Positions 1 through 64,000 of a DNA stretch of 64,000 nt are shown here, piece after piece. The stretch spans positions 69,008,001-69,072,000 of the forward strand of contig NC_086108.1 in NCBI RefSeq assembly GCF_963921235.1. Direction: 5' to 3'. Each line of letters opens with the position of its first letter. Positions within the stretch are counted from its first letter, which is position 1. The translations under genes were made by a program, and so were the position numbers. The notes beneath the pieces are model-generated. The model worked only from the letters and a program-made list of their open reading frames with translations. It did no database searches and was not told the origin of the DNA. The stretch is from Mobula hypostoma (lineage: Eukaryota).

Positions 1-643
1 AAACTCTGACAAACTTATATAAATGTGCAATGGAGAGTATACTGACTGGTTACATCATGGCCTGGTATGGAAACACCAAGGCCCTTGAATGGAAATACCT
101 ATAAAAAGAGTAGTTGATACAGCTCAGTCCATCGTGGGTAAAGCCCTCCCACCATAGAGCAATCTACTCAGCGTGCTGTTACAGGAAGGTAGCATCTATC
201 AGCTAAGATCCCCACTATCCAGGCTGTGATCTCTGTTGCTGCTGTCACTTCGAAGGTGGTAAATGATCCACACCACCAGGTTTAAGGAACAGTTATTACC
301 CAGCAGTCACCAGGCTCTTGAACCAGAGGGAATGAGTTTACTCGCCCCCATCATTGAACTGTTCCCACAATCTATGTACTTACTTTCAAGGACCCACTAT
401 ATCATGTTCTCAATATTTATTGCCTTTTGATTTATTTTTATTATTTTTTTCCTTTCTTTTCCTATTTGCACAGTTTGTTGTCTTTAGCACGATGGTTGTT
501 TGTGCCCATCTTAGTGGGTGCAGTCTTTCATTGATTCTATTGTGTTTCTTGTATTTACTGTGAATGCCTGCAAGAAAATGAATCTCAGAATTGCATCTGG
601 TGACATACATGTACTTTGATAATAAATTTACTTTCAACTTTGA
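1..643 (+). mobile_element. Rex1/Babar-type LINE, 3' fragment
   Basis: Degenerate ORF end (ESILTGYIMAWYGN) plus a 3' UTR ending gataataaatttactttcaactttga. The same tail recurs at about 35700, 37385 and 40070. Confidence 0.75.
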
Positions 644-1683
644 ATCTGACTGTACATACATATACCCAAATGAAACGTTCCTCCAGACCACAGTGCATGC
701 ACAATACATACATTAAACACAGCACATAAAACAAAATATTACAAGTTAATAAAATATAATTCAAAAGGCATGTAAATAGTAAACAGCTCACTATCTTAGG
801 GATGCGATCTCACAGCATGGGGAAGGAAGCTATTACCCAGTCTAGTCTGAGTCCTGATGCTCCTTTACCTCCTTCCTGACACTAGTGGGTCAAAGAGATT
901 GTGGGATAGATGGTAGGGAGCCTCAGCAATGCTTAAGGCCCTTCATACACAATGTTCCCGGTAAATGTCACAATTTGTGGGGGGTGGGGGGTTGGAAGAA
1001 GAGACTCCGGTGATCCTCTCAGCAGTTTTTACAGTCCTCTATGGGATCTTGCAGCTTCTATACCACACAATGATGCAGCCTGACAGGACAGTCTCGATGG
1101 CACTTCTATAGGAAGTTACTAGAATAGGGGCAGGGAGCCTTGCACACCTCAATCTCCTCAAAGTGTAGACAATATTGTGCCGTTTTGACTAATCAGGAGG
1201 TGTTGTGGGTCCAGGTTAGACTTTGTGCTCTTCACTTGCTCCATGGCAGACACTGATGCACAATAGAGAGAGGCTGACCTGCGCCTTCCTAAAGTCCACA
1301 ATCATCTTTTTTGTCTTGTCCACTTTCAGACTCAAGTTGTTGTACTCACACCATTTCACAAGCTTCTCTATCTCCCCTCTGTATGCCAACTCATCATTAT
1401 TGCCATGAAGGTCAACCACTGTTGCATCATCAGCGAACTTGAAAATGTGGTTTGAGCTGAATCTGGCGGTGCATTCACAAGTCAGCAGCGTTAGCAACTG
1501 CTGGCTGAGCACAGAGCCCGAGGGGGCATCAGTGCTCAGTGATGGAGCGTCAGATATTACTATTGGGGTCTTTCCATCATGAAGCCCAAGGTCCAGTTAC
1601 AGAGAGGGTTGTTGAGTCCCAATGAGGACCATTCATTCCAGTCTCTAAGGATGATCGTGTTAAACACTAAGCTTAAGTTGATG

Positions 1684-4600
1684 AAATACAAGCTGAAATA
1701 GGTAAAGAACAACGTGGTTTTGTGAAAGACAAAGGTACAAGAAACGCAATATTGATGTTAAGGATACTATCAGAACGAGCTATTCAAGTGCAAAAAGATT
1801 TGTTTGTTCGTTTTATCGACTACAGAAAAGCATTTGATAAAGTGAAGCACAATAAGTTATTTGAAATATTACAGAAAACTCTATATCTAGATTCGAAAGA
1901 CCTCCACCTAATCAGAAATCTGATAAACTCCTGCTGTAAGAATAGATGGAGAAGTGAGTAAGTTTATGAAAATCAAGAGAGGCATTAGACAAGGGTGTGT
2001 TTTCTCCCCTGATTTATTTAATGTGTACAGTGAAACAATATTACAAAAAGTAAGAGACATCTTGAGAATCAAAGTTGGCGGTGAAAACATCAATAATTTC
2101 AGATATACAGATGACACTGTGTTAATTGCAAGTATGGAGGAAGAACTACAAAAGTTAATTGATATAATTGTTGAAGAAAGTGCAAAAACAGGTCTATCTA
2201 TCAATTGCAAAAAGACAGAATGTATGCTGATATCCAAAAAGAAGGAGAATCCTATCTGCAGGCTGCAAATAAACAGGGAAGACATAAAACAGGTACAGAA
2301 CTTTTGCTACTTAGGAATCTGGGTGATATCGGATGGCAGGTGTGACTTGGACATCAAAAGAGGAATAGGGATGGCAAAAGACACATTTACAAGAATGAAG
2401 AGTATACTGATCAATACTAAACTGGGCATGACAACCCACCTCAGAGTACTGAAATGTTACGTTTATCCAGTTATGTTATATGGCTCAGAATGTTGGACAA
2501 TACCTAGTAAAATGAGGAAACGAATTGAAGCAGCAGAGATGTGGTTTTTGAGGAGGATGCAAAGAATATCATGGACAAAATGAATATCTAACAAGGATGT
2601 CATGAACCGAGCAAGCACAAAAAGAGAAATAACGTATGAGATCATAAAAAGGCAACGTAACTTCATTGGACTTCATTGAAACTACAGTGGCATGAGAGAG
2701 GAACTGGCCAAAGTTGACTGGAAAGAGACACTGGCAGGAAAGACGGCACAGCAGCAGTGGCTGGAGTTTATGCGAGAAATGAGGAATGTGCAAGACAGGT
2801 ATATTCCAAAAAAGAAGAAATTTTCGAGTGGAAAAAGGATGCAACCGTGGTTGACAAGAGAAGTCAAAGCCAAAGTTAAAGCTAAGGAGAGGGCATACAA
2901 GGAAGCAAAAATTAGTGGGAAGACAGAGGATTGGGAAGTCTTTAAAACCTTACAAAAGGAAACCAAGAAGGTCACTAAGAGAGAAAAGATTAACTATGAA
3001 AGGAAACTAGCAAGTAATATCGAAGAGGATACTAAAAGCTTTTTCAAGTATATAAAGAGTAAAAGACAGGTGAGAGTAGATATAGGACCGATAGAAAATG
3101 ATACTGGAGAAATTGTAATGGGAGATGAGGAGATGGCAGAGGAACTGAACAAGTATTTTGCATCAGTCTTCACTGAGGAAGACAGCAGGATACCGGACAC
3201 TCAAGGGTGGCAGGGAAGAGAAGTGTGCGCAGTCACAATTACGACAGAGAAAGTACTCAGGAAGCTGAATAGGCTAAAGGTCGATAAATCTCCTGGACCA
3301 GATGGAATGCACCCTCGTGTTCTGAAGGAAGTAGCTGTGGAGATTGCGGAGGCATTAGCGATGATCTTTCAAAAGTCGATAGATTCTGCCATGGTTCCGG
3401 AGGACTGGAAGATTGCAAATGTCACTCCGCTATTTCAGAAGGGGGCAAGGAAGCAAAAAGGAAATTATAGACCTGTTAGTTTGACGTCAGTGGTTGGGAA
3501 GTTGTTGGAGTCGATTGTCAAGGATGAGGTTACAGAGGACCTGGAGGCATATGACAAGATAGGTAGAACTCAGCATGGATTCCTTAAAGGAAAATCCTGC
3601 CTGACAAACCTATTACAATTTTTTGAGGAAATTACCAGTAGGCTATACAAGGGAGATGCAGTGGATGTTGTATATTTGGATTTTCAGAAGGCCTTTGACA
3701 AGGTGCCACACATGAGGCTGCTTAACAAGATAAGAGCCCATGGAATTACAGGAAAGTTACATACGTGGATAGAGCGTTGGCTGATTGGCAGGAAACAGAG
3801 AGTGGGAATAAAGGGATCCTATTCTGGTTGGCTGCCGGTTACCAGTGGTGTTCCACAGGGATCAGTGTTGGGGCCGCTTCTTTTTACATTGTACATCAAC
3901 GATTTGGATTATGGAATAGAGGGCTTTGTGGCTAAGTTTGCTGACGATACGAAGATAGGCGGAGGGGCCGGTAGTGCTGAGGAAACGGAGAGTCTGCAGA
4001 GAGACTTGGATAGATTGGAAGAATGGGCAGAGAAGTGGCAAATGAAGTACAATGTTGGAAAGTGTATGGTTATGCACTTTGGCAGAAAAAATAAATGGGC
4101 AGACTATTATTTAAATGGGGAAAGAATTCAAAGTTCTGAGATGCAACGGGACTTGGGAGTCCTCGTACAGGATTCCCTTAAAGTTAACCTCCAGGTTGAG
4201 TCAGTAGTGAAGAAGGCGAATGCAATGTTGGCATTCATTTCCAGAGGAATAGAGTATAGGAGCAGGGATGTGATGTTGAGGCTCTATAAGGCGCTGGTGA
4301 GACCTCACTTGGACTACTGTGGGCAGTTTTGGTCTCCTTATTTAAGAAAGGATGTGCTGACGTTGGAGAGGGTACAGAGAAGATTCACTAGAATGATTCC
4401 GGGAATGAGAGGGTTAACATATGAGGAACGTTTGTCCGCTCTTGGACTGTACTCCTTGGAGTTTAGAAGAATGAGGGGAGACCTCATAGAAACATTTCGA
4501 ATGTTAAAAGGCATGGACAGAGTGGATGTGGCAAAGTTGTTTCCCATGATGGGGGAGTCTAGTACGAGAGGGCATGACTTCAGGATTGAACGGCGCCCTT

Positions 4601-5091
4601 TCAGAACCGAAATGCGAAAAAATTTTTTTAGTCAGAGGGTGGTGAATCTATGGAATTTGTTGCCACGGGCAGCAGTGGAGGCCAAGTCATTGGGTGTCTT
4701 CAAGGCAGAGATTGATAGGTATCTTGAGTAGCCAGGGCATCAAAGGTTATGGTGAGAAGGCGGGGCAGTGGGACTAAATAGGATAAAATGGATCAGCTCA
4801 TGATCAAACGGCGGAGCAGACTCGATGGGCCGAATGGCCTACTTCTGCTCCTTTGTCTTATGGTCTTAAGGACATGTGATTAGGAAAGAGGAATTAGAAT
4901 GCACGGTAATTATGGGAAAGATTGAAGGGAAAAAAGCAAGAGGAAGACAAAGACAAATGTTGATGGAGACAGCAGCCAGAGAAATGGAAATGAATACCAC
5001 TGAATTGATCCACTTGACCGGAAACAGGAGTCTGTGGGCCATGGCAGTCAAAGCTCAAACTGGGCACGGCCCCTGATGATGATGATGATGA
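1684..5091 (+). mobile_element. RTE-clade LINE, 5'-truncated, interrupted by CR1
   Basis: RT ORF pieces (GIRQGCVFSP, NNFRYTDDTVL, LYGSECW; GHVIRKEELE resumes at about 4870), a (TGA)n tail at 5074-5091, and a 10-bp TSD TAAGTTGATG at 1674-1683 and 5092-5101. Confidence 0.88.
2679..4868 (+). mobile_element. CR1 LINE, 5'-truncated, with an uninterrupted 679-codon ORF2 segment (RT to C-terminus)
   Basis: ORF 2692-4731 has [37 protein letters not shown] and FADDTK. It is followed by a CR1 3' UTR with a TCTTATGGTCTTA tail. Confidence 0.93.
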
Positions 5092-5178
5092 TAAGTTGAT
5101 GCACAATATCCTGACATATGAGGCAATGTTTTCTAGATGGGACAGAGTAGAGCGCCGAGTCTATGGCATCATTAGTAG

Positions 5179-6070
5179 TGCTACATACCTCATGGATATC
5201 TTGTGACTGTCTTATGACCATGAAGTAATTGAGAAGCTGATGAGCATGATATAATGGTCTTTTGGAGGTCACCGGATGTAATTTTCCCGCCGATGTGAGG
5301 TCACGTGATGACATGTTCACCTTGGATATAAAAGGAGACCCCTAGGGTGACGCAGTTTAGTTTTCCAGTTAGAACGTCAGCCAGATACACCGCTCCACTG
5401 CGTATTTGCCTTATGACGCAGTTTTAATTTAAAACTGAGTTTTACGTTCTATTGTAAGGTACAAAATTGTTGGGCTGGCAGTATAACCAATCGCTGCCAG
5501 GTTTGTTGATGTATCTTTTCAGTAGTATTGGAGAGTGAAGAAGGGAACCTGAAGGAGTCGTTCGGCAGTTTTGGAAAGATCGACCACTATTGAATTCGTT
5601 CAAGAAAGAGTGATCTGCATGAGATAGCCTCTGCTAAAAGCGGCAGAAAAGGCTGTGCAGTATCTAGTATACAGAGGGAAAGGTCAGTGCCTTTAAACCA
5701 TTTTATTTCCCTCGTCGTGAATCCTGCGGACAAGGCAGGTTCCGGCTGGGATCGGCAGTGATGTCGTGTCTTCGAGGAATTCTTTACTTCAGGAAAGTCT
5801 CTCCGAATTGACTGTATAAATCTCTTGGACTTTCGAATTTACCATTCTGAGAACTGTGTTTGAATTTACCACTTTAAGAACTGTTCTCGCATTTATCGCT
5901 TTAAGAACTAGTACTGAGTGGCGGTTTGTTAAATGGCCACATAGCAGTTTACTTCCGGTTAAGATTTTCGTTTGTTTATTTTTTTTAATATTGAGCGGAG
6001 TTTAATAAATGTTTGATTGTTTTTATAAAACCTGACTCGATTAATAGTCATTGTCGCCGATCACGTGACA
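5179..6070 (+). mobile_element. Solo LTR (892 bp)
   Basis: TG...CA ends, 4-bp TSD GTAG (5175-5178, 6071-6074), TATAAAA at about 5327 and AATAAA at about 6004. Removing it restores the host Rex1 reading NWSTNDAI. Confidence 0.8.
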
Positions 6071-6119
6071 GTAGACCAATTTAAGCGGTAGGTGAACTGG
6101 AAAGGAACCAATGTAGCTG

Positions 6120-6720
6120 TGTAATGCACTGTAAGGTTTCACTGCTAATGTAATGGCCTCTCTGTAATGTTTCACTACTAATGTAATGGTTTCCCTGTAG
6201 CAGTAATGTTTGGGTTATGACTAGAGATAATGGGGGCTTTGGAATGTGTGCCATCCAATGAGAGGCATGTTGTTTTTTTTTTGTGTGGGGCTGAGAGAAG
6301 TGATTTGCAGGCTTTTGTTCAGTGGAAGATGAAGAGGGAAGATGCCAGAATGGGGAAGTTGTAGACTGCAGGATAGAGTGGACTTGGAATGGGGTCAGGA
6401 GTCGATGCCCCGGGAGAAAAATCGAAGGAGAACGAATCGACAGGAAAACCGTGAGCTACGGCGTTGCGAAATACACTGTTTCATGAGAATGGGCTCTTTT
6501 TCTTTTTTTTTGGTTCTTTGCTTACCCTATATCCCAATTAAGAATTATAAAACTCAATCATTTCATTCCATATTGTGTACTGTTTGATATTTCGTGATTA
6601 CTGAATTTGTAACAGGGGAACACATCATGCAGCATCTACCCAAACAAGATTTCTTAAGTTTGGCTGGGCCAGGGGCCGTCTTCCCCTAGAGTAAGCCGCT
6701 AGCTGAACCTGAGGGTTACA
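6120..6720. mobile_element. Solo LTR (601 bp), different family
   Basis: TGTAA...TTACA inverted termini, 4-bp TSD GCTG (6116-6119, 6721-6724), and an internal ~32-bp repeat near the left end. Confidence 0.8.
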
Positions 6721-7927
6721 GCTGGAAGGTGAGATTTTATACCAGCCTGTACAAGCCACTCAAAGCCCTTCATGATTGTTGAGGTCAGTGCCACTGGGCG
6801 GTAATCATATTGACTGGTTACCATCACTCTCTAGAACACCAGAATGATAGGGACTGCCTTGAAGCCTGCTGGGACAGCGGACTTTGCAAACAGATGTTAA
6901 AGATATCTATTAAGACCTCCGTTAGCTGGGCCGCACAATCCTTCAGCACCCAACCAGGTTATGTTGTCCAGCCCCACAGCAGGATGGTCAAGTCTGGAGT
7001 GGTATCCTGGAGTCACATTTCTGTCAGGGTGAGTGTGCAGCCATCCCTCATGACCCAATGGATCAGATATGGGTAATCCATCTTATTTTCTAGCGATCGA
7101 CATTAGTGAGTAGAACTGTCAGGAGCACAGCCCTTTAATACCATTATGCTTACTGCGCATCTGTGACCTCATGCACCACTTCCAACATCCTATTTTCTGA
7201 GTGCCTGTAGTAAGCTGCAGTGTGATGTGAGGGCCTGTTCCACATGTTAGGCTGTAGCTATGCTGGACCTTTGTTATAAAGTTCATTAGCAAGAGATTTT
7301 AATGTTCTTTATGATCAGCAGTATTTTTCCAATCATAGAGAAGACGAAAAGGATGAGAAATTTCACCACTGATTAAAGCCAGGGAGGTCGCTGTGACCGT
7401 ATACACTGCCATCTTGTAACATTACTTGGCAGCAAATATATCTAGCCTTTGGCAAACAAATTACTTCACAAAAATATAAATAGGAGAATAGTTAGGCCAT
7501 TTGGTTGCTCAAGCTGCTATACCATTTAACAAGACCATGGCTAATTTTCTACTTTAGCATCATTTTGTGACAGTATCCCCAAATCCCTTTATCCTTTAAT
7601 ATCAAAACGTCTCCAGACCTCCATTTTGAATGCAGTTGAAGACCAAGTCTCTAATGCACGCTGGGATGGAGAATTCTCAGTACCAAGTTTTTATTTCAGA
7701 TTTAAATGGACTACATGTTTCAAGGCTGTGAACTGGAGGAAAACACCTTTCCTGCATCTACCCTGCCACGTCCTCTTTGAATTTTGTAGCTTCAAAAAGG
7801 TTACTTTTCATTCTTCTAAACTTCAAAGAGGTCTAGCACACTTAATTTCTCCTGGAAACCTCTCTTTGGGAAAAGAAGCCAAAATTGTATAGCATATTTC
7901 AAACGTGGTATCAAAAAGGCCACATAC

Positions 7928-10900
7928 TTAGAACAGCTTGTACTGGAGCCTACCAGAGAGAACGCAATTCTAGATTTAGTGTTATGCAGTGAACCGGATT
8001 TGATCAGGGACCTCGAGGTAAAGGAGCCATTAGGAGGTAGTGACCATAATATGTTAAGTTTTAATCTGCAATTTGAGAGAGAGAAGGGAAACTCGGAAGT
8101 GTCAGTATTACAGTTGAACAAAGGGAACTATGGTGCTATGAGGGAGGAGCTGGCCAAAATTCAATGAAACAACACCCTAGCAGGGAAGACAGAGGAACAG
8201 CAATGGCAAGTGTATCTGGGAATAATACAGAAGGTGCAGGATCAGCTCGTTCCAAAGAGGAAGAAAGATCCTAAGGGGAATAAGGGGAGGGAGACTGTGG
8301 CTGACAAGGGAAGTAATGGACAGTATAAAAATAAAAGAGAAGAAGTATAACATAGCAAAGATGAGTGGGAAGCCGGAGGATTGGGAAACTTTTAAAGAGC
8401 AACAGAAGATAACTAAAAAGGCAATACGTGGAGAAAAAATGAGGTACGAAGGTAAACTAGCCAAGAATATAGAGGAGGATAGTAAAAGCTGCTTTAGGTA
8501 TGTGAAAAGGAAAAAAATAGTTAAGACCAAAATTGAGCCCTTGAAGACAGAAACGGGTGAATTTATTATGGGGAACAAGGAAATGGCAGACAAGTTGAAC
8601 AGGTACTTTGGATCTGTCTTCACTAGGGAAGACACAAACAATCTCCCAGATATAATAGTGGCCAAAGGACCTAGGGTAATGGATGAACTGAAGGAAATTT
8701 ATATTAGGCAGGAAATAGTGTTGGATAGACTGCTGCGACTGAAGGCTGATAAGTCCTCGGGACCTGATGGTCTGCATCCCAGGGTACTTAAGGAGGTGGC
8801 TTTCCAAATCGTGGATGCATTGGTAATCATTTTCCAATGTTCTATAGATTCAGGATCAGTTCCTGTGGATTGGAGGGTGGCTAATGTTGTCCCTCTCTTC
8901 AAGAAGGGAAGAAGAGATAAAACAGGGAATCATAGACCGGTTAGCCTGACGTCGGTGGTGGGAAAGATGCTGGAGTCAATTATAAAAGAAGAAATTATGA
9001 CATATCTGGATAGCAGTAACAGGATCGGTCCGAGCCAGCATGGATTTACGAAGGGGAAATCGTGCTTGACTAATCTTCTGGAATTTTTTTAAGGATGTAA
9101 CTATAAAAATTGACAAGGGAGAGCCAGTGGATGTAGTGTACCTGGACTTTCAGAAAGCCTTTGATAAAGTCCCACACAGGAGATTAGTGGGCAAAAGTTA
9201 GGGCACATGGTATTGGGGGCAGAGTACTGACATGGGTTGAAAATTGGCTGGCTGACAGAAAACAAAGTAGCGATTAATGGGTCCCTTTCCGAATGGCAGG
9301 CGGTGACCAGTGGGGTACCGCAGGGTTCAGTGCTAGGACCGCAGCTGTTTACAATATATATTAATGATTTAGCTGAGGGAATTAAAAGTAACATTAGCAA
9401 ATTTGCCGATGACACAAAGCTGGGTGGCAGTGTGAAATGTGAGGAGGATTTTATGAGAATGTAGGGTGACTTGGACAGGCTGGGTGAGTGGGCAGATGCA
9501 TGGCAGATGCAGTTTAATGTGGATAAATGTGAGGTTATCCACTTTGGTGGTAAGAACGGGAAGGCAGATTATTATCTAAATGGAGTCAAGTTAGGAAAAG
9601 GGGAAGTACAGCTAGATCTAGGTGTTCTTGTACATCAGTCACTGAAAGCAAGCATGCAAGTACAGCAGACTGTAAAGAAAGCTAATGGCATGCTGGCCTT
9701 CATAACAAGGGGAATTGAATACAAGAGCAAAGAGGTCCTTCTGATAAGATTAGGGTAGATTGGGAACAGGAATTGGGGCTTACCATTTCTGTGGATGATT
9801 GGGGGCAGATTTTACAATTAGTTAATACTTCTTCTATTTGTGTTAAACATTCCCTAATTCAATTTAAAGTGGTGCATAGAGCACATATGTCCAAAGATAA
9901 GTTAGCGCGTTTTTACTCGCATATTAATCCTTTCTGTGATAGATGTTCGGGGCAGATAGCCTCTTTAACTCATATGTTTTGGTCTTGCCCTACTTTGGAA
10001 ACTTTTTGGAGAGTATTTTCAATATTATTTCTAAGGTATTAAATATAGATATCTCTCCTCACCCTATTACTGCTATCTTTGGACTACCTAAAATTTCTAG
10101 TAATCTTTCCCCTTCAGCCCGTAGAATGATTGCATTTCTTACTTTAATGGCGAAAAGATGTATTTTACAACATTGGAAAGAGCTTGATGCTCCAACTACC
10201 TTTTTTTGGTTTTCTCAGACGATTTTATGTTTGAATCTGGAGAAAATTAGAAGTAACCTTTATGATTCTTCATTTAAATTTGAACAGATTTGGGGACCTT
10301 TTATTCGATATTTTCATTTAATGTAATATTTACCCTTCTTGTTTTTTCTTCACTGTTTTAATGGAGGTCGGGATTGAGGACGTGATTTTAAGTTTAACTC
10401 TGTTTGGTTTCAAGTTAGCCCATTGCTTTGCTTTGCTTTTAGTTAGTTGCACGGTGGGTTTTTTTTTGGGGTTTTTTTTTTCTTTTTTTTCCATTGATAT
10501 ATATAAAATCTAGTATACTATTATGTTATCTTGGTTTCTTATGCTTAAATTACATTGTTTGTAGTATTTTCTTTTTGGTATTGTTATCTTTTGGAATTTT
10601 ATTATACTTTAACATTGTATTAATGTTTATATGGCTTACCTTTTTTGTATACTTACTCAATAAAAAGATTTAAAAAGAAAGAAAGAGGTCCTTCTGCAGC
10701 TCTACAGGGCCCTGGTGAGACCACACCTGGAGTACTGTGTGCAGTTTTGGTCTCCAAATTTGAGGAAGGACATTCTTGCTATTGAGCGAGTGCAGCATAG
10801 GTTCACAAGGTTAATTCCCGGGATGGCGGGACTGTCAATTGTCGAAAGATTGGAGCAACTAGGCTTGTATACTCTGCAATTTAGAAGGCTGAGAGGGGAT

Positions 10901-11283
10901 CTTATTGAAACGTATAAGATTATTAAGGGATTGGACATGCTGGAGGCAGGAAGCATGTTCCCGCTGATGGGTGAGTCCAGAACCAGAGGCCACAGCTTAA
11001 GAATAAAGGGGAGGCCATTTAGAATGGAGTTGAGGAAAAGCTTTTCCACCCAGAGAGTGGTGGATGTATGGAATGCTCCGCCCCCGAAGGCTGTGGAGGC
11101 CAAGTCTCTGGATGCTTTCAAGAAAGAGATGGATAGAGCTCTTAAAGATAGCGGAATCAAAGGTTATGGGGATAAGGCAGGAACTGGATACTGATAGTGG
11201 ATGATCAGCCATGATCACAGTGAATGGCGGTGCTGGCTCTAAGGGCCAAATGGCCTACTCCTGCACCTATTGTCTGTTGTCTA
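7928..11283 (+). mobile_element. CR1 LINE, frameshifted, interrupted by an L1 fragment
   Basis: Endonuclease end (LGGSDHN), RT segments 8316-9092 and 9237-9743, C-terminus 10715-11194, and a 3' tail ctattgtctgttgtcta. Confidence 0.9.
9744..10681 (+). mobile_element. L1-clade LINE 3' fragment
   Basis: ORF2 C-terminal Cys motif (CDRC...ASLTHMFWSC), T-rich 3' UTR, AATAAA with an A-rich tail, and a 15-bp TSD AAAGAGGTCCTTCTG (9729-9743, 10682-10696). Confidence 0.88.
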
Positions 11284-14200
11284 AATGTACTAGCATATTC
11301 TTATACATGTCATTAAATCCTCTTAAAGTAAGGCAAGCACAGTATACCACCTACCTTCTCAACTGACCTGCAAGTCATCTTCAACATGTTTCCTAATCAC
11401 TCACAAATTAGAAAGATACTCAAAATTCCTTTTCTCAACCGATGAATTACTTCAGGTTCCATATTATACTCAATATGCTATATTATTGCCCATCCACTTA
11501 GCAATTTAACCACAGGAGAAGAAAGAAAGGGATGGGGGAAACACTAGAGAATACAACATTTGTGCGTAGTAGACTACTCAGGCAGAGTATCAAGTGCCGT
11601 TCTCTTAGCTTGTATTTGGCTGCACCATGCCTGTAGAGGAGGGCAGAGAAACTGGAATGGGAATAAGGGAACTTAAAATAGCTTGTAGCAGGGAGTTTAA
11701 CATGACCACTGTGGACCTAGCAAGGGTACTTGGCAAAAGCATTTCCAGTACTGGCACTTGGTCTTGCTGATGAAGAGGAGGACTCATAGGAGCACAGAAT
11801 GCAGCAGACGAAGTTAGAGAAGGACCATTTGGGTATATGCCTCACCCCTGGAAGGGCTATTTAAGTGGAGGCAAGGGAGGAGGTACACGGCAGGTGAGAT
11901 AGCAGGCATCGCTTCCAGTTGCAGGGGACAGCGCCTAGGGAAGAATGAGCCATGGAGAGTGGTCGCTGCTGAAAGCAGCAGCATAGGTGCCAGGGAAATC
12001 CAAAAGTTTGACTGATGAAGGTACATGCCTCTGAGTACAAAATTGGTGGCTGAAGGGATTGTGCACCTGGGTTGGCTTTAAGTTTCTGGATCACTGGAAG
12101 GTTTTTTTGGGAATGGGACCTGTATACACAGTGCAGGTGGCACTTTAACGAGAGTGGGACCAGCATCCTAGCTGGGAGATTTATTGTACAGTTGGGTTAG
12201 GTTTTTTAACCTTGTTAAGAGAGAAGGGGGCTTCAGTGGAGAGATAGTACTTTTCTTCCAGATGATTCTGAGACAAGTAGGCAGAACAAGCAAGTGAACT
12301 TCAAGAAATTTCAATGCCAAATTGCACACATTTAAATGCATGAGGTATAACCAGCAAAGTAGATGAACCCAAAGCTTTAAGTAACACAAGAGTCTACAAT
12401 ATTGTTCCCAGCACTGAGATAAAGAATAGAAGGACTGGGTATAACATATTCAGGCGAGACAGATGGTGTACGGGGAAGAGGCATTGTGTTGTTAGTCAAA
12501 GATTGCATTACTTCAGTATTGAGGGAGGATATCCTAGAAGGCTCCTCAAACAAGACCGCAATTAGAGATTAAAATCAAGAAGGGTCTCATCACCATTCTG
12601 GGGGCATATTACAGACCACCCAACAAGTCAACAAGAAGAGGAGGAACAAAAAGCTGCAATAAAAATAGGATTACTGTACTTGGGGGATTTCATTTTCCCA
12701 AATTTAACTAGGATTTCTTCAGTGCTAAAGGCTCAAGGTGCAGACTTTTTGAGGTGTGCCCCTAAGACCAAAGATGCAACGGGCATTACTATAGTTCATC
12801 TTGAGGAATAAAGCTGGTCAAGCAGAGAGAGTATCATTTTGGAGATAGAAGGCAAATCTCATTAACACAAGGGACAACTTGGGATTAGGAGCACATATTT
12901 GCAGATGAGACTACAACACATCTGCACAGTGGAAAACATTCATAGAAGAAATAGCAAGAGTTCAAGGTTAACATGTTCCAGTAAGGGTAAACACCAAGGA
13001 TAACAGGCTAAGGAACCCCGGATGCTCAGGAATATTGAGAGCTGGATAATAAAGGGAGAAAAGAGGTGATTTGACAAAAATAGAGAACTAATAATAGAGA
13101 AAGCCTGTTCTAAATAGAAAAGTGCATGGAGGCAATTAACAAAAAAAATTAGGAAGACCAAGTTGGGTCCAGAAAAAAATCAATAGCCAAATCCAAAGAT
13201 ATTTATTCTATTAGTATATTAAGGACTCTTAAAGAAAACAATGGCAATTATTTGTGGAACCAGTTGTAGGCGAGGTCTTAAATTAATATTTTTCAATTGG
13301 CATTCATAAAGAAAATTGACTTTGTAGTTGGTGACTTAAATGAAGTGTAGGTGAAAGTCCAGAGCCAGTCTCTGCAAATTAAGAGAAATACTCAACATCT
13401 TTGCAGGCTTAAAGATGGATAAATTCTCATAACCAATTGAGATTTACCCCTGACAACAGTAGGAGTCAAGAAAAGAAATTGCTGGGGCACTGGTTGAGAT
13501 TTTTCAATCTTTGCTGAATACATGCAAAGTACTAGATAAATAGAAAACAAATAGCATAGTCCCCTTTATTTAAAAAAAAGTGCAGAGGGAAAAGCACTGT
13601 AATTGTATACCTGCAAACCTAACAAGAGTAGGGAAGATTCTGAGGATGACAAATGCAAAGGCAGAAGCTAATCAGAGATATGCCTAACATGCAAATCCTG
13701 TCTGACCAATCTGAGTGAATATTGTGAAGAGGCAACAAATTTTATCAATATCTGTGTACTAAATGTGATGTACGTGGCTATCAGCCTTTGATAACATGCC
13801 ACACGTGGGACTGGTTCAAATGTTTAGGACCCAAGGATCCAGGGAAAATTACAAAATTGGAGACAGTGGGCAATAGAGACTACTGTGTTTGCGATTGGAT
13901 GTAGGTGGCATCAGTGCTGGAACCTTTGCTGTTTGTAATAGCTATGAATAACTTGAATGCAGATGTGGGATCACAAATGTGCAGATGACATGATGATTGG
14001 AGGAGTTTAGTGTAAGGATAGAGAGATAACAATGTGTCGTGAAATAGTCTGAAAAATGGCAAACAAAGTTTAGTCCAGATAAATGCAAGGTGATACGTTT
14101 TAGGAGCACTAACGAAGCTAGGACATACACTATGAATGGTAAAGTCTTAGAATGCATAGAGGAACAGTGGAGTACAAGTCCAGAGATACTTGAAAGTGGT

Positions 14201-14360
14201 AAAATAGATAGAGAACATGGTTGGGAAGGCACATGGAATGCTGGCCTCCTTTAGTCGGAGCACTGAATACACAATTAGGGAGGGTTTTGGTCAGACCTTG
14301 GCTGAACCACAATTGAGAGGAAAAATGTTACAGTGCTAGAGGGAGTGAAAAGGAGATTCA

Positions 14361-15028
14361 CAGACATCCCACCCTGCAAAAACTCATTTCAGGGAGGTAG
14401 CACCATCAATTTGCAGGAGACTCACGGAACTTCCAGGAGGGGTGTGATGTCTGCAATAGAGTAGCTCCTTAGCAGCTAGCCAGCTAGCTTAAATAACGTT
14501 AGCTATGCTAATGAATGAATGACATATGTTAAACTCACCCCAACGTGTCTTTTACAGTCATTTGGGCAATAGAAAAGTCACTGCTGCAAATAGCGCAGTG
14601 AGCAACACTGTCATTATTTTTTGACCCCTATTAGGCAGGGGTACACTTTAGTGTAGTCTGGGGTGACGTACGATTTATATTTTCTTTTTTTGGAATACTC
14701 TCCCATGGCACGTGCGCGCGCGCTCTCTCTCTCGTCTCTCACGCTCTTTCTCTCTCGTGGTCGCTCTCACGCTCGCTCTTGTGGTCTCTCTCGCGCTCTC
14801 TCTCTCGTGGTCGCTCTCACGCTCGCTCTTGTGGTCTCTCTCGCGCTCTCTCTCTCATGCGCTCTCTCTCTCTCGTGGTCGCTCTCGCACGCGCTCTCAC
14901 GCTCACTCTCTCTTGCTCACTCTCAAAAAAATTGATTTCCATGATATTGTATATAATTTGCAGGCATCAGGGAGCCACTATTAATATGCGGGAGACTCCC
15001 AGAACTTCCGGGAGAGGTGAGATGTCTG
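14361..15028. mobile_element. Non-autonomous DNA transposon (MITE) with 13-bp TIRs and a 6-bp TSD
   Basis: Termini CAGACATCCCACC ... GGTGAGATGTCTG (12/13 complementary), TSD GATTCA (14355-14360, 15029-15034). Excision restores the host CR1 sequence. Confidence 0.85.
14712..14925. repeat. CT/CG-rich microsatellite-derived tandem repeat (50-bp unit, 2 copies) inside the MITE
   Basis: tcgctctcacgctcgctcttgtggtctctctcgcgctctctctctc recurs at 14761 and 14811. Confidence 0.85.
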
Positions 15029-15351
15029 GATTCATCGGGATGTTGCCTGGGATGAAGCAATTCAGTTCGGTCTGTTCTTCCTACAGCAGAATAGGTTAAG
15101 AGAGCATATGAATGAGGTATACAAAATGATAAGGGGTACAGATGAAGTAGAGTGCAGGAAACTTTTCGGCCTATCAGAAGCATATAAAATTAAAGGACAT
15201 AGGTTATGGCAAGGAAGAAAAGATATAGACAGGATTTGAGGAAGTACTCCTGCACACAGGGGATGGCAAGTACCTGGAATGCAGTGCCTTAGAGTTGTTG
15301 AAGCTGGGTCACTGACATAATTTGAGATGAACACAGAAATCACTTAGAAGT

Positions 15352-16580
15352 CTATGGACTTTCTTAGTTTAATTTATCGAAACTATTTGTTTAAATCGTC
15401 ACTTTGTGATCCTACCTTTTCTCTTTGGAGGAATAAAGGAATTTATTCCTTTATGGACCTGTTTCAAGAAGGCCGATTGATGTCCTTTGAGAAATTAGTA
15501 ACTAAATACTCTCTTCCACACTCACACTTTTTGCAATATCTTCAGATCAGACATTTTTACAAGAATATTTAATTTTCCATATATACAAGATTCTGACCTG
15601 TTAGACATTATTTTAAAAATGAACCCTTTAGTGAAAGGTTTTATTGGGAAAATTTATAATTTACTATTACAACAGGATAATCATCCTCTACTTAAGATTA
15701 AGCAAGATTGGGAAAGAGAGTTTAACATGACCTTGATAACAGAGGATTGGTTGCGAATTTTGAAGTTGGTTAACTCTTCTCTGATTTGCACCAGTCATTC
15801 TCTAATTCAATTTAAAATTTTACATCGTTATTATTTGACAAAGGAGAGACTGTCTAAAATATTTCCTAATGTTAATAGTCTGATAGATGTAAAACTGAGA
15901 TAGCTACATTGACACATATGTTTTGGTCGTGTTCTGTATTGAAACAGTTTTGGAAATCTACTTTTTCTACAATTTCTAAAGCTTTAAAAATGAATTTACA
16001 ACCTAATAAATGGACAGTTTTGTTCGGTATAATTCCTCAATATATTGATGGTATTTCTGTATCAGACCAACACATAATTGCATTTATTACATTATTGGCT
16101 AGAAGGGCTATTTTATTAAAACGGAAAGATGCTTCTGCTCCCACTTTGATACAATGGATCTCTCAGGTGATACTATGTCTTAGTTTGGAAAAAAAATCAG
16201 AAGTCAAACTTTTGATCCTTGATTTGACTTTGAGAAAAGGTGGGGCTCTTTTGCCCACTACTACCATTTGATTTGAGTTAATTAAGATGGTCCCCTTCTG
16301 ATTCTTGGGTAAATGGATTTGGTTGGTGGATTGATGTCTTTTTTTATGGAAGCCTGTATGGCATATAGCTCCGGGTCCGTGCTCCAGATCTCCAAATAGG
16401 TTTTTTTTTTCCTCGTTTTTTTTTTGTTAGCAGGTTTTTTTTGTTTTAGTTAGCAGGGGTTCTTTTTTCCTTCTTTCTTTTTTCCAAAAAAAAAAAGTTT
16501 TAACATTTTTATTATTATTATTGATATACTGTTTAGCTTGGTTAATAGTTTGACTCTTATTATACATATTGATACACTGA
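15352..16580 (+). mobile_element. L1-clade LINE 3' fragment, decayed
   Basis: SLIQFKILHRYYLT and THMFWSC motifs homologous to the 9744-10681 element, with a T-rich 3' UTR. Confidence 0.8.
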
Positions 16581-16799
16581 CTTGAAAGAAGTCTATGGAG
16601 CAAGTAGCAAGCAATGGAATAAACACAGAAAGGTCTCAAAGGTTGGAAAGGACAAGCTGCATGGTTCTATAAAACATCAGTAATCATGCATCCACAGCTA
16701 CAGCCATAACTGTCAACAGTAGGAGTAGCAATCCCGTCTGTTCTTATTTAGTTTCCAGGGACTTTCAAGAACATCTTTCATGAGAGGCTACTGAATGAA

Positions 16800-17480
16800 T
16801 TTCAGGTTTGAACAGGAAAGCTGAGTGCAAGGTTAATGGCAGGATTCTTAGCAGTGTAGAGAAACAAAGTGTCCAAGTCCACAGATCTCTCAAAGCTGAT
16901 ATGTAAATTGATAAGGTGTTTAAGGCAACCTGTGGTGTGCTGGCCTTCAATAATTGGGAGAGCAAGTTCAAGAGTCATGAGGTTAAATGCAACTCTGTAA
17001 GAGACCACACTTGCAGTATTGTGTTAAATTCTGGTCGCCTTATTAGAGGAAACATTTAGAAGCTTCAGAGAAATCACAGAGGAGATTTACCAGGATGCTG
17101 CCTGGATTAGAGACCATGTCTTATGAGGAAAAGTTGAGCAAGAAGGCTTTTCTCTTCGAAGCGGAGGATGAAAGCTGACTTGACAAAGGTGTATAAAATT
17201 ATGAGAGGCATAGAGTGTACAGCCAGTGCCTTTTTCCCCAAGGCAGCAATGGGCAATACTTGAGGACATTCCCTTAAGGTGACTGGAGGAAAGTTCAGGG
17301 GAGATGTCAAAGGTTTTTTTTAAAAGAATAGAGTGATTAGCGCTTGGAATACACTGGCAGGGGTGCTGGTAGAGCCGATACAATAGGGAAATTTAAGACA
17401 TTCTTAGATAGGCACATAGATTTAAGAAAAAAGGATTATGGATTGTATAGGACGGTTGATAGGTTAGGTTGATAAAGGGA
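16800..17480 (+). mobile_element. Decayed CR1 3' fragment
   Basis: RPHLQYCVKFWSP and RRFTRMLPGL motifs. Confidence 0.7.
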
Positions 17481-17559
17481 CTTACAATTAAAAAGAAAAT
17501 CATGAAAAATGGCATGTACTGAAATTAATTGAAAGATCTACTTCAATCCCAAAGTTTAT

Positions 17560-18211
17560 AGTCAAAGACCGGCAAGAGGGTCTAGGCACCCATGATCAGG
17601 TAGGAGTTGGATATGTAAGCAAACATGTAAAACAGGTAACATTTGTGTGTGTTAACTAGGGGCCATGCACAATCCTGATTTGATGGAGACAGCCGTGAGA
17701 AGCACGGAGGAACCCCTGGAGAAACTTCTGAAATGCCCACTTCGCTACCGCTGTGCAATCGAGAATCTCCAGAGGGGAAGGCCCCAAATCCTCAGCTTTG
17801 ACTACTGCCGGGGCCGAGGTCAAAGTGCTTGGCAGAGATAGTGCTCAGTGCTGGAGAGCTGGTCAGAGGCTCGGAGTTTTCGTACGAACTCAGAGTCGGA
17901 CTGTGGTCGGGTGCTTCCAGGATGCTACATCAGCAAATTTGCGGCGCTGGTGGTTCACCGTCTGCGTGAGATGATGGGACTTTCGAGAGACTTTGAGACT
18001 TTTTACCGTGCCCATGGTCTGTTCTTTATCAAATTACGGTATTGCTTTGCACTGTTGTAACTATATGTTATAATTATGTGGTTTTTATCAGTTTTTCAGT
18101 CAGTTTGTCTTGTGTTTCTCTGATATCATTCTGGAGAAACATTGTATCATTTCTTAATGCATGCATTACTAAATGACAATAAAAGAGGACTGCGTGTCCT
18201 CATAATCTAAT
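17560..18211 (+). mobile_element. Unclassified non-coding retroposon-like repeat
   Basis: GC/CpG-richer body ending in AATAAAA...ctcataatctaat, a LINE/SINE-type 3' end. The left boundary and TSD are not resolved. Confidence 0.45.
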
Positions 18212-18413
18212 TTGCGGATATTAAAAGCTGGAAATACAATTACTTCTATCTGCATGTGAAACCATCCCTTTGGTGAAAAAGCAGAAAAGCATTTTGTGAC
18301 GAAACAAACTTTATGTTGGTTTTCACAGCAAACAATTTGAGTAAAAGAGTAAAAGATATCTTGTTGCAGTAATAATGGGCCATGGTTGAGATCACACATA
18401 GAATATCATCTCA

Positions 18414-18690
18414 CAGACAAGAGAAAATCTGCAGATGCTGGAAATCTAAGCAACACACACAAAACGCTGGAGGAACTCAGCATGCTAGGCAACATATATG
18501 GAAAAGAGTACAGTTAACTTTTCAGGTCGAGAGCCTTCAGCAGGACTGGAGGTGGTGGGTGGTGGGGAGGGGAAGGAGGAGAGGAAGAAACCTCCCCTCC
18601 CCCCACCTCCTAACTCTGATCCTCGCCTTTTTTCTCCCATCCTGGTGAAGGGTCTCGGTCTGAAACGTCGGTTGTACTCTTTTCCATAGA
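18414..18690. mobile_element. Penelope-derived fold-back element, degenerate
   Basis: gagaaaatctgcagatgctgg...ggaggaactcagc head and opposed arms with degenerate hammerhead-like cores. A related piece lies at about 18830-18930. Confidence 0.7.
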
Positions 18691-19089
18691 ATATCATATA
18701 TTGGTTTGGTCAACCTACCCAAGGAAAGACATACTTGAAAGAGGAAGTACAGCTAAAAGTTCACTGGAATGATACCAATGAGAGTGGGGAAGAAACCACC
18801 AAATAATCAAAACTACTTATAAAATGTCAGTCCTGGCCTGCCAAAGGGTTTTGGCCCCAAACGTCGACTGTTCTTTTTTCCATAGATGCTGCCTGCCCTG
18901 CTGAATTCTTCCAGCATTTTCCGTGTGTTACTATAAAATGTCAGTTTCAGCAATGTTTGAACAATTGAGTGATACAGCTGACAGTGCAATACATTATCAA
19001 AAGATTCAAAATGCATGTACGTAACTAAAAGATTTTCAGAAAAACCTTTATCAAAATAAAATACTCTTCCATTAAATTTTACAACTTAC

Positions 19090-19158
19090 CACTAAATCCC
19101 AATTATTTTGCTCAAGCAATGTAATAGCTTCATCAATATTTTCAATTCCAGTGCATGC
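19090..19158 (-). CDS. FAF1: FAS-associated factor 1, coding exon 2 (UBA-like domain)
   Basis: Minus strand ttgtctttgcAG|GCATGC...GATTTAGTG|GTAAGT gives 69 nt = ACTGIENIDEAITLLEQNNWDLV. It continues exon 1 in frame across a 9988-nt intron with canonical splice sites. Confidence 0.96.
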
Positions 19159-19559
19159 CTGCAAAGACAAAAGTTTTACAAGAAAGCTGTTCAAATGTTT
19201 ACACCAAGCAAATATTAACTTTGCAATGCACAACTTATACCAAGATATATTATTCAAGAAAATGCTTCAATTTAACAAAGTACAAAACAAAGTACAAAGG
19301 GCTATTACACTAGGAAACTAAGTAACGCTATAAAACAATCATATTTGACAGCCTATGCAAACTTCTCGCAAAAGACCATAATAAATAGTCATCCCATTCA
19401 GAATGGATTTTGATCATTCAAAGAGCCCCATTCAAAAATCTCCAATTTGTTTTCCACCATAGTTGAGATAATAACAATCCTTCAGAGTCAAAGGATTTTG
19501 GATTCAAGTCCACCAAAGACATTTAATCCAAAACTTACTTCAATGTAACCCTGCACATA

Positions 19560-20817
19560 CAGTGAATTCCAGGTAATTGAGACACATCAGATTCAGTACA
19601 TTTTTTGCCCAATTAAGTAGCTGCCCCAATTAGGCGGTTTCATGGGACTAGTTCAAAAGATATAAAAAGAACACAAACTACCCTTTAACTGAGAAACAAA
19701 TTATGTATTTAAATGAAACACAGAACAAACTAGAACACTGTCAATACTACTACAGTACTATAAAACTGCAATAGGTCCTAATAGCTGGCTTGGTGGCTGT
19801 CCATCATATCCAATGATGGCAGGAAACCTGTGCAGCAATTTTTTAAAGTGGAAACATCATTGCACTGGGGCTATTCCACTCTCTCGATCTCAGAGGTCCA
19901 GGTCCAGCGATACGAACGCCGTCATACTGGGATTTTCCTTGGTTGTAGTGAGTGACCATGCTTCTTCCGTGCCTCGTCATGCCCTTGCTCTCCACAGAGC
20001 AATGCAGAACCATCTTCCTGGTCAATGAATATCACTATAGATTTTATCTGCCCAGTCCACTGGAGCTGACTTTGTATGCTAGGACAGATAGGCGTGCCCC
20101 TATCTAACCAAAGCATAAGGCCAGCTGGCTCCTCTCAGCTGGTTTATTAGCCCACCTGTTGAAGCAATGTACCAGGATCTGCCTGCTATCGCAGGCAAAC
20201 AGCTGTTTGCAGCCACGGGTGAGAGCTGAGTGTATGCTGCCATGTTCTTTTTATTGACTATAAATGAACAAAATCACACAGATAAGGGTAGATATGGGAC
20301 TGCCTTCATTCAACTTTTGATATTGCAACCTTCAAATCTTCATTTTAATTGTAATATTCAAGATGATTGTTAATATCTTAAATTTCTGCATAGTTCCTAA
20401 CTTGTTGAAGTAATGAAATTGCTTCATTCCCGGCCATTTCTGGCATCTCCAAGCCTGAATGCTTGAAGCTACAGTAAGCAAAACAGTTATGAATTGTCTT
20501 ACTGTTCATTTCTCACCAACTATCAGTGACAAAAATTGCTGCTCTTTTTTTTAAAACAAAAGCACATGCAACTGATAGTATTTAAAGACTATTGGCTCTA
20601 ATCATATAATAGTGCGTAATAACCATACAAGGGCATGCACTGACGCTAGTTAGAAACTGCTCGGTAAACAGTCTCCCGTCCCAATTAAGCGGAATGGTGT
20701 CCCAAATAAATGAAAGGAGTCCTGGCTAGATTCTCAATTAGTCTTTGTTCTTGTAGAATTGTGCCAGATAAGTGGCTGCCCCAATTAATCAATGGCCCAG
20801 CTAACTGGAATCCATTG
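19560..20817. mobile_element. Tigger/pogo-like non-autonomous DNA transposon with an internal retroposon insertion (about 19786-20232)
   Basis: TA|CAGTGAATTCCAGGTAATTG ... CAGCTAACTGGAATCCATTG imperfect TIRs with CCCAATTAA subterminal repeats. An inverted related fragment lies at about 20930-21437. Confidence 0.6.
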
Positions 20818-21664
20818 AGGTAAGACTGCTGATGTCAATACAACTTGTGGTTTATGGGAAACAGACAGAGTGGAGCTGAAGCTAATGCCTGGTCAACCAT
20901 GTTCTTAGTGAATGACAGAGCAAACGAGAGCTGTTTTAATAAAGAGCAGTTAAAGGATGGCTTGTGATTTATTCATATCTTCAACCATCTCAGTTTTCAG
21001 TTTGGAGATACCTGAAACAGATGGGAGTGAAAATTAAACAATTTCACTACTTTAACAAGTTAAGGACTACAAAGAATTTGAAGGTATCGACAATCACCTT
21101 GAATGGTACAACGATACTGAAGATTTGAAGGATGCAACTGTTAAAAGCATTGTATGAAGGCAATTCATTAGGCACCAGGTATCTGTGCTAAAGAACACGT
21201 CAGCATACATTGGTTGAATTCCTCTGTTGTTAACTGTGAGGAACTAATACAGTTTTATAGTATTGCAGTAGTATTGGCATTGTTCTAATTTGTTCTGCAT
21301 TTTATTTAAGTACATAATTTGCTAAGTTTGACTTTTTTTAAAATACCTTATTAACCATTTCCATGAAACTTTAGCTAATTGGGATAGTTGTTTAATTGGG
21401 CTAAAATGTACTGATCCCAGTGTATCCCAATTAGACAGATATTAAATGATTACACTAGAGTTTTGAGGTAGAATTTCAATGATTCATGCAGTTAAGAGAG
21501 AATAAATCATTATCTCCATCCCAATTTGGCAACATCTTCCTCCAACAGTTTCCCCTGGTTCTAGCGTTCCTCCTTAAAGGAAAATATCTTCTCAGCATAT
21601 ACCTTGTATCCTCTCAGCACCTTGTGCATCGCTTCAGTGACATTCTTCCAAACGCCAATGGGGA

Positions 21665-22586
21665 CAGATTCAGAATCAGAATCAGGTTTAGTATCACTGG
21701 AGGGGGAAAAAAGCTGTTCCTGCAATGTTGAGTGTGTATACCTCCTCCCTGATGGTGGCAAGCAGAGGGAATGTCCTGGGTGATGGAGGTTCTTAATGGT
21801 GGATGCTGCCTTTTTGAGGCATAGTCTTTTGAAGATTTCCTCAGTGCTGGGGAGACTAGTGCCCATGATGGACGTGGCTGAGTCTGCAACCTTCATCCTG
21901 TGCAGTGGCCCCTCCATATCAGATAGTGATGTAACCAGTTGGAATGCTCTCCATTGAACATCTAAAGAAATTTGCCAGAATCTTTGGTAACATACCAAAT
22001 CACCTCCAACACTAATGAAATGTAGCTGCTGGAGGGTCTTCTCTGTAAATGCATCAATATGTTGGGCCCAGGATAGATCCTCAGAGATGCTGACACCCAG
22101 GAACTTGAAACAGCTCAGCCTTTCTATTGCTGATACCTCAATGATGACTGGTGTGTGCTCCCTTGATTTCCTCTTACTGAAGCCCACAATCAATTCCTTG
22201 ATTTTACTGACATTGAGTGCAAGGTTGTTGTTATTATTGTGACACCACTTAAACAGCTGATCTATCTCACTCCTACAGGCCTCCTTGCCACCATCTGAGA
22301 TTCTGCCAACAACAGTTGTGTCATTGGCAAATTTAAAGATAGCACTTGAGCTGTGCCTAGACACACAGTCATGGATGCAGAGGAAGTAGAAGAGTGAGCC
22401 AAGCATGCATCCTAGAGATGCATGGGAGTCGACTGTCAGCAAAAAGGAGATGTTATTTCTGATCCACACTGACTGTGGTCTCCTGATGAGGAAGTCAAGG
22501 ATCCAGTTGCAGAAGGAGGTACAGAGACCCAGATTTTGAAGCTTGTTGATTGGTATTGAGGGTATGATGGTGTTGAATGCTGACAC
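21665..22586 (-). mobile_element. Rex1/Babar-type LINE, 5'-truncated
   Basis: ORF 21561-22586 has SAFNTIIP, CNWILDFL, KFANDTTVVG and FKFLGV. The (CTGATT)n tail lies at about 21665-21685. Confidence 0.85.
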
Positions 22587-23788
22587 CAGCAGAGTGCCAC
22601 AGATCTAGCCCTCAGCAAACTCAATCTTTCCTCACTCGCCAACCCTTTCTTCCCAGGGAAAAAAAAAGCGAATCTTCTCTGAAACACCTCTGATACGAAT
22701 ATATTCCTTCCAAGATAGCCAAAATTTCATCTTATCCTCTTCCATATGCAAAAAACGGCTAATATCCTTTTTAATTTCTAGCAGCAATTGAATGCTAAAT
22801 TCACATAGGACACCCCAATCCCTCTGCACAGTAGCATTCTTAAGTTTAAACATAACTTCACTTTTCCAGCCTTCTTTCCAAAATGGATAACCTATCTTCC
22901 CAGATTATACTGCATCTGCCATTACTTGTCCACTCCTTCCTTATTTTTATCCCTTTGTAGACTTCTTGCCTCTTCTCAAAACTTATCCAATATCAATGCA
23001 CCATCGGTAAATTTCACTAAAACATGCTCAAATCTTCATCAACACATATTTTAAAGTTATCAGATTTTTACTGAATACATTAAATGCTCATATTATCAAT
23101 TACCAAAATAAAAGTAATGTTTTAAGTTCACTGAGACCAGTTGACTTTACATGTTTTTTTTATATAAACAACTTCAAACCTTCAAGAATCACTTAGGAAT
23201 ATATTTCTATGTTAACAATATGCAGGTAAATAAAATTGGTGGCTGCTAAATTTATCACTTCATTCTCCATTCATGTTGTGGTTCATATACATTTGTCCTT
23301 CTTTGAGAATGAAAAACAATCAAAACTTACTTGGATAAGTCATAACCCACATCTCTATCTGAACCAAAATCAATTAATACCGAACTAAATCTAACTCAAA
23401 GTGAAAACAGATTCTGTAATTTTTTTTTCAGAAATATGCCTAACCATATTTTTGCATATTTAATAGTATAACCACAATATGGCCCATCTGTGCTCATTCC
23501 TCCAAAAATATCCACTAATTTGTCTGACCTATATCTATCACCCCAAACTGAAGTACTCCAGTCCTGCTTGTACCCTGTCCCACATCAAGATCTACTCATT
23601 CTTCATTGTATCCTTCCTGGCCTACACAATTGAAATAGATTGCTGCTTCTTTATTCCATTTTTATTATTGGCCAAAAATGAAACTTCAGTGTGAAAATTA
23701 CAACTCTATCAATTTTTCTATCACACTTTCTTTCAATACCCTGACCCTTACTTTCCTTGCAACCTTACCAAACTTAATTTTCAATCTA

Positions 23789-23904
23789 CACACATCAAAG
23801 TTGCTGGTGAACGCAGCAGGCCAGGCAGCATCTGTAGGAAGAGGTGCAGTCGACGTTTCAGGCCGAGACCCTTCGTCAGGACTAACTGAGTGTTGTTGTT
23901 TGTG
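23789..23904 (-). mobile_element. 116-bp Penelope pLTR-derived insertion carrying a minimal hammerhead motif
   Basis: 15-bp TSD TTAATTTTCAATCTA (23774-23788, 23905-23919). The sequence is near-identical to the arms at 33747 and 52328. Confidence 0.85.
23847..23884 (-). ncRNA. Putative minimal type-I hammerhead ribozyme
   Basis: Minus strand UAGUC-CUGACGA-AGGGUCUCGGCCU-GAAAC-GUC-GACUG: intact core, stem I UAGUC/GACUG, a stem II hairpin, and a loopless palindromic ACGU stem III as described for Penelope-like elements. Confidence 0.7.
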
Positions 23905-23929
23905 TTAATTTTCAATCTAATCTTTTCCT

Positions 23930-24525
23930 TTCATTCCCTCTCTGCTTTCTGTAAGGATTGCTCTCTATATGACTCCCTTGTCCATCTGTCCCTTCCCACT
24001 GATCTCCCTCCTGGCACTTATCCCTGCAAGTGTGTCATTTTACATTCCTCCTTCATCACTGTTCAGGGACCCAAATAATACTTCAAGGTGAGGTCATACT
24101 TCATATACGAGTCTATCAGGGGTCATCTATTGCATCCAGTATGGCCTCATCTATATCGCTGATACCCAATGAAGACTGGAGGACCGCTTAATTGAGCACC
24201 TAAGCTCTGTTTGACACAAAAGGTAGGATCTCCCAGTGGCCACCCATTTCAATTTGACTTCCCATTCCGACATGTCGTCATCACCTCACTCTGGTTCCCC
24301 ACTTGCTTCCCTCTCTTCCATGACCCACTGTCCTCTCCTACTAGATTCCTACTTCTTTGTATTTCTTCCATCTATCCCCTCCCAGCTCATTTCATTCCCC
24401 TCACCTCAATATTCTTGCTTCTGCCCCCTTCATTTTCAATCCTGAAGGGTCTCAGCCAAAATGCAGACTGTTTAGTGCCCTCCATGAATATTACCTGACT
24501 CGGAGTTCCGCCAGCATTGTGTTGC
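23930..24525 (+). mobile_element. Decayed Penelope-like element (GIY-YIG remnant and 3' region)
   Basis: GVIYCI...EHL...PVATHFN remnants homologous to 38508-38834. Confidence 0.7.
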
Positions 24526-24619
24526 CTATTACGTCAGATTGTTGTTACTCAGCACAAATGAGAACTGAAGTATTTTAATTTGCAAAACTCTAGAATTCTC
24601 TGGTCATTACATTTACAAG

Positions 24620-25712
24620 ACCATAACACACAAGAACAGAATTAGCCCAATTGACCCATACTCTGCCATTCCATCACTGCTGATTTATTAACTCTCTCAA
24701 CCTCATTATCCTGCCTTCTCCCTGTGAACTTGATGACCTGACAAATCAAGAACCTATCAATCTCTGCTTTAAATATATCTGATGACTTGGCCTCCATTGC
24801 CATCTGTGGCAATGAATTCCACAGATTCACAACACTCATGCTAAAGAAATTCCTCCTCATATCCGCTCTAAATGAACATCCCTCTGTTCTGGTCCTAGAC
24901 TCCCCAACAGCAGGAAACATCCTCTCCACATCAACTCCATTTTAGCCTTTCAATATTCAATAGGTCTCAGTGAGATCCCCCCTTCATTCTTCTAAACTCC
25001 AGCAAGTACAAGCCCAGAGCCAAAACATGCTCCTCAAATGTCAACCCTTTCATTCCCAGAATCATTCTTGTGAACCTCCTCTGGACCCTCTCCAATGCCA
25101 CCATATATTTTCTTAGAGAAGGAGCCCAAAACTGCTCACAACACTCCATGCGGTCTGACCAACGCCTTATAAAGCTGCAGCATTATAACCTTGCTTGTAC
25201 GTTCTAGTCCTCTTGAAATCAACGCCAACATTGTATTTGACTACCTCACCACCAACTCAACCAGCAAGTTAACCTTTAGGGAATCCTGCACAAGGACTCC
25301 CAAGCCCTGATTTTTAAAATTTTCGCCCCGTTTAGAGAATTCTCTTACGCCTTTATTCACGTCCATGCACATCCCTACATGATATTCAATCTGCCACTTC
25401 TACACCCATTCTCCTAATCTGTCTGACCTTCTGCAGACTCCCTGCTTCCTCTACACTGCCAGCCCTCCTACCTGTCTTTGTATTGCGCGCAAACTTGGCC
25501 ATAAAGCCATCAATTCCATCATCTAACTCACTGACATACAACATGAAAAGAAGAGGTCCCAGCACTGCCCCTGCAGAACACCACTAGTCACTGACAGCCA
25601 ACCACAAAAGATGTCCTTTATTCTCACTCTTTGCCTACTGCCAATCAGCCAATCCTCTATTCTTGCTAGTATCCTTCCTGTAATACCATGGACTCTTACC
25701 TTGTTAAGCAGC
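24620..25712 (-). mobile_element. CR1 LINE 3' fragment
   Basis: ECCEQFWAP, LERVQRRFTRMI and RRNFFS motifs on the minus strand; tail at about 24620. Confidence 0.8.
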
Positions 25713-26249
25713 TTTTATAACTTGAACCTTTTTAGAGCCAGGGATCAGATTGCACATGGCACAAAAGAATTAGCTACATCATTTCACAGATTTCATTTAC
25801 TTGGACATACAAACATGACATATTTCCACATTTTAAGAGGGCATCCAAATGACACAATCACAAAGCAACAGTTCAGATGACAAAACCATTTGTTGAAAAA
25901 TACTTATTTTGACTCCATAATTTAATAATGTTTAAAAATGCTCTCGAATAAAATAATTGACTAAATGCCATGCCATTGCCAAAATACTTTCAAAAGGTGA
26001 CCACTAGGAGGTGCATTTTCTCTTTGTGATGAATGCTGGTTCAATTAATCACCTACCTCTCCTTCAACATCCTGAAAACAATCACCAGCAATTAGCTCAG
26101 TAAAAGTAACTTAGTTGATTAACTACAAATTTCTCTAACTTCTATGTAACCACAGGAAATGATGATCACATTGCTGTCTCTCCTCTGATGATCGAAAGGC
26201 AGATTGACTAATACATTGAAAGGTTAAAGGATCGATGAATTATGATAAA

Positions 26250-26432
26250 CCGGAGAAAATCTGCAGATGCTGGATATCCAAGGCAATAGACACAAAATGC
26301 TGGAGAAACTCAACAGGCTAGGCAGTAACTATGGAAAAGAGTAAACAGTCCTGAAGAAGGTGTCAGCCCAAAACCTCAGCTGTTCACTCTCTTCCATAGA
26401 TGCTGCTTTACCTGCTAAGTTCCTGTGTGTGT
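26250..26432. mobile_element. Short Penelope-derived fold-back element, degenerate
   Basis: gagaaaatctgcagatgctgg head, a central cctgaagaagg...ccaaaac hammerhead-like remnant, and an inverted right arm. Confidence 0.6.
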
Positions 26433-26597
26433 TTAAATGAATTATGATATTCTTTGAATATTGCCATTAATTCAGCAATGCTGCTATTTTCTCTCAATTA
26501 TGTTTTGCTGAAATCAAAAATATTTTAAGATTTCATTTCTGATATTTACTTATTTAAATAAATTGATACTACTTGTAAACAATTTACATTCAAACCC

Positions 26598-27903
26598 AAG
26601 GATGTGGTTTCAGGGTACTTGCAGGCACAAGATAAAGAGGCTGTTGGCAGCATGGTTTCCTCAAGGGAAAATCTTGCCTGACAAATCAGTTGGAATTCTT
26701 CGAAGAAATAATAAGCAGGATAGACAAAGGAGAATCGTTTGATGTTGTGCATTTGGATTTTCCAAAGGCCGTTAGCAAAGTGCCACACGAGGCTGCCTAA
26801 CAAACTACAAACCCATGGTATTACAGGGAAGATTCTAGCAGGGACAAAGCAGTGGCTGAATGGCAGGAAGCAAAGAGTGGGAATAAAGGGAGCCTTTTCT
26901 GGTTGGCTGCCAGTGACTAGTGGTGTTACACAAGGGTCTGTATTGTGAACATTTTTTTTTATTTTACATCTCGATGATTTGGGTGATGGAATTGACGGTT
27001 TTGTTGCAAAGTTTGCAGATGATAAAAGATAGGTGGAGGGGCAGATAGTTTTGAGGCTACAAAAGGAGTTAGATGTATTAAGAGAATGGGCAAAGTGGTA
27101 GATGGAATATAGTGTTGGGAAGTGTATAGTCATGCACTTTGATAAAATAAATGAAAGGCTTGACTATTTTCTAAATGGAAAGTACAAAAATACTGAGGCG
27201 CAAGGGAACTTGGGGTTCTTGTACAGGATTTCCTAAAGGCTACTTTGCTGGTTGAGTCTGTGGTGAAGAAAAAATGCAATGTTAGCACTCATTTCAAGAC
27301 AGAATATAAAAGCATGGACGTAATGTTTAGCACTGATGAGGCCTCACTTAGAGTATTGTGAGCAGTTTTGGGCCCCTCATCTTGGAAAGAATGTGCTGAA
27401 ACTGGACAGGATTAAAAGGAGGTTGTCGAAAATTATTCCAGGTTTGAACGGCTTCTCACATGAAGAGTGTATGATGGCTCTGGGCCTGTATTCACTGGAA
27501 TTCAGAATTAGGGGTGACCTCATTGAAGGCTAAAGAATGTTGAAAGGTCTCAATAGAATGGATGTGGTGAGGATGTTTCCTACGGTGGGAGAGTCTAAGA
27601 CCAGAGGACACAGCCTCAGAATAAAAGGGCATCTTTTAGGATAGAGATGAGGAGGAATTTCTTTAGCCAGAGAGTGGTGTATTTGTGGGGTTCGTTGCCA
27701 CAGGCATCTGTGGAGGCCAAGTCTGTATGTATATCTAAGGCAGACTTTGATAGATTCTTGATTGGTCAGGGCAACAAGGGATACAGGGAGAAGACAGGAG
27801 ACTGGAGCCGAGAGGAATATTGGATCAGCCATGATTAAACGACAGAGCAGATTCAATGGGTCAAATGGCCTAATTCTACTGCTGTGGCTTATGATGTTAT
27901 GGT
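26598..27903 (+). mobile_element. CR1 LINE 3' fragment
   Basis: GWLPVTSGVTQGSVL, RPHLEYCEQFWAP and RRNFFSQRVV motifs; tail cttatgatgttatggtc. Confidence 0.85.
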
Positions 27904-28364
27904 CAAACTCGCAAGATTGAAACATAAACCTACAATGGAAGAATTGCACCAAATATGCGTATTTAACAAAACATCAAAGTCAAATCTAATCACCCTGCAT
28001 TTTGGTCTATAACATTTTGGTGAATGCCTCATCCCATACTCTCACTCCATCATCCAAGGATCCCATTCCTTCTCCTTTCTCCCTCTCTGATCCTATCCCC
28101 ACACCCAACCTACCCCTTCCACTTGCCTTGTACAGTGCCAGTCTCCACGTTTGCTCTCCGCCATCGACTCCGCTCCCAACTTCCCACATACACTCACCCC
28201 ATAGGACTAACATTCCTCACAGCCTGTCACTTGTCCACTCACCAATCATCCCATATCTCCACTGACCCATTCAGTACTTAATCAAACTTCATCCAATAGC
28301 AACTCCCAAACTCCTCCACAACAATCTCATCCCCTGCCCCCTAACCACCACCACGCATCCAAGA

Positions 28365-28672
28365 GCCACAGTCCCCTGCTCCCCCACAAGACCCCTGCCA
28401 CCAGCTGAGGTCCCCTACTCCAAGCAAAGCCCAACCACCAGCCATGGTTTTCTACTCCTAATATGACCCCTACCACCACCTGTGATTCCCTACTCCTAAC
28501 ATGACACCCCCCCCCCACTGGCCACGGTTACCAGCTCCTAACAGTACTCCCACCCCAACCTCCAGCGGTACCTTGCTCCTATCAAGACATCCCCCACCCC
28601 ATCCGTGGTCCCCTGCTCCTAACAAGACCCCACCACCTCTCCCAGCTGTGGTCCCCTGTTCCTAACTTCCGC
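28365..28672. repeat. Degenerate ~37-42-bp minisatellite in FAF1 intron 1
   Basis: About 8 copies of a unit resembling gtggtcccctgctcctaacaagaccccaccacc. Confidence 0.7.
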
Positions 28673-29099
28673 CACCAAATCCCCTCCAAACACACGCAAA
28701 ATTGCAAGCTTCTCGTCGTATTATTGGTCTTTAACGTGGTCATTTACAACAAGGCTGCACACGATTCTTTCGCCTATATATTCCTGATGCCTGCAACTTT
28801 GCATTAATAAATTAGTTTGTTCAGTGGATTGTGGAAAAATAAAGATTGTAAGCAAATAGGCTCATTTCTATAAACCTTGTCATGGAACAAGACAGACAGT
28901 GAGAAACAATACCCCATCATCTGCGCAGTTCACGTGAGGATACATAGTCAGAAAGAGAGAGAAGGGAGCCGGGCTCATCTCAGATATTACCTTCGGGTGC
29001 GAACATGTGGGCAATTATTTACATGACAACTAGGTAACCAGTCGGTGACATCTATCGTTCAGCTGAAAACACACACTAAAGTTCCCCCTGCATTCACAG

Positions 29100-29560
29100 T
29101 TGGTAAGAGGGAACGCGTGAAGGAACGTTACAAGCCCCAGACGTACCTGGAAGTCGGCGAGAATCATCTCCCGATCCATGGCCGCCATCGTGGTGTTTCT
29201 GTGCCCCGCGCTCGGCCGCCCCCCGCACAGGGACGTCTGCTCCCAGTGCACCCACCACACTCATCAACGAAAACACGCAGCCACGGTCAGCGATCCAGCC
29301 GCACAACAAGCTCAGTAATCAAACAAGTATCCAGAGTGACTGCAGCCAAAGATATCCTATACGGCTTCTGCCGGGGCAAACAATGCCAATTGATACCCCT
29401 CCGCTAGGAATGAGCTTACCCGTATCCTTTACGGCAGCGTCGTTCACTAAATTTGCTTGTCACGCTGTCGTGAAGGGAAATAAACGTCGCGTTTACGGCA
29501 GCGTCTCCACGTGACGCAGCTGTCAATGGGTTGCCCTTCCCCGCCATCCGTGTCCGAGAA
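29100..29560 (-). promoter_or_regulatory. CpG-rich FAF1 promoter / 5' UTR
   Basis: CpG-dense non-TE tract around the FAF1 start codon. It contains TTTACGGCAGCGTC twice (29428-29441, 29492-29505) and a CCACGTGACGCA E-box/CRE-like motif (29507-29518). Confidence 0.75.
29147..29188 (-). CDS. FAF1: FAS-associated factor 1, coding exon 1
   Basis: Minus strand reads cacgATG GCG GCC ATG GAT CGG GAG ATG ATT CTC GCC GAC TTC CAG|GTACGT = MAAMDREMILADFQ. This matches the vertebrate FAF1 N-terminus (MASNMDREMILADFQ), with good Kozak context, a phase-0 GT donor and a CpG-rich setting. Confidence 0.95.
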
Positions 29561-32500
29561 GCTCTCTTCCCTCACCCTTCATTTTCCTTTGCCTTCCCCG
29601 GCACCGACCCCTGCGTTTTCCTCCTCTCCCCGTCCTGGCACTGCACTCCCATCCTTATGGCCTCCTTATCACCCTGACTTTTCCTCTATCCCACCCCGTA
29701 TTCTACCCCTTCCTCATCTAGTTTCCGCACCTTACACCCTTATGCTGTTCCTCCATCTAACTTGCATCCCATCTGGTGTACTCTCCCCAAGCCCCTGACA
29801 TTCCATCCCCATTTCCTGCAATGTTCTCTCCCCAGCTCCTAGATCTATCCACCATCCTTACGTCCCTTCACGTGTTTTCTCTTCCTATCCTACTGGCGCT
29901 CCACTCTCCTATCTTCTCCTCCTCCACTCTCTTAAATCCCTGCACCACAATCCAAACTCTGCTTTCCCGTCTCACACACACACACACTCCTCCTATCCTG
30001 CACTCTTTTTTCCCTTTACCTTCTGCTCTCTGTCCTCCCATTCCTCGCACTCGCTCAACATTCTTGCTGTTCTTCATTCCCCACCACTCTTTCTTTCTGC
30101 CCAGAGCATTCTCTATTTGTCCCCATCTTCTCCAGTGCACTGGCTCTCTCTCTCTTGCTTTAATGTTCGTTTTCTCTCTCATTTCCCCTTCCCACTTGCA
30201 GTCTGTCTCTTCCTCACCACCCCCCCCCGCATGGATTTATGGATTTCAGCTCCAAACACACACTGTGCAAACTCATAAGTAATTGATGATCATTTTTATT
30301 GTGTTAGTGCAGTGTTTCACCACCTATTGAGCATTCATCTTCATCCAGAAGAATCAATGTAATAATTCAACTCGATATTGTTATAAGGAATCAACAGAAG
30401 CCATTTCTCAGTAATTTTATTTAATTCAATTTCTTTTTGAAAAGTATCTTGAAGTGCTGGATACTATAAAGAATATGATACTACACAACATTCCAGCTAT
30501 AGTACTGAAGATTTGCAGTCCAAAACTAGCCTTGATAGTGGCCAACACTCAACATGTGGAAAATTGCCCAAGTATGTCCCATTCATTAAAAAAAAAGCCC
30601 TACTCATTACCATCCGATCACCTAGACTGTCATCAGCAAAATGCTGAGAGATATCATTACTCACTCGTTCAACAATGTTTAGTTTCACATATTGGGATCA
30701 CGTGATTCATGATTCTAATGATATTTAGAGACAGCATCTAAGGTGCCTTTATTTAAGAAGTCAATAGGGATAACACAGATTGGTTGGTGAATCTACAGTC
30801 AATGTATGGAAAAAAATTCTGAGGAACACAATTAAACTACCCTTGCAAAGGCAATGATTAATCAAAGATAATCTTCATATTCTTGTTAGGGGGAAAAGTC
30901 TGCCTAATCAATCTGATTAAAATTTCACAGCATCAATGAAAGTGGGGCAGTTGATATGGCCAATGTTGTAATCTATACAGACTATACAGATCTGATGTAG
31001 CCACATCATATATAGCTTATGATGTGGCTACATCAGAACCAGATCCATGGGTTCCAATTCAAGGCAGAGAATCATGGGTTTGTTCTTATGACTAGAAACA
31101 TTAACCAGTGGTAAACTACAGGGATTGGTACTAGGACCATTACTATTTGAGATTGGATATAGCTCAACACATCACAAAAACCAAGCTCCCTATCAAATAC
31201 TCCATCTATACTTCTCACTCCCTTTATAAAGCATTCAACACAATCAAAGACTCCTTCCACCTAGGCATTCTGCCTGCTTCACTCTACATCTCTCATTGGG
31301 CAGAGGATACAAAAGCCTGAAAGCATTACCACCAGGGTCAAGGAATACTTGAGACTATTGAATGAGCCTCTGGTAATGATAAAATTAACTTTTGACCTCA
31401 GGATCTACCATGTGTTAGAGGGTATTCTGGAGTAATGTGAACATAGCAGATAATAATTCAAGTAAGGACCCGTACTTATTGTAAATTGCAAGCAGTAAAT
31501 TGAAGTTAAAAATACAGGCTGGCCCATAAACTAAGATAAATGGTTTGCAAAATGGAGACCATGAGACGATTGCATGTGCATCAGCCAAATAATAAGAAAA
31601 TGGAGTTGCATTAACTGGCCTCCATCAATCCAGGGAAAATGGACTTAAGTAATTTGCACCATTATAAACAAGTTGAAGAAAGCTTGCAGAGCAGATAGAT
31701 ACTATCACTTAGCTCTATCAATAGTTGGGCACTTGGCTCTCTGTCATCAGAAGTTTTTAGAATAACTGTGTTAATTAGGTTCTCTCAGAAAAAGGTGCTT
31801 GAACCTTCAGAGTTGTCTTATCAATTTTCAATGTGCTTTTATTGTAAATAAGTACCTCAAAGGAACCATTTGTCAACCCAAAATATTGAAGTAAATTATA
31901 TCATTGTAACTATTGAAATTGTATTGAATCCTGTGGATAGCCAGAGGCTTTTTCCCAGGGCTGAAATGGTTAACACGAGGGGGCATAGTTTTAAGGTGCT
32001 TGGAAAGTAAGTACAAGGAGAATGTCAGAAGTAAGTTTTTCATACAGTGGCGGGTGCGTGGAATGCACAGCTAGCGAAGGTGGTCGAGGTGGATACGATC
32101 GAGTCTTTTAAGAGACTCTTAGTTGGGTCCATGGAGCTTAGCAAAATACTGAGGGCTATGCAGTAGCGAAATTCTAGGCAGTTCTTAGAGTACACCACAG
32201 GCGGATTACAGGGCTGTGTGCTTAGCCCCGCCCCCCCCACCCGCTTTATACTTAAAACAATGAGGCTAAGCATCGCTCACTACCATAGTTACATTTGCTG
32301 GTGACACTACTGTCGCTGGATAATCAAAGGTGGTGTCAAATCAGCATATAGTAGGGAGATTGAAAATCTAGCTAAGTGGTGCCACAACAACCTCTTACTC
32401 AATGTCAGCAAGACCAAGGAGTCGGTTACTGACTTCAGGAGAAGGAAACCACAGACGCGTGAACCAGTCATCATCAAAGGATCCGAGTGGAGATGGTCAC

Positions 32501-33177
32501 CAGCTTTAAATTCCTCATTGTTATCATTTCAGCGGACCTGTCCTGGGTCCAGCATGTAAGTACCATTACGAAGAAAGCATAGCAGAGCTCTACTTCCTTA
32601 GAAGTTTGCAAAAATTTGACATGTCATCTAAAACTTTGACAAACTTTGGGAGATATGTAGTAGAAAATATATTGGCCGGTTGCATCATAGACTGGTATGG
32701 AAATACCAATTCCTTTAAATGGAAAATCCAACAGAAAGTAATGGATACAGCTCAATTCATCATGGGTAAAGCCCTCCCCAGCAATGAGTACAGCTACATC
32801 GGGTGCTGTCGCAGAAAAGCAGCATCCATCATTAAGACCATGCTCTCTTCTCACTGCTGCCGTCAGGAAGAAGCCTCAGGACTCACACCACCAGGCTCAG
32901 GAACAGTTATTACCCCTCAACCATCAGGCTCTTGAACCAAAAGGGATAGCTTAACTCAACTTCACTCGTCCCTTCACTGAACTGTTCTCACAACTTATGG
33001 ACTTACTTTCAAGGACTCTTCATCACATATCCTTGATATTTAATGCTTATTTATTTATTTATTATCACTACTATTATTATTATTTTCCTTTTGTATTTAC
33101 ACAGCTTGTTGTCTTTTGTACAGTGGTTGTTTGTCCGTAATGTTGGAAATGGTCTTTCATTGCGGTTCTTGTATTTA

Positions 33178-35640
33178 CATAGAACATAGAACATAGAATA
33201 GTACAGCACAGTACAGGCCCTTCGGCCCACAATGTTGTGCCGACCCTCAAACCCTGCCTCCCATATAAGCCCCCACCTTAGATTCCTCCATATACCTGTC
33301 TAGTAGTCTCTTAAACTTCATTAGTGTATCTGCCTCCACCACTGACTCAGGCAGTGTATTCCACGCACCAACCACTCTCTGAGTAAAAAACCTTCCTCTA
33401 ATATTCCCCTTGAACTTCTCACCCCTTACCTTAAAGCCATGTCCTCTTGTATTGAGCAGTGGTGCCCTGGGGAAGAGGCGCTGACTATGCACTCTATCTA
33501 TTGCTCTTATTATCTTGTACACCTCTATCATGTCTCCTCTCATCCTCCTTCTCTCCAATGAGTAAAGCCCTAGCTCCCTTAATCCCTGATCATAATGCAT
33601 ACTTTCTAAACCAGGCAGCATCCTGGTAAATCTCCTCTGTACCCTTTCCAATGCTTCCACATCCTTCCTATAGTGAGGTGACCAGAACTGGACACAATAC
33701 TCCAAGTGTGGCCTAACCAGAGTTTTACAGAGCTGCATTATTACATGCAACACACATCAAAGTTGCTGGTGAACGCAGCAGGCCAGGCAGCATCTATAGG
33801 AAGAGGCGCAGTCGACGTTTCAGGCCGAGACCCTTCGCAGGTCCTGACGAAGGGTCTCGGCCTGAAACATCGACTGCGCCTCTTCCTATAGATGCTGCCT
33901 GGCCTGCTGCGTTCACCAGCAACTTTGATGTGTGTTGCTTGAATTTCCAGCATCTGCAGAATTCCTGTTGTTTGCATTATTACATCGCGACTCTTAAACT
34001 CTATCCCTCGACTTATGAAAGCTAACACCCCATAAGCTTTCTTAACTACTCTATTCACCTGTGAGGCAACTTTCAGGGATCTGTGGACATGTACCCCGAG
34101 ATCCTTCTGCTCCTCCACACTACCAAGTATCCTGCCATTTACTTTGTACTCTGCCTTGGAGTTTGTCCTTCTAAAGTGTATAACCTCACACTTCTCCGGG
34201 TTGAACTCCATCTGCCACTTCTCAGCCCACTTCTGCATCCTATCAATGTCTCTCTGCAATCTTTGACAATCCTCTACACTATCTACAACACCACCAACCT
34301 TTGTGTCATCTGCAAACTTGCCAACCCACCCTTCTACCCCCACATCCAGGTCGTTAATAAAAATGAGGAAAAGTAGAGGTCCCAGAACAGATCCTTGTGG
34401 GACACCACTAGTCACAATCCTTCAATCTGAATGTACTCCCTACACCACCACCCTCTGCCTTCTGCAGGCAAGCCAATTCTGAATCCACCTGGCCAAACTT
34501 CCCTGGATCCCATGCCTTCTGACTTTCTGAATAAGCCTACCATGTGGAACCTTGTCAAATGCTTTACTAAAATCCATGTAGATCACATCCACTGCACTAC
34601 CCTCATCTATATGCCTGGTAACCTCCTCAAAGAACTCTATCAGGCTTGTTAGACACGATCTGCCCTTCACAAAGCCATGCTGACTGTCCCCGATCAGACC
34701 ATGATTCTCTAAATGCCTATAGATCCTATCTCTAAGAATCTTTTCCAACAGCTTTCCCACCACAGACGTAAGGCTCTCTGGTCTATAATTACCCAGACTA
34801 TCCCTACTACCTTTTTTGAACAAGGGAACAACATTCGCCTCCCTCCAATCCTCTGGTACCATTCCCGTGGACAACGAGGACATAAAGATCCTAGCCAGAG
34901 GCTCAGCAATCTCTTCTCTCGCCTCATGGAGCAGCCTGGGGAATATTCCATCAGGCCCCAGGGACTTATCTGTCCTAATGTATTTTAACAACTCCAACAC
35001 CTCCTCTCCCTTAATACCAGCATGCTCCAGAACATCAACCACACTCATATTGTCCTCACCATCATCAAGTTCCCTCTCATTGGTGAATACCGAAGAGAAG
35101 TATTCATTGAGGACCTCGCTCACTTCCACAGCCTCCAGGCACATCTTCCCACCTTTATCTCTAATCGGTCCTACCTTCACTCCTGTCATCCTTTTTTTCT
35201 TCACATAATTGAAGAATGCCTTGGGGTTTTCCTTTACCCTACTCGCCAAGGCCTTCTCATGCCCCCTTCTTGCTCTTCTCAGCCCCTCTTAAGCTCCTTT
35301 CTTGCTTCCCTATATTCCTCAATAGACCCAGCTGATCCTTGCTTCCTAAACCTCATGTATGCTGCCTTCTTCCTCCTGACTAGATTTTCCACCTCACTTG
35401 TCACCCATGGTTCCTTCACCCTACCATTCCTTATCTTCCTCACCGGGACAAATTTATCCCTTACATCCCGCAAGAGATCTCTAAACATCAACCACACGTC
35501 CATAGTACATTTCCCTGCAAAAACATCATCCCAATTCACAGCTGCAAGTTCTAGCCTTACAGCCTCATAATTTGCCTTTCCCCAATTAAAAATTTTTCCT
35601 GTCCTCTTTGATTCTATCCTTTTCCATGATAATTATAAAG
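33178..35640 (-). mobile_element. CR1 LINE, 5'-truncated, relatively young
   Basis: ORF2 segments 35279-35539, 34440-35249, 33986-34415 and 33247-33746, with a (TTCTATG)n tail at 33178-33200. Confidence 0.92.
33747..33972. mobile_element. 226-bp palindromic Penelope-derived element
   Basis: ~91-bp near-perfect inverted arms around a 10-nt spacer and a 13-bp TSD TGCATTATTACAT (33734-33746, 33973-33985). It splits the CR1 ORF at DVIMQ|L. Confidence 0.9.
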
Positions 35641-37384
35641 GCCATGATAATTACTGTGAATGCCAGCAAGAAAATGAATCTTAGGGTTGTATATGTGAAC
35701 ATATAAGAACTTTGATAATGAATTTATTTTGAACTTAGAAATTTGAACTTTTGATGAAGGCAAACAAAATTATGTGGGGCAAAATTGAGTCGATACTGAG
35801 GAACTATTCTCCTTAGCATAGGTGTTTAAAATAAGAAGGCATGAGTTTTGAGGTAAGGGAAGAGGTTCAGAGAGGTTCTAAGAATGAATTTTTTCACATA
35901 GAAGTTAGTTAAACCTGGAATACACATCTCAGTGGGTGGTAGAGGCAAGTATCATTCACAACTTCTAGATGTGCACTTTGAGTTGTCAAGCTGAGAAAGG
36001 TATGAAGCCATTTTCTGGGACTGGTAGACATGGATGCTTGACATTCAGTCTGGAATGTGGGACTAGGGATATGCTTCTGTGCTATATGATTTAATGAGAG
36101 ATGTCGAACCACAGGCAAGACTAAAATAGAGACTGCCCTGAGAAATCAAATCAGAGATATATAATTAGCACTCAATGCTGACCGCAGCTAGTCAAGTCCT
36201 AGACCTATGCTATTTAATATAAACACTAATTATTCATGTGCATTTGGGTTTGACTTGGAGTAAATTTCATTGCAATCCATAGCATTGGAGAGCACAAGGT
36301 GAACTTTTTGTTCAACATTAAACTCACAGTAGCCGCGTACTGCTACGTGTAACACATGCATTCCACAATGTCTCTGTTTGGGCAGAACAGGAGAAGAAGA
36401 GGCAAAAGCAAAGCAAGTGGAAGGAAGAAAAAGTCCTCAACCAAAAGTCTTTGGTGAGCCACTCTTTCACCTCCATAAGCTGAGAAATAATGGGTGTGGG
36501 TACTATGGCTTTCGAAGGCATGGACACTGGGATATATGTATCTACGGGCTGGATTCCTGCCACAACCCCATGCCTGAACTGCCGTCCCAGGGATGTAAAT
36601 GTCATCCTGGCTTTTTTTAGTCACTAAATCAATCCAGGCAGTGGCAAGTGATATTTGCCACATATTGCATTTGGCAGCTCTCTGCTTCAGAAATCAAAGA
36701 GAAATGAACTCAAAAGAATGTGTAAGAGGAGGTTATCAACTTCAAAAAAAGTTGAAGGAAACTGCCGTTCAATTTTCACGCAGAGTATTTCATTTTGCAA
36801 TTTGATTGGAGCACTCACAAAAACTTCTGCACCTCGCAAACATAACCCTGACCTGCAACGCCTAAAAAGCCATGGATAACTTTCACGTGTATACTTTAGC
36901 AAAGGCAAGATGAAGTCTGTATCGCACTTGGAAGTGTATTCTTTCTCTTCTGTGTGTTCGCTCATTCAGTTTAATGCAGCCTTCCCAAAACAGCATTAGA
37001 ACTTCTGAACCACAAGCACTGCAATTGGTTGGGAGGATGTCCTCACACTCTGATTGCCAATTAGGGATGAACGACAAGTGCAGGAATGCTCAATTCAAAC
37101 AAGTGATAACAAATTAAAGAAATAATACAGTTCCTACATACAGATCCTACCTCTAGGTTGCTGCCATACTTGGAGGAGCAGGATGTTCGTGTTCCCTTCT
37201 CCCTCCTCATCATGGTGAGGGGAGGAGAAATATAAAAGGGCTCATTCAGCCACCCAAGTGTTATGAGATGGGAGAGAGTACGGCATCAGAGACCTACAAT
37301 GTGAGAAGGAAGGTTCGATATGACTATGCCATCAGACTTAATAGTATGCAATTCATCACTGGCTGGTGGTTGTGTGACAACCAA

Positions 37385-37960
37385 AGTTCAAAGTAAAGTC
37401 ATTATCAAAGTACATATATGTCACCATATACAACCTCGAGATTCATTTTCTTGCAGGCATACTCAGTAAATCCATAATAGATGAATAACTTTAGTAGAAT
37501 CAGTGAAAGACCGCACCATCTTGGGCTTTCAACCAGTGTGCGAAAGACAACAAACTGTGCAAATACAAAAAGAAATATTGAGAAACTGAGTTGAAGCATC
37601 CTTGAAAGTGAGTCCATAGGTTGTGGGAACATTTCAACAATGGGGCAAGTGAAGTTATCCCCTCTGATTCAAGAGACTGTTGGTTAAGGGGCAATAGCTG
37701 TACCTGAACCTGGGGGTGAGAGTCCTGAGGCTCCTGTACCTTCTTGCTGATGGCAGCAGTGAAAAGAGAGCATGATCAGGGTAGTGGGGGTCCCTGATGA
37801 TGGATGCTGCTTTCCTGCAACAACGCTTCATGCAGATGTGCTCAGTGGTGGAAAGGGTTTTACCCATGAAGGTCTGGGCCATATCCGCTACTTTTTGTAG
37901 GATTATCTGTTCAAGGGCATTGGTGTTTCCAAACCAGGCTGTGATGCAACCAGGCACATT
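37385..37960 (-). mobile_element. Rex1/Babar-type LINE 3' fragment
   Basis: GCITAWFGN...LFSLLPSARRYRS plus the family 3' UTR. Confidence 0.8.
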
Positions 37961-38130
37961 ATCAGAAGTTTTTTTTAATTAATGAATAGGTTTCAGTCTG
38001 TACATCAATCTGTGCATGTAACCAGCCTTCTCTTGTAAGAGAATGGGTAATCAATGAGTTTCTGACAATCCATGTGAATGATAATGGCAACACGGTCAAT
38101 GACGTTTAACTATGTGAAGAATCTGACACG

Positions 38131-39118
38131 TAAACAACACACACAAAATGCTGGAGGAACTCAGCAAGCCAGGCAGCATCAATGGAAAAGAGTAGAGTTG
38201 ACGTTCTGGGGCGAGACCCTTCAGCAGAACTGGAGAAGGAAAAAGGAGGGGTAGAGTTAAAAGGTGGGGGGAGGGGAGAGAGAAACACAAGGTGATGGGT
38301 GAAACCGGGAGGGGGAGGGATGAAGTAAAGAACTGGGAAGTTGATTGGTGAGATACAGGGCTGGAAAAGGGGAAGTTTGGTAGGAGGGTACAGAAGGCCA
38401 TGGAAGAAAAAGGGGGGAGGAGCACCAGAAGGAGACAATGGGTAGGCAAGGAGTTAAGGTGAGAGAGGGAAAAGCGGAATGGGGAATGGTGAAGGGGAAG
38501 GTGACCATTACCAGAAGTTTGAGAAATCGATGTTCATGCCATGAGATTGGAGGCTATCCAGACAGAATTTAAACTGTTGTTCCTCCAACCTGAGTGTGGC
38601 CACATCATGACAGTGGAGGAAGCCATGGACAGATATATCGGAACAGGAATGGGAAGTGGAATTAAAATGGGTGGCCACTGGGAAATCCCATTTCTTCTTG
38701 TGGATGGAGTGTAGGTGCTCAGCAAAGCAGTCTCCCAATCTACAGCAGGTCTCACTGATATACAAGAGGCCACAATGGGAGCACCAGACGCAGTACATGA
38801 CCCCAAAAGACTCACAGATGAAGTGTCGCCTCATCTGGAAGGACTGTTTTGGGCCCTGAATAGTAATGAGGGAGGAGGTGTAGAGGCAGGTGTAGCACTT
38901 GTTTCGCTTGTAAGGGTAAGTGCCAGGAGGGAGTCAGTGGGGAGGGTTAAATGGTCAAGGGAGTCACGTAGGGAGCGATCCCTGTGGAAAGCAGAAAGTG
39001 GAGAGGAGGGAAAGATGTGCTTGGTGGTGAGATCCCATTGGAGATGGCGGAAGCTGCAGAGAATTCTGTGCTGGAGTTGCTTGGATTTCCAGCATCTGCA
39101 GATTTTCTCTTGTTTGTA
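38131..39118 (-). mobile_element. Penelope-like element, 5'-truncated, GIY-YIG endonuclease remnant
   Basis: ORF 38508-38834 reads CESFGVMYCVWCSHCGLLYISET...RL...EH...PVATHFN. A pLTR lies at 38131-38240 and an inverted pLTR stub at about 39076-39118. Confidence 0.85.
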
Positions 39119-39597
39119 ATTTGACATGTAAATTGATTGACGAATGTGGATGTAGAACCTGAGCTAGTAGGTGAATAAGTTGCTGTTTCCATTTGCCTTG
39201 ACCTACCATATGATGTCTTTTAAATTCTTGCAGGAATGAAACTAATTTCACAGGACATCACTTCTGGCACTAACTTTTTTGGCCACTGCCTCTCATTGGT
39301 ATTTCATTTCATCTTTTGGTGGCTTATAGACCCTAAGGGGATCAGGGTGAATCTCTTCCATTAAGATTTCCTACTCTTCTTCTGGAATGGGGTCAACAGA
39401 GAGCACATGGATTTTTTTATTCAATGTCTCATGTAAAAACTGACACCTCTGAAGACATGTTGCCGACTGAAATATCAGCATCAACTTTTTGAATGCTCTG
39501 AAGTAGGAGTGGGAATTGACTTCATTGTCTTTTGATCTGGGAGAAAGTGATATCAACAAAGCCTCAGCTAATACAATCTAAAGCTATACTACTGAAG

Positions 39598-40095
39598 ATA
39601 TATAGTAGAGAATATATTGGCTGGTTGCATCATGGCCTGGTATGGAAACTCTCATGTCTTTGGATAGAAATGCCTACAAAAAATAGAGGATACAGCCCAG
39701 TCCATCACAGGCAAAGCCCTCCCCACCAGTGGAATGCTGTCGCAGGAAAGCAGCATACATTATCAAGGACCCCCACCATCCAGGACAACCTCCTTTCTCA
39801 CTGCTGCCATCAGCAAGGAAGTAGAGGAGCCTCAGGACCCACGCCACCAGGATCAGGAACAGTTACAAACAGAAGGGACAACTTCACACAACTTCACTCG
39901 CCCCAACACTGAACTGCTCCCACAACCTATGGACTTAAATACAAGGACTCTTCATCGCAGGTTCTCAATATTTATTGGCTTTTATTTTTCATTTCTTTGC
40001 ATTTATTCTGAATGCGCGCAAGAAAATGAATCTCAGGATTGTATATGGTGACATATATGAACTTTGATGATAAATTTACACTGAATTTTGAACTT
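39598..40095 (+). mobile_element. Rex1/Babar-type LINE 3' fragment
   Basis: LAGCIMAWYGN remnant and the family tail gataaatttacactgaattttgaac. Confidence 0.75.
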
Positions 40096-40477
40096 CTGCC
40101 TCATCGAAAGATCCAAGCTTTAGAAGTTGGAATTATCATTAGGACATACCACCCTAAAGTATATGGGTGTACCTGCACCTTTAATACCCAGTTGAAATGA
40201 CTTTCAGTGAATTCTTACATTGCATTTAGTTGTGATGTTCACCAACAATGGGCTTGATTGTCCAGCCCAATGTCTGCCCCTTGACTCACCTTGCAGTTGC
40301 AGCTACCCACATCAGTTACATAAGAAACATTGATGATCCTGCTGAATTTCTAGTTGAGTTTAGCAGGCCAACTTTGTAGTGAACTCTGTGTCAGCATGTT
40401 GTTGATGTGTTACTTTCTTTATTTCAAAGATTATTGACAAGGAAACCATTATCAGTATTGGTTTATTAGTGTTACAC

Positions 40478-43400
40478 ATACAAACTAATTTGGCAGGGGG
40501 ATAGGAACCGAGGTGATAGAGCTGAGGACGAGGTTGTTGGTTTACAAACAGAGGCAGTGTGTAGTGAGACACCGAGCAGGAAGGAGCTGTTTGATAGGGC
40601 AAAATTGCAGTCAACAAGATGAGTTGCAATGCAAAGGCAGACAAAATTGAAAAGGGTGAAAACAGGACTGAAGGTGTTATATTTTAAAGTGCACAATATA
40701 CAGAATAAGGTAGCTGAACTTGTAGCACAGTTACAGACTGGCACGTATGATGTTGTAGGCATCACTGAATCATAGCTGGAAAAAAAGATTATAGCTGGGA
40801 GCTTAATACCCAAGGATACACAGTGTATTGAAAGGACAGGCTGCAGGAAGGCAGAGGGGGTGCCGTTGCTCTGTTGGTAAAAAATTGAAATCAAATCATT
40901 AGAAAGAGGTGACATAGGGCCAGAAGGTGTTAAATCAAACTGGATAGAGTTAAGTAACTGCAAGAGCAAAAAGACCTTGTTGGGAGTTATATACAGACCC
41001 CTAAATAGTAGTTAGGATGTGGTCTACAAATTACAATGGAAGATACAAAATGCATGCCAAAAGGGCAATGTTACAACAGTCTTGAGGGATTTCAATATCA
41101 GAATCAGAACTAGAATCAGATTTAATATCACTGGCATATGTCGTGAAATTTGTTAACTTTATGGAAGCAGTGAAATAAATGATAAATAAATATAGAGAAA
41201 AACTGAATTACATTGTTTTAAGTCTGTTATTTTACATTTATAAGTCTGTTAAATAGTTAAAATAAGTAGTGCAAAATAACAGAAACAAAGAAGTAGTGGG
41301 GTAGTGCTTAAGGGTTCAATGTCCATTCAGAAATCAAATATGCAGGTAGATTGGGAAAATCAGGTTGGTGCTGGATCCCAAGAGGGAGAACTTATAGAAT
41401 GCTTACAAGATGGCTTTTTAGAGCAACTCATGGTTGAGCTCACTAGGGGATCGGTTATTCTGGATTGGGTGTTGTGCAATGAACCTGAATTGTTTAGAGA
41501 ACTTAAGGATATATTCGATCATATTATGATCAAATTCACCCTGAAATTTGAAAAGGAGAAGCTAAAGTCAGGTGTATCAGTATTACAGTGGAGTAAAGGG
41601 AATTACAGAGGCTTGAGCAAGCAGTTGGCCAGAATTGATTGGAGAAGAACACTGGGATATTGGCAGAGCAGAAATGGCTGGAATTTCTGGAAGCAATTCG
41701 GAAGGCAGAGGATACATACATCCCAAAGATGAAGAAGCACTCTAAAGGCAAGATGACACAACTGTGGCTAACAAGGTAAGTCAAAGTCAACATAAAAGCA
41801 AAGAGAGGGTATGTAATAAAGCAAAAATTAGCGAAAAGTTAGAGGATTGGGAAGCTTTTAAAAATCAACAGAAGGTAACAAAAAAAGTCTTCAAGAAGGT
41901 AAAGAAGGAATACAAAAGTAAGCTAGCCAATAATATTAAAGAGGATACCAAAAGTTTCTTCAGATAGTTGAAGCATAAAAGAGGGGCAAAAGTGAATATT
42001 GGTTAGCAGGAAAATGTTGTTGGAGAGGTAGTAATGGGGGACAACGAAATGGCAGATGAACTGAAGAAGTATTTTGCATCAGTTTTCTCTGTAGAAGACA
42101 CTAGCAGTATGTCAGAAGTTTGATAGTGTCAGCAGGCAGAAGTGTGTGAAGTTGCTATTACAAGGGAGAAGGTCCTTGGGAAACTGAAAGGTCTGATGGT
42201 AAATAAGTCACCTGAACCAGATGGTTCTGAAAGAGGTGACTGAAGAGATTGTGGAGGCATTAGTAATGATTTCTGAGAAACATTAGAGAGGCTGTACTTG
42301 ATCTGGTATGAGGAAATGAACCTGGTCAACTGTCAGATCTCTCAGTGGGAGAGCATTTTGGAGGTAGTGATCAGAACTCTCTCTCCTTTACCATAGTGCT
42401 GGAGAGGGATAGGAGAAGGCAATTTGGGAAAATGTTTAATTGAGGTGGAGGGAAATTTATGCTATTAGTCAGAAGCTTGGGAGCAGATGTTCTCAGGGAA
42501 ATGTGAGGCAGAAATGTGGCAAATGTTCAAGGAATTCTGCATAGGCATGTTCCATTGAGGCAGGGAAAGGATGGTTGGGTAAAAGAATCATGGTGTACAA
42601 AGGATGTAGAAAATCTAGTTAAGAAGAAAAGAAAAGCTTATGAAAGGTTTAAGAAATTAGGTACTATTAGAGCATAGTTAGAAAATTACAAGGTTGCCAG
42701 GAAGGACCTTAGGAATGAAATTAGGAGAGCTGGAATGGGCCATGAGAAGCTTTGGGGAGCGGGATTAAGGAAAAGCCCAAGGCATTCTACAGATATGTGA
42801 AGAGCAAGAGGATGATCCATATGAGAATAGGACGAATCAGGTGCAATAGTAGAATCATGTGCATGGTGCTGGAGGAAGAAGTGGAAGTACTTAATGAATA
42901 CTTTACTTCAGTATTCACCAGGGCAAAAGACCTTGGCAATTGTGGGGATGACTTACAGTGGACTGAAACACTTGAGCATATAGACATTAAGAAAGAGGAT
43001 GTACTGGAGCTTTGGAAAAGCATTAAGTTAGATAAGTCACTGGGTCTGGATAAGATATACCCCAGTCAACTGTGGAAAGTGAGGGAGGAGATTGCTGAGC
43101 CTCTGGCTATGATCTTTGCAACATCAATAGAGACAGGAGAAGTACCAGAGGATTGGAGAGTTGCAGATGTTGTTCCCCTGTTCAAGAAAAGGAGTAGAGA
43201 TAAACCAAGAAATTATAGACCAGTGAATCTTTCTTCAGTGGTGGACATGTTGTTGGAGAAGATCCTGAGAAGCAGGACTTATGAGCATTTGGAGAGACAT
43301 AATCTGATTAAGGATAGTCAGCATGGCTTTGTTGAAGGCAGGTCATGCCTTATGAACCTGAATGAATTCTTTGAGGATGTAACAAAACACATTGATGTAG

Positions 43401-45787
43401 TAGATGTAGTGTACATGGATTTCAGTAAGGCATTTGATAAGGTTCCCCATTCAAGGCTCATTCAGAAGGTAAGGAGGTATGGGATCCAAGGAGACATTGC
43501 TTTATGGATCCAGAATTGGCTTGCCCACAGAAGGCAAAGGGTGGTTGTAGATGGTTCGTATTCTGCATGGAGGTTGGTGAACAGTAGTGTTCCGCAGGGA
43601 TCTGTTCTGGGACCCCTCCTCTTTGTGATTTTTATAAATGACCTGGATGAGGAAGTAGAAGGGTGGGTTAATAAGTTTACTGATGATCATAAAAATTGGC
43701 AGTGTTGTGGATAGTCTGGAGAGTTGTCAGAGGTTACAGCAGGACATCGATAGGATGTAGCAATGGGCTGAGAAGTCGCAGATGGAGTTCATCCCAGATA
43801 AGAGAGAAGTGGTTCATTTGGCAGGTCAAATTTGAAGACAGAATATAACATTAATGGTCAGACTCTTGGCAGTGTGGAGGATCAGAGAGATCTTGGGTTC
43901 TGTGTCCATAGGACACTCAAAGCTGCTGAGCAGGTTAACAGTGTTGTTAAGAAGGCATATGGTGTGCTGGTCTTCATCAATTGTGGAATTGAGTTTAAGA
44001 ACCATGAGGTAATATTACAGCTATCTATATAAGAGCAACGGAGGATGAGAGGTGATCTGATAGAGGTGAATAAGATGATGAGAGGCATAGATCATGTAGA
44101 TAGCCAGAGGTTTTTTTTTCCCAGGGCTGATATAGCTAACACGAGGGGGCATAGTTTTAAGGTGCTTGTAAGTAGGTATGGGGGGATGTCACAGGTAAGT
44201 TTTTCACACAGAGAGTGGTGGGTGCGTGGAATGCACTGCCAGTGATGGTAGTAGAGTCAGATACAATAGGATCTTTTAAGAGACTGTAGATAAGTACATG
44301 GAGCTTGGAAAATAGAGTCCTATGTGTCAGGAAATTCTAAGCAGTTCCTGGTGTAGGTTACATGGTCAGCACAACATTGTGGGCCAAAGGGCCTATAATG
44401 TGCTGTAGATTTTGATGTTCTACATTCTATCCTGGAATGGTTCAAGAAAACTGGAAAATTGCAAATGTCGCTCCACTCTTCAAGAAGGGAAAGGCAGAAG
44501 AAAGGAAACTATAGGCCAGTTAATCTGACCTCAGTGGTTGGGTAAATGTTGCAGTCAATTATTAGGGATGAGGTCTCAGGGTACTTATTGGCACATGATA
44601 AAATAGTCCGTAATCAGTATGGTTTCCTCAAGGGAAAATCTTCCCTGACAAAATTTGTTGGAAAACTTTGAAGAAATAACAAGCAAGATAGACAAAGGAG
44701 AATCAGTTGATGTTGTGTACTCGGACTTTCAGAACGCTTTTGGCTAGGTGCCACACATGAGGCTGCTTAATATGTTACGTTCCAATGGTATTACAGGAAA
44801 GATTCAAGCATGGATGAAGCAGTGGCTGATTGGCAGGAGGCAATAAAGGGAATAAAGGGAGTCTTTTCTGGATTGCTGCTGGTGACTAGTGATGGTCCAG
44901 AGGGATCTGTATTGATACCGATTCTTTTTATGTTATACGTCAATCATTTGGATGATGGAATTGATGGCTTTGTTGCAAAGTTTGCAGATGATACGAAGAT
45001 AGGTGGAGGGCTAGGTAGTTTTGAGAAAATAGGAGGGCTACAGAAAGACTTACAACACATTGGGAGAATGGGCAAAGAAGTGGCAGTGGGAATACAGCAT
45101 TGGGTCATGCACTCTGGTAGAAGAAATGAAAGGGTTAAATATTTTCTAAATGGAGAGAAAATACAAAAAACTGAGGCACAAAAGACTTGAGAGATGTTGT
45201 GAAGGATTACCTAAAGGTTAATTTACTGGTTGAGTTTGTGGTGAGGAAGGCAAATGCAATGTTGGCATTCATTTCAAGAGGACTACAATATAAAAGCAAG
45301 GATATCATGCTTAAGTCCTCATTTGGAGTATTTTGAGCAGTTTTGGGCCGCTTATCTTAGAAAGGATGTGCTGAAACTGGAGAGGGTTCTAAGGAGGTTC
45401 ACAAAAATGATTCCAGGATTGAATGGCTTGTCATATGAAGAATGCTTGATGGCTCTGGGCCTTTATTCACTGGAATTCAGAAGAATGAGGGGTGACCTAA
45501 TTTAAACTTAACAAATGGTGAAAGGTCTTGATAGAGTGGATGTGAAGCGAATGTTTCCTTTGGTGGAAGAGTCTTAAGACCAGAGGACACAGCCTCAGAA
45601 TGGAGGGGCGTCCTTTCAGAACAGAGATGAGGAGGAATTTCTTTATCCAGAGTGGTGAATCTATGGGAGCTGTGGAGGCCAAGTCTTATATATATTTAAG
45701 GCAGAGGTCAATACATTCATGATGAAATGGAGGAGCAGACTCGATGGGCCAAATGGCCTAATTCTGCTCCTATGTCTTCTGGTCTTC
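40478..45787 (+). mobile_element. CR1 LINE, decayed, containing a short Rex1-tail insertion (about 41097-41335) and a nested CR1
   Basis: Endonuclease motifs (VVGITE, GVIYRP). The ORF breaks at EIVEALVMI (about 42273) and resumes at GMV...WKIANV (about 44431); the tail is at about 45785. Confidence 0.8.
42275..44430 (+). mobile_element. CR1 LINE of a second subfamily, nested in the CR1 above
   Basis: ORF 42752-43714 ([28 protein letters not shown]) resembles the 33178-35640 subfamily and has its own tail gatgttctacattctat. Confidence 0.8.
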
Positions 45788-46359
45788 TGCCAAGATACAG
45801 TGAAAATTTTGTTTCGCAAACTGCTTATCCAGATCAAACCATTACACAGTGCATTGAGGTAGAACAAGGTAAAGCAACAAGAATGCAGAATGAAGTGTAA
45901 AAGCTATAGAGAAAGTGCAGTGCAGATAAAAAATAAAGTACACTATCATAACAAGATACATCATGAGGTCAAGTGTCCATCTTATTTTACAAGAGGTCTA
46001 TTCAAGGGTCAGATAACAGTAGGTTCGAAGCTGTCCTTGAGCCTGGTGGTTCATCCTTTCAGGCTTTTATATCTTCTGCCTTATGAGAGAGGGTAGAAGT
46101 GAGAACATCTGGGGTGTGTGAGGTCTTTGATTACCCTGACAGCTTTACTGAATCAGTGAGAAGTATAGACAGAAACCAACTGGCTTCTGTGATGTGTTGA
46201 GTTGTGTCCATAACTCTATACAGTTTCTTGCGGTCATATGCAGTGCAGTTGCCATACCAAGCTATTGTGCACTCAACCTAGTGGAGTACCACTGATTAGA
46301 AAAAGTTGCTGCCTATCATTATTAATTATATAATACTATACCAGCATATAGGCAGAGAC

Positions 46360-48175
46360 CAAAGTCCGTAGCACCAGTGGTGAGGACCAAGAAGGTATGT
46401 TCAAGGAAGGTGTAGAAGCGCTTACAGGACTGCTTTGAGTTGGTGGACTGCACAATATTCAAGGATTCATCTTCAAGTCTGAATGAATGCACCATAGTTG
46501 TCATCGACTTCATCAAGACCTTTGCGTGCCTTCAGGAACATACTGGACGTACCCAAACCAAAAGTCATTGGGTGAACCAAGAGATTCATAGTCTACTGAG
46601 CACTTTATCTTGGCATTCAAGACCAGTGATGCTGAACTACACAAGAAGTCCAGGTACGATCTATGGAAGGCTATTTTAAGGGTGAAAAAACAATTCCGAT
46701 TGAGCTCAGAGATGGAATCAGATGCACGTTAGCTCTGGCAGGGTTTACAGGCCTTACATCCTACAAAGCAAAACCTAATATTGTGAATGGCTGTGAGGCT
46801 TCAGTCCCAGATGAGTTCAACACCTTTTATGCATGCTTTAAAAGGGAGAATAAAACTACACTTGTGAAAATCTCTGCAGCATCTGATGACCCTGTGACCT
46901 CTGTCTCAGAGGCTGATGTCAGAACATTTTTCAAGAGGATGAACCCTCACAAGGTGTCAGATCCTGATGGTGTACCTGGTAGGGCTCTGAAAACCTGTGC
47001 AAACCAACTGGCAGGACTGGTCAGTACTGTACTACTCACTTCTACTGTGATAAAGTGCTTTGTTAGGTTGGTTATGGCTGGAATCAACTCCTGCAAGGAC
47101 CTGGACCACAGCAGTTTGCCTATCACCACAATAGATCTACAGCGGATGCAATCTCATAAGCTCTCCACTTGGCCTTGGATCACCTGGATAATAGTAATAT
47201 TTATGTCAGTCTGCAGTTTATTGATTACAGCTCAGTGTTCAACATAATCATGCCCTCAGTTCTAATTAACAAGTTCCAAAACATTAGATTATGTACCTTG
47301 ACTTCCTCACCAGGAGATCACAATCTGTGAGGATCAGAAATAACATCTCCTCCTCACTGACAGTTAACACTAAGCGCACCTGAAGCCCACTGCTCTACTC
47401 TCTCTACAATTGTGACCATGTAAGGCTAGGAACAGTTCAAATGCCATCTATAAATTTGCCTATGACACAGCTATTGTTGTCAGAGTTTCAGATAGTGACG
47501 AGGAGGCGTACAGGAGCAAGATAGATCAGCTAGATGAGTGGTGTTATAGCAACAATCTGCATGCAACATCAGTAATACCAAGAAATTGATTGTGGACTTC
47601 AGATACAGGAAGTTGAGGAAACACACACCAGTCCTCATCGAGGGATAAGAAGTGGAATGGGCGGGCAGTTTCAAGTTTCTGGGTGTCAACATCTCTGAGG
47701 ATCTATCCTGGGCCCAACATATTGATGCAATTACAAAGAAAGCACGGCAGCAGCTATATTTCATTAGGAGCTTGAGGAGAATTGGTATGTCACTAAAGAC
47801 ACTCGCAGATTGCTATAGATGTACCGTGGAGGGCAATCTAACTGGTTGCATCACCATCTGGTATGGAGGGGCCGCTGCACAGGATCGAACAAAGTTGCAG
47901 AAAGTGGTAAACTCAGCCAGCTCCATCATGGGCACTCGTCTCTCCTACATCCAGGACTCCTTCAAAAGATGATGCCTCAGAAAGGCAGCATCCATCATTA
48001 AGGAACCCCATCAACCAGGGCACGCCCTTTACTCATTGCTACCATCAAGGAGGAGGTGCAGGAGCCTGAAGATACACACTCAATGTTTCAGTAACACCTT
48101 CTTCCCCTCTGCCATCAAATTTCTGAATGGACAATGAACCCATGAGCACAACCTCAGTATTTTCCCTCTCTTTTT
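46360..48175 (+). mobile_element. Rex1/Babar-type LINE, decayed
   Basis: PDGVPGRALKTCANQLAG, FKFLGVNISEDLSW and GCITIWYG motifs. A further minus-strand fragment lies at about 45790-46270. Confidence 0.82.
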
Positions 48176-48199
48176 ACTCTACTTATATAAAGTTGGAAA

Positions 48200-51100
48200 G
48201 GCATCAAGAAATTGATAGTAAGGGACACAGATAAGCATTTCTTTGGCCACAATTGAGACTTCAGGATGGTGTATTGCCTCCCTGTGGCCAAGATCAAGGA
48301 TGTCCCTCAGCAGATACAGGACATTCTGAGAGGGGAGGGTGACCAGCCAGAGGTTGTGGTCCACGTAGGTACCAATGACAGAAGCAAGAGCAGAGATAGG
48401 GTCCTGCAAAGTGATCTTAGGGAGCTAGGTAGAAAGTTAAAAAGCAGGACTTCCAGGATTAATACCCATGCAATGTGGTAATGGGGTGAAAAATGGAAAC
48501 ACAGTACAGTTTTATATGTGGCTAAAGAAATGGTGCAGGAGAGAGGGCTTTAGATTTATGGATCATTGGGCTCTCTTCAAGGGTAGGTGGGGCCAGTTAA
48601 AAACAAGATGGTTTGCCTCTAAACTAGAAGGGCTCCAATATCCTCCGGAAGTTTGCTAGTGCTACTCAGGATGATGTGAAAGAGCAGAAGGATAGGAACC
48701 ACAGCAGCAGGACAACAGATGGCAGAGATAAGGGCAATCATATCAGAACTGATGTAACTAGTAGAATGGATAGGGGAGAACCAGTGGATGTGGTATATTT
48801 GGATTTTCAAAAGGCTTTTGACAAGGTCCCACACAGGAGATTAGTGTGCAAACTTAAAGTACATGGTATTGGGGGTATGGTATTGATGTGGATAGAGAAT
48901 TGGTTGGCAGACAGGAAGCAAAGAGTGGGAATAAATGGGACCTTTTCAGAATGGCAGACAGTGACTAGTGGGGTACCGCAAGGTTCAGTGCTGGGACCCC
49001 AGTTGTTTACAATATATATTAATGACTTAGATGAGGGAATTAAATGCAGCATCTCCAAGTTTGCGGATGACACGAAGCTGGGCGGCAGTGTTAGCTGTGA
49101 GGAGGATGTTAAGAGGATGCAGGGTGACTTAGATAGGTTAGGTGAGTGGGCAAATTCACGGCAGATGCAACTTAATGTGGATAAATGTGAGGTTATCCAC
49201 TTTGGTGGCAAGAACAGGAAAACAGATTATTATCTGAATGGTGGCCGATTAGGAAAAGGGGAGGTGCAACGAGACCTGGGTGTCATTATACACCAGTCAT
49301 TGAAAGTGGGTATGCAGGTACAGCAGGCGGTGAAAAAGGCGAATGGTATGCTGGCATTCATAGCAAGAGGATTCGAGTACAGGAGCAGGGAGGTACTACT
49401 GCAGTGGTACAAGGCCTTGGTGAGACCACACCTGGAGTATTGTATGCAGTTTTGGTCCCCTAATCTGAGGAAAGACTCCATAGAGGGAGTACAAAGAAGG
49501 TTCACCAGATTGATTCCTGGGATGGCAGAACTTTCATACGATGAAAGACTGGATCGACTAGGCTTATACTCGTTGGAATTTAGAAGATTGAGGGGGGATC
49601 TTATTGAAACATATAAAATCCAAAAGGGATTGGACAGACTAGATGCAGGAAGATTGTTCCCGATGTTGGGGAAGTCCAGAATGAGGGGTCACAGTTTGAG
49701 GATAAAGGGGAAGCTTTTTAGGACTGAGATTAGGGAAAACTTCTTCACACAGAGAGTGGTGAATCTGTGGAATTCTCTGCCACAGGAAATAGTTGAGGCC
49801 AGTTCATTTGGCTATATTTAAGAGGGAATTAGATATGGCCCTTGTGGCTAAAGGGATCAGAGGTATGGAGGGAAGGCTGGTACAGGGTTCTGAGTTGGAT
49901 GATCAGCCATGATCATACTGAATGGCGGTGCAGGCTCGAAGGGCCGAATGGCCTACTCCTGAACCTATTTTCTATGTTTCTATGTAACTCCATACACCAA
50001 TCCTGGCCCTAAGTAATGGCAAGACTGAAAGGAAGGACAACAAAATACAATCTAATAAACACGGTGGAAGTGATAAGCTGAAATGTGTTTATTTCAATGC
50101 TACAAGTATTATGGGAGAGGAAGATGAACCTAGAGCCTGGATCAATATATGCAATTCTGATGTTATTGCAATTACAGGGACTGGTTGCATGAGGGACAAG
50201 ACTGGCAACTCAGTGCTCCTGGATTTTGTTGTTTTAGATGTGATAGAGAGGGGTGTAAAAGAGGTGGGTAGGTTGCATCACTGATGGGGAGAATGTTACA
50301 GCAGTACTCAGAGAACATAATAGAGGGCTCATTCACAGAGGCAATTTGGTTGGAGCTCAAACATAATTAGTTTGTGCTATAGACCTCTAAGTAGCCATCT
50401 AAAGCTGGAGGAACATTTATGTAGACAGATTATGGAAAGGTGCAGAAACAACAGGATTGTCATAGTGGGGGATTATAATTTCCACAGTATTGATTGGAAC
50501 TTCCTTAACACAAGACGCTTAGATGGGTGGGATTTCTTCAGTGCATCAACAGGGGTTCTTGAAACAGTGTATGGAAAGACCAACTACAAGAGAGAACATG
50601 CTTCGGGAAATCAGCCAGACCCCGTGACAAACCTGATAATGAGTGAACATTTTGGTAATACTGAATACAAATCACTATGTTTTAATGTACTTATAAGTAC
50701 AATGTTATCCAAGGATAACATTGGATCTAGTGCAAATTGGAGAGTGCAAATTATGACAAGATAAGACAGAAGCTAAGGGGCATTGACTGGAAGCAGCTGT
50801 TGTCAGACAAGTCCATGTCTGGCATGTGGGAGTTGTTTAAATACCATCTGAGTAGCGCTCAGGGTTGCGTGTTCCGGTAAGGAGTATGGACAAGGATGTT
50901 AAGGTAAGGGAATCTTGGATGACCTGACAGCACCTAGATTTTATCAGGATGTAAAAGCATGCATGTGTAAAGTTTAGGAAGCTAAGATCAGACTGCGCCC
51001 TTGTGGAATATAAAGATAGCAGAAAGGTGCTCAAGCAGTAATCAGGAGTGAAATGTCCTTGGCAAACAGGATCAAGAGAAGTCACAGGTATTTTATATAC

Positions 51101-52075
51101 TTAAATTAAGAAAAAAAGAGTAACTAAGTAGAGGGTAGGTCCATGCAAAGAAAAATGCTGAAATTTGTGCTTGGAGTCAGAGCAGGTGCTGAGGTGCCTA
51201 ATGAGTACTTTGCATCAGTTTTACCTAGGAGGAGGATTTAGAAGATGGTCAAACATGATAATCTTCTGGGATATTTTGAGATTGAGGAGGAGGTAGTGCT
51301 GGTCTTCTAAAAAGCTTGAAGATGATAAAGTCTCCAGGGCCTGATTGTATATGTGCCAGAATATTGAAAGAAGCAGGTAAGGAGATTGTTGAGATATTGA
51401 CAAAGATCTTTGTGTCCTCACAAGCAAAAGGTAATGTCCTGGGAGGCCGGAGAATAGTAAATGTTGTGCCTTTGTTCAAGGAGGGAAATAAGGGTAATAC
51501 ATGTAACTATATGCCAGTGATCCTCACATTAGTGTTAAAGAAGCTGTTGGAGAAGATGTTTAGGGATTGACATTATGCACATTTGAAAAGGCAAAGCCTG
51601 CTGAGGGACAGTAAACACGGCTGTGTGTGGGGCAGGTCATGTCTTACGAACTTGATTGAGTATTTTAAGGAGCTGCTGAAGATCATCAATGAAGGTAGAA
51701 TAGTAGATGTTGTCTACACAGAGTTCTGTGAGCTGTTTGAAGAGGTTTCTCATGGTATGAAAGAGCAGACAATCGGAATCTTTTTTTAGGGTAGAAATGT
51801 GTCAGGTTAGAGAGGGATAGGTTAACACCGATGTGAGGGACAAGCTTTTTATGCAGAGAATGGTAGTTACTCGGAATGGGTTACCAAGGGTCATAGTGGA
51901 ATCAGGTAGTTTGGCAGAGTTGGAAAGGTTTTTAGATAGACACGTGAATATGAAGAGAATAGAGGGATCTGAATGCTACACAGGAAGAGAACATTTGTTA
52001 TAAACTGGCATCAAGATTGTACAATGTTATGGGCCAAATAGCCTGACCAGTGGTGTACTGTTCTATGTTCTATGC
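48200..52075 (+). mobile_element. Old CR1 with an ORF1 esterase remnant, interrupted by a younger CR1
   Basis: VVVHVGTND SGNH-like motif at about 48355; ORF2 remnants CVYFNA, IVGDYNF, KSPGPD and GRSCLTNL from 50085 on. Confidence 0.72.
48751..49983 (+). mobile_element. Younger CR1 3' fragment
   Basis: Open RT frame DVTSRMD...FADDTKLGG...RPHLEYC to 49821, a CTATGTTT tail, and ATGTAACT repeated at both junctions (48752-48759, 49982-49989). Confidence 0.9.
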
Positions 52076-52327
52076 TCTTTAGTCTACAGCTAACAGACTC
52101 ACTCGGGAATACCAGCTACAACTCTAAATTGGTAAACTGGTTTATTGCTGTCACGTGTACCATGATACAGTGAAAAACAGGTTTCCATCCCATTCACACT
52201 GATCAATTCAATAGAACAGTGCATTGAGGCTAGTTGTAGCAGAATGAACATAAGCTATGACAAACTGGTAGCCACTTTTACACTCTCTGAGAAGGCAAAA
52301 GAAGATTGGAAACAGATTACAGTAATG

Positions 52328-52846
52328 ACACACATAAAAGTTGCTGGTGAACGCAGCAGGCCAGGCAGCATCTCTAGGAAGAGGTACGGTCAACGTTTCG
52401 GGCCGAGACCCTTCGTCAGGACTAACTGAAAGAAGAGCTAGTAAGAGATTTGAAAGTGGGAGGGGGAGGGGGAGATCCAAAATGATAGGAGAACACAGGA
52501 GGGGGAGGAATGGAGCCAAGAGCTGGACAGTTGATTGGCAAAAGGGATATGAGAGGATCATGGGTCAGGAGGCCTAGGGAGAAAGAAAAGGGGGACGTGG
52601 GAAGCCCAGAGGATGGGCAAAGCTCCTTCCCTCCCCCTCCTGTCTTCTCCTATCATTTTGGATCTCCCCCTCCCCCTCCCACTTTCAAATCTCTTACTAG
52701 CTCTTCTTTCAGTTAGTCCTGACGAAGGGTCTCGGCCCTAAACGTCGACCATACCTCTTCCTAGAGATGCTGCCTGGCCTGCTACGTTCACCAGCAACTT
52801 TAATGTGTGTTGCTTGAAATTCCAGCATCTGCAGATTTCCTCGTGT
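52328..52846. mobile_element. ~520-bp fold-back Penelope-derived element
   Basis: ~185-bp inverted arms (52328-52515, 52622-52810), each with a hammerhead-like core; imperfect TSD TACAGTAATGAC / TATAGCAATGAC. Confidence 0.85.
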
Positions 52847-54632
52847 ATAGCAATGACTGTTTGAGAAAGAAAATATGATAATCACAATACAAGCCTGGGT
52901 GTACCAATACCAGGACAGATTCAGCATGAGCAATGCCCTTCTGAAAAAGAATGTGCAATTTAGTTAATAAAATTTAACAAGTGCTAAGTTTTCTCAAGGA
53001 GTAGAATTTAGACAATAGATTAATGCATACATCGGTCACATGCGCAAGAGGCTGCCAGGAAATGTGATGGTGTGGAACCAAAGGCAGTAGTGGAATTAGT
53101 GGAAACGTGATACTCCCTGACATTAGGTTGTGGTGTGAGATAAGAATGCCAATGAAAAGCATACCTGCTATTACATTAAGAGAATGTTTTGTTCAGAGAT
53201 AGATATGTGGAATTGGCTATTTGTGTACCTGCCAGCGAGAGCTCCACACATTGACTTTGTTGTGGGAGAAAAATAAAGCATGGGAATGAGAGACAGGGCT
53301 GGAGGATGTCTATAGTGGAAGTAAGTCTATGAAGGCCACGGTGAAATGTTATCATTTGCTCTGACATACTTGGAAAGGTTTTGAAAAACATGTATAATTA
53401 TAGTTACTATCATTAATCTATATTTAATGGATGCATTGGTCTGTGTTAAATTTGGGGTTCATAACTGACCTTTCAAAACTTTTGTTTTTAAGGTTACTTA
53501 AACCGAAAGCAACACCCACGCACACGTGTAATTAATCATACATAAAGCCTCTCAGAAAAGTGATTAATTTCCATCCTGAGATTCATGATAATATCTGTAG
53601 TATATCCAAAATTGCTAAATATTGAGGCATATTATGTTAAGGTTGCAATGTATATTTAAATAGTTATTGTAGTTTTAGGTTTATTTGCATTTTAAGGGAA
53701 AACAGTACAGTATATTACTTGTGTAAGTGCCTTTAAAAATTGTGTGCTATGTGGCATGACTTCTGATACATTGTTGTTTTAGCGATTGAGTGCTGTTCAA
53801 CTTTAAAAAGAATGCTCAAGTAAAAGAAAAATATCTTTACTTATTTTGCTAAACAGCAATATGGACACTAATAATAGCAACTGCCAGCAAGTACCAATGG
53901 TGCATATTCATTCATGATTTCACTTTGGCTTTAATGGTACACTGTGGAGAAAGTCTATAGCATGTTTCAATATTAAGCTCAATATTAAAATGATTACTAT
54001 TAATTCAGGGTTTAGAGTAGACAGTAAATATGTTTTATGTAAAATATTAAAATCTGATCACAATCTTTGAGGAAAGTTTAAGAAGCAATTATTTAAATCA
54101 CTTTACAATTAGTTGATTACTTTTTGAAGTGTAGTTATTATTCTGAATTTGAAAACATTGGCGACCATTTTGCACATACTAAGTTCACAGTAGGCAGCCG
54201 TCAATCCCAGGGGATCATGGGTTTGTGCCTCTGGTGGACTGTGTCCTCTCCAGGGTGCAAGCCTGGGCAGGAAGATTTGAAGAACCGGCTGTTGCCCATG
54301 CAGCGGGTTCCCCCTCTCCACGTCACTGAGGTAGTCCAAGGGAAGGTCAAGTGCCGTTACAGCTTGGTACCTGTGGTAAACCATATATATATATGTTGTA
54401 ACTGGGTTACCTGTCTGGACTCGCCCCTCTGCTGACTGCCCCTATGGCTCCTCCCACAGAGCCCTGAATAAAGGCGATTGGGCCATGGCTCCTCCTCTCA
54501 GTCCAGGGGCAGACACTCAGCATGCTGGAGGTCACATTTTACTGCTAATAAAAACCTTTCAGTATTTAGTCTACTTCCAGTCTTTTGGAGTTATTGACGG
54601 TGCATCAATTTTATTAGCAGTAATTTTAAAGC

Positions 54633-55373
54633 ATGAAATGGTCTCTGAGACCTGACAAGTTAGACCTCGACCCGCAAACACCTGAAGCTGGAAACAGTTT
54701 CGAACTCTGGCTGGCCTGTTTTGAATCATACCTAGAGGCGGTTGAAGTGACTGAGTCCACAGTGAAGCGCAGAGTTCTCCTTTCCAGGGTCAGTCCACGA
54801 GTCTACTCGATGATCAGAGACCAGCCAAGCTACGACAGCGCGATGAGCGCCCTCAAAGGACAATACCTGTGGCCGGTAAACACCGTCTACGCGCGGCATT
54901 GCTTAGCGACACGGCACCAGCGGCCCAGGGAGTCGAGTGCTGAGTTTGTCCGGGCACTACAGACACTCGTGCAGACCTGCCCCTGCCAAGAGCTGACGGC
55001 AGAACAGCATGCGGAGATCCTAGTGAGAGACGCTTTCGTCATGGGGACCAGGTCAGTGTATGTGCGCCAGCGGCTGCTGGAAAAAGCTGACCTTACCTTA
55101 CGTTCGGTGATTGAACTGGCTGACACGCTGGAGGCCGCTCTGCACAACTCTGAGGCTCTCCAGGCACGCAATCCCCCGATGGCCTTGTGGGTGCCACAGA
55201 CCCCGCAACCCGCCGGCAAATCGACCTCGGCTGCTGCCAGTTGCGAGTCCGCAAAGTGCTACTTTTGCAGACTGGAGAAGCACCCCCAGAAACGCTGCCC
55301 GGCCCGACAAGCTACCTGCTCCAGCTGCAGAAAGAAGGGCCACTTCGCCAAGGTCCGTAAGTCCAAACCGTGA
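54633..55373 (+). pseudogene. Gypsy Gag with two zinc knuckles
   Basis: CYFCRLEKHPQKRC and CSSCRKKGHFAKVR (second knuckle lacks its final Cys). The TGA is followed in frame by the protease region. Confidence 0.85.
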
Positions 55374-58300
55374 TTGGGATTGAGCAGCACCAAGTGCGAG
55401 ACATGGGGGTTGCCATCTTGCCTGCCGCCATCTTCCCTGCACGCCGCCACCACATGTGAGACATGGGTGCGGCCATCTTGGTCGCCGCCACCTCACACCG
55501 CCTACGACCAACGGGTGCTCACGGGGCACCCCACTGCGCCGGACCAAGACCGCGACCCAACCCTGGCTTCCGTGACCCTCGACCAAAGCGCTCCCCACCA
55601 GATCACAAGGTCAATGATAGACATCCTGGTGGAGGGGCACAGGACAAGCTGCCTGTTTGACACAGGCAGCACAGAGAGTTTTATCCACCCGGACACGGTG
55701 CAGCATTGCGGACTCGTGATACGGCCGGTAAGTCAGAGGGTCACCATGGCTTCCAGGTCGCATACAACAGACATCCGGAGGGGTTGTGTAGTGATACTAG
55801 TGGTGCAGGGCACAGAATATCGAGACTTTACGTTACTGGTCATGCCTCAACTGTGTGCCCCTGTGCTAATGGGGCTCAACTTCCAGAGCCACCTGAAAAG
55901 CGTGACAATGGAGTATGATGGGCCCCTCCCACCAATTACTGTCGTAAATCCCCAGTTTTGTAGAGATATGTCACATACCCCGCTACTGACCACACACACA
56001 CACCGACCTGCACATCCCACCCAACACCATGCCAACAGCCGCACTACCGACACCACTTGCGGCCTCTCCACCCTCAAGATCCCTCCCCCACCGCTGTTTG
56101 CCAAACTGACCCCTGACTGTAAACCTGTGGCAACTAAAAGCAGGAGGTACAGCGCGGGGGACAGAGCTTTCATTAAGTCGGAGGTGCAGCGGCTGCTCAG
56201 GGAGGGGTCATTGAGACAAGCACAAGTCCTTGGAGGGCGCAGGTGGTCGTTGTTCGGAACGGGGAGAAAAATAGGATGGTCGTGGACTATAGCCAGACCA
56301 TCAATAGGTTCACGCTGCTCGACGCATACCCTCTACCCCACATTGCGGATATGGTCAATCAGATAGCATAGTACAAGACCTAAAATCCACTTACCATCAG
56401 CTGTCCATCCACCGGGAGAACCGCCCTTACACTGCCTTCGAGGCGGACGGCAGGCTTTATCACTTCCGGTGCGTCCCCTTTGGTGTCACGAATAGTGTAT
56501 CTGTCTTCCAGAGGGCGATGGACCGGATGGTGGACAAGTGCCAACTGAAGGCCATGTTCCCATATCTGGATAACATCACCACCTGCGGTCACGACTGGCA
56601 GGATCACGACAACAACCTCCAAAAATTCCTCCAAGCAGCCAAAGCTTTCAATTTCACCTATAACAAGGACAAGTGTGTGTTTGGAACCACCCAACTTGCT
56701 ATCCTTGGGTGTGTCGTGGAGAACGGAGTCATTGGCCCTGACCCCAACCGTATGCGCCTACTGTTGAACGCCCTCTTCCCAACATCCTCAGAGCCCTCAA
56801 GAGGTGCCTGGGCTTCTTTTCATATTACGCCCAATGGGTCTCTAACTACGCAGACAAGGCCCGCCCCCTGGTCAAGTCCACCACATTCTCCCTCTCAGCC
56901 GAGGCCCTCGCGGCCTTCAGCCGCATAAAAGGGGACAATGGAGTATGATGGGCCTCTCCCATCCCAGCAATGCATGCGGTGGATGAGGCCATTCCCTTCC
57001 AAGTAGAGATTGACGCCTCCGACTTCGCACTGGCTGCTACCCTCAACCAGGCAGGAAGACCAGTGGTGCTCTTCTCCCGTACCCTTCGAGGCCTTGAAAC
57101 TCGGCACTCCGCAGTGGAGAAAGAGGCCCAGGCCACAGTGGAAGCTATTAGGCACTGGAGGCACTATCTCGCCAGCAAAAGGTTCACCCTGCTAACTGAC
57201 CAGCGCTCAATCGCATTCATGTTTAATAATCAGCAGCGGAGCAAAATCAAAAATGATAAAATTCTGAGGTGGAGAATTGAACTCTCCACCTACAACTATG
57301 ACATCATGTACAGGCCTGGGAAGCTCAACAAGCCCTCTGATGCCCTATCCCGGGGAACGTGCGCCAGCGCGCAGATCGACCGGCTATACGCCCTACATGT
57401 AGATCTTTGCCACCCGGGAGTCACCCAGTTTTTCCACTTAGTGAAAGCCCGGAACCTGCCTTACTCCCTTGAGGAGATCAGGGCGATGACCAGGGACTGC
57501 CAAGTCTGCGCAGAGTGCAAACTGCACTTCTGCCGACCAGAAAAGGCACAACTCATCAAGGCCACCTGCCCCTTTGAGCAACTGAGTGTTGACTTTAAGG
57601 GCCCCCTTCCCTCCACCGACTGCAATGTGTACTTTCTGAACGTTATCGATGAGTACTCGCGGTTCCCCTTCGCCATCCCCTGCCCCGATACCACTACCAC
57701 GTCAGTTATAAAAGCCCTGCGCAAGCTCTTCACTCTGTTTGGATACCCATGCTATATCCACAGTGACAGAGGGTCCTCGTTTATGAGTGACGAGCTGCGC
57801 CAATATCTACTGGCTAGGGGAATTGCAACTAGCAGGACCACGAGCTATAATCCCCGGGGGAATGGACAGGTAGAGAAGGAGAATGGCACAGTGTGGAAAG
57901 CCACACTCTTAGCCCTCAGGTCAAAGGGACTGCCGGTCTCCCGCTGGCAGGAGGTCCTTCCCAAGGCACTCCACTCCATCTGCTCCCTGTTATGCACATC
58001 CACCAACGCCACCCCTCATGAGCGGCTCTTTTCTTTTCCCAGAAAGTTGACCACTGGGACCACCCTACCATCTTGGCTGACGTCCCCAGGGCTAGTGCTG
58101 CTCCGAAAACATGCGAGGTGCAATAAATACTCCCCGATCGTCGAGAGGGTTCACTTACTTCATGCGAACCCCCAGTATGCCTATGTGGTTTTACCTGATG
58201 GGCGGGGGGACACGATCTCCATCCGCGACCTGGCGCCCGCAGGAGCACCGGGCCCTTACCCTGAACACTCCATGGTGACTATTAACCCCGTATCCACCGA

Positions 58301-58523
58301 TATATATACCCACCAGACACTGCGCACTCCAAGCCCTACACAGACACCACACGACACTCCCATACCAGGCACGATGCACATGCACGAGGGATTAACAACG
58401 CCTAACGTGCTGGCACCTCAAGTCAGGCCGGGGCCAGCACAACCACTGTCACCGGTGCTACATAGATCACAGCGACGGACTCGACCGCCTGACAGACTTG
58501 ACCTGTATATATACTTGTTTTAA
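55374..58523 (+). pseudogene. Gypsy Pol (protease, RT, RNase H, integrase), frameshifted in RT
   Basis: LFDTGSTES protease; PFGV and YLDN RT; IDASD and TDQ RNase H; HHCC plus VDFKGP / HSDRG / NGQVEKEN integrase (56970-58523 is open). Confidence 0.9.
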
Positions 58524-60297
58524 ATATTGTCAGTCACTTCACCCCGCGGGACTCTTTTTTAAAAAAAGAGGGGTGAATGTGGTAAACCATATATATATGT
58601 TGTAACTGGGTTACCTGTCTGGACACGCCCCTCTGCTGACTGCCCTCTGTCCTCCCACAGACCTCTGAATAAAGGTGGTTGGGCCATGGCTCCTCTTCTC
58701 AGTCGAGGAGCAGACACTCAGCATGCTGGAGGTCACATTTTACTGCTAATAAAAGCCTTTCAGTATTTACTCTACTTCCAGTCTTTTTGAGTTATTGATG
58801 GTGCATCAGTACCAGTGTCATCACAGAGGTTGCCAGAGTGAAGTTGTAAACAACATCAAACTGCCTTAGGGACCCCGGCTCCGGATTTCTTCCTTGGGGT
58901 TTACTCCTGAAGCCTTTCCCATGAGTGGGTATGACCGCAAGGCAGCAGAGGTTTAGAATCAGAGTATTCCTTTTCCTGGGCAGGCTGTCGCCCAAGGCTG
59001 ACCAGCCCCACCTACACAAAGCAACTGATTTTGAGGCGCCTGTGGTCTGCCTTTGCCTCTTCTCTTGTCAGTAGAGACAGTTCCGTCGGGCCTAGTAGCT
59101 CAGCCATACGTGAAGGTCAAGAGTTGGACTTGGTTGTCAAAGGCTGTTAGAGATGCACGCCATTTGGAGCACTTGATAGGTAGTGGGAGCTTATCCCCAT
59201 TACCACCCCCCGCTATGACAACCATAGGAACCAAGTTCATACAGGTAACAAATACATAAAATGAGCAACATTTTTGCCAGGGTTGGTGGAGGAAAAGAAC
59301 TGACAGTATTTTTTTTAAGATGGGGAATTTCTCAAACCAACTGAACAGGAACATAAATTTAAAGAAGTGGCGATGCTTCTTGGTTTATTAAACTGCATTT
59401 GGTGCATTTAGAAAATCTTTATTACATGCTAACAGTGTTGCATATTCAAGCTAAGCACAGATTAGCTTGTTCTTGATTTCTTTGAGTTGCCTTGAAACAA
59501 CATTGCAAAGGGCATGCTGCTCATAAACTTCTTTCATGTGAAATGATCCAAGTTTGCAAATCATGACATGATGTTGGATTTACAGACTTTGTAGTCTGGA
59601 GAAATTGCTATCCTATCAGTAATCCCACTCTTTCAGGAGCATTCGAGAACAGGGGAAATTGCAAATGTCTTGCTAGTTGTGAGCCGGTCCAGCACCATTC
59701 TATCTGTTTACTAAAAAGAATTTTCATGGTTCAGGTCTCTGAAATTATTCCTTTGTCTCAAACTTGCAAAGTGGATGGAAAATGCTCATCCTTTTTTTTG
59801 CAATTAGAGAAATTCCGTGACCTAGGAATACAAGATTCTTTACCCAAAAAGATGAGAAACTTTAGAATTTGTTAAAATAGCACTCCAATAATCCAACACC
59901 CAAATACTTGGAGTGATATCAGTTCAATATCTGACCCACTCATAACTACAGTGTGTGAGCCAAAAGCCCAGGCTTCAAGCAAGATCTGCAGCTGGAGACA
60001 GGGTCCAGAGTCCATGTACATACCACATAACCTCTGGGTTCACCAGAAAATTTATCAAACCACAGAGTGATGTGAAAAAAATAATGAAAATTAAGCGTGT
60101 TTGGGTATTATTTTAAAAGTAACTTCCAATAATCTCTGCTAGTATGGAACCACAAGTCTCAAGTATGCCGATTTTTTGAGATTTTACTGTATTAGAATGA
60201 GAAGTTGAAACAAAAGGATTTACAGTAAATGAGCAAAGAGGAAACTCGAATGGAGCATGAATATAATCATAGAATATTGGGCAGAAGGCCTGTTTTA

Positions 60298-60900
60298 AAC
60301 ATAGAACATAGAGCACAGCGCAAGCCCTTTCACCCACGATTTTGTGCCAACCTTTTAACCTATTCCAAGATCAATCTAATGCTTCCCTCCTGCATAAGCC
60401 TCCATTTGTCTGCCATCCATGTGCTTATGTAAGAGTCTCTTAAATGCCCATAATGTCTCTGCTTCTACCACCATTACGTGCACCTACCACTCTTTGTGTT
60501 AAAAACAACTGCCTTCGACATCCCCTGAACATATTAAAGTTATGCCCCATTGTATTAGCTATTCCTGCTCTGGGAAAAAGTCTGGCTATCCACTCAATCT
60601 ATGCCTCTTATCATCTTGTACATCTCTATCAAGTCACCTCTCATCCTCCTTCACTTCAACAAGAAAAGCCCTAGCTTATTCACCTTTTCCTCTTATGACA
60701 TGCTCTCTAATCCAGTCAGCATCCTGCTGAATCTCCTCTGTATTCTCTCTCTCTCTCTGGAGTTTCCGCATCCTTCCTATAATTGAGGCGACTAGAACTT
60801 CACACAATAAGCTAGGTGTGGTCTAACCAGAGTTTGATAGAGCTGCAACATTACCCCACAACTCGTGAACTCAATGCCCACACTAATGAACACTAACGCA
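60298..60900 (-). mobile_element. CR1 3' fragment
   Basis: acatagaacatag tail and minus-strand RGDLIEMYKMIRGID. Confidence 0.75.
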
Positions 60901-61387
60901 TTAAGCCCATGTGGTTTTGGTGCCATATTGCCTCAGCGGTCCCCTAATGGCCTGAGTTTCTGAAATGCAGTCTCTAAAGTTTTGCATAGTGAGTAGATGG
61001 ACAAGAAAATTAGTTTAAAAGAGCTTGTAGCAGTTAAGGCATTGGTAAATTGTTAAAAATGTGGAGGAACAGTAATTAGTTGTTCATTTTTGTATCATTT
61101 GTTCAGTTATGTGAGTTAAAAAATAAAATGTACAGTTGTTACACAGTGTACGCCTGCTAATTGTACTAGTGTTAATAGATAAGCAGCAGACAGAAGTCCA
61201 ATTGGCTAGATTCCACTAGAATAAACATAGCTTGTACAAAGCAAACAAAGTCCACAAAATATCCCATCAATAGAGAGCTATAATGTTTGAAAAGACTGTT
61301 AGAACTGTTCCATTCTTCCAGAAACTTGGACTTATCCTACTTTCATTGGGAAAATATATTTAATTTATAGTTGGGTTGTTATAGCTG

Positions 61388-61780
61388 GAGGTGGTAGTGC
61401 AGATAAGTTCCCACTATCTATTAAATGCTCCCATTGGCGTGTGCCTCAAATAGCCTCTAACAACCAAGTCCTGGCCTTCACATGCAGCTTAGCAACTAAG
61501 CTTGGTGGAATAGTTTCTACTGAGAGGAGAAGGGGCAAAGGCAGTTATATTGGCACCTTAAAACCAGTTGCTTCAGGCGGATGGGGCTTGTCAGCTGTGG
61601 TTGGCAGCTCATCTGGGAGAAGATGATATCAAACCTCCATTACCTTGCAGATATACCTAATCAAGGGAAAGGCTTCGGGAGTAAATCCTGAGGAACTATC
61701 CGGAAATGGAGTCCCGAAGGCAGTCCTACGTTGAGTTCAATGCTGACTCGCAACTCCTGCAATGCCACTAGTATCAGTCC
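61388..61780 (+). mobile_element. 5' part of the same non-coding retroposon family as 58814-59220
   Basis: Colinear similarity (ataagttcccacta...acaaccaagtcc...ctactga...gcaaaggcag...aaaggcttcgggagtaaa). Confidence 0.6.
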
Positions 61781-61785
61781 CTGCC

Positions 61786-62690
61786 ACTCGAAGTACCTCA
61801 GACAGCAGGCAGGGGATATGGAAATGGAAGTGGGTGAAGCAGAGCCAGAGGACCAGGGGCCACGGCAGGATAAGCCACTGCATGGGATGTACTATCACCA
61901 GATATCACAGGTGGCTGACATAAGAAAGTCCTACCAATTGCTGGAAATGGCAGGGCTGAGGTACAGCACAGGGGCACTGCTCATGGATGCACAAGAACAG
62001 GTGCTGAGCACAAGAGCCAAAGAAGCAGGGGTCGATCACACCAGACAAGACCCAAGATGCAAACTGTGCAAGGAATCCGCTGAAACCATCCTGCACATAG
62101 TAGCAGGGTGTAAAGTGCAGGGAGGGACAGCACACACTGAACGGCATAACCAAGTTTCAGGATTTGTGCACAGGAACATTTGGGCTGAGTATGGACTGGA
62201 CACTCCCAAGTCCAAATGGGAAACTCCCGAGAAGGTAGTGGATAATGACAGAGCTAAGATCCCGTGGGACTTCTAAATACCGGCTGATAAGCAACCTGAC
62301 ATAGTAATACTGGACAAGGAACAGAAGAAAGCAATAGTAATAGATGTGGCAATCCTGAATGACAGTAACATCAGGAAGGAAGAATATGAGAAGCTGGAGA
62401 AATACCAGGGCTTGAAAGAGCAGATAGAAAGGATGAGGAAGGTTAAAGTCACAGTAACCCCGGTGGTGATAGGAGCACTTGGAGCTGTGACACCTCGAAT
62501 GGGAGAGTGGCTCCAACATATCCCGGGAACAACATCTGAGATCTTGGTCCAGAAGAGTGCACTACTAGGAACAGCAAGGATACTGCGCTGAGCCCTCAAG
62601 CCAAGCTCCCAGGCCTCAACCCCAGGTTGAGGGGAAAATACACATACACACCACCCATAAGGAGTGAGGGAAAAATTTTATATATATATG
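61786..62690 (+). mobile_element. R4/Dong (Rex6-like) non-LTR retrotransposon, 3' fragment
   Basis: KPLHG, AQEQVLSTR, a CKLC...ETILHIVAGC zinc knuckle, RHNQV, and an RLE endonuclease (PDIVILDK...IDVA...KLEKY...PVVIGALG). Confidence 0.85.
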
Positions 62691-62691
62691 T

Positions 62692-63012
62692 TGGCGCACG
62701 GCCAGGTGGTTAAGGCGTTCGTCTAGTGATCTGAAGGTTGCTAGTTCGAGCCTTGGCTGAGGCAGTGTGTTATGTCCTTGAGCAAGGCACTTAACCACAT
62801 ATTGCTCTGCGACGACACCGGTGCCAAGCTGTATGCATCCTAATGCCCTTCCCTCAGACAGCATCGGTGGCATGGAGAGGGGAGACTTGCTGCATGGACA
62901 ACTGCCGGTCTTCCATACAACCTTACCCAGGCCTGTGGCCTGGAAACCTTCCAAGGCCAAGGCGCAAATCCATGGTCTCACGAGACTAACGGATACCTAT
63001 GAATGATGATGA
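62692..63012 (+). mobile_element. tRNA-derived SINE with a (TGA)n tail
   Basis: A-box-like CGGCCAGGTGG (62699-62709), B-box-like AGTTCGAGCC (62743-62752), a gtccttgagcaaggcacttaac core, and a tgatgatga end. Confidence 0.8.
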
Positions 63013-64000
63013 AATACACACACACACACATATATATATACCCAAATTGGGAATCTTCAAAGTTTGTTTAGTATGGGTGCTCAATGAAAAGGAAGCTGTT
63101 CTGCAAAGGGCCATACAAAATTCATTGTGGAACTGCTATTTACTACTAAAATTAAAATTATTTAGTAGCAGTTCCCATTTATAATGATAGTTATGAAACC
63201 TTTTTCTCCCTTTTAGTTTAGAATTAGCACCAAGTATGCTAAAACATCCAAGACCATAAACATTGCCTCCACAGAAACGGAGCTTTGCCTGAACCCAGCT
63301 GCTATCTATTTCTGGGCAATCCTTTAGGATCTGAGGATGGCTTACTTCCACTCTAGTTTGGTTGTTATGAAATGGCTAGTGAGGCCAATGTGGGAATCAA
63401 TGATCCCTCACAAATGGGGCAGGGTGGGCAGTTAAGAACTCTGTGAGACTCTTTGTTCCTTTTGTCACTTAAACGTCACTTTTGTGCCCACTGGTGCATG
63501 GCCCTGCAGTTCTTGACACTATCCCAAATGTTCCTTCTCCATTTGGAGCAGTTACAGGCCAGAGGTTCCTAGGAGTCAATGAGTTTGTTACACTGTACAA
63601 AGAAGAGTTGAGCAAATTTGAGCCTACTTCTCAACCTTCCAGCAATATCCTACCATAACAGATAATGAAATAGAGCACATGCTTCGGAATCTATACCTTC
63701 TCATTAATGAGTTAAAGATATTGCTCAGCACTTTATTCATTACATATGGCAATGGTACCATGCAATTAATTTACTGTATCAGCTGTAGCTCCATAATATT
63801 TATAAGCAACGAGGTTCAGGAACATTGCTGAAGGAAATGGGAGCTGGAAAGGGAATATGTGACAGTGGTGGAATGGGGAGTGGGAGGGAAGTCAAGGGGC
63901 AAGTCAAGCTAAGCTGAACAAGGTTAAAATACTATAAAACTTCTTTTAAGTATAATGTATGCACTCCTCTGATAGGTGAACTTCATAATCAGTATCTAAG

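Follow-up and report, generated by a model that had tools for sequence, protein, structure and literature searches.

How can a Ty3/Gypsy LTR retrotransposon start reverse transcription when its 5' LTR is not followed by a tRNA-type primer-binding site (PBS)? The question is raised by a decayed 4.4-kb copy at 54372-58808 of the window, by which we mean the whole 64,000-nucleotide stretch of Mobula hypostoma DNA that was analysed. A 5-bp target duplication (GTACC) and TG...CA termini delimit both LTRs, and the Pfam domain order, protease-RT-RNase H-integrase, is that of Ty3/Gypsy elements. The features referred to throughout are as follows.

54367..54371, + strand: left target-site duplication GTACC (sequence)
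54372..54607, + strand: 5' LTR, 236 bp, TG...CA (blastn, 92% identity to the 3' LTR)
54383..54394, + strand: (AT)n run close to the LTR start (sequence)
54467..54472, + strand: upstream AATAAA, present in both LTRs (sequence)
54539..54553, + strand: putative self-primer, a 15-mer that complements the PBS (sequence, covariation)
54554..54601, + strand: stem starting directly 3' of the primer (folds; ACC at 54554-54556 pairs with GGT at 54599-54601)
54608..54608, + strand: one-base spacer (A) between the LTR CA and the PBS (sequence)
54609..54623, + strand: putative non-tRNA PBS (sequence)
54633..55373, + strand: gag, with two CCHC-type knuckles, ending at the in-frame stop 55371-55373
55374..58523, + strand: pol, with protease, RT (YLDN), RNase H and integrase (Pfam)
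58561..58577, + strand: polypurine tract (sequence; similar tracts in relatives)
58578..58808, + strand: 3' LTR, with a second copy of the 15-mer at 58740-58754 (sequence)
58809..58813, + strand: right target-site duplication GTACC (sequence)

The window copy is dead and serves only as an example of its kind. Intact relatives have a single gag-pol frame, whereas here gag ends at an in-frame stop; the last Cys of the second gag knuckle is altered, and the pol frame shifts three times relative to an intact relative, near 56200, 56377 and 56760. A 35-base piece of the protease-RT linker (55897-55931) is repeated, 89% identical, between RT and RNase H at 56927-56961, and is probably a template-switch insertion in this copy. 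The nearest named proteins are from rays (Mobula, 90%; Hypanus, 76-85%), and further named matches (about 46-66%) belong to sharks, cnidarians, molluscs, arthropods, echinoderms and flatworms. Elsewhere the window consists largely of LINE remnants, to judge from ORF translations. It also holds an inverted repeat at 52328-52810 (189-base arms, 96% complementary, 105 bases between them), which could be MITE-like or an inverted SINE pair, and a repeat of about 330 bases at 58890-59223 that has an inverted copy at 61374-61695, about 75% alike, and similar sequence at 54249-54349. The likeness at 54249-54349, together with loose contig ends, suggests that a copy of some common repeat may have been the element's insertion site.

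The initial annotation had pointed out that no TGG follows the LTR end at 54607 and that positions 54609-54623 are the exact reverse complement of 54539-54553, a 15-mer that contains AATAAA and is unaltered in the 3' LTR. We confirmed each of these observations, placed the hexamer at 54547-54552 and a single A (54608) before the complement, and found the 15-mer nowhere else in the window beyond its two LTR copies. Its identity in both LTRs is expected and uninformative by itself, because the LTR pair has diverged little (13 substitutions over 231 aligned bases, K2P 0.059). In local folds the stem dominates (z -3.5), with AATAAA buried in it, and it persists when the whole LTR is folded. A search of Rfam with 54300-54750 gave no match up to an E value of 5, and ARAGORN predicted no tRNA in the 64-kb window. 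An A>C variant at 54616, within the PBS, appears in two contigs of run X1 and one of run X3, and a loose LTR end in run X3 carries the matching G, all in unphased contigs.

In favour of a chance complement, the stretch has a high AT content, and among 2544 control 25-mers taken across the window 7 have a complement of at least 15 bases in the preceding 236 bases. The relatives used to assess it are 79 loci from one metagenome scan; IMG/VR yielded no relatives and, with a generic RT motif, no outgroup, and matches in a PDB search were to Ty3, foamy virus and other retroviral proteins, none of which could serve as a reference. Self-comparison showed direct repeats flanking pol in 22 of the 79 loci. 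Junction anchors were chosen by eye in 26 loci and the window and collapsed to 19 families, whose RNase H-integrase (RH-IN) identity has a median of 56% and a range of 42-93%; the tree drawn covers clade members only. The registers were selected for best pairing and the families are related (L001, L003 and L004 at 86-93% RH-IN identity), which inflates the pairing statistics below somewhat. The 46 loci without a junction stand outside all pairing counts; L032 has a junction whose partner would fall off the contig, and the LTR end of L016 is not placeable. No TGG occurs at the PBS site of any of the 27 junctions. As a single control, the unrelated LTR element (minus strand) in which L022 sits shows a TGG-type PBS, with TGG at the LTR end, and an LTR complement of only 6 bases. 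L056 adjoins a Gypsy-like element with a YIDD RT at 9015-13188 (minus strand).

Across families the complement recurs at the same position with other letters. At duplex positions 5-11, counting the 5' LTR only, 128 of 133 positions in the 19 families are paired; the cross-family expectation is 64.4, and 128 was reached in none of the 100,000 family shuffles (best shuffle, 97). A blind scan of 507,337 bases from the 79 loci for perfect inverted repeats (at least 11 bp, loop of 15-100 bases) found 68. In 25 of these the right arm is preceded by CA and one further base; all 25 lie at the LTR-PBS-gag junction, with the gag starts of L001 and L029 taken from a separate analysis. The scan added five previously unused loci, four of them new families (L076 duplicates L074), for a total of 23. 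Over positions 1-11 in these 23 families, with the 3' LTR used for L043 and L052 because their 5' LTRs are decayed, 249 of 253 pairs are Watson-Crick, two are G-U and two are mismatches, both in L047. Given this recurrence in 22 other families, the shuffles and the blind scan refute a chance complement, which can be practically dismissed.

The same data bear on whether a host tRNA half or other host RNA does the priming, with the LTR match being secondary. Half-tRNA primers are known in Ty1/copia lineages, according to the accessible parts of PMC6317226. Against such a primer stand the absence of an Rfam match and the diversity of the site: there are 18 distinct first 11-mers in the 19 families, each following its own LTR down to single changes between close relatives. 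Such compensatory changes, which the initial annotation had proposed to look for among family members, are indeed found singly when L009 is compared with L011, L013, L014 and L058, and L003 with L004. We regard a host RNA primer as very unlikely.

While letters vary, geometry is conserved. The duplex begins one base after the CA in 22 of 23 families, and in none of them (0/23) does the spacer base form a Watson-Crick pair with the base that follows the partner. Tabulated loop lengths lie between 21 and 87 bases. In L048, where at 147-246 a tandem pair of PBSs stands 56 bases apart, each preceded by CA plus one base, the loop to the nearer PBS is 31 bases. Duplex position 10 is G in 21 of 23 families and position 11 is A in 16; the shortest duplexes, of 11 bp (L036, L048, L074), all begin at this same AG. 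In the window the conserved 11-base core is 54543-54553, with its position-10 G at 54544, and that G keeps its distance to the duplex end even here, where AATAAA lies one base further in. Positions 12-15 are paired in 59 of 76 cases against 29.7 expected, with mismatches at position 14 in L005 and L056, and pairing beyond position 15 is not above chance. The partner is directly followed by RCC in 19 of 23 families, usually opening a stem closed by GGY, as at 54554-54601; a shuffle test of this RCC/GGY stem is modest (17/23 against a mean of 11.2; the highest of 300 shuffles also gave 17). G-U at the outer pair of this neighbouring stem (7/19) contrasts with its near absence in the primer duplex, a weak comparison given that G-U is favoured at terminal pairs.

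These results bear on the other purpose that the initial annotation had raised, a hairpin that masks the poly(A) signal in the 5' LTR. In that case the hairpin would mainly hide AATAAA or cover the gag start region, and something else would prime. Fourteen of the 23 families have AATAAA or ATTAAA within the last 7 bases of the paired stretch, the window fold buries its hexamer, and in L006 and L019 the duplex extends to the A of the gag ATG, all of which would suit masking. The nine families without a hexamer in the paired stretch do not fit it as a main purpose (two of them carry the hexamer in the unpaired loop), and it is families such as L036, L041 and L074 that already weaken it. Nor does masking require a fixed one-base spacer or near-zero G-U, and it would leave the element without a primer site. 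We therefore consider masking quite unlikely as the main function, though it may be a side benefit in the window family. Taken together, the CA-plus-one spacer (22/23), the 11-bp minimum and the partial presence of the hexamer (14/23) mean that the duplex geometry fits priming better than poly(A) masking. As a separate observation, the duplex reaches or adjoins the gag ATG in L006, L019, L022 and L009, where it may double as a translation or packaging switch.

The best reading is that these elements prime reverse transcription with their own RNA in a Tf1-like manner, which we think probable; that the primer is self-derived in some form is highly probable. The proposal of the initial annotation, self-priming in an element without a chromodomain, holds as a signature (compensated pairing in 23 families, fixed spacing, no chromodomain found), and the priming itself is the interpretation we place on it. 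Within the complete transcript, the part of the 5' LTR that ends at 54553 would pair with the PBS at 54609-54623, and by analogy with Tf1 the element's RNase H would cut at the duplex end, after 54553, so that a 3'-OH would lie a single base off the LTR edge. From there reverse transcriptase would copy the spacer, U5 and a short R back to the cut, and the strong-stop DNA would transfer to the RNA 3' end, which would have to extend past the same motif. In the window family, AATAAA would form the last part of the primer, with its 5' copy sequestered in the duplex; because AATAAA ends the primer, the 3' copy could direct polyadenylation and keep R short. A single motif might then fix both where priming starts (at the 5' end) and how long R is (at the 3' end), and the hexamer at 54547-54552, not that at 54467-54472, is the predicted poly(A) signal in the 3' LTR. 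No poly(A) site was apparent at the contig ends of 19 loci.

The position of the duplex accords with this scheme. Because the linear DNA ends where the 3' end of the primer places it, priming needs a duplex whose distance to the LTR edge does not vary; what is conserved is that distance, while letters and loop length are free. From general retroelement replication, plus-strand synthesis over the primer would be expected to rewrite the PBS in each cycle, and such templated rewriting would explain near-perfect pairing with varying letters and near-zero G-U. Cut, enzyme, transcript ends and templated rewriting are all inferred.

A self-derived primer might also be supplied by the 3' LTR copy, or in trans by a second RNA, and not by a fold-back of the 5' end; its source would be a trimmed genome 3' end, a co-packaged partner or a short LTR transcript. 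The same stretch is present in the 3' LTR, where pairing past position 11 is available irrespective of the start site, and the RNA 3' end would lie just beyond the poly(A) hexamer. One locus argues otherwise: the LTRs of L007 are both mismatched at position 2, with an unchanged PBS, the pattern expected if daughter LTRs took the stretch from the parent's 3' LTR, and a 5' primer avoids having to prime with the mismatched copy. (In L011 the position-2 mismatch is in the PBS; mismatches so close to the 3' end of the primer, in L007 and L011 alike, count against self-priming.) The modelled cis fold in the window is also very stable, with a mean duplex pair probability of 0.97. We judge a primer from these other sources unlikely and return to the fold-back of the transcript's own 5' end.

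For such a fold-back primer, the initial annotation had predicted a transcript 5' end at, or processed to, about 54539. This is uncertain, as the conserved core comprises 11 bases and pairing is above chance to about position 15. The primer could be either an 11-base capped 5' end, starting at 54543, or part of a longer leader cut internally. The AG of the core resembles an initiator, which favours the 11-base capped primer; the pairing at positions 12-15, which a strict 11-base 5' end leaves unexplained, and the L047 family described below favour the longer leader. Inspection of 19 families by eye showed no TATA box some 30 bases upstream of duplex position 11. In the window, the (AT)n run at 54383-54394 is TATA-like and, by inference only, a candidate upstream promoter element.

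The exceptional family, L047 (PBS at about 150-170), has only 9 bases paired in its unspliced form and a spacer of 3 bases. The 9-base stretch directly follows a pyrimidine tract and CAG, which is acceptor-like, just before AATAAA, and a donor-like site, AG/GTAA, lies upstream in the LTR. Joining the two yields 13 perfect pairs, and among joins tried at 18 GT sites the next best gave 9 and 8. The L047 primer is thus a candidate for one that arises only across a putative splice junction within the LTR, in one family and one broken contig with an LTR piece at its 3' end. This reading, if right, would mean that the pairing acts on RNA, and that in L047 host splicing licenses replication. The LTRs of L029 and L016 also have an acceptor-like pyrimidine tract plus CAG, 14-20 bases upstream of the primer core, and that of L029 has a CTAAT branch-like motif; these may mark introns, trans-splice sites or plain U-rich elements. 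In its fullest form, our proposal is of a large animal Gypsy clade outside the chromoviruses with self-priming of its own origin, whose primer ends in a poly(A) hexamer and is cut from a longer leader, and is made by splicing in at least one family (L047); as a whole, this remains tentative and rather doubtful.

The mechanism is a known one; the clade and the design are apparently unreported. In the accessible parts of the literature consulted, self-priming among Ty3/Gypsy elements is a mark of Tf1/sushi chromoviruses, and our search, which left out most subscription papers and Repbase reports, found no report of it in a non-chromovirus animal Gypsy clade. The supplement of PMC13524379, to judge by the parts available, contains a table of PBS calls in Gypsy elements of sponges and echinoderms and may list elements of this kind as lacking a PBS. 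If a second, chromodomain-free clade does self-prime, tRNA-free priming would be far commoner in animals than recorded, and PBS-based annotation tools would miss such elements. It would bear on the order of origin, since hairpin priming before tRNA priming has been proposed (in the accessible part of PMC3601003), and such elements would offer no tRNA site for host 3' tRNA fragments to silence (a process described in the accessible part of PMC7472051). The model is readily testable in compact, 4-kb, single-frame relatives, since the model gives the cut site, the spacer and the poly(A) site with single-base precision.

Which clade is this? As the initial annotation had supposed, no chromodomain is visible: PF00385 (chromodomain) is not among the domains precomputed for the 120 long relatives that were listed, and the Chromo family at E 0.1 matched none of 15 relatives nor the window's last 140 residues. 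GP[YF] is likewise absent from the last 200 residues of all 120 relatives, in which CCHC arrays number two in 98, one in 14 and none in 8. The RT active site is YxDN in 89 of the 120, and YLDN in the window (56563-56574), versus YxDD. Lacking a chromodomain and GPY/F and having mostly two CCHC knuckles, the clade is not a typical Tf1/sushi chromovirus. It is these features, rather than a tree, that suggest an independent origin.

The clade may be Mag-related, Cigr-1 or a MolGy/PolGy clade. Mag A, B and C elements have TGG-type tRNA sites. Two Gag CCHC arrays occur in the Mag and Micropia/Mdg3 lineages, whereas chromoviruses usually have one (PMC2577118, in part); this likeness, common to both lineages, is not diagnostic. 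The term PBS is absent from the accessible main text of the Cigr-1, MolGy and PolGy papers (PMC6238403, PMC8556966). The CsRn1 clade, described in the available part of PMC2582038 as having a tRNA-Trp PBS, a CHCC Gag motif and a 4-bp duplication, was rejected, as the window element has no TGG, CCHC knuckles and a 5-bp duplication; PwRn1 was rejected as a clade name because, in the sources available in part, it equals CsRn1 and has the tRNA-Trp site.

Other elements without a tRNA PBS have been described: the fungal copia element GalEa, with a "conserved hairpin site", Dictyostelium Skipper, with a polypyrimidine site, and bivalve TRIMs (PMC5445492, PMC5006619 and PMC6934838, each in part). According to the accessible portions of these papers, the authors found no LTR complement in GalEa or Skipper and proposed no clear mechanism for the TRIMs, whereas an LTR complement is the defining mark of the window clade. 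In plants, self-priming has been predicted from sequence for Tcn1 (gypsy) and TAR, Houba and Osr-1 (copia), in the accessible part of PMC6317226. TAR indicates that self-priming can also evolve in elements that are not chromoviruses. Tcn1 is a plant chromovirus and TAR a plant Ty1/copia element, whereas the named matches of the window clade are all from animals.

The closest likeness is to the Tf1/sushi group, comprising Tf1 and Tf2 of Schizosaccharomyces pombe, Tj1, Tosmo and Tcry1, which also have no tRNA site (PMC7175516, PMC4600332, bioRxiv 10.1101/2022.12.06.519325, in their accessible parts). There, too, the PBS beside the 5' LTR complements a stretch of the LTR, and the 11-base core in our families is as in Tf1, whose primer consists of the RNA's first 11 bases, released by an RNase H cut (PMC7175516, in part). 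In the available part of bioRxiv 10.1101/2022.12.06.519325, flanking duplexes in Tf1 form a three-duplex "pretzel" around the PBS. In a crude test for such flanking duplexes across the window clade, counts were close to those in family shuffles (150 vs 146.7 and 101 vs 105.6), with a 12-pair, G-U-rich candidate in the window alone. Thus, while Tf1/sushi elements carry a chromodomain and, as described in these sources, the pretzel, we found neither in the window clade, which further differs in having no canonical GPY/F, two CCHC knuckles, a mostly YxDN RT and a primer that often ends in the poly(A) hexamer. Finally, priming has been shown experimentally for Tf1, whereas the window clade is known from sequence alone; what the two have in common is a PBS complementary to their own LTR.
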